Below are positions 1 to 24,515 of a DNA stretch of 24,515 nucleotides, piece after piece. The notes beneath the pieces were generated by a model that worked only from the letters and a program-made list of their open reading frames with translations, made no database searches and was not told the origin of the DNA. The first letter of the stretch is position 1, and each line of letters starts with the position of its first letter. The translations under genes were made by a program, and so were the position numbers. Origin of the DNA: a virus; the IMG/VR virus record IMGVR_UViG_3300021467_000205, positions 1 through 24,515 of that record, one strand, 5' to 3'.

Positions 1-2316
1 CTTAAGACTTACAACCACTTCTTTGTGTCCATCTTCCGTCGTCTTATAGACAGTCGTTGATAGATTTGCGTATTGACGTTTTGCCTTTTCTGCATATTCC
101 TTAGCCAATTCAAAATTACCCTTATGCAGTGCCTGTTCTGCTTTTGCAAGATTTTCTTCTGCTTCTCTTCTTCTATCATACCAGGCTTCTTCCTCAGACA
201 TAGTTTTACGTCTGAGGGAACGGATTAATTCTTCAGTGCTTTGATTTTCACGCCTGATTAACTCCTGATACATAATTACTTTGTTTTTCCATTCCTCTGC
301 CGCCTTACTTGCGTCCTTGTATGCCTTCTGAAGTTCCTTTCCTAAAGCCTGAGCATCGGCTATAGAAAGCAAATAGACAGGGTGTAAGGCTTGCATTGAA
401 CGGCCCACTCCTAAAACACTTGTCTGACCAACGTCCCTAACTTGATGCAAGGCCTTTACAATATTCTGTAAAGTTGCTTGATACTTTTCTGCATTTTTTT
501 GTGCTTCTTTGGCTTTTTCTGTCTGAAATGGTAAAGGAATGCCTAATATTTTTTTTGCCTGTGTGGCCTCCATCTCAGCCGCATTAGCCTTGTATGTGTA
601 GTATTTCATAGCCTCTATAAGCTCTTTTTTATATGCTTTTCGTTGTTCTTCCGTCAGATTTAATATTTCTTTTTGAGATAATATTTGCACATTTGCTGCT
701 TCTTTATAGTGATTTGCTGCTTCTTTATAGTGATTGGCCAAACTCTGATTTTCTTTCATGACATCATTTAAACTTTTCATTTCATTAGCCAACTTTAATA
801 CATTATGAACTGCCAGCGCCGTCGTAACTCCGAACACACCCAACATAGCTGCTTTAGCTAATGTTAATTTAGTCGTGAATAAAGTAGTTAAGGGTATAGT
901 TGTATGTAATTGAACAATAAGAGACCCTAGCCCTGTCACTATAGACCCAAGACCTGCTTTCCACAAAGCAAAGGCTGCTCCAGCTCCTATCAACGTCTGT
1001 ATATACATCCGTGTAGGGGCATCTACCTGTTCAATCGCTTGCATAAACTTGTTTATCTGTGTTACAACTGGCAAAAGTGCATTGGCTATAAATTCACCAA
1101 TTGAAATCCCAAGCCTCTCTATCTGATTCTGAAACATTTTTAGCTTATTTTCTGGTGTGTCTTTCATTTTATTATAAGCCTCTGGCATTGCCCCTGCTCT
1201 GTTTTGAAACACACCAACAGTATCAGTCAAAGTTTTAAAATTCCCTGCAAGGGCCAAAACAGCCGTTCTTGCTCCCACATCTGGGATAAGTTTTCGCATC
1301 AGTTCTGGCTGGTCAGCATATTTAGCCAGCTCTTTAATGGTTGGAATAAGCCCTTTCCATGTAATCCCAAGCTCATCCATCACTTTTTTCGCTTCGACCC
1401 CTGGAGAAGCTAAAGCCGTTAGAGCCCCACGCAAATATTCTATCGCCTCTGGGGTCTTGATACCTACTTTAGTCAAAGTAGCAATAGCAGCCGAGAGATC
1501 TCTAAAGTTTACATTCGCACTTTTGGCAACAGGCAAAACCTTTCCGATGTATTGGGCAAGTTCAGGAAAAGTAGTAACACCCTGTTTTACTGTCATAAAA
1601 AGCGTGTCATAAACATCACCTAGCTGGTCAATACTCATTCCATAAGCATTGATAACACTAACGCCCACCTTAGCCGCTGTTTTGGTATCTGTAAGACCCG
1701 CAATTGCCGCTTTTGCTGATAGTTTTAAGACCTCCACGCTATCTTTTAGTTTTACCCCAGCACTAATTATGTCATACTCTGCACTTGCCAATTGGCTGGC
1801 GCTTTGAGGTATTTGTGTTGTCAAATCAAGGATAGACCTCCGCAAATTATTGAGATTTTCTTGTGAAGTATTGAGCAGTGTATTTACCTCGGCCATCCTT
1901 GTTTCAAATGCACTATAAACACCAAAGAGTTTCACTAAAGAATAACTAGCTGCCGCAAGGCCGAGCAAGTGATTTTTAATCTGGGAAAAAGTCCCTGAAA
2001 GTGTTTTTGTTGAGCCTTGTAACTCTTGCATCTTCGCCTTAAGATTTGCCTGGGCAACTGCGTAGTCTTTCGCAGTTATTTCACCTTTTTTATACGCAGC
2101 CGTCAGTCTATCAAAAGCCCTTTCCATTTCCTCGGTTTTTTTCTTAAGGGTAGCAACAGGGGTAACATCCAGGGTTTTTAGAGCTTTTTTAAGAGATATG
2201 GTTTGCTCCTGGGCCTTTTTGATGTTTTGTTGAGATTCTTTGGCAATAGTTGACAGGGTTGGCTTTGTTTGTATGGCTTTGATTACAAATTCTAAAACTT
2301 GTTTAGCGCTTGCCAT
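1..2316 (-). CDS. Tail tape measure protein, TP901-type core; 3' end runs off the window (772 codons visible; absent from ORF track)
   Basis: ATG at 2316 (MASAKQVLEFVIKA...). Manual translation of the N-terminal ~500 codons and of the codons at the window edge shows no stop. Contains FETRMAEVNTLL, QLASAEYDIISAG, GVTTFPELAQYIGKVLPVA, typical of phage minor tail/TP901 TMPs; located right after the chaperone. Confidence 0.92.
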   Translation of the reverse strand, partial: MASAKQVLEFVIKAIQTKPTLSTIAKESQQNIKKAQEQTISLKKALKTLDVTPVATLKKKTEEMERAFDRLTAAYKKGEITAKDYAVAQANLKAKMQELQGSTKTLSGTFSQIKNHLLGLAAASYSLVKLFGVYSAFETRMAEVNTLLNTSQENLNNLRRSILDLTTQIPQSASQLASAEYDIISAGVKLKDSVEVLKLSAKAAIAGLTDTKTAAKVGVSVINAYGMSIDQLGDVYDTLFMTVKQGVTTFPELAQYIGKVLPVAKSANVNFRDLSAAIATLTKVGIKTPEAIEYLRGALTALASPGVEAKKVMDELGITWKGLIPTIKELAKYADQPELMRKLIPDVGARTAVLALAGNFKTLTDTVGVFQNRAGAMPEAYNKMKDTPENKLKMFQNQIERLGISIGEFIANALLPVVTQINKFMQAIEQVDAPTRMYIQTLIGAGAAFALWKAGLGSIVTGLGSLIVQLHTTIPLTTLFTTKLTLAKAAMLGVFGVTTALAVHNVLKLANEMKSLNDVMKENQSLANHYKEAANHYKEAANVQILSQKEILNLTEEQRKAYKKELIEAMKYYTYKANAAEMEATQAKKILGIPLPFQTEKAKEAQKNAEKYQATLQNIVKALHQVRDVGQTSVLGVGRSMQALHPVYLLSIADAQALGKELQKAYKDASKAAEEWKNKVIMYQELIRRENQSTEELIRSLRRKTMSEEEAWYDRRREAEENLAKAEQALHKGNFELAKEYAEKAKRQYANLSTTVYKTTEDGHKEVVVSLK

Positions 2317-2503
2317 TTTGTTCTCTTAGAAGTTTCATTGTTTCTTCATAGGACATTAAAAAAATAGGAAAAGGGTATTGCCAAGCCTGTGTGTGGCCTG
2401 CCAGTATCAACTGGCAGACCGCCCGGGCTAACTGTTTTGCAGCGTCTTTTCCTGTAATTTGCGAGCAGTCTCTAGAAGCTCGTCTACTGCTTTTGAAAAA
2501 AAA
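2303..2503 (-). CDS. -1 frame extension of the tail assembly chaperone (gpGT-like product, ~205 aa total)
   Basis: C CCT TTT / T TTT TTT slippery heptamers at 2506-2497; -1 frame open to TAA 2305-2303 (..QLARAVCQLILAGHTQAWQYPFPIFLMSYEETMKLLREQNGKR), filling the gap to the TMP start. Confidence 0.65.
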   Translation of the reverse strand, partial: FFFKSSRRASRDCSQITGKDAAKQLARAVCQLILAGHTQAWQYPFPIFLMSYEETMKLLREQNGKR

Positions 2504-2919
2504 GGGTTCAGCTCTCTTATAGCCTCCCTTACTTTTGCCAATACATGTTCAGGCATTTGTTTGATTTCCTCTTCTGAAAGCCCTGTCGTTAGCTTTATGA
2601 TGTATTCATCCAGGTCTTTGAATAGAAAGCTAATACTACTGACTTCACTTTCTTTTCTATAAACTTCTTGACAAAGTGCCTCCCACTCTGTGCAATTTTT
2701 ACACGCTTCGAGCATAGGTTTTGTCTGTCCAATTTCTCCCAACCTGGATCTTTTCCTGTTTGCCTCACATTGTTCAGGAGTGACCTTCCCTAAACCATGT
2801 GGACATACAAAAGTGTTATTAAGCCTCTGCAAAATATCCTCCACCTCTGCAACCGTGAGGTCGTGCACTTCTATCTTTTTGCCACTAAATTCAAGCGTTT
2901 TTATTTTTCGTGGGAACAT
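2428..2919 (-). CDS. Tail assembly chaperone (gpG-like) carrying an inserted Cys-rich domain
   Basis: Between tail tube and TMP; IEVHDLTVAEV...LF.D...TGLS..EI..M...NPFF pattern of Mu-like chaperones; residues 35-85 are a Cys-rich insert. Confidence 0.8.
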   Translation of the reverse strand: MFPRKIKTLEFSGKKIEVHDLTVAEVEDILQRLNNTFVCPHGLGKVTPEQCEANRKRSRLGEIGQTKPMLEACKNCTEWEALCQEVYRKESEVSSISFLFKDLDEYIIKLTTGLSEEEIKQMPEHVLAKVREAIRELNPFFSKAVDELLETARKLQEKTLQNS

Positions 2920-2925
2920 AGGCTA

Positions 2926-3651
2926 TTACTCCTCATATTCAATGTAATATGGCTCATTCTTCCCTTCTGGAGTGAGCAAAGTGCCTTCAAGTGCCAAAGT
3001 GGCAAAATCATCTGCCAAAAAATCAACTTCTTTGGTTGTTTTTAACCTCGCCTCATGAACATAAACCCTACAGGGTTTATCATTAACCTGGTTAATACCA
3101 TCAAGAATTAAGGCTCCTTTAATTTCTGCATTTTGTGAACCTAAAATCTTCATTCCAGCTTCGTTATAATCATATGAAACACTTAATGTTTCTCCGTCTG
3201 TTATGCTACCACCCTCGAGCGCCTTAAGTAGTCCAACGTTACTGTTCACTACATAATCTGTTCCTTCCTCATAAGTTGTCGTTTCTCCGCTGTCTTTCAC
3301 AACCACATTAGAAAGCCCACTATGTGCAAGCTTCACATAATTGCCAATACTAGCAGTTACTTCCTCACTTGTAATATTCCCTGTGCCTGCACCTTCCTCC
3401 ACGTTTCCTCGCAATGCTGCTGCAAGATTGTTTGCATTAAAATCATCCATTTCAATGCTGATTTTTGCAGGTTTTGGGATAGCAACCCTGTCAAGGGCTT
3501 GCCCATAAGTATCTGTCTGCCTGGAAATCCTTTCTTTGATTTCTGCATCTGATTCATCAATCGCAAATTTAATAGCATTCCCAACAGGCAAATATTTCCC
3601 CTGCTTGTTTCTGTCTAGATATACTTGCCCTTTTCCTAAAAATCCTGCCAT
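2926..3651 (-). CDS. Major tail (tube) protein, siphovirus type, with internal beta-rich insert
   Basis: FLGKGQVYLDR..LPVGN..KF N-terminus and V.FLADDFATLALEG.LL C-terminus typical of tube proteins of Mu-like siphoviruses; position before chaperone and TMP. Confidence 0.8.
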   Translation of the reverse strand: MAGFLGKGQVYLDRNKQGKYLPVGNAIKFAIDESDAEIKERISRQTDTYGQALDRVAIPKPAKISIEMDDFNANNLAAALRGNVEEGAGTGNITSEEVTASIGNYVKLAHSGLSNVVVKDSGETTTYEEGTDYVVNSNVGLLKALEGGSITDGETLSVSYDYNEAGMKILGSQNAEIKGALILDGINQVNDKPCRVYVHEARLKTTKEVDFLADDFATLALEGTLLTPEGKNEPYYIEYEE

Positions 3652-3673
3652 TTTTATCCCTCCATCATAATAT

Positions 3674-4348
3674 TTATTCCCATTTTTTTAAATTACACTC
3701 TCCATTTTTAGTATCTAGTTTAATATATGTGCAGCTATCAAGCCAATCACCACAATTAACTATGAGTTGTCCATTCTCAATTTCCATTATGCTTGCATAG
3801 TGAGTATGCCCCATTACTATTGTGATGTAAGAAATATTTGTGTTGTAAGAAATATTGCGTTCTGCAAAATCAAACACATTGCTGTATATCATACCAATTG
3901 ACTTGTGCCATTTTTCTCTATTGTATTGTTTCCAATGCGAGGGCGGTTTGAAAAAACAGGGAACGATTTTCTTCAAAAATCGCCACGGCCACCAGCCACA
4001 AAGTGAATCAAACTGGTGGCCATGAGTAAACAATACATTGCCCAGAAGAAAATGGGAAGGCGTTTCACAGCTAACGCCCAACAACTTTTGAATTGTTTTG
4101 CTCAGTTCTGGGTCGTGATTTCCTTTTAAAAGGTAACATTTGCCACTTAAAATAAGTCTTTTTAATGCTTCCAGCAACAAGGCACCAGTCCTAGACTTCA
4201 TTATTTCTTTTTCTGTGCAACGCACTCTGTCTATTATGTCCCCTGCACCCACTATTAAATCTGCCACATCTAAGGCATAATCTACAAAGCCCAGAAACTT
4301 TCTGTTTGTATAAGGGATGTGAGTGTCTGAAAAGGCAACTATTTTCAT
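3674..4348 (-). CDS. Calcineurin-like metallophosphoesterase (LpxH/YbbF-like)
   Basis: All five motifs present: SDTH, GDIID, GNHD, THGH, GHTH; C-terminal NCGDW as in LpxH-like enzymes. Confidence 0.88.
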   Translation of the reverse strand: MKIVAFSDTHIPYTNRKFLGFVDYALDVADLIVGAGDIIDRVRCTEKEIMKSRTGALLLEALKRLILSGKCYLLKGNHDPELSKTIQKLLGVSCETPSHFLLGNVLFTHGHQFDSLCGWWPWRFLKKIVPCFFKPPSHWKQYNREKWHKSIGMIYSNVFDFAERNISYNTNISYITIVMGHTHYASIMEIENGQLIVNCGDWLDSCTYIKLDTKNGECNLKKWE

Positions 4349-4351
4349 CCT

Positions 4352-4732
4352 CTACAGCGCTCCCACAAACTCCACCATAAAGGGCACAACTTTTTTAATA
4401 ACATCTTTGCCAACAAGATAGCCAAACCGTTGCCACAGCCCCAGTAGCTTACCCTTCTCACATTCTGTGAGGTCCTCGACTTTCTTGCCCTTGACAGTCC
4501 GCTCAATCTCCTCAAGGATTTCCATTGCTTCAGCAGGCATCTTACCAATATCCTCGCCGAGAGCAACCTTCCAGTAGCAAACTGAAAATTCGCTGTGTGA
4601 ACAAAGCACAGCGGCCAGCTTGTCAGCCTGGTTCATGAACTTGTCATACCTCTTGGTGAGGCCCTTCACACGGACTGCACACCCCACCAAGAGCAAGAGA
4701 CACAGAGACAATATTATTGCCGTTATAATCAT
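4352..4732 (-). CDS. Predicted lipoprotein, unknown function
   Basis: Hydrophobic N-terminus IITAIILSLCLLLLVG followed by C (lipobox LVGC); helical mature region. Confidence 0.65.
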   Translation of the reverse strand: MIITAIILSLCLLLLVGCAVRVKGLTKRYDKFMNQADKLAAVLCSHSEFSVCYWKVALGEDIGKMPAEAMEILEEIERTVKGKKVEDLTECEKGKLLGLWQRFGYLVGKDVIKKVVPFMVEFVGAL

Positions 4733-4835
4733 TGCTCCCCCCCGTTTTTACTAGGCATAAATTCCTCCTTGCGCCCTTTTTAGGACACGTTCATATATAC
4801 AAAACTCCTGGGATTTCCACGGTTATCATGTTCTT

Positions 4836-5108
4836 CTATTCTCCTACATAATACATAGTAAAATCAAACCATTTTTCATTCCTAACATACATTGTTCCTC
4901 TTAAAGCATGCTTGTTTATTTTTTTTAAGACATCTCGCACAGGCCAATATTTATAGTGCAATTCCATATCTTTAATTCTAAAATCTGCCAAAAATAATTC
5001 GCTCCCCCAAGGAAGAAAGTTTTTCCCACTATCTCCTTCTATTTTTTTGGTCAGGATGTGTGTTTCCCCAATGTAAACTTCCCAATATCCATCAAGTATT
5101 TTATTCAT
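4836..5108 (-). CDS. Hypothetical protein, 90 aa, aromatic-rich
   Basis: ORF tightly packed and co-oriented with the operon; no recognisable motif. Confidence 0.6.
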   Translation of the reverse strand: MNKILDGYWEVYIGETHILTKKIEGDSGKNFLPWGSELFLADFRIKDMELHYKYWPVRDVLKKINKHALRGTMYVRNEKWFDFTMYYVGE

Positions 5109-5126
5109 TTTATTTGATAATTTCTT

Positions 5127-5543
5127 TTATACTTCCTCCCTTACTTCTGTCTCATATACCTGCCCAAAGGCAACTATGCGGTCATCATGATATATCAATC
5201 TTTCCCTCTTAATTTGCAAAGGCTTCATCTCAAAATCCGCAAAAATTACATCATTCAGCGCCTCTTTGGTTTTCTCCAAAAGTTCATACACTTTCTGTCT
5301 AGCCTTATCTTTTTTTCTCATACTCTCACATCCTACAATCACTGTCCAACGCATCCGCCTTCTGAGCAATAAATTTTGTCTATCAAAATCTCCCCCCTCA
5401 TACACTACTAATGCACAAGGCATAAGCCCCAGTATTTCTTTATAAGTTTGCCGTGCAAATTCTCCTTCATATCCTTTTATTGTTTTGAAATCTGCTATTG
5501 TCGTAATTTTATCTACAATCGCTTGCTCAAACTCATTCAGCAT
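5127..5543 (-). CDS. Mu gp37-like (DUF1834-type) tail terminator/neck protein
   Basis: E.AIV.KI, YEGEF, PCALVVY.G, W.V+V, VYELL..+..AL pattern; position after gpG. Confidence 0.65.
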   Translation of the reverse strand: MLNEFEQAIVDKITTIADFKTIKGYEGEFARQTYKEILGLMPCALVVYEGGDFDRQNLLLRRRMRWTVIVGCESMRKKDKARQKVYELLEKTKEALNDVIFADFEMKPLQIKRERLIYHDDRIVAFGQVYETEVREEV

Positions 5544-5546
5544 TAC

Positions 5547-6017
5547 TTACCCTTTTGCCAGCCTTTCTATTTCTTTTGATAGAGTGTCCAAAATCTCATC
5601 CCAATCTTCGTCAGCCACCCCAAGAAAAGGCCTGACTGGTATTTCTGCCCTGTGGCCACGTCCAGCCCTGCCGCCAAATTGGTGGATGGCAGCATATGGG
5701 ACGTTTGTGCTTACTTCTACCCGGTCCTGGTAGGCATCGTAAGTGAAATGTCCGCCAAGCCGGCCCTCACGCCAGAGAATTGGATGCTCGCCTCCATAAC
5801 CAGACCGGATGCGTTGCTGTATGGTAGAAGGCTTTAGCGGCGCCCAGGCTTCACCTTCAGGTGAACGTTCCTCCTCAAAGCAAGTCTGCACCCGATTGAG
5901 CACAATCTCACCGATGTTTTTCATCACCGGCCGCAAGTCTGAAGTGAAGTTTAAAAGCCGTTTAAACAGCCTTGTAACCTCTTCATCATGTACAGTTATA
6001 GTAATGGCCGGCATCAA
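5547..6017 (-). CDS. Phage virion morphogenesis protein (Mu gpG / tail completion S family)
   Basis: F..ERSPEG..WAPLKPST, L...GRL, VEVSTNVPYAAIHQFGG, IP.RPFLG motifs. Confidence 0.9.
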   Translation of the reverse strand: MMPAITITVHDEEVTRLFKRLLNFTSDLRPVMKNIGEIVLNRVQTCFEEERSPEGEAWAPLKPSTIQQRIRSGYGGEHPILWREGRLGGHFTYDAYQDRVEVSTNVPYAAIHQFGGRAGRGHRAEIPVRPFLGVADEDWDEILDTLSKEIERLAKG

Positions 6018-6436
6018 TATGCCTCCCAGGTGTCGTCATTAAAATACTTGCTGCGCGTACTGGCTTTTACCTCTGCTGTTTGCACTCGCTCTGGTTCTTC
6101 TGAGACGCCCAGTTTGACCTGACCTTTGCTTATTCTATTCAAAAGTTTGTCAACATTTTTCTTGCGCTCCTGGATATCATCAGTAACCACGCTGCGCCTG
6201 AGCTTGAGGTAATACAACACTAGATCAACACAGATCCGCTTGATCAATATATGCGGTGTGTCCAGCGGCACATTGTAACGTGTAACCAGATACCCATCTA
6301 TCTCGGCACTGGCCCGCTCACAGATTTCATCCACCACGGTCTGATTCACGGTGCCCAGACCGTCATCATCCGTCAGTTGGATCAGCTCCTCTTCACTGAT
6401 TTCTTTTTTTAAGTCGTCTAAGGTTGCGTAGGCCAT
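6014..6436 (-). CDS. Mu gp36-like (DUF1320) head-tail connector
   Basis: MAYAT.DDL, ELIQLTD, ASAEIDGYL..RY.VPL, ICVDL..YYL motifs. Confidence 0.9.
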   Translation of the reverse strand: MAYATLDDLKKEISEEELIQLTDDDGLGTVNQTVVDEICERASAEIDGYLVTRYNVPLDTPHILIKRICVDLVLYYLKLRRSVVTDDIQERKKNVDKLLNRISKGQVKLGVSEEPERVQTAEVKASTRSKYFNDDTWEAY

Positions 6437-6480
6437 AGTTTATTAGAAAGGGCAGGACATACGAGCGCCCCACCCGTGGT

Positions 6481-6675
6481 TTATTTCGCTTTTTCTTTGT
6501 CCTGTTTGAAATCGTCTGGATCGTCTTTAACAGGTTCAACAATCGGCTCAATGATAGGCGGTTTGACTTTCATCAAGTCTCCAGCCACTTTTTTGGGCAG
6601 CTCAACCTTATCCCCTGGCTTATACCTTTTGCCGTTATACCGCAGACCATATTTCACCAGATATTTCATTGTCAC
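6481..6675 (-). CDS. Small head-associated protein (post-capsid gene)
   Basis: LRYNGKRYKPGDKVEL pattern common in the gene following phage capsid genes; RBS AGGAGG upstream. Confidence 0.6.
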   Translation of the reverse strand: MTMKYLVKYGLRYNGKRYKPGDKVELPKKVAGDLMKVKPPIIEPIVEPVKDDPDDFKQDKEKAK

Positions 6676-6682
6676 CTCCTAA

Positions 6683-7609
6683 TTAAGCGTTAGTGTCTTT
6701 AATAAGAAAAGCAGCATCAGCGCCCACGATTTTGATGGCGTAATTATCTGTATAGCGAATAATGGTCAGCTTTTTTTGTTGGTCATAACGGTCGACAAAA
6801 GGATATCCTTTCCGGCGCAGGGTATAGCCGTAAGCAGGCTCATACGGAGTGCGCTCATTAGGTTTTCTTTGTGGCACATAGGCTAAGATACAAACATCGC
6901 CCCAGATATCATATACTGTGCCATCATCATCCATATAAATGGCTTCACCCACTGCTACAGTAGGAATGTCAAAAATCACTTTAAGCAGATCAACGGTTAA
7001 AACACCTTTCTGGCTGTATTTAATCTTCTCCAGCAATTTAAGATGTTCTTTTAGAGCTTTAAAAGTAGATGCGCCTATAACCATTACATTGGGGCGCCTG
7101 CCGATGGTCTGCCTGATGGTTTCTTTAGCATCATCAACCACTGTAATAGGATTAGAGTTCTCATAATCTGTCCACTGATCTGTCCCGGTTAGAGTTTCAA
7201 CATGAGATGCGTCGTAATTCGCTGCATCTTGGGCTAAATCAGCCGCAGCCTTTTCTCTGCCTAACTGTACACCTTCTGTGACCCGAAATGTGGCCGCAGC
7301 CTCAATCGGGAACATAGATTCTGCTTTTTCTCTGTAATCAATGGGCTCTTCAAGGTCATGCTCATCACAGGCATAAGGAATTGTATTGGGCGCTTCAGAG
7401 TAAATCCGGTTAGACTTAGCCCTAATAGCCCTTAACGTGCGATAGATCTTGAAATGCTCCTTGCCAAATTTCGGAATCTTTCCGCCTTCTTTGTCAACTG
7501 AGACGGTTGGGAAAAGCACCTCGGCTACAAACTCAGCATTGGTGTAGCCAATGGCCAGGTTTGTTAATACCGGATCAACAATTCTTTCTTGTGATAGCCT
7601 ATCTGGCAT
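6683..7609 (-). CDS. Major capsid protein (capsid E-like, HK97 fold)
   Basis: IVDPVLTNLAIGY.N.EFVAE.LFP.V, L.G..QW.D..NSNPI..V..AK..IR..IGRRPN.MVIG motifs; follows protease and DUF2190. Confidence 0.88.
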   Translation of the reverse strand: MPDRLSQERIVDPVLTNLAIGYTNAEFVAEVLFPTVSVDKEGGKIPKFGKEHFKIYRTLRAIRAKSNRIYSEAPNTIPYACDEHDLEEPIDYREKAESMFPIEAAATFRVTEGVQLGREKAAADLAQDAANYDASHVETLTGTDQWTDYENSNPITVVDDAKETIRQTIGRRPNVMVIGASTFKALKEHLKLLEKIKYSQKGVLTVDLLKVIFDIPTVAVGEAIYMDDDGTVYDIWGDVCILAYVPQRKPNERTPYEPAYGYTLRRKGYPFVDRYDQQKKLTIIRYTDNYAIKIVGADAAFLIKDTNA

Positions 7610-7629
7610 TTTTCTCCCCTCCTAAAGTA

Positions 7630-8052
7630 TTATTTGAGTAAAACTTCAATGATATCGCCCGCACCGCTGGCAGCGGTTAAAGCATAGCCAAGTACCTTCT
7701 GCGGCAATACACCGCCAGAAATAGTGGTAATATCCCCATTGGCTGCCGTACTGGTTACACTGGTGCCTCCTGTATCAATAGAAACGGCCAAATCGCTTGC
7801 CTTCACCGCACGTCCCTGGTTGTCTGTGGTGATAGGGTCGCCTTTGGCAATGGCTTCTGCTGCTTCCACTAAAGCTGTCCCTAGAGCAATTACTGGAGCC
7901 TGTCTTCCTTGTGCAGCTTCTACTTCAGTCACGCCTACAGCAAATCCTCCTGCAGCAGGATAATTTCCGTCAGGCCCTACAAAACGGTGAGGTTCTAAAT
8001 CAACAGCGGCTCCAATACTTATAGCTAAAACTGGTTTATATGTTGCTGGCAT
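7630..8052 (-). CDS. DUF2190-type capsid cement/decoration protein
   Basis: RFVG..G, AVGV...A..G....V..LG.A.VEA..AI..GD.+..D..GRAV, ALTAA..AGDIIEVLL. Confidence 0.8.
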   Translation of the reverse strand: MPATYKPVLAISIGAAVDLEPHRFVGPDGNYPAAGGFAVGVTEVEAAQGRQAPVIALGTALVEAAEAIAKGDPITTDNQGRAVKASDLAVSIDTGGTSVTSTAANGDITTISGGVLPQKVLGYALTAASGAGDIIEVLLK

Positions 8053-8064
8053 GTCCCCCTCCTT

Positions 8065-8583
8065 TTATTTAATGACAGCCAAAATGGCTTCTTTATAAGT
8101 GCAATTATGCTCTTTTTGATAGGCCACAGCCTTTTTGTGCAGTTCAAGCCTTTCCTGATCTATGGTTCCTGGCACTTCCTTAAATTCAGCTTCATTTCCT
8201 GTTTGTTCGTTGCTGGCTTTGCCTTTTTTTGCTACTTCTTCAAATTCAACGATTTTAGGCAGGTTGCTCAAAAAGTCCTGAAAGAAGGTAAGCGGGCTTT
8301 TCTTTTGCCCCTCGGCAAACTCAACTTCTGTCTCGCTGTCTAACCGAAGCATAAACTCTACAATGCCTGCCTTTTTCATCGCCGGAGTTACCTTGCCCTC
8401 GCTCATAAGTGTATCAATAAACTTTTCGTACTCAGCCAGTTTTAACTTGCGTTCAAGTTCTATCTTTTCCTTAGCTAGCCGTTCTCTTTCTTCCTTTTCC
8501 TTTTTCACCTGTTCGGCAAAACGCGCTTCAACCTCTTTACGGATTGACGCAGCCAGTTCTTCTTTAATTTTTTCAATATCCAT
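8065..8583 (-). CDS. Nested in-frame scaffold protein (Mu gpZ-like), 172 aa
   Basis: GAGGGGG SD-like run 5 nt before an in-frame ATG at 8583 at the protease/scaffold boundary. Confidence 0.55.
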   Translation of the reverse strand: MDIEKIKEELAASIRKEVEARFAEQVKKEKEERERLAKEKIELERKLKLAEYEKFIDTLMSEGKVTPAMKKAGIVEFMLRLDSETEVEFAEGQKKSPLTFFQDFLSNLPKIVEFEEVAKKGKASNEQTGNEAEFKEVPGTIDQERLELHKKAVAYQKEHNCTYKEAILAVIK

Positions 8584-9369
8584 ACTTCCCCCCTCGCTAA
8601 AAGATATTTCTACGACGCTATCCCCGACCTCCTGAGCCAGCTTGATATCAGCCAGCCCTTTTACAGCCGGCGGCACAGCGCCCAAAAAACCAATATGACG
8701 CAGATACCAGACACCGTCTTTAATCGCTTTTGAAAGAGCGACAGAACGCTTTTTAAAAGCGCCTTTATTAACTAATTGTTTAAACTCCGGCACGACATCT
8801 TTTAGTTTAGCGTATAGAAACTCACCCACTCTTTTCAGGCCTTCCACCCAGCCATAAGCAGGTTTGTCCTGTTTGGGATGCCCAATTACGACCGGAGCTT
8901 CATACCAGTCTGGATCATAACTCTTAACAATTTCGTCTAGGTCTTTCTCTGTCCAGGTGCGGGTGTTTCCTTGTGCATCTGTCCAGGTGCCTGTCCGAAA
9001 AATAGGAATCCAGCCAGTCTCTTCACTATGGGCACTTTCACCTTCCATTGCCGCCAAAAGCCTGCCAGCGGCATTAAAAATATCCGTTGCCCCCTGCTGG
9101 CCAGCCCGCTGCCTGATGGCAATCAAAGCAGAACGGTAGACTTTTCCGTTCTTACCAAAAGGATATTTCCAGGCTTCTTTGGTTTCTGGATTTGCTTCTG
9201 TATCATGCCCCAGATGCCACTTTTTGTATTCATTAAAGTTAGGCGGATCGCCAAGAATTTTATTTTCATCATCCGCTGAGATAGACCAATCAGAGGTTTT
9301 ATCTACCTTATTGGCCTTGATTAAAGACAAGGCATGATTGTAGCCAGCGCGGTTAAGAATTACAGGCAT
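8065..9369 (-). CDS. Prohead protease/scaffold (Mu gpI-like) with extra N-terminal domain; start revised to 9369
   Basis: GGAGG RBS 6 nt before ATG 9369; WIPIFRTG, APVVIGHP, PAYGWV, FKKRS, YLRHIGFLGAVPPAVKGL protease motifs; coiled-coil scaffold C-terminus. Confidence 0.88.
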   Translation of the reverse strand: MPVILNRAGYNHALSLIKANKVDKTSDWSISADDENKILGDPPNFNEYKKWHLGHDTEANPETKEAWKYPFGKNGKVYRSALIAIRQRAGQQGATDIFNAAGRLLAAMEGESAHSEETGWIPIFRTGTWTDAQGNTRTWTEKDLDEIVKSYDPDWYEAPVVIGHPKQDKPAYGWVEGLKRVGEFLYAKLKDVVPEFKQLVNKGAFKKRSVALSKAIKDGVWYLRHIGFLGAVPPAVKGLADIKLAQEVGDSVVEISFSEGGSMDIEKIKEELAASIRKEVEARFAEQVKKEKEERERLAKEKIELERKLKLAEYEKFIDTLMSEGKVTPAMKKAGIVEFMLRLDSETEVEFAEGQKKSPLTFFQDFLSNLPKIVEFEEVAKKGKASNEQTGNEAEFKEVPGTIDQERLELHKKAVAYQKEHNCTYKEAILAVIK

Positions 9370-9397
9370 AGAAAGCCTCCTTGTTTTCTTCAGAAGA

Positions 9398-9437
9398 CTA
9401 ACATAAAAAAGGCTGGCTATTTGCGAAATTTGCAAAG
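9398..9437 (-). promoter_or_regulatory. Putative late promoter 2 (head operon): TTTGC-N7-GCAAA dyad plus extended -10 TGtTAGTCT
   Basis: 35/40 identical to 14820-14859; lies 29 nt upstream of the protease ATG. Confidence 0.72.
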
Positions 9438-9473
9438 GAGATAATAAAAAGTATGGGCGAAACTCATCAAAGC

Positions 9474-10232
9474 TTATTCTTGCGGAACATTTTTATATTG
9501 CTCAACCAGTTTTTTATCATATTTTCTTAAATCTGGTTTAAACGCTTTTTTACCCGGGTTATATTGCCATTCAGGTGGAGCAATTTTGTTTGGCTCAAAG
9601 CCAAGCTGCTTGGCCTCGTCTAAAATTTCCTTCCCACTTTGCACCTTCAGCCCACGACGCTGAAGGTCGTATTCAGAAAGAGAACGCACAACACAGTGGC
9701 ACCTCCAACCATTTGGTGGATAATATGTATTCCAAAATGGGTCATCCGCTGGCAGCACCTTGCCATGTAACGCCACATGTGCCGGGCGTGGATATTTGCA
9801 CGGCCTGTGCACATACATCCAATACGGCCGATGGCGTAAAACATCCGGGTCCGTCATCTGCCGATAACGACCGACATTATATGAAACCTGGGTATTGACG
9901 TGGAAGATGGTTTTAAGCCGCCACGGCGTACCGGCCCAGTACCACTCTTTGCGCTCTGGATCAAAAACTTTTCCCCACCAGCCCTTCTTTTTTAAAATTG
10001 TCTCTAATTGTTTTTTAAACTCAGAAAAAGGCATCCCATCTTTTAGTGCCTGCTCAACCGCCTCACGGATATCCTGAAGCAGATCCATCCGCATGACTTT
10101 GGCAACCGTAAAGGCACGGTGATGGTCCTCCTGCCACATTTCCCACCAGTGCCAAGTAAAGCGATAGCCCTTATTCTGGAAATACTTAACTGCCTCTTTT
10201 GGAGGAAGTGGTTTTAACTCAATTTTAGGCAT
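9474..10232 (-). CDS. Phage head morphogenesis protein (Mu gpF / SPP1 gp7 family)
   Basis: W.EMWQEDHHRAFTVAKV, RLKTIF..N, RPYW.Y, H.ALHG, DDPFW...YPPNGW.C.C.V motifs. Confidence 0.92.
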   Translation of the reverse strand: MPKIELKPLPPKEAVKYFQNKGYRFTWHWWEMWQEDHHRAFTVAKVMRMDLLQDIREAVEQALKDGMPFSEFKKQLETILKKKGWWGKVFDPERKEWYWAGTPWRLKTIFHVNTQVSYNVGRYRQMTDPDVLRHRPYWMYVHRPCKYPRPAHVALHGKVLPADDPFWNTYYPPNGWRCHCVVRSLSEYDLQRRGLKVQSGKEILDEAKQLGFEPNKIAPPEWQYNPGKKAFKPDLRKYDKKLVEQYKNVPQE

Positions 10233-10282
10233 CTATTTCTCCGCCGTTCCCAGGGGGTCTAAGACCCTAATTTCTGCCTTGT

Positions 10283-10400
10283 TTAAACCCCTGTTAAACC
10301 CCTTTTAAACAGGTTTTTAAAAATTTAAAAAATTGAGCTGTGGCTGTCCCTATATCTAAACACCTGTTCGCCCATACCCCCTCTTAAAACGCAATTTCGT
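10283..10400. other. Phased TTAAAC/A-tract array in the portal-gpF gap; possible strong-gyrase-site-like element
   Basis: TTAAA(C/A) at 10283, 10294, 10305, 10317 (11, 11, 12 bp spacing) in a 186-bp non-coding gap. Confidence 0.4.
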
Positions 10401-10418
10401 GCGTCTGAGGGATATCTG

Positions 10419-11918
10419 CTATTTTGTATCTTTCTCACTCTGTATTCTTCCCCATAAATCAGCCATAAACATCGTTTGTGCTAGCAATTCTTCTATTTCG
10501 CTGTCGTCTAAAAGTGGGAAAAGGTCATAGAGTTTCTTTTGCAGCTCTTCATAAGAAGAAGCACTGTTAATGAAGTCAAAAATAGGCTTTAAAAGTTTCT
10601 CTAAAGGCTGTTTAAGCTGCTTTTCAGCTGTTGCTACCAAGTTGTTTATGGCCTGTTGATCAGCCGGCTCTTTAGGCGTCTTTTCAGCAAACATGGCCAT
10701 CTGTTGGGCCGTTGACGCACCTAATACCTCAAAGTCGTCCTTAGCCAGGTTATATTTCTCCATGTAATATTTTTTGGTAAAGTGTACACCCTGGCGGGTA
10801 AGTATCTCGTCCCGCTCAGCCCTGGGCTTCTGGACATCTTCCTCTTCATAAAAACTAAATACAGGGTAAACTGCGTCTGGATAATTCAAATCAACGAGCC
10901 ACTGAATAGCCTGATTTAATACTGTCTTTACAATCTTTTTGTCTCCTTCAATAATATCTTTACGCACCTCCTCATGAATCTTTCCTAATGCCTGCGAGCC
11001 AACTCTGCCCTGCTCGGTAGTCAAAGTTTGACCTACGATGGCCTTCGACAGTTCGGCATCACACCTATCAATAAATTTGTCATATATCTCTGCTGAAGCA
11101 GTTTTGGGTGTATCTTTTATCTCTATATTGCTATCTTCTGGAATCACAGCTATAGCGTCTTCAATCATTTGCTCAAGGGCATCAAGCAGGGTATCGATCT
11201 CCTTTTCTGACGCTCCCCGTGGATGCTTCCCGATTACCCAGGGCATAGCATACTTCTCAGTAAAAATTGCCCAGAACTTAAAACCGCCTTTCTTAAATGT
11301 TGCTGGCCAGAAGCAGCGGCTCATCACCCGTTTGCCATACGGGTTAGCATAGCTGGCATAAAATCTTGCCAAAAGAAACTTGCGCGGAGGTAAAAGCTCA
11401 CCCTGTATCATGTTTTCTTTTGAACGAAATCTGAGCCTGTTTTCCTCATCAAATACAAACCACTCCGGTGGTTTGCCAACGATATCCTCTATGACAATGC
11501 GGCTGCCGTCTTTGGCCCACATCACTTCTAAAGGCGCATAGCCAAAAAGCGGTGCATCAAGGATCTCTCGGATGACCCGGTCCATATCAATATTTTTGAA
11601 AACATCATCTACAAACTCTGCTGCTTTTCTATCTGCCCGCTTTGTACCTTTAGGCTTTATTTCCCATTCCTGGCTCAAAACCCCGGCCCTTCTACTTTCC
11701 ACACATCCACCAATATGGCTATCAACAAGCAGGTTTTTATACACGGTGATATCCTTCCCCTGCTTGCGCAAAACAGGATCTGGATCAGGTAGATACATAC
11801 CCAAGGCATAATAATTATAAACCCGCTTCCTGGAAGCTATCTCATCTGTTAGTGAAACCTTATCCATATCGGCAAATTCAACATACTCATGCTCATTAAT
11901 CCATATCCTTTTAGCCAT
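10419..11918 (-). CDS. Portal protein (Mu gp29 / DUF935 family)
   Basis: LPDPDPVLRK, DAPLFGYAPLE, NPYG, FW..F.EKY.MPW.IGK, ELSKAIVGQTLTTE, SQALG.IHEEVR.DI motifs. Confidence 0.93.
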   Translation of the reverse strand: MAKRIWINEHEYVEFADMDKVSLTDEIASRKRVYNYYALGMYLPDPDPVLRKQGKDITVYKNLLVDSHIGGCVESRRAGVLSQEWEIKPKGTKRADRKAAEFVDDVFKNIDMDRVIREILDAPLFGYAPLEVMWAKDGSRIVIEDIVGKPPEWFVFDEENRLRFRSKENMIQGELLPPRKFLLARFYASYANPYGKRVMSRCFWPATFKKGGFKFWAIFTEKYAMPWVIGKHPRGASEKEIDTLLDALEQMIEDAIAVIPEDSNIEIKDTPKTASAEIYDKFIDRCDAELSKAIVGQTLTTEQGRVGSQALGKIHEEVRKDIIEGDKKIVKTVLNQAIQWLVDLNYPDAVYPVFSFYEEEDVQKPRAERDEILTRQGVHFTKKYYMEKYNLAKDDFEVLGASTAQQMAMFAEKTPKEPADQQAINNLVATAEKQLKQPLEKLLKPIFDFINSASSYEELQKKLYDLFPLLDDSEIEELLAQTMFMADLWGRIQSEKDTK

Positions 11919-11927
11919 TTTTATCTC

Positions 11928-13349
11928 CTAATACCCTTTCAACATCCTGTAACTGTCTCCTTTTCTTCTACTTCTCACCGTTACCGGCCAGATCATCTGC
12001 CCTTTTTCTGTCCCGGCATGCACCGCCAGCGCCAATGCCCAGAAGTGGTCGGCATGGCCGGTTTCTTCGGTTCTGTCTGCATCAAAACGAAAGTGCCCGG
12101 TGGGGGTAGAATATTTTTTCACGCTGTGTAGGCTGCGGTGGATGGTCTGATCTTTGGGAATCCACACCCCTATATCCTCTATCGTATCTTTTAGCTGCGT
12201 GGCTAAAGTTTCCTTGTTCGCATTGGTGAAATCTATTCCTTCTACTCTGCTGCCAAACATATCCCCTGCTTCCTCTGCCAGTTGTGCGCCAATGCCAGTT
12301 TTATCAATCGCAGCCCGGCGCCAGTTAGGCAGAGACAAAAGGGTAAACAAAACCTTTTTTTGCACATAAAACGGCTTTTTTTTAAAAGTGATCACTGCCC
12401 GCGTATAGTTGTATAGCGCCTTTTTCTCCAGTAACCAGATGATAGATAAATCCCGTTCACGCCCAATGTCCATGCCGGCAAAAAGATCGCCATCAAGGGC
12501 TGCCAGTTCTGCTACAAGCTCAGCGGCTTCTCTCTCCCACCAGGGTGGGTCTTTTTTGTGATGTTTAAAGTATTTATGTGCCCTTTCTGCTTTTTTGATG
12601 AGCTCATCCACCCACCACGGCTCTGAATCAAGTTTTTCATCTTCTACAAGATTGATCATTTCATGGGTCAAAAAGGCTGTTGTTTCATCAGCGGCAATGA
12701 CTAAAAACTCCTCTTCCCAAGCTTCGTCATCACCCAGAAGCTCTCTCAAATCTTCCGGGGTGATTTCATTCCCGTCTTCGTCATAGATTTTAAGTCCTTC
12801 TGCTACTGCGTCATAAATAGTTGTACGGTGGTGGGAGTATTTTTTATTTTTGGTCAGCTCAAAAAACTTTGTTTTCTTACCTTTATGCGTGCTGCTAATG
12901 CGGATTTTATAGCCCCGGGTAATGGCCGGGAATATGGCCTTCCAGATACCCCTATCATCTTTATGAAAGGCAAACTCATCCAGATACACATTGCCTGAAA
13001 AACCCCGAATTGTGTCAGGATTAGAGGGTACAAAATGCAGCAGTTTATCGTCATGAAACACGATGGTTTCCATGTTTTCTTTTTCTGGGGTAATGATTTC
13101 CTCTGTCAGGATGCGCAAAACCTTAATGTGCTTTCTTGCCTCACGGGCTGCTTTTTGAGACTGCCGATTGGAAGCAGAGCCATAGACGCTCTCAATAGGT
13201 TTGGGATGAAGGCTTGTTTCCAGAACGGCCTTCAAGGCCATTGAAAAGGTTTTACCGATTTGTCTGGATGACTCCCAGACGATACCAATTGTTTTGTCTT
13301 CAACAAACCTTCTCTGATATGGCAAAAGTATTTTTTCATGATTCATCAC
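11928..13349 (-). CDS. terL: Terminase large subunit (Mu gp28-like)
   Basis: LLPYQ, SRQIGKT (Walker A), LDEFAF (Walker B), GMDIGRERD and GHADHFWALAL nuclease motifs. Confidence 0.94.
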   Translation of the reverse strand: MMNHEKILLPYQRRFVEDKTIGIVWESSRQIGKTFSMALKAVLETSLHPKPIESVYGSASNRQSQKAAREARKHIKVLRILTEEIITPEKENMETIVFHDDKLLHFVPSNPDTIRGFSGNVYLDEFAFHKDDRGIWKAIFPAITRGYKIRISSTHKGKKTKFFELTKNKKYSHHRTTIYDAVAEGLKIYDEDGNEITPEDLRELLGDDEAWEEEFLVIAADETTAFLTHEMINLVEDEKLDSEPWWVDELIKKAERAHKYFKHHKKDPPWWEREAAELVAELAALDGDLFAGMDIGRERDLSIIWLLEKKALYNYTRAVITFKKKPFYVQKKVLFTLLSLPNWRRAAIDKTGIGAQLAEEAGDMFGSRVEGIDFTNANKETLATQLKDTIEDIGVWIPKDQTIHRSLHSVKKYSTPTGHFRFDADRTEETGHADHFWALALAVHAGTEKGQMIWPVTVRSRRKGDSYRMLKGY

Positions 13350-13758
13350 GGATTTTCACACCGTAATAATTTTCTAAAGTTTCCTGGACAATTTTTTGCA
13401 CCTCTTCTGGAGATTTCTTCTTCGCCTCAGCCTCTTCTTTTTCTATTTGCCGCAATTCAACCGCAGCACTGGGTTTAAGCACCGCAATGATGCGACATAA
13501 GGCATATACATTTTGTGGGTTTGGGTCATCTAAAGTAACAATAGCCAATTTATATTTCAATTCCTCTAAAATATCGTTTAATTTACGCTCTTTGATGATG
13601 TATTCCTTGCGTTTTTCTGCCCATTCTCCCTCTGCTGACCAGCGCTGTAAAGTGCGCTCTGAAACATCTTTTAGCTCACGGGCAATTTCAGAGATAGTCT
13701 TACCCTCCTGCACAAACATCCGTCGGGCTTCTTCATAGTAGGCAGCCATCTTACCCAA
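13336..13758 (-). CDS. Putative terminase small subunit (DUF1804-like HTH)
   Basis: ARRMFVQEG.TISEIA..L.VSERTLQRW...GEW HTH directly upstream of and overlapping terL. Confidence 0.7.
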   Translation of the reverse strand: MGKMAAYYEEARRMFVQEGKTISEIARELKDVSERTLQRWSAEGEWAEKRKEYIIKERKLNDILEELKYKLAIVTLDDPNPQNVYALCRIIAVLKPSAAVELRQIEKEEAEAKKKSPEEVQKIVQETLENYYGVKIRDES

Positions 13759-14002
13759 GATCGGCCTCCATGCGATCTATTTCGGCTTTAAGCTTTTTTG
13801 CCTCTTCATAAATTTGGGCAAGCTCCTGGGCCTGCTGTGCTATAAGCTCACCCTGAAGCTCTACCAACTTTTTATATGGATCAATATGAAGGCGTAGCGA
13901 TATAATCAGACCATCGGCCTTTATTTCCAATTCTTTAAGACGAGTTTTAGCCTCGCTTAAACGGCCTTTAAGCCTGATTTTTTCCTCTCGCAAAAACCCC
14001 AT
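13751..14002 (-). CDS. Hypothetical coiled-coil protein
   Basis: Heptad-rich 83 aa ORF with GGAGGGAG RBS, packed between the membrane protein and TerS. Confidence 0.7.
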   Translation of the reverse strand: MGFLREEKIRLKGRLSEAKTRLKELEIKADGLIISLRLHIDPYKKLVELQGELIAQQAQELAQIYEEAKKLKAEIDRMEADLG

Positions 14003-14011
14003 ACTCCCTCC

Positions 14012-14278
14012 TTATGCCACTTTCTTTTCTCCCCGCACTAGAGGGCAAAAGCGGTTGTCCTCAATTTTTTGCTCAATGCGGCTTAGACCCTGGATGTTGA
14101 GCGTTATTATCTCCATCTGTTCCTCACTCATTCTGCAATACTTCTCGCATAAATCTTTGTATTCCTCAGTTATCTTCTGCATCTCTATTATCTTTTTATG
14201 ATCAAACCACCAGATAATAAAAATCAGCCCCGGTAGGCCAAGTGTCTTGATAATATCTAAAAACAGCGCATGATCCAC
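14012..14278 (-). CDS. Single-TM membrane protein, holin-like
   Basis: GTG start with AGGAG RBS; hydrophobic LGLPGLIFIIWWF then coiled coil; follows the endolysin. Confidence 0.55.
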   Translation of the reverse strand: MDHALFLDIIKTLGLPGLIFIIWWFDHKKIIEMQKITEEYKDLCEKYCRMSEEQMEIITLNIQGLSRIEQKIEDNRFCPLVRGEKKVA

Positions 14279-14381
14279 GAGAGTCTCCTATTTAAAATTG
14301 GCTCATTACTTTCTCTTGCTATCTCAGAGGCTTTATCATGTTTCCCACGGCTCCTGAAAAATTCCACTGTAGCTTTACCAA

Positions 14382-14807
14382 TTAATATCTCCTGGCGAGT
14401 AAAAAATTTAAATCCCTTACCTCAAAATTAGGGCATGTTTTGTGCGGATTGAAATCTCTATGGCCAAAAATGGGAATATTCCCAAATTGCTGGCGCAAAT
14501 CCAAAATAAGCCCAACAAGTTTTTTCAGTTGTTTGACGGAAAAATGATGTCTGCCAATCATGCAAATGCCAATACTATCATGATTCTGTCCTCGGCAATG
14601 AGCGCCTACCTCTTCAACTGGTCTTCCCTTTTCAATAATACCGTCGTCTTGGGGGACATATTCTCCTTTTTTACGACACCCATTTAAGATAACATAATGA
14701 TATCCAATACACCGCCAACCACGCTCTTTGTGCCAGCGGTCTATTTCTTCAGCATCGCCAAAATCACTATCACTACAATGGACAATAATCTTATTGATTT
14801 GTCGCAT
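14382..14807 (-). CDS. Endolysin, N-acetylmuramoyl-L-alanine amidase (T7 lysozyme/Amidase_2 type)
   Basis: IIVHCSD, WH..RGW..IGYHYVI, GAHC.G.N.DSIGIC, GHRD, KTCP zinc-amidase motifs. Confidence 0.93.
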   Translation of the reverse strand: MRQINKIIVHCSDSDFGDAEEIDRWHKERGWRCIGYHYVILNGCRKKGEYVPQDDGIIEKGRPVEEVGAHCRGQNHDSIGICMIGRHHFSVKQLKKLVGLILDLRQQFGNIPIFGHRDFNPHKTCPNFEVRDLNFLLARRY

Positions 14808-14819
14808 CTTGACGAGATG

Positions 14820-14859
14820 CTAGCACAAAAAAGGCAGGCTCTTTGCGGAATTTGCAAAG
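14820..14859 (-). promoter_or_regulatory. Putative late promoter 1 (lysis/packaging operon): TTTGC-N7-GCAAA dyad plus extended -10 TGcTAGCAT
   Basis: 35/40 identical to 9398-9437; -10 at 14822-14817, just upstream of endolysin ATG 14807; no consensus -35. Confidence 0.72.
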
Positions 14860-14880
14860 ATGGAAATGTCCCCAGAGTAT

Positions 14881-15020
14881 ATAAAATGAAGGAGTTGATA
14901 TAAGGCGGAAAGTCCTCTATGCCGAAAGAAATGCCTGGGTCCGATTGGAGGCCACCATTCCTTACTAGGCCGGCTTATCTCTGCCTCCAGGTTCCCCGGC
15001 AGGTAGAATAGAACCCAAGC
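14881..15020 (-). ncRNA. Candidate structured small RNA / leader (3' end uncertain)
   Basis: Begins at predicted +1 of a consensus promoter; 10-bp closing helix 15020-15011/14942-14933 with two G-U pairs; internal 7-bp helix UGGAGGC/GCCUCCA; no credible ORF. Confidence 0.5.
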
Positions 15021-15026
15021 AAAAAA

Positions 15027-15056
15027 AGTATATCACCATAGCCTGTTGTTTGTCAA
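15027..15056 (-). promoter_or_regulatory. Sigma70-type promoter TTGACA-N18-TATACT with TGn extension
   Basis: TTGACA at 15056-15051, TGA-TATACT ending at 15027, in the gap just downstream of the HTH gene. Confidence 0.75.
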
Positions 15057-15067
15057 GTAGATAATTT

Positions 15068-15298
15068 CTAATCCTCCCAATTAAACGGATGCTTCTTTTC
15101 CAGATATTCAAGCAGCGCCGACCTGGGTATTCGCCACGCACCACGAATTTTGGTGGCGTCGATTTCTCCAATATACACTAGCTCATATATAGTGCGTTCG
15201 GCAATCCTTAAAAAGCTTGCCACCTCTTTAACCGTAAGAAAATGAGGCATCTGATTTATTTCGTTCCTGATCGTTTTGATACAGTATTGGTTGTTCAT
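15068..15298 (-). CDS. Excisionase-like (HTH_17/MerR-type) DNA-binding protein; candidate late activator
   Basis: LTVKEVA.FLRI..RTIY.LV..GEI.A.KI.G.WRIP; last gene of the middle block, where Mu has activator C. Confidence 0.8.
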   Translation of the reverse strand: MNNQYCIKTIRNEINQMPHFLTVKEVASFLRIAERTIYELVYIGEIDATKIRGAWRIPRSALLEYLEKKHPFNWED

Positions 15299-15723
15299 TT
15301 CCCTCTGCTTCTTATCTTTTTAAGTACCTCTATTACTTGATTTGCTTGTTTCCCTGTCAGCCATCGCAAATCCTGCACTCCTGTCATTTTGAACACAAAA
15401 CGTCTGAGCGCCCGCTCTGGATTTCTTGCAAATGTTACTTCCGCCCATAACACTTCTATCTTTCTGAGTTGCCCCGGAGTGGCCATCCCAGGGCGTTTGC
15501 CCAGGTCATCATATTTTTTACGCTTTCTTTTCTCTTTAAAGCCTCGTTTTTTGAAGGCATCTAGCACCTTTTCAAGCTCAGCCAGGCTCATCTGGGAGCA
15601 ACTTTCCTTAGCGGCTTGCGCCTGCAAAAAGTCACGATACACCACATCATCAAAGCCAAGCTGCACTTTAGCAATGTGAATTTTTGCAATCAGTATTTTG
15701 CGTAGGTCTTTTGCCTCAGGCAT
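15295..15723 (-). CDS. gemA: Regulatory protein GemA (Mu gp16 / DUF1018)
   Basis: LIAKIHIAK.QLG.DD..YR.FL, SCSQMS..EL.KVL..FKKRGF, Q.RKI..LW, L.WLT..QA..VIE.LK. Confidence 0.88.
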   Translation of the reverse strand: MPEAKDLRKILIAKIHIAKVQLGFDDVVYRDFLQAQAAKESCSQMSLAELEKVLDAFKKRGFKEKRKRKKYDDLGKRPGMATPGQLRKIEVLWAEVTFARNPERALRRFVFKMTGVQDLRWLTGKQANQVIEVLKKIRSRGK

Positions 15724-15886
15724 AACGCTCCCTTTTAATGAAATATCGTATTAAATCTTTGGCTCGCACCCAATATTCTTTCCCTGTGTTCTTATTTTTT
15801 ATTTTCACATCAAAATCACGCACTTCTATAATCACATAGATATTTTTGTTAACCTTATGTATCCACTGTTGTCCCACTTTAAACAT
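15716..15886 (-). CDS. Hypothetical 56-aa protein (not in ORF track)
   Basis: ATG 15886 after GAGG RBS; MFKVGQQWIHKVNKNIYVIIEVRDFDVKIKNKNTGKEYWVRAKDLIRYFIKRERYA; fills the gap and overlaps the gemA start. Confidence 0.75.
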   Translation of the reverse strand: MFKVGQQWIHKVNKNIYVIIEVRDFDVKIKNKNTGKEYWVRAKDLIRYFIKRERYA

Positions 15887-15888
15887 GC

Positions 15889-16260
15889 CTAAACCTCTTT
15901 TAAATCAAGTTTAAGTTGCTCTAAAAGGCTCCTTAATTTGATATTTTTTAGTTCGCTTGCCCGCCTGAGCAGAGAAAGGGCGTGTTTATAATACTTACAA
16001 TACGTCTCTTCTATTTCCTCCTGTGTGGCCGGGATGTAGTATCCGCCGTGCTCAGGATGATAGGAAGCACAGATTGGTTTGTGAAACACATTCACTAGCC
16101 TGCTGACCGCATTTCTCACCGCCCGCTCAGGCGCATTGAGTTTCCTAGCCAGCACCCGGTAAGTAATCGCCAGACGCTTACCTTTATGCCATCGTAACTC
16201 AGCCCAAACGGCTCTTTCTAAATCAGTCATTTTGGGACGCATTTTGTCCGACCTTTTCAT
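15889..16260 (-). CDS. Winged-HTH protein, paralog of 17856-18239
   Basis: H.GK..AI, ERAVR..VS.L, PICAS...GGYY motif. Confidence 0.72.
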   Translation of the reverse strand: MKRSDKMRPKMTDLERAVWAELRWHKGKRLAITYRVLARKLNAPERAVRNAVSRLVNVFHKPICASYHPEHGGYYIPATQEEIEETYCKYYKHALSLLRRASELKNIKLRSLLEQLKLDLKEV

Positions 16261-16302
16261 CTGTTAGTTTCCCCAACCAGACTAACCAATGTGATCTGTC
16301 AT

Positions 16303-16479
16303 TCACTTCCTATTCCTCCGCCTGCTTTGTTTTGCCCTTTTATTGCGCTTTCTTCTCTTCTCGACCTTTTTGTCTTTCTTTGTAGAAGGCGGAAGCTTTC
16401 TGGTTGGTTGTGGTGTTCGTGTCTCCGCCAGTATAGTGGCTAGTGCCGCCCAAAACAGCATCTCTCCTGTTTTACTCAT
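16303..16479 (-). CDS. Small basic protein (probable start 16479)
   Basis: ATGA overlap with upstream stop; Lys/Arg-rich C-terminus. Confidence 0.55.
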   Translation of the reverse strand: MSKTGEMLFWAALATILAETRTPQPTRKLPPSTKKDKKVEKRRKRNKRAKQSRRRNRK

Positions 16480-16712
16480 TTGATTGACTTCACTTCGCAA
16501 AATTTAGATAGGTTTTGTTTTTTAATCCATTTTAGAATCCTATCCGGGTCAAAACCGTAAATGCGATATAATTTTCCTTTTCTGCTTTCATAACCCAGCA
16601 AGTCTCCTTTGGGGAAACTGCGTGGCTTGCAGCCTTTAAGAACTCGTAAAACTACAAGACCATTATATTTTTTTGCTTCTATAGCCTCTTGTTTAAGGTC
16701 TTCTATCGTCAT
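16476..16712 (-). CDS. Hypothetical protein, 78 aa
   Basis: AGGAG RBS; start abuts upstream stop. Confidence 0.7.
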   Translation of the reverse strand: MTIEDLKQEAIEAKKYNGLVVLRVLKGCKPRSFPKGDLLGYESRKGKLYRIYGFDPDRILKWIKKQNLSKFCEVKSIK

Positions 16713-16802
16713 TTAACTCCTCTTTGGTTGAGTAAAGAACCAATAACAAACAATTCCTAAAAATATCCATAATATTACAAGTATCTCTAAAAAATCTATC
16801 AT
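16713..16802 (-). CDS. 29-aa single-TM peptide (not in ORF track)
   Basis: GGAGGAG RBS then ATG 16802; MIDFLEILVILWIFLGIVCYWFFTQPKRS; stop abuts next ATG. Confidence 0.72.
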   Translation of the reverse strand: MIDFLEILVILWIFLGIVCYWFFTQPKRS

Positions 16803-16812
16803 TTTCTCCTCC

Positions 16813-17022
16813 TTAAATTTTATACTTTCTTCTTTTGCTTTTACGATTCCTAGCCTTCACATAACACTCCTCATTACAACAATGGTAGGGACCGTAACAA
16901 GTTAGGATAGACCGTTGAAGGTGTTTGATATAGGCTTCTCCTTCACTAGTCCACGAAACAATACCTTCTTTCCCACAACCATCACATTTGCCAAATTTTA
17001 TTCCTTTTAATCTTTTCGCCAT
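16813..17022 (-). CDS. Small Cys-rich putative zinc-finger protein
   Basis: CDGC...HCCNEEC; basic C-terminus; GAGGAAG RBS. Confidence 0.65.
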   Translation of the reverse strand: MAKRLKGIKFGKCDGCGKEGIVSWTSEGEAYIKHLQRSILTCYGPYHCCNEECYVKARNRKSKRRKYKI

Positions 17023-17041
17023 TCTTCCTCTCTCTTTATAT

Positions 17042-17380
17042 TCAATGCTTGCTCACTGTGGTTTTTGAAATGTCATATTCCTCTAAAATCGCTACTTGTT
17101 TATCTGCTTTAGTCATGGGTAAATTAGCCAATATAAATTCAATATCTTCTAGAGTTAACCAAATACCAAAATAGCCACCAAAGGTAATAAAAAAGAAATT
17201 CTCGCCACTTTTTTGAACCTCTTTTTTAATTCTTTGTAATGCCTTTATAAAGGTAACCTTTTCAACTCTTCCATGCAGATAAAAAGTAAATCGCCCTTCA
17301 GCCATCGTAAGTGCATAATCTTCATCCCCCCTATCTGTTCTGCACCTAATTCTCCACTTATTGTTTTCAGCTATAAGCAT
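17042..17380 (-). CDS. Hypothetical protein, 112 aa
   Basis: GGAG RBS; packed in the early operon. Confidence 0.7.
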   Translation of the reverse strand: MLIAENNKWRIRCRTDRGDEDYALTMAEGRFTFYLHGRVEKVTFIKALQRIKKEVQKSGENFFFITFGGYFGIWLTLEDIEFILANLPMTKADKQVAILEEYDISKTTVSKH

Positions 17381-17388
17381 TTTTTCTC

Positions 17389-17859
17389 CTATTCATATAG
17401 TTCATAACTAAAACTTTCCTTTAATTTTCTTTCAGTGCCCACTAAAAATAGCTTTTCATCCGTCCATTTTTCCAGGACATCCCATCTGACAGACTTACTT
17501 ACTTTAATAGCCTCAGTCATACCCAGCTCCTCAAGTTTATCTAAGACCCCCCTTGCCCGCTTAATTTTCCATTGCGCATGATACAAAAGCGCTCCATGCT
17601 GAAGCTCCACTCTTTGTGTTTCAGCAAAGAGCTCCTCCCTCTCATACTTGCAAAGGGTTTTAATCTTTTTGTCCAGTGTTTGAATAATTGACTCTAAATC
17701 TTTTATTTCTGCCACATATTTCCCCCTAATCTTAGCTATTTCCGCTTCAGCCTCGTCCTGAATTGCCTTTAATCTGCATTTATATTCAGCCATTTGCATC
17801 AATAATTGATCTGCCTCTTTATGTGCCTCTGATAAATATAATTTCCTAGCTACCCTCAT
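17389..17859 (-). CDS. gam: Host-nuclease inhibitor Gam (Mu Gam family)
   Basis: N-terminal coiled coil, ELFA..+.V.L.HG.L, L..L..LG..EAIKV..SV.WD.L, GTERK.KE.F.YE. Confidence 0.8.
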   Translation of the reverse strand: MRVARKLYLSEAHKEADQLLMQMAEYKCRLKAIQDEAEAEIAKIRGKYVAEIKDLESIIQTLDKKIKTLCKYEREELFAETQRVELQHGALLYHAQWKIKRARGVLDKLEELGMTEAIKVSKSVRWDVLEKWTDEKLFLVGTERKLKESFSYELYE

Positions 17860-18239
17860 ATCGCCTCCCTTGTTAAATTAAGTTGAATTTGCCCTATCAG
17901 TTGAGGCAAGGTTAGACGCCGCAACTTTGCTTCCATTGCCAAAGCCCTCAAGGCCCTTTGCCTGAGCTTTTTACAATATACCTCTAAATCCGAGCCCACC
18001 GAGGCTAAATAATATCCCCCTCCTGTTTGCTCGGTTGAAGAACAAATAGGTACCCCTTCTTTTCTTAGTTCCGTAATGATTTGTCTTATTTCTCTAGTGC
18101 CTGTAATTTTATCTTTTGGTTCTTTCTCAAAAACAAGTCTATAAAGCTCGGCCATACTTATAGCCCTTGCTTTACCAATATGCCTTGAAAGCACAGCCAA
18201 AAGTCGTGCTTTATACCTCTCTTGTTCTTTTTTTCTCAT
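17856..18239 (-). CDS. Winged-HTH protein, paralog of 15889-16260
   Basis: HIGK.RAISM.EL, REIRQII.ELR.EGVPICSS...GGGYY. Confidence 0.75.
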   Translation of the reverse strand: MRKKEQERYKARLLAVLSRHIGKARAISMAELYRLVFEKEPKDKITGTREIRQIITELRKEGVPICSSTEQTGGGYYLASVGSDLEVYCKKLRQRALRALAMEAKLRRLTLPQLIGQIQLNLTREAI

Positions 18240-18269
18240 TTTCTCCTCCTTCTAACAACAATTGCTCTA

Positions 18270-18494
18270 CTAGCGTGCATACCTTTCTACTTCTTGTTCT
18301 TGACAAAGCACCTTCCACTCTGTGCAATTTTCACACGGCCCAGGCATAGGAAATATATTAGGGTTTGTCCATCGCCCAATTTCTTTCAGCCTGGGCCTTT
18401 TTCTGTTTGCCTCACATTGCTTAGGACTAATCCGTCCTAAGCCATGTGGACATACAAAAGTGTTATCCTTTAGCCACTTCTCTTTGTCTGGCAT
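18270..18494 (-). CDS. Cys-rich (CPxxxG...C...CxxC...C) domain protein, 74 aa
   Basis: Five Cys; strong protein and DNA similarity to residues 35-85 of the tail chaperone. Confidence 0.75.
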   Translation of the reverse strand: MPDKEKWLKDNTFVCPHGLGRISPKQCEANRKRPRLKEIGRWTNPNIFPMPGPCENCTEWKVLCQEQEVERYAR

Positions 18495-18748
18495 CTTCCT
18501 TCTCGTCCCAACCGTTTTGCTACCAATTCCTTTGCTCGTTCTACCGTGTTTAAATACTCATCAATAGACCTGGCCAGTATCTCACATCGCCTCTTACATT
18601 CCTTAAAATCTAAATTTCTGCTATTTTTCGCCACAAATGACATAAGCTCCCCAATATTATCCTCTACTGCCTTTTTATATCCCTCTAAAATCTTGCTTAA
18701 ATTGTTCATATGTACCCTCTCTAAATCTATTTTAAAAAGGTAAGCCAT
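18470..18748 (-). CDS. Hypothetical helical protein (start uncertain)
   Basis: ORF overlapping both neighbours in operon fashion. Confidence 0.6.
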   Translation of the reverse strand: MAYLFKIDLERVHMNNLSKILEGYKKAVEDNIGELMSFVAKNSRNLDFKECKRRCEILARSIDEYLNTVERAKELVAKRLGREGRCQTKRSG

Positions 18749-18998
18749 TGTGCCGCCGGGGTCTGCCGACGTATACCGTGATCACCGTGTTCAGCCGCTT
18801 GTCAAGCTTAAAAAGCAATCCATGCCGATAGTTCCAAAAGATTGCCGGCATGTAAAAAAACTGCCCGTTTGCCTGTCTGATCTCCCGAAATTGCTGAATG
18901 CAGATTGCCTGTTTTAGTAATCCTTCTATTTCTTTCTCCCCTGGCCTATACCCCATTAAATCTGTCCACTTTTCTACAAAATGTCTTGAAAGCCTCAT
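18732..18998 (-). CDS. Hypothetical protein, possible RelE/BECR-like fold (probable start 18998)
   Basis: TAATG overlap with upstream stop; LS.HF...W N-terminus and D...NTVITVY C-terminus. Confidence 0.55.
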   Translation of the reverse strand: MRLSRHFVEKWTDLMGYRPGEKEIEGLLKQAICIQQFREIRQANGQFFYMPAIFWNYRHGLLFKLDKRLNTVITVYVGRPRRHNGLPF

Positions 18999-19321
18999 TA
19001 ACCCCTCCGTAAAGGGCATTTAAGGCAAGTCTTATACAGTCTTAAAGTAACCGGATTGCCTACCTTAAGCCCGATTTTTTTTGCCCTTTGCCAGTTTTCT
19101 GCACACCTATCCGGTTCGATCGGTCCAAGCACAGGGCAATTAACCTTATCCCCGCTGCCGTATATGGCCATTACTTTCTTTTTTATGTTTTCTGTGCTGG
19201 CTGGGTATTTGTTGTTTATCACTAAATACACCGTCGTTTTGGCTATACCCAGCTCTTTGGCCACCTGAGCATCGCCCTTAGAGTTGACCTGTTTTGCCAA
19301 TATTTCACGCCACATCGTCAT
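18998..19321 (-). CDS. XRE-like HTH protein with C-terminal CPxLG/CxxC domain
   Basis: AQVAKELGIAKTTVYLVINNKYP HTH; VNCPVLGPI....C...NP...CLKC. Confidence 0.78.
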   Translation of the reverse strand: MTMWREILAKQVNSKGDAQVAKELGIAKTTVYLVINNKYPASTENIKKKVMAIYGSGDKVNCPVLGPIEPDRCAENWQRAKKIGLKVGNPVTLRLYKTCLKCPLRRG

Positions 19322-19647
19322 CCCCTCCTGATTACAGTTTCCGGGTCCTCAACCCAGTATTCATTGGTGTTAGGATCAAAAAGAAATCGCAAATCCTTTT
19401 GCACTGGTGGTTTAGGTCCGGTGTTTTTCACCAACCGATACACCCAGTGTGTGCCTTTCCCATTTAGATTGGGTTTGCGTCTTTTCCGTAAATACCCTGC
19501 ATCCGCTAAAATTTTTAGATACCGTTTGATATTGACATAGGTAGCGTCAGTAAGCATTTCTATATCCGCAGAAGTAAATTCCTCTTTATGAGCCCGGATT
19601 ACCTTCCAGATTTTGGCCCTATCTGTTTGCATCCGCACCTTATTCAT
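19318..19647 (-). CDS. Winged-HTH protein typical of the gene after MuB in Mu-like prophages
   Basis: IWKVIR...EFT..DI, YLKIL..AGYL, YRLVKNTGPKPP, FDPNT. Confidence 0.72.
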   Translation of the reverse strand: MNKVRMQTDRAKIWKVIRAHKEEFTSADIEMLTDATYVNIKRYLKILADAGYLRKRRKPNLNGKGTHWVYRLVKNTGPKPPVQKDLRFLFDPNTNEYWVEDPETVIRRG

Positions 19648-20330
19648 TTTGTCCCCTCCAAATCCCTTGCTGTAACAACCTTCCCCTTGTTTGTCTTTGC
19701 CATTCGCTCACATAGATACAAACACACCACCACTCGCCTAAATTTCCCACCTGATTTATCCCACACCCATTTCAGGGCTGAATCCTCAAGCTTCGCCTCG
19801 CAAATGGTCTCAGCCGTTAGTCGCACATCATCAAGACTAAGCGGTTGAAATTTCACTATCTGAGAAAAACGGTCATAAAGATGTTTATAACGGGCCAGTT
19901 TTTTATCAGCCTGACTCATACCGATATACACAAAAGGAGCACCGGTAATATCGTGCAGGTCCCGCAGAGTTTCAATTACACGAGCATCGTAGGTAAGATA
20001 GTCCACTTCATCTATGAACACGATGCGTGGCTTCTCTAAAAGGGCATCTTGTGCTTGCCTAAAAAGATCACTTGTCCTCCACGCCGGTGCTTCACCAAGC
20101 TCTGCCACAAGCTCTTCAAGCAACCAGCGGCCGGACATGAGCTTTTTTGTGCGGATAAATATCGCTCCATCATCCTGGGCCACATACCAGAGGGCTGTGG
20201 CGGTTTTGCCGTAACCGGGCTCGCCATATACAAGTGCCATACCCGGAATGCCCTCCTGACGTGTCTTTAGTGACACCATTGCATCCAAAAAATGCCTAAC
20301 ATTTGACACTTTGACAAACTGCTTTTTCAC
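19644..20330 (-). CDS. MuB: Transposition ATPase (MuB-like, AAA)
   Basis: GEPGYGKT Walker A, IFIDEVD Walker B, LRDLHD; directly after the transposase. Confidence 0.92.
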   Translation of the reverse strand: MKKQFVKVSNVRHFLDAMVSLKTRQEGIPGMALVYGEPGYGKTATALWYVAQDDGAIFIRTKKLMSGRWLLEELVAELGEAPAWRTSDLFRQAQDALLEKPRIVFIDEVDYLTYDARVIETLRDLHDITGAPFVYIGMSQADKKLARYKHLYDRFSQIVKFQPLSLDDVRLTAETICEAKLEDSALKWVWDKSGGKFRRVVVCLYLCERMAKTNKGKVVTARDLEGTK

Positions 20331-20332
20331 GA

Positions 20333-22561
20333 TTAACCTCCTGTTTGAACCTTTCTTCTATGCCCTGCGTGGGCTTCGGCCCACCAGGGCGTTCCTTTTT
20401 TTTCGTCCTCTTCTTTGTAAATCAGCCGATACATATCTGTGGTGATAAACCATTTAATAAACTCCACTTCTTTTTCATCTCTGAGAGGCCGACCTTTTTC
20501 TAGATACTGCTGCCGATACCACTCATACGCCCTCCAGGTGTCCGCTCCAAAGAACGGCACATCATCTGCTTGGCTGTCTGTATCACCCCTTTTCTCTTTT
20601 TGTTTGTTAGACAATTGCACTACCTTTTGTTCAATTGCCTGTATATCTTTAATAAATTTTGTTTCATCTGGGGCAGATGTTTCGGCTTCTATACGCTCAA
20701 TGGTCTCTGGAATGTTCGGCACCTGAGAAACAACCTCATTCCAGGGCAGTTCTGGTAAAGACCTGCCGGATTGAATGGCCGCTTTGGCAAGCTGGACAGT
20801 CTGTTTTTTGAGTCGCTTTTTCTGGGAAATACCTTGCTTAACAGCCTGCATATCAAGAGGATTGCCGATAAGAAATACAGCCGGATGGACGCTTTCCACC
20901 AGTTCTGCTGGCCCAAGATAATTGCCGCGCAGGTCAAAAACATAGATGCGGCTCAGGTTAGTGAATATATAGCGAATGATTACCTTTTCCCGCAGGCCAT
21001 ATAGATTTTCATTCCAGTATTGGTTGCCAAGGAAGGAGATGCCGTTTCGGAATACTTGTTTCACTTCATACGGCATCATGAGAAAGAAAAGCTGCTCTAC
21101 ATCCACTCCCGGCCCTTTGCCGGCATTAAACACTTCCCCAGGTGTGCGGCCTCTAAGTCCACGGTGGGGCTGGCTGGCATAAAATTCACGCCAAGAGTAA
21201 AAGAGTTGGATCACCTGCGGAATAGTGGGTATCCATTTACCCTTGATGCGTTTGGCCAGTTTTTCATTGCGTTTAAGGTAGGCAGGTTTGTCATCTATGT
21301 TCTGCCCCACATAACTTGGCAGCATCCGCTCAAACCACTCATTAAATGTACCAAAGAAACGCTCAACCGGCTTTGACTGGGCGTTGTATGGCCAGCAAAA
21401 GTGAGTGTGAATGCCAAGCCGGGCATACATGCCGTATATACCCGCCTCTTCAAGGTTTACTTCGCTCGTAAATATCTTGGCTTTGAAGGCCTTGCCGTTA
21501 TCCAGAATTACAGCCTTAGGCATCTTGCCCAGGGTAATGATGGCATCGGCCAGGGCACAGGCAATGGCCTGGGTGTCTTCCTGGATCATTATAGAAATGC
21601 CCACTGGAAATCTACTTGCCCAATCGTAAAAAAGGATTAGTGCCGGCCGATAGGGCTTACCGGTAAAGGGATTGATTACTTGAAAGTTGCACCGCTTGCC
21701 ATCTGCTACCAATACCTCGCCGACTCCAAGCAAATCGGCATTGCGCTTAAGGTATGGAAGGACTTTGTCGTTTAAACCCTTTTCGCCCTCACGAAGCAGC
21801 GTCCAGAGATCATAATTTTGCGCCCGCCATTCCTTCACCCACCGGCGCATCGTGTCATAAGAGGATGGAGATGGAATGCCACGCTGGGCAAGGATGTGTT
21901 TGGCAATGCGGATAGCGGTGTTTATCTTAATCTGGTTTTGATAGAGAAGGATATCTAAAAGGATATTTTTCTCATCTTCTGTTATCTTGCGCTGCCCTTT
22001 GTTATGCCCCCACCGCGGAGCAAGGGCTGTATAGTCATCTTCTGCTTCAGAAAGGGTCTTATCCCATACATATAGAGTTTTTATGGAAATCTGGCCTAAA
22101 ATTTCATAGATTTTCGGGAAAAGTAGGGCTGAATTATAGCTTTTTATAAAATTTTCAGCCGCCTTTAAGACCTTTTCACCCCGTTTTTTAGCCGCTTCTT
22201 TCTCAGCTCTAAAGGCTCTAACCAGATCCGCTCTGGCTAAAGCAATACGTTCTGCCCACTGCGGAAGCTGTGTTGGTTCATGATAGATATTTTGTGAGCT
22301 GACCGGCGCAAGTTGACGTTGACTTTGAATATGGGTAATAACAGTGTTGGGATTGTTTTCTACTGGAGAAAGAGCCCTGATGAGCTTAAAACGAATATCC
22401 TGGGGTAGGGAAGAAAGGATGTATTGTTTCTGTTTGCCACCACGGGCACGCCCTTTTATCTGTTGATATGGCCACTTTTCTTTTCTTGCTCTTTTATCAA
22501 TTGTTTGTCTTGAAACCCCTAATATCTCCGCAATTTCTTTAGCTGTGAAGTATTCTTTCAT
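20333..22561 (-). CDS. MuA: DDE transposase (MuA-like), 742 aa
   Basis: N-terminal Mu-type HTH (TAKEIA.ILGVS..T+.KRARKE.W); DDE at VADGK, LDNGKAF, KPVERFF; HRGL.GRTP and GI.F.G..YW C-terminal domain. Confidence 0.95.
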   Translation of the reverse strand: MKEYFTAKEIAEILGVSRQTIDKRARKEKWPYQQIKGRARGGKQKQYILSSLPQDIRFKLIRALSPVENNPNTVITHIQSQRQLAPVSSQNIYHEPTQLPQWAERIALARADLVRAFRAEKEAAKKRGEKVLKAAENFIKSYNSALLFPKIYEILGQISIKTLYVWDKTLSEAEDDYTALAPRWGHNKGQRKITEDEKNILLDILLYQNQIKINTAIRIAKHILAQRGIPSPSSYDTMRRWVKEWRAQNYDLWTLLREGEKGLNDKVLPYLKRNADLLGVGEVLVADGKRCNFQVINPFTGKPYRPALILFYDWASRFPVGISIMIQEDTQAIACALADAIITLGKMPKAVILDNGKAFKAKIFTSEVNLEEAGIYGMYARLGIHTHFCWPYNAQSKPVERFFGTFNEWFERMLPSYVGQNIDDKPAYLKRNEKLAKRIKGKWIPTIPQVIQLFYSWREFYASQPHRGLRGRTPGEVFNAGKGPGVDVEQLFFLMMPYEVKQVFRNGISFLGNQYWNENLYGLREKVIIRYIFTNLSRIYVFDLRGNYLGPAELVESVHPAVFLIGNPLDMQAVKQGISQKKRLKKQTVQLAKAAIQSGRSLPELPWNEVVSQVPNIPETIERIEAETSAPDETKFIKDIQAIEQKVVQLSNKQKEKRGDTDSQADDVPFFGADTWRAYEWYRQQYLEKGRPLRDEKEVEFIKWFITTDMYRLIYKEEDEKKGTPWWAEAHAGHRRKVQTGG

Positions 22562-22836
22562 CTCCGCCCCCAGATTTGCTTTGCCCTCTCTTTAGAAACC
22601 ATATAGAGCGCCCGCTTCCCGGCTGGATATTCTATGAGCGCCAGATAATCCACCCCCAGCCTAGAATGCGGAAAGATTTGTCGTGGATTAAAAAGACCTA
22701 AAAGTTGGCCTTTTGTAGCAGCGTCTTTAGAAAGGTGATAGACAGATAGTTTGCGTAAGTTATGTAATTGCCGTAATTTACTTAAAATGCCGTTAAAATT
22801 TGCCTTCCCAAGCCCGGTACGTATATCCACTGCCAT
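22558..22836 (-). CDS. Hypothetical protein, 92 aa
   Basis: GAGGCGG RBS; abuts upstream stop and overlaps the transposase start (ATGA). Confidence 0.6.
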   Translation of the reverse strand: MAVDIRTGLGKANFNGILSKLRQLHNLRKLSVYHLSKDAATKGQLLGLFNPRQIFPHSRLGVDYLALIEYPAGKRALYMVSKERAKQIWGRR

Positions 22837-23049
22837 TTACGCCGCCTCTTTACAAAACTCTTCCACCCGACAGCCGTGCCTTTTGAGCCACATAGCTATC
22901 CTTTTGTTAGCCTCTTTTCCATTTACGAAATTACAAACACACACTTTAGAAATTTCTAATTCCCTAGCAATTTGACTCTGTTTAACCCCGTTTCTTAAAA
23001 GCCATATCTTTAGTTCTATAGGCCTTTTAATCCTGATGCTTTTTTTCAT
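22837..23049 (-). CDS. Ner/Cro-like XRE HTH regulator
   Basis: LLRNGVKQSQIARELEISK..VCNFVNG HTH; early operon upstream of the transposase. Confidence 0.8.
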   Translation of the reverse strand: MKKSIRIKRPIELKIWLLRNGVKQSQIARELEISKVCVCNFVNGKEANKRIAMWLKRHGCRVEEFCKEAA

Positions 23050-23447
23050 ACTTTGATTTCCTCCATTAAACGGCGTGTTTTTTTAGATAGTGCACGCCTT
23101 TGCAATTCTACCTTCCCCCACTCCAAAATTTTGATTTCACTTGGCCCAATAACTTGCAGCCCAAGCGGCGCCACAAGCGCCTGTAAAGGAAGGATAGATT
23201 TAGTCACCTGGCAAAAAATAGGGAGTAACTTCCAGGGGATTAAATGATTGGCACTGGCCGCCACCCATTTATCTAGTAGAGAAAGGCTTACTTTTGTTTT
23301 TATGCCTTCCACACCGGCCAGCCGGTTTATTTCATCAACAACCTGCTCCCGACTGAGCCTGCACTCTTTAAGAGCTTCTCTCATTGCCGACTTGACCCTG
23401 TTAGTCGGATCAAGGCTGACCTGTTCAAAAAGACTGGGTTGATACAT
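23046..23447 (-). CDS. First early gene; CII-like phage regulatory protein
   Basis: SREQVVDEI..L....VS...LDKW......HLIP...LPIFC.VT.S..PL..L..PLG pattern of Mu-like/temperate phage regulators. Confidence 0.6.
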   Translation of the reverse strand: MYQPSLFEQVSLDPTNRVKSAMREALKECRLSREQVVDEINRLAGVEGIKTKVSLSLLDKWVAASANHLIPWKLLPIFCQVTKSILPLQALVAPLGLQVIGPSEIKILEWGKVELQRRALSKKTRRLMEEIKV

Positions 23448-23471
23448 TTAAGCCCTCTTTAAACACCTCTT

Positions 23472-23516
23472 AAAAACACAAAAGGCACTCCAGCGTGTCC
23501 GCCAAAGTGCCCTTTG
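23472..23516 (-). terminator. Intrinsic terminator/attenuator-like hairpin in the early leader
   Basis: 17-bp stem with 4 G-U pairs and GACA loop on the - strand RNA, with U-rich 3' side (UUUUGUGUUUUU). Confidence 0.65.
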
Positions 23517-23533
23517 ATGTCTGAAATTTAATG

Positions 23534-23563
23534 TTGACTTATTATAACTATACATGGTAATCT
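23534..23563 (+). promoter_or_regulatory. Putative repressor promoter TTGACT-N18-TAATCT (TGn extended)
   Basis: -35 at 23534-23539; TGg-TAATCT at 23555-23563. Confidence 0.45.
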
Positions 23564-23589
23564 ATATCCCAAACTTAAAGGGTTAAGTT

Positions 23590-23619
23590 TATATAGCATA
23601 TAAATATGTATCTTGTCAA
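23590..23619 (-). promoter_or_regulatory. Putative early promoter TTGACA-N18-TATATA (TGn extended)
   Basis: TTGACA at 23619-23614; TGc-TATATA ending at 23590. Confidence 0.6.
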
Positions 23620-23628
23620 CCCTTTTTG

Positions 23629-23781
23629 TGGTTGCTTAGAGAATAAAAATATGTTTTTGAGTAGTGTTATTGTAAATATCCTATATTTATGTATTTTAGA
23701 GTGGTTGCTTAATAAAAAACATGGTTGCTTGAAAAGTTGCTTAGTCAAATTAAAATTTCTCGTTTTCAAGCAACCATGTTT
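23629..23781. repeat. Operator-like TGGTTGCTT repeats, including a perfect 19-bp inverted repeat
   Basis: TGGTTGCTT at 23629, 23702, 23722; GTTGCTT at 23736; inverted copy at 23768-23776; IR arms 23717-23735 and 23763-23781. Confidence 0.8.
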
Positions 23782-23795
23782 GTGTGGTTAGAAAT

Positions 23796-24515
23796 ATGAA
23801 AACGATAGCAGAAAGAATTAAGTTTCTTTATGAAAAATCTGGATTAACACAGCCTGAATTTGCTAACAGGATTGGGATACATAAAAACACACTTATAAAG
23901 TACATGAGGGGAGAAAGTAGCCCACAATCAGATACTTTAGAAAAAATAGTTGCCATGTTTAAGGTTAACCCTACTTGGCTTCTTACAGGAGAAGGAGAGC
24001 CATTTGAAAAACCTAAAAAACAGCCTGGTCATGTAGCCGAATCTGAAATTGAATATCTTATAGAAGAACATACCATGATCCCGCTTTTAGACACAGAAGT
24101 TGCCGCTGATGTAGTTGGCACCTGGCCCACTGAAAAGATTGTTGATTATTACCCCTTTAAACGTGTCTGGCTGCGCAAAATCAGCGGAAGTTCTGAAGAA
24201 AAACCTAAACGCTTCGTCCTTCTTCGCTGCCGTGGTGACTCCATGTCCCCCACTATAAACAATGGCGAAGTTATGCTGGTAGATACAAACCTGAATAGAC
24301 GGATAGAAATAGAAGATAACGCTATTTACATAGTTCGGCGGGAAGATGATACTATTGCCGTTAAAAGAGTTGTCCAAAAAGGTCCTAATGTACTATTATG
24401 CTTGAGTGATAATATAAATTACAAGCCGTTTACTATAAAAATTGAGTCAGAAAAAACCATCCAGGACTATATCATCGGCCGTGTCCTCTGGATCGGCCGT
24501 GAATTAGTAAAATAG
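23796..24515 (+). CDS. Prophage repressor, XRE HTH + S24 peptidase (CI/LexA-like); probable start ATG 23796
   Basis: IAERIK.L...GLTQ.EFA..IGI..NTL..Y.RG...P, P.WLLTGEG; GDSM.P (Ser) and VKR (Lys) catalytic motifs. Confidence 0.92.
   Translation: MKTIAERIKFLYEKSGLTQPEFANRIGIHKNTLIKYMRGESSPQSDTLEKIVAMFKVNPTWLLTGEGEPFEKPKKQPGHVAESEIEYLIEEHTMIPLLDTEVAADVVGTWPTEKIVDYYPFKRVWLRKISGSSEEKPKRFVLLRCRGDSMSPTINNGEVMLVDTNLNRRIEIEDNAIYIVRREDDTIAVKRVVQKGPNVLLCLSDNINYKPFTIKIESEKTIQDYIIGRVLWIGRELVK

Follow-up and report, generated by a model that had tools for sequence, protein, structure and literature searches.

A four-cysteine regulator domain inside the tail assembly chaperone gene of a Mu-like phage

Tail assembly chaperones of the G/GT type are well known. 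Those of the lambda gpG/gpGT type, including the HK97 protein (2OB9) and YqbN (3KLU), share three features: a gene flanked by those for the tube and the tape measure; a heptamer for −1 frameshifting, the extension from which overlaps the start of the tape measure gene; and a small fold of beta-hairpin plus helices. The chaperone gene described here resembles them on all three counts (for the fold, Z 6.0–7.2 after the insert is trimmed). Unlike them, it carries a 52-residue cysteine-rich module in its G part, between helix 1 and helix 2. This module is found in none of the matched chaperone structures, PHROG profiles, or close orthologues.

The accepted route to phage mosaicism is the gain of domains through illegitimate recombination. 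Illegitimate and homeologous recombination have been discussed against each other as the source of mosaicism (PMC2327257), and a further study (PMC8136500) reports more gene flow in phages rich in recombinases, transposases, and end-joining functions; the present phage, for comparison, encodes a transposase and Gam. As in other mosaic genomes, the locus presents a novel joint at short or diverged homology, kept because it is in frame and at a domain boundary. Unlike the usual mosaicism, in which whole genes are swapped at their boundaries, a single domain is set inside a gene, and here the states with and without it ("filled" and "empty") still segregate in one phage population.

The module's closest described relatives are early proteins of Mu-like phages, represented by 180-aa proteins on contigs L014 and L016 and by protein clusters P0007 and P0008. 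The insert is 55–70% identical to close members of this family and retains its NTFxCP...QCExNR...CxxC core with four cysteines. Unlike them, it has no invariant tryptophan helix, start codon of its own, zinc ribbon, or DNA-binding-like tail.

New here are the module's place within the G part, its origin in a regulator, the segregation of filled with empty alleles, and a domain family without a name. A domain capture in an essential virion-assembly gene can be compared before and after the event within one population, with junctions readable to a few bases, providing direct evidence of how phage proteins gain domains. The locus also marks a site at which a G-type tail chaperone accommodates 52 additional residues, of use for tagging or engineering, and it defines an unnamed, confidently folding four-cysteine family among early regulators of uncultured Mu-like phages.

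The host gene and its repeated segment

The window, the whole stretch of DNA analysed, is a 24.5-kb IMG/VR record (24,515 nt) with provirus classification; it comes from an uncultured, transposable siphophage of the Mu-like kind. Its relevant features are collected in Table 1.

Table 1. Positions of the features discussed, numbered along the window
Feature	Position	Strand	Basis or remark
Tape measure gene	1-2316		PF10145, E 3e-34; start codon at 2316
T extension in the −1 frame, 64 open codons (predicted)	2303..2497	-	Ends 13 nt beyond the tape measure ATG
T8 run with slippery heptamer T_TTT_TTT, predicted −1 frameshift from G to GT	2496..2503	-	Sequence
Tail assembly chaperone G gene, 163 aa, with insert	2428..2919	-	ORF, synteny, phrog_344, fold
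Right junction, purine-rich AAGAAAGT	2647..2654	-	Common to filled and empty alleles
Net 156-nt in-frame insert, F37-R88; four-cysteine domain without the family's N-terminal Trp helix	2656..2811	-	Alignments of filled with empty alleles; early-gene homology
Left junction, 8-mer ATAACACT	2812..2819	-	Common to empty site, filled site, and early-gene homologues
Tube gene	2926-3651		phrog_807, E 3e-49
Mu Gam homologue	17389-17859	-	PF07352, E 3.9e-24; landmark downstream of the regulator family
Resident early gene, 74 aa, four-cysteine domain alone	18270..18494	-	Remnant of a 180-aa regulator
Deletion junction	18285..18286	-	485 nt of L014 (6937-7421) missing
AAA+ MuB-like protein	19644-20330	-	Early region
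Mu-type transposase	20333-22561	-	Early region
S24/HTH repressor	23784-24515	+	Early region

By position, frameshift, profile, and fold, the host gene is a siphovirus tail assembly chaperone of the gpG/gpGT type. Its place between the tube and tape measure genes is repeated in contigs L004–L009. The PHROG family phrog_344 ("tail assembly chaperone") matches the window's protein weakly (P0001, E 0.006), P0003 at E 3.4e-4, and insert-free orthologues down to E 6.8e-7 (P0005), and the alignments run over the full length with a gap at the position of the insert. The slippery codons read CC[T TTT TTT]CA. An orthologue with 59% identity (L026) has the same T run in the same phase and conserves the −1 frame peptide; this intact and conserved site and extension predict a programmed −1 frameshift that yields GT. 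Because the insert lies upstream of the frameshift site, G and GT would both carry the module. When a model of the chaperone without the insert was compared with 48,161 chains, the best match was 3klu (YqbN, from a B. subtilis prophage; Z 7.2, rmsd 2.5, 80 residues aligned), followed by the HK97 chaperone 2ob9 (Z 6.0 over 78 aligned residues) and by 5ir0 (Z 5.8). These Z values are moderate, and the model is a single-sequence prediction; the next match, at Z 4.9, is unrelated.

A first-pass annotation of the window, made from the sequence alone, had reported that chaperone residues 35–85 match an early gene. The two open reading frames are translated as it gave them, and the match is borne out: a tblastn search of the record with the 74-aa early protein finds a second site at 2662–2820 on the minus strand (E 1.5e-22, 70% amino acid identity, no stops), which corresponds to chaperone residues ~35–88. 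At the DNA level the copies share two blocks, one of 91 nt at 84% (2729–2819 and 18376–18466) and one of 54 nt at 83% (2665–2718 and 18297–18350), offset from each other by a 15-nt indel. Together they are the longest repeat in the window, and the identical 25-nt block noted earlier is present. The boundaries first proposed for the shared segment (2665–2817) need slight adjustment: the insert proper is that in Table 1, and the homology extends somewhat further 3', through a "VYRK" tail.

The four-cysteine family and the resident early gene

An exhaustive HMMER search recovered 73 representative clusters of the domain at E<=1e-3. In nearly all of them the domain stands at the start of the protein; the few apparently internal cases are probably over-long gene calls, since each has a methionine at the aligned first position. 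The chaperone is the sole case among the 73 in which the domain lies inside an unrelated protein without a start of its own. Family members conserve a tryptophan in the first helix and the motifs NTFxCP, QCExNRxRP, and CxxC, and thus four cysteines. The initial claim that all five cysteines are conserved therefore holds between the window's two copies and fails across the wider family, where the fifth is not kept. Chaperone residues C39, C51, C73, and C76 align with family positions C15, C27, C54, and C57. The insert begins at the NT-F motif, residues of the chaperone's own helix (Q31) occupy the tryptophan position, and a near-invariant proline is displaced; the resident 74-aa copy retains the family tryptophan.

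In typical members, of ~150–260 residues, the four-cysteine domain leads into a zinc ribbon (CxxCG...GLCxxCY) and then a strand-helix-helix tail. This tail is probably ribbon-helix-helix-like, and one family member matches Pfam Arc (2.7e-4). Ribbon and tail are present in L014, L016, P0007, and P0008; the insert has neither, and it does not lie beside gam. Close relatives, in contrast, are encoded 0–2 genes upstream of Mu Gam (the contigs of P0009, P0011, and P0021 being too short for gene context), and one relative occurs in a Desulfohalobiaceae MAG. Folded with the family alignment, the 74-aa protein gives a compact model at pLDDT 90. To judge from the cysteine pattern and the model, the domain presumably binds zinc.

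Searches for a named relative came back empty within the following scopes. Pfam has no family for the domain (74-aa protein, E<=1). PHROGs and a PDB profile search returned only zinc-ribbon-level matches (in the PDB, an eL37-like zinc ribbon), all in the middle region of full-length members. Fold searches with the pLDDT 90 model gave nothing at E<=0.001 in PDB and BFVD, which is not proof of a new fold, and Z <= 3.8 in VIA. The ESM Atlas yielded unnamed clusters only; tblastn with both proteins found no match among the cultured phages of INPHARED; and the literature searched described neither a chaperone that has a zinc domain in its interior nor the four-cysteine family. In a word-index search the early protein retrieved a single near-identical cluster (P0006), and the insert alone retrieved only the chaperone's own cluster. 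A WhiB-like Fe-S protein was considered and rejected: there is no Pfam match at E<=1, the spacing is C-X2-C-X6-C rather than C-X2-C-X5-C, and the last of these cysteines is not conserved in the family.

One 672-nt ENA contig (L030) joins a regulator gene directly to a CRISPR-like array at 527–672. The regulator part is 97% identical to the window's early protein and runs on into the zinc ribbon; the array has three copies of a 30-nt repeat, GTTTCAATTCCTCATAGGTAGGCTCAAAAC, 66–69 nt apart. This contig probably arose when the assembly ran through a spacer directed against this phage gene, and the host might be identified from it.

The window's own early gene, by alignment with its relatives, is what a deletion has left of a 180-aa regulator. 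The 180-aa orthologue in L014 and L016 precedes genes for 77 aa and 127 aa, after which comes gam. In the window a 485-nt deletion has removed the rest of the regulator and most of the 77-aa gene, and the regulator's first 70 codons now run out of frame into the last part of the 77-aa gene. Near the 3' end of the regulator gene, L014 (7230–7260) also differs from L016 by a GC-rich in-frame extra of 9 nt (CCCGACAGG), suggesting that phages of this group commonly have small in-frame insertions.

Filled and empty alleles, junctions, and donor

The filled allele occurs in nine further contigs (L004–L012) from separate ENA, JGI, Logan, and IMG/VR samples, put together by differing assemblers (MEGAHIT-, SPAdes-, JGI-, and Logan-type), and its junctions are identical in all. 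L003 and L013 are the two contigs with the empty allele (L013 also has a metagenome record, L025), so that filled and empty stand at ~10 contigs to 2. The tube and tape measure genes of L003 and L013 are 96–98% identical in nucleotides to those of the window, the same range as among the filled phages. The window is the only contig with both the chaperone and the early region. Three orthologue clusters, of 110, 111, and 113 aa, are without the module; one of these is otherwise near-identical to the window's chaperone. The comparison sustains the earlier description of an in-frame insert that splits an ordinary short chaperone: the difference is a clean net gain of 156 nt.

Variation at the locus is slight. 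Among filled alleles, 9 of 336 flank sites vary and 1 of 156 sites in the insert, the latter synonymously; across samples and diverged backgrounds none has a frameshift or stop. Chaperone flanks show no synonymous differences between filled and empty alleles. Only three bases set all filled alleles apart from all empty ones, each at the right junction or within 12 nt of it. Two substitutions there (K to E and L to V) are among these differences. The insert is thus real, in frame, and persistent in many samples.

At the left junction the 8-mer ATAACACT is preceded by GGCT.A. At the right junction the genes of the early family are likewise purine-rich at the matching position. The exact crossover there is ambiguous and cannot be fixed to the base. 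The ends of the insert have neither a terminal inverted repeat nor a target duplication. Read from their sequence, the junctions bear the mark of recombination, illegitimate or homeologous, between short stretches of homology, here microhomologies of 8 nt.

Where did the insert come from? It could in principle be an ancestral part of the chaperone that was precisely lost from the empty alleles, an artefact of assembly, or a self-mobile in-frame element. Nothing specific speaks for any of these beyond the existence of two alleles, and as a group they are scarcely credible. The orthologues of 110–113 aa, more distant orthologues, the PHROG chaperone profiles, and the matched structures are without the domain, so the insertion is shown by these alignments to be derived rather than ancestral, and restricted to one lineage, as the first-pass annotation had proposed to check. 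Misassembly, which that annotation had named as one outcome that would overturn its reading, is excluded by the identical junctions in independent assemblies. A mobile element would be expected at more than one non-native site in the family and with the terminal repeats or target duplication that are missing here. The notion of recent duplication of the resident early gene, within the window's own genome, has in its favour that no sequence found is closer to the insert than the resident copy and its orthologues (63–70% amino acid identity). It is nonetheless highly improbable. Over aligned codons the insert and the resident copy are ~76% identical in nucleotides, with dS 0.72, dN/dS 0.28, and the 15-nt indel, set against virtually no synonymous change in the flanks; so large a dS could not have accrued since so recent an insertion. 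The "VYRK..EV" tail at the 3' end of the insert, which is P0007-like and typical of the family, is missing from the resident remnant, and the L014 and L016 orthologues are equally far from the insert (71–75% nucleotide identity). By these comparisons the resident copy is shown not to be the donor, and the first-pass proposal of a recent intragenomic capture falls.

The dS, the indel (which gives the insert the short loop length seen in P0008), and the tail point instead to a diverged homologue, one presumably carried by a different Mu-like phage. The ENA sample series that supplied several filled and empty contigs is also the source of P0008. A donor search of IMG/VR, JGI metagenomes, and GTDB genomes found nothing closer to the insert than the resident lineage.

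Two classes of element were also considered and set aside. Inteins have Hint blocks and at least ~130 aa; the 52-aa insert, F37...R88 followed by K/E, lacks the intein end residues (a Cys/Ser/Thr start; His-Asn followed by Cys/Ser/Thr). A repeat of the RPE or MITE kind would not fit a sequence with two copies in the record, one of them a native gene, with no terminal inverted repeat or duplication and a single non-native site among the 73 family representatives.

The module in the chaperone and the surrounding genome

On balance we favour capture of a regulator's four-cysteine domain from a diverged homologue by way of microhomology, leaving a chaperone that still works and a module that it tolerates as a passenger. 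In this sequence of events, the gene segment for the N-terminal four-cysteine domain of a Mu-like early regulator would have been copied into the chaperone gene. The donor was not the copy 15.6 kb away but would have been another phage's diverged homologue. Illegitimate recombination would have been led by microhomology: ATAACACT on the left and a purine-rich stretch like AAGAAAGT on the right. The net gain of 156 nt keeps the frame, and the site separates the first helix of the G domain from the second. The module would then sit on a surface loop as a tolerated passenger, and the chaperone most likely works still.

A single-sequence model of the chimera is consistent with this arrangement. 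The insert falls between helix 1 (residues 23–36) and the next helix (96–112), with confident chaperone elements on both sides; the insert itself is modelled as unstructured (pLDDT < 50). Its folding is uncertain, because the tryptophan helix is missing and the proline displaced, despite the four retained cysteines. Persistence of the undisrupted allele on several backgrounds argues for a working chaperone with a passenger module, which we judge rather probable as a statement about function; the insert would presumably be neutral and chaperone activity retained.

The excess of filled contigs is a point against the passenger view, as it could mean advantage rather than neutrality. The module might provide a new binding surface on an abundant late chaperone. 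Acting as a dominant-negative or decoy, this surface might pair with the early remnant or, where related Mu-like phages share the cell or superinfect it, with their full-length regulators; it might also alter recognition of the chaperone by host defence. The filled allele is not only the commoner but is found on several flank and neighbourhood backgrounds; all four conserved cysteines are kept in the insert; and the phage has also retained an early protein that consists of the domain alone, encoded in a translationally coupled position. Still, such an adaptive function is unlikely: the invariant tryptophan helix is absent from the insert, about 12 contigs are too few to infer selection, and polymorphism in the insert is not clearly below that of the flanks. 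A more specific version, which we regard as quite doubtful, is that the captured domain, made abundantly late in G and GT, binds the partner that the N-terminal domain has in the early regulators, which might be a further copy of that domain, some other protein of the phage, or a factor from the host. If so, early regulation might be coupled or shut off, related Mu-like phages hindered, or a host sensor escaped, and a chaperone would have come to moonlight as a regulator or decoy through a single recombination event. Any activity of the module in the chaperone would link early regulation to tail assembly, a link for which we know of no precedent; the first-pass annotation had speculated on such a link, or on one from metal or redox state to tail assembly. 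The opposite possibility is that the insertion cripples the chaperone and that the allele survives only in decaying, vertically inherited prophages. Such decay would suit a record that is classed as a provirus and whose early region has lost 485 nt. We consider it very unlikely, given that the late genes of the window are all open, that the frameshift site and T extension are intact, and that the allele is found in many samples and on diverged backgrounds with no frameshift or stop.

The genome around the two copies is that of a Mu-like phage. On the minus strand, the early region contains small early genes and GemA in addition to the transposase, MuB-like protein, and Gam, and the Gam neighbourhood recurs in L014, L016, L027, and L028. 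The late region includes an amidase, Mu-type head genes, and the tube, chaperone, and tape measure genes.

Several minor features vary within the window or among its relatives. Between gp37 and the tube gene (3674–5108) lies a polymorphic cargo block of three genes, coding for a metallophosphoesterase (PF00149, E 1e-9) and for proteins of 126 and 90 aa. L005 and L011, whose matches to the window reach 4448 and 4348, respectively, keep the block at least in part; it is missing from L004, L012, and L013, in which the tube gene directly follows gp37. The 126-aa cargo gene has a homologue near the early region of L014 and L015. The metallophosphoesterase gene contains an 18-nt tandem pair (3820–3855), and the tape measure gene a perfect 21-nt tandem duplication (691–732) that encodes a 7-residue repeat. 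GemA homologues occupy two differing positions in related phages: in L014 a 164-aa GemA-like protein with an N-terminal CxxC...CxxC is encoded upstream of the regulator (5746–6240), and the GemA gene of the window (15295–15723) lies further downstream.

Follow-up and report, generated by a model that had tools for sequence, protein, structure and literature searches.

A 131-bp block located between the early/middle and the late genes of a Mu-like provirus (positions 15056-14926, minus strand, of the window, i.e., the whole stretch of 24,515 nucleotides that was analysed) has about an even chance of being a horizontally acquired, self-contained transcription unit of the moron type that carries a stand-alone small RNA (sRNA) gene. 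Sequence comparison shows that both promoter and insert are real, and that the block has been shared horizontally. The sRNA reading is indirectly backed by the recurrence of the block, from promoter to U-tract, in a second, unrelated mobile element where both promoter hexamers and the TG extension are kept. Provided that the RNA is expressed, this would be an sRNA moron that is, to our knowledge, unusual for a Mu-like phage, as well as a clear instance of phage and chromosomal island exchanging a non-coding transcription unit as one block, within a lineage of deep-sea vent bacteria that has been little studied. With the sRNA being a predicted one, the finding is modest and restricted to one lineage.

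The record is a 24.5-kb IMG/VR provirus with a Mu-like gene content in which every gene lies on the minus strand. The contigs compared below originate from hydrothermal-vent and sediment metagenomes. The genes that define its map around the element are:
20333-22561, minus strand: MuA-type transposase
19644-20330, minus strand: AAA+ MuB-like protein
15295-15723, minus strand: GemA
15068-15298, minus strand: 76-aa HTH_17 protein, the last early/middle gene, occupying the place of Mor in Mu
14382-14807, minus strand: Amidase_2 endolysin, the first late gene
11928-13349, minus strand: large terminase
The element under study is found in the 260-nt gap between the HTH and endolysin genes. The HTH protein falls into three clusters only among 5.8 billion proteins.

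The block begins with a promoter of near-consensus sequence:
15051-15056, minus strand: -35 hexamer TTGACA, whose first base is the left edge of the block common to the host island; identical in the host contig L018
15027-15035, minus strand: extended -10, TGa followed by TATACT (TG at 15035-15034, TATACT at 15032-15027); identical in L018
Reading of the sequence bears out the arrangement described in the initial annotation, TTGACA-N18-TATACT with a TG extension at 15056-15027, the spacer being 18 nt long. The promoter is intergenic and oriented as the phage genes. When the whole window was scanned on both strands for sites with at least 11 of 12 matches to TTGACA-N16-18-TATAAT plus the TG extension, 0.03 were expected and one was found, at 15056-15027, so that the promoter match goes well beyond chance. 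The predicted +1, G15020, lies 7 nt past the -10 hexamer and is the first base of a 10-bp helix (see below). Another promoter-like site (11/12 matches; TTCACA-17-TATAAT without TG) is present at 15804-15832 of the plus strand, inside a small ORF (15716-15886) and on the strand opposed to all phage genes.

The nearest relative of the phage (contigs L010-L013 and genome G001) has an HTH protein 70% identical and is the only non-identical relative found that retains the HTH-to-endolysin gap. Its HTH stop codon is separated from the endolysin start by 77 nt that align to the late-promoter element only, which makes about 185 nt (15067 to ~14883) of the gap studied here extra DNA in this phage. By this comparison with a related collinear phage the element is an insert. 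It is missing from the sole relative with a homologous HTH gene that was found. No further phage relatives were identified in the class of G001 or in IMG/VR. Copies of the phage in seven other metagenome contigs have an essentially identical gap with two SNPs, both within the late-promoter part. The sequences that follow the block, and a second copy of the late-promoter element, are:
14883-14925, minus strand: rest of the insert, for which no homolog was found; phage-native sequence resumes at ~14882
14859-14820, minus strand: late-promoter element of 40 bp, outside the cassette, in which the dyad TTTGC-N7-GCAAA is accompanied by a T-run and a weak -10
9437-9398, minus strand: second copy of the late-promoter element, preceding the head operon and identical to the first at 35 of 40 positions

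The element at 14859-14820 would be the expected activator-dependent late promoter, as suggested by its sequence and duplication. The consensus promoter had been assigned to the head of the late region, which is right as to position, but the late operon has this promoter element of its own; late regulation would thus not be headed by the consensus promoter. The phage map is corrected in this sense: the duplicated dyad element, and not the consensus promoter, would drive the late operon. In Mu, the regulatory cascade proceeds from Mor to Pm and C, and then to Plys, PI, PP and Pmom. The phage resembles Mu in the order GemA, small DNA-binding protein, lysis genes, and in having late promoters with an upstream dyad and no -35 hexamer; unlike Mu, it has no C gene, no Mor/C-family protein, and a 131-bp cassette without Mu counterpart. 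The similarity between the two late-promoter copies runs ~25 nt further upstream (ATACTyT...) and a related layout occupies the whole 77-nt gap of L010. No Shine-Dalgarno sequence precedes the endolysin ATG (14807), which is found only ~11-13 nt past the -10-like TAGCAT of the late promoter; the first late mRNA may therefore lack a leader or have a very short one. The copy upstream of the head operon is followed by a leader of ~25 nt with AAGGAGG.

The block that recurs outside the phage, and the host loci in which it is found, are:
14926-15056, minus strand: 131-bp block extending from the -35 hexamer to the U-tract, 85% identical to L018 and 88% to the genome G040; also found in L016-L017 and L046-L055
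L018:3458-3790 (minus strand) and G040:C1:902238-902510: the two host alleles, both present in the runs examined
In the phage the block ends with ...GGACCCAGGCAUUUCUU, and homology spans the first base of TTGACA to the U-tract. Contigs from four vent/sediment runs match positions 14926-15024 and diverge on either side. In the same samples (runs X2, X6, X11 and X12) the sequencing depth of the host-type block is 57-254x while that of the phage flanks is about 3-10x and that of the phage as a whole about 5x; either the phage is present in a small part of the population or it resides in a rarer relative. The flank of the high-depth contigs led to three JGI contigs, and these to ten further contigs and to the complete 2.54-Mb genome G040. 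This genome belongs to the same small class or order (seven species genomes) as G001, the host of the related prophage; the prophage studied here is absent from it.

The host locus is an integrative island that encodes UvrD, SLT, DUF5131, a tRNA, RNase III, a tyrosine integrase and a tnpB fragment. It is a patchwork of mobile-element fragments, including a piece of an IS3 transposase and the tnpB 3′ fragment, which is joined to the block via an 8-nt microhomology. Island and phage share no similar proteins, and a tblastn search with the G040 island proteins against the window gave no match. Immediately past the U-tract, within L018:3457-3654 (minus strand), lies an orphan tnpB 3′-end fragment of 136 nt. 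At 99% identity it matches the end of a tnpB of 423 aa that looks intact and is found elsewhere in G040 (L028:366-1637). In IS200/IS605 elements the tnpB 3′ region overlaps the omega-RNA scaffold. The G040-type TnpB is labelled "candidate division KSB1 bacterium" by one source.

Other searches for the block returned little. Exact-pattern scans of IMG/VR revealed no further copies, a scan of GTDB genomes gave one chance match inside a Verrucomicrobiota gene, and BLAST against phage records and plasmids gave nothing. A first scan of JGI metagenomes was empty, its pattern spanning a G/A polymorphism. No block homologs beyond G040 were found in 401 genomes of the phylum, and a covariance model built from the phage and L018 copies found only G040 in its class. 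A 23-bit match of this model in G078 is taken as chance, since by eye it resembles the antisense of a protein-coding gene. The block family is known from two genetic contexts only, and in both the edges of the block are the -35 hexamer and the U-tract.

Ten contigs from different samples carry the full host allele with 100% identity, which leaves just five distinct sequences to align. Relative to L018, the phage copy keeps both hexamers and the TG identical and differs at 4 of the 18 spacer bases. A second host allele (L016, L017, G040) has undergone a 62-bp deletion between TAGCCT repeats and lacks the promoter as well as nt 1-12 of the RNA, and with them the 5′ strand of the closing helix. 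As the promoter is lost in this common allele, the unit is dispensable in the island context.

The RNA predicted from the promoter position has two parts:
14933-15020, minus strand: predicted RNA body of 88 nt with 59% GC, closed by a 10-bp helix (15020-15011 with 14942-14933)
14926-14932, minus strand: U-rich tail AUUUCUU directly after the closing helix, a candidate for a non-canonical terminator; the shared block has its right edge here
The closing helix is present as described, GCUUGGGUUC (15020-15011) being complementary to GGACCCAGGC (14942-14933) with two G-U pairs, and its pair probability in the ensemble is about 1.0. The internal helices proposed in the initial annotation exist as complementary sequences. 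The 7-bp helix UGGAGGC/GCCUCCA (14989-14983 with 14952-14946) has a pair probability of 0.12; the 5-bp GCCGG/CCGGC helix has a pair probability of 0 and is disrupted by the C49G change of L018; the pairing of AAGGAAUG with the tail segment CAUUUCUU likewise has a pair probability of 0. A detailed fold with pseudoknots and with the 7-bp and 5-bp helices receives no support from the ensemble or from the variants. Among the latter, A41G adds one pair to an alternative hairpin (18-23/36-41) and two A-to-G changes leave the tail pairing as G-U. The stretch had also been called GC-rich in an AT-rich gap; this stands for the RNA body, at 59% GC in a window of 43%, and not for the surroundings, the entire gap having 44-45% GC.

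Statistically, the structure claim is not beyond chance. The minimum free energy (MFE) of the 213-nt leader compared to shuffled sequences gives z = +0.70 (+0.60 for the opposite strand), and that of the 88-95-nt RNA z = -1.0 to -1.2, with 21-28 of 200 shuffles folding equally well. An uninterrupted helix of at least 10 bp occurs in 62% of composition-matched 213-nt shuffles, and one that starts at nt 1-3 in 3.7%. In the five little-varying sequences, no pair of the helices changed on both sides (0 pairs; 500 of 500 shuffles reach the observed values), and the lack of compensatory changes is explained by the small number of distinct sequences known (3-5). No canonical hairpin-plus-U terminator was detected between 15020 and 14807; the candidate terminator consists of the 10-bp helix around a 68-nt interior, followed by AUUUCUU. 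The statement that the element is not a known riboswitch or ribozyme agrees with an Rfam search of the phage element, which gave no match at the gathering score or at E<=10. The host copies matched nothing in Rfam except an unrelated tRNA, and ARAGORN detected no tRNA or tmRNA. A retron ncRNA, which the terminal inverted repeat brought to mind, was discarded because no reverse-transcriptase gene was seen adjoining in either context. A 13-codon ORF of the minus strand (MVASNRTQAFLSA) was also rejected for want of Shine-Dalgarno spacing and of a conserved end.

For the favoured sRNA unit the following mode of action can be proposed. The near-consensus sigma-70 promoter with its extended -10 would be active independently of the phage cascade, and hence in the lysogen too, and transcription would start at about G15020. 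The first 10 nt, complementary to nt 79-88, are predicted to pair with them and to close the GC-rich body of ~88 nt. This helix and the AUUUCUU that follows could form an intrinsic terminator, unusual for the size of its loop. Being strong and constitutive, a promoter located 210 nt before the lysis genes needs a stop, and the terminal helix with AUUUCUU, which belongs to the conserved block, is the sole candidate for it. Termination there would release an RNA of ~95 nt, shielding the lysis genes from the strong promoter, and this RNA may act in trans on a target, probably of the host. A stand-alone RNA of ~95 nt is favoured because the block has the -35 hexamer and the U-tract as edges in two unrelated elements and because the promoter is kept while its spacer drifts; the GC content of the RNA body and the predicted closing helix at the very start of the RNA also speak for it. 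Against the sRNA reading stand a fold no stabler than that of shuffles, the lack of compensatory changes and of a canonical terminator, the common host allele devoid of the promoter and of the 5′ strand of the closing helix, and the restriction to two genetic contexts. Nor was a target found among the phage translation-start regions: RNA duplex energies against the 39 regions reached -41.1 at best with a null median of -40.6, and the longest exact complementarity is 10 nt, which is at chance level by our own estimate.

A more far-reaching version of the sRNA reading, which we regard as speculative and improbable, sees the 131-bp unit as a mobile sRNA cassette of one deep-sea vent bacterial lineage. 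It would pass from one unrelated mobile element to another, here a transposable phage and an integrative island linked to a tRNA, and would act in conflicts between these elements or in host control. In the island, where it is located upstream of the orphan tnpB 3′ fragment with its omega-RNA-type scaffold, it might also drive synthesis of a guide-like RNA without a TnpB of its own.

The block could instead be debris, a foreign scrap acquired through illegitimate recombination with the host island, with a promoter that is a passenger, possibly active, and with RNA and DNA devoid of function. We consider this unlikely, though not markedly so. It accords with the patchwork nature of the host locus (the IS3 piece, the tnpB 3′ fragment and the 8-nt microhomology), with the deletion of the promoter in one host allele, with the absence of a thermodynamic or covariation signal, and with the lack of more homologs in the 401 phylum genomes, IMG/VR, phage records and plasmids. 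It is countered by the edges of the block, which fall on the -35 hexamer and the U-tract in either context, and by hexamers and TG conserved next to a diverged spacer. Furthermore, an unterminated consensus promoter 210 nt before the lysis genes ought to be deleterious, but all copies of the phage have kept the insert without change.

The stretch had been described as having no credible ORF. This holds on the minus strand, but a conserved frame of 27-30 codons is present on the plus strand:
14919-15011, plus strand: antisense micro-ORF of 30 codons in the phage and 28 in the host
Its product, MPGSDWR[P/L]PF[L/P][T/IS]RP[A/V]Y[L/P]CLQVPRQV[E/G], would be a peptide of 27-30 aa, and conservation of the block would then reflect coding, an explanation that we judge improbable. 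The existing variation suits this frame at least as well as it suits the RNA fold: the ATG and the stop codon are kept in five of five sequences, a 3-nt indel does not shift the frame, which also persists in the allele with the 62-bp deletion, and the three substitutions between L018 and L017 are all synonymous. The weight of the latter is limited, since three substitutions in the same phase have a chance of ~0.01-0.1 over six frames (our estimate), and non-synonymous changes amount to five codons between phage and host plus two within the host. Homology stops 6 nt upstream of the ATG, so that there is no shared ribosome-binding site or promoter; the bases before the ATG are purine-rich but not of the Shine-Dalgarno type, while the head gene, the one other start read closely, has AAGGAGG. 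The peptide is not hydrophobic, and a six-frame search of the 401 phylum genomes retrieved only G040's own copy of the block. A type I toxin-antitoxin system was rejected as well, the plus-strand peptide being rich in Pro and Arg and having neither a hydrophobic stretch of membrane-helix length nor a conserved ribosome-binding site.

It is quite improbable that the block is a relic of the 5′ end of an IS200/IS605-family tnpB, comprising its promoter, 5′ UTR and first 11 codons (MVASNRTQAFL), and that the host locus is an internally deleted tnpB which keeps the omega-RNA scaffold. The idea is suggested by L018, in which a 66-aa frame begins with the AUG at RNA nt 63 and continues in frame into a tnpB C-terminus (...LLKNTPGYGDGVKATPAW...), and by the NRTQAF motif, which we take to resemble TnpB N-termini. 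Against it, the longer homologs of the 66-aa ORF match its C-terminal part only and begin with MKRTN or MRKTN. The Shine-Dalgarno-like GAGGA abuts the AUG with zero spacing, a UGA stop is found two codons upstream, and the host variants show non-synonymous differences in this frame. No full-length element with this 5′ end exists in G040; the identification as a tnpB 5′ end was dropped as no full-length tnpB sharing both the upstream region of the block and the first codons was found.

The put RNA of HK022 is a cis-acting processive antiterminator, and the initial annotation had offered such an RNA as one interpretation of the element. With the element read as a cis-acting leader, the promoter would feed the late operon and the structured 5′ RNA would be a put-like modifier of RNA polymerase or a regulated attenuator. 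The element shares with put a predicted structured RNA directly past a strong phage promoter, the first late gene follows it immediately and in the same orientation, and the stretch from 15020 to 14807 has no canonical terminator. A cis-acting leader is nonetheless very unlikely in view of the late operon's own duplicated, activator-type promoter (14859-14820), of the absence of the element from the nearest prophage, whose late promoter remains, of its presence outside phages in an island where it precedes the tnpB fragment with no operon downstream, of the terminator-like helix and U-tract at its end, of the lack of an antiterminator or riboswitch match in Rfam, and of the death of lysogens that constitutive read-through to the lysis genes would presumably cause.

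Phage morons are defined by a promoter and a terminator of their own, as in the type of HK97 gene 15 (PMC3594210). The sRNA unit favoured here resembles them in several respects: it is extra DNA relative to a related phage, has its own sigma-70-type promoter (identified in silico), sits between operons, differs in GC content from its surroundings (0.59 versus 0.43), and is horizontally shared with another mobile element. In contrast to known morons, its cargo is apparently a non-coding RNA rather than a protein gene and its candidate terminator is non-canonical; expression from the repressed prophage is, in this case, a prediction. In lambdoid prophages, sRNA genes (the anti-sRNAs AgvB and AsxR) occupy the moron site close to PR′, the late promoter (Tree et al. 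2014, PMC4104026). The likeness lies in the position of a small RNA gene at the boundary between late regulator and late genes, a site tolerant to insertion. The cassette differs from AgvB/AsxR, which occur as convergent pairs, in belonging to a Mu-like phage of a different bacterial phylum, in the length of its RNA (~95 nt versus 51-60 nt), in the absence of sequence similarity, and in being predicted from the sequence.

Two sets of repeats are found elsewhere in the window. A perfect tandem duplication of 21 nt (ATTTGCTGCTTCTTTATAGTG x2) lies at 691-732 within the long ORF 1-2316 at the left end, probably the tape-measure gene. Direct repeats of 54 and 91 nt with 83-84% identity are present at 2665-2819 and 18297-18466, 15.6 kb apart.
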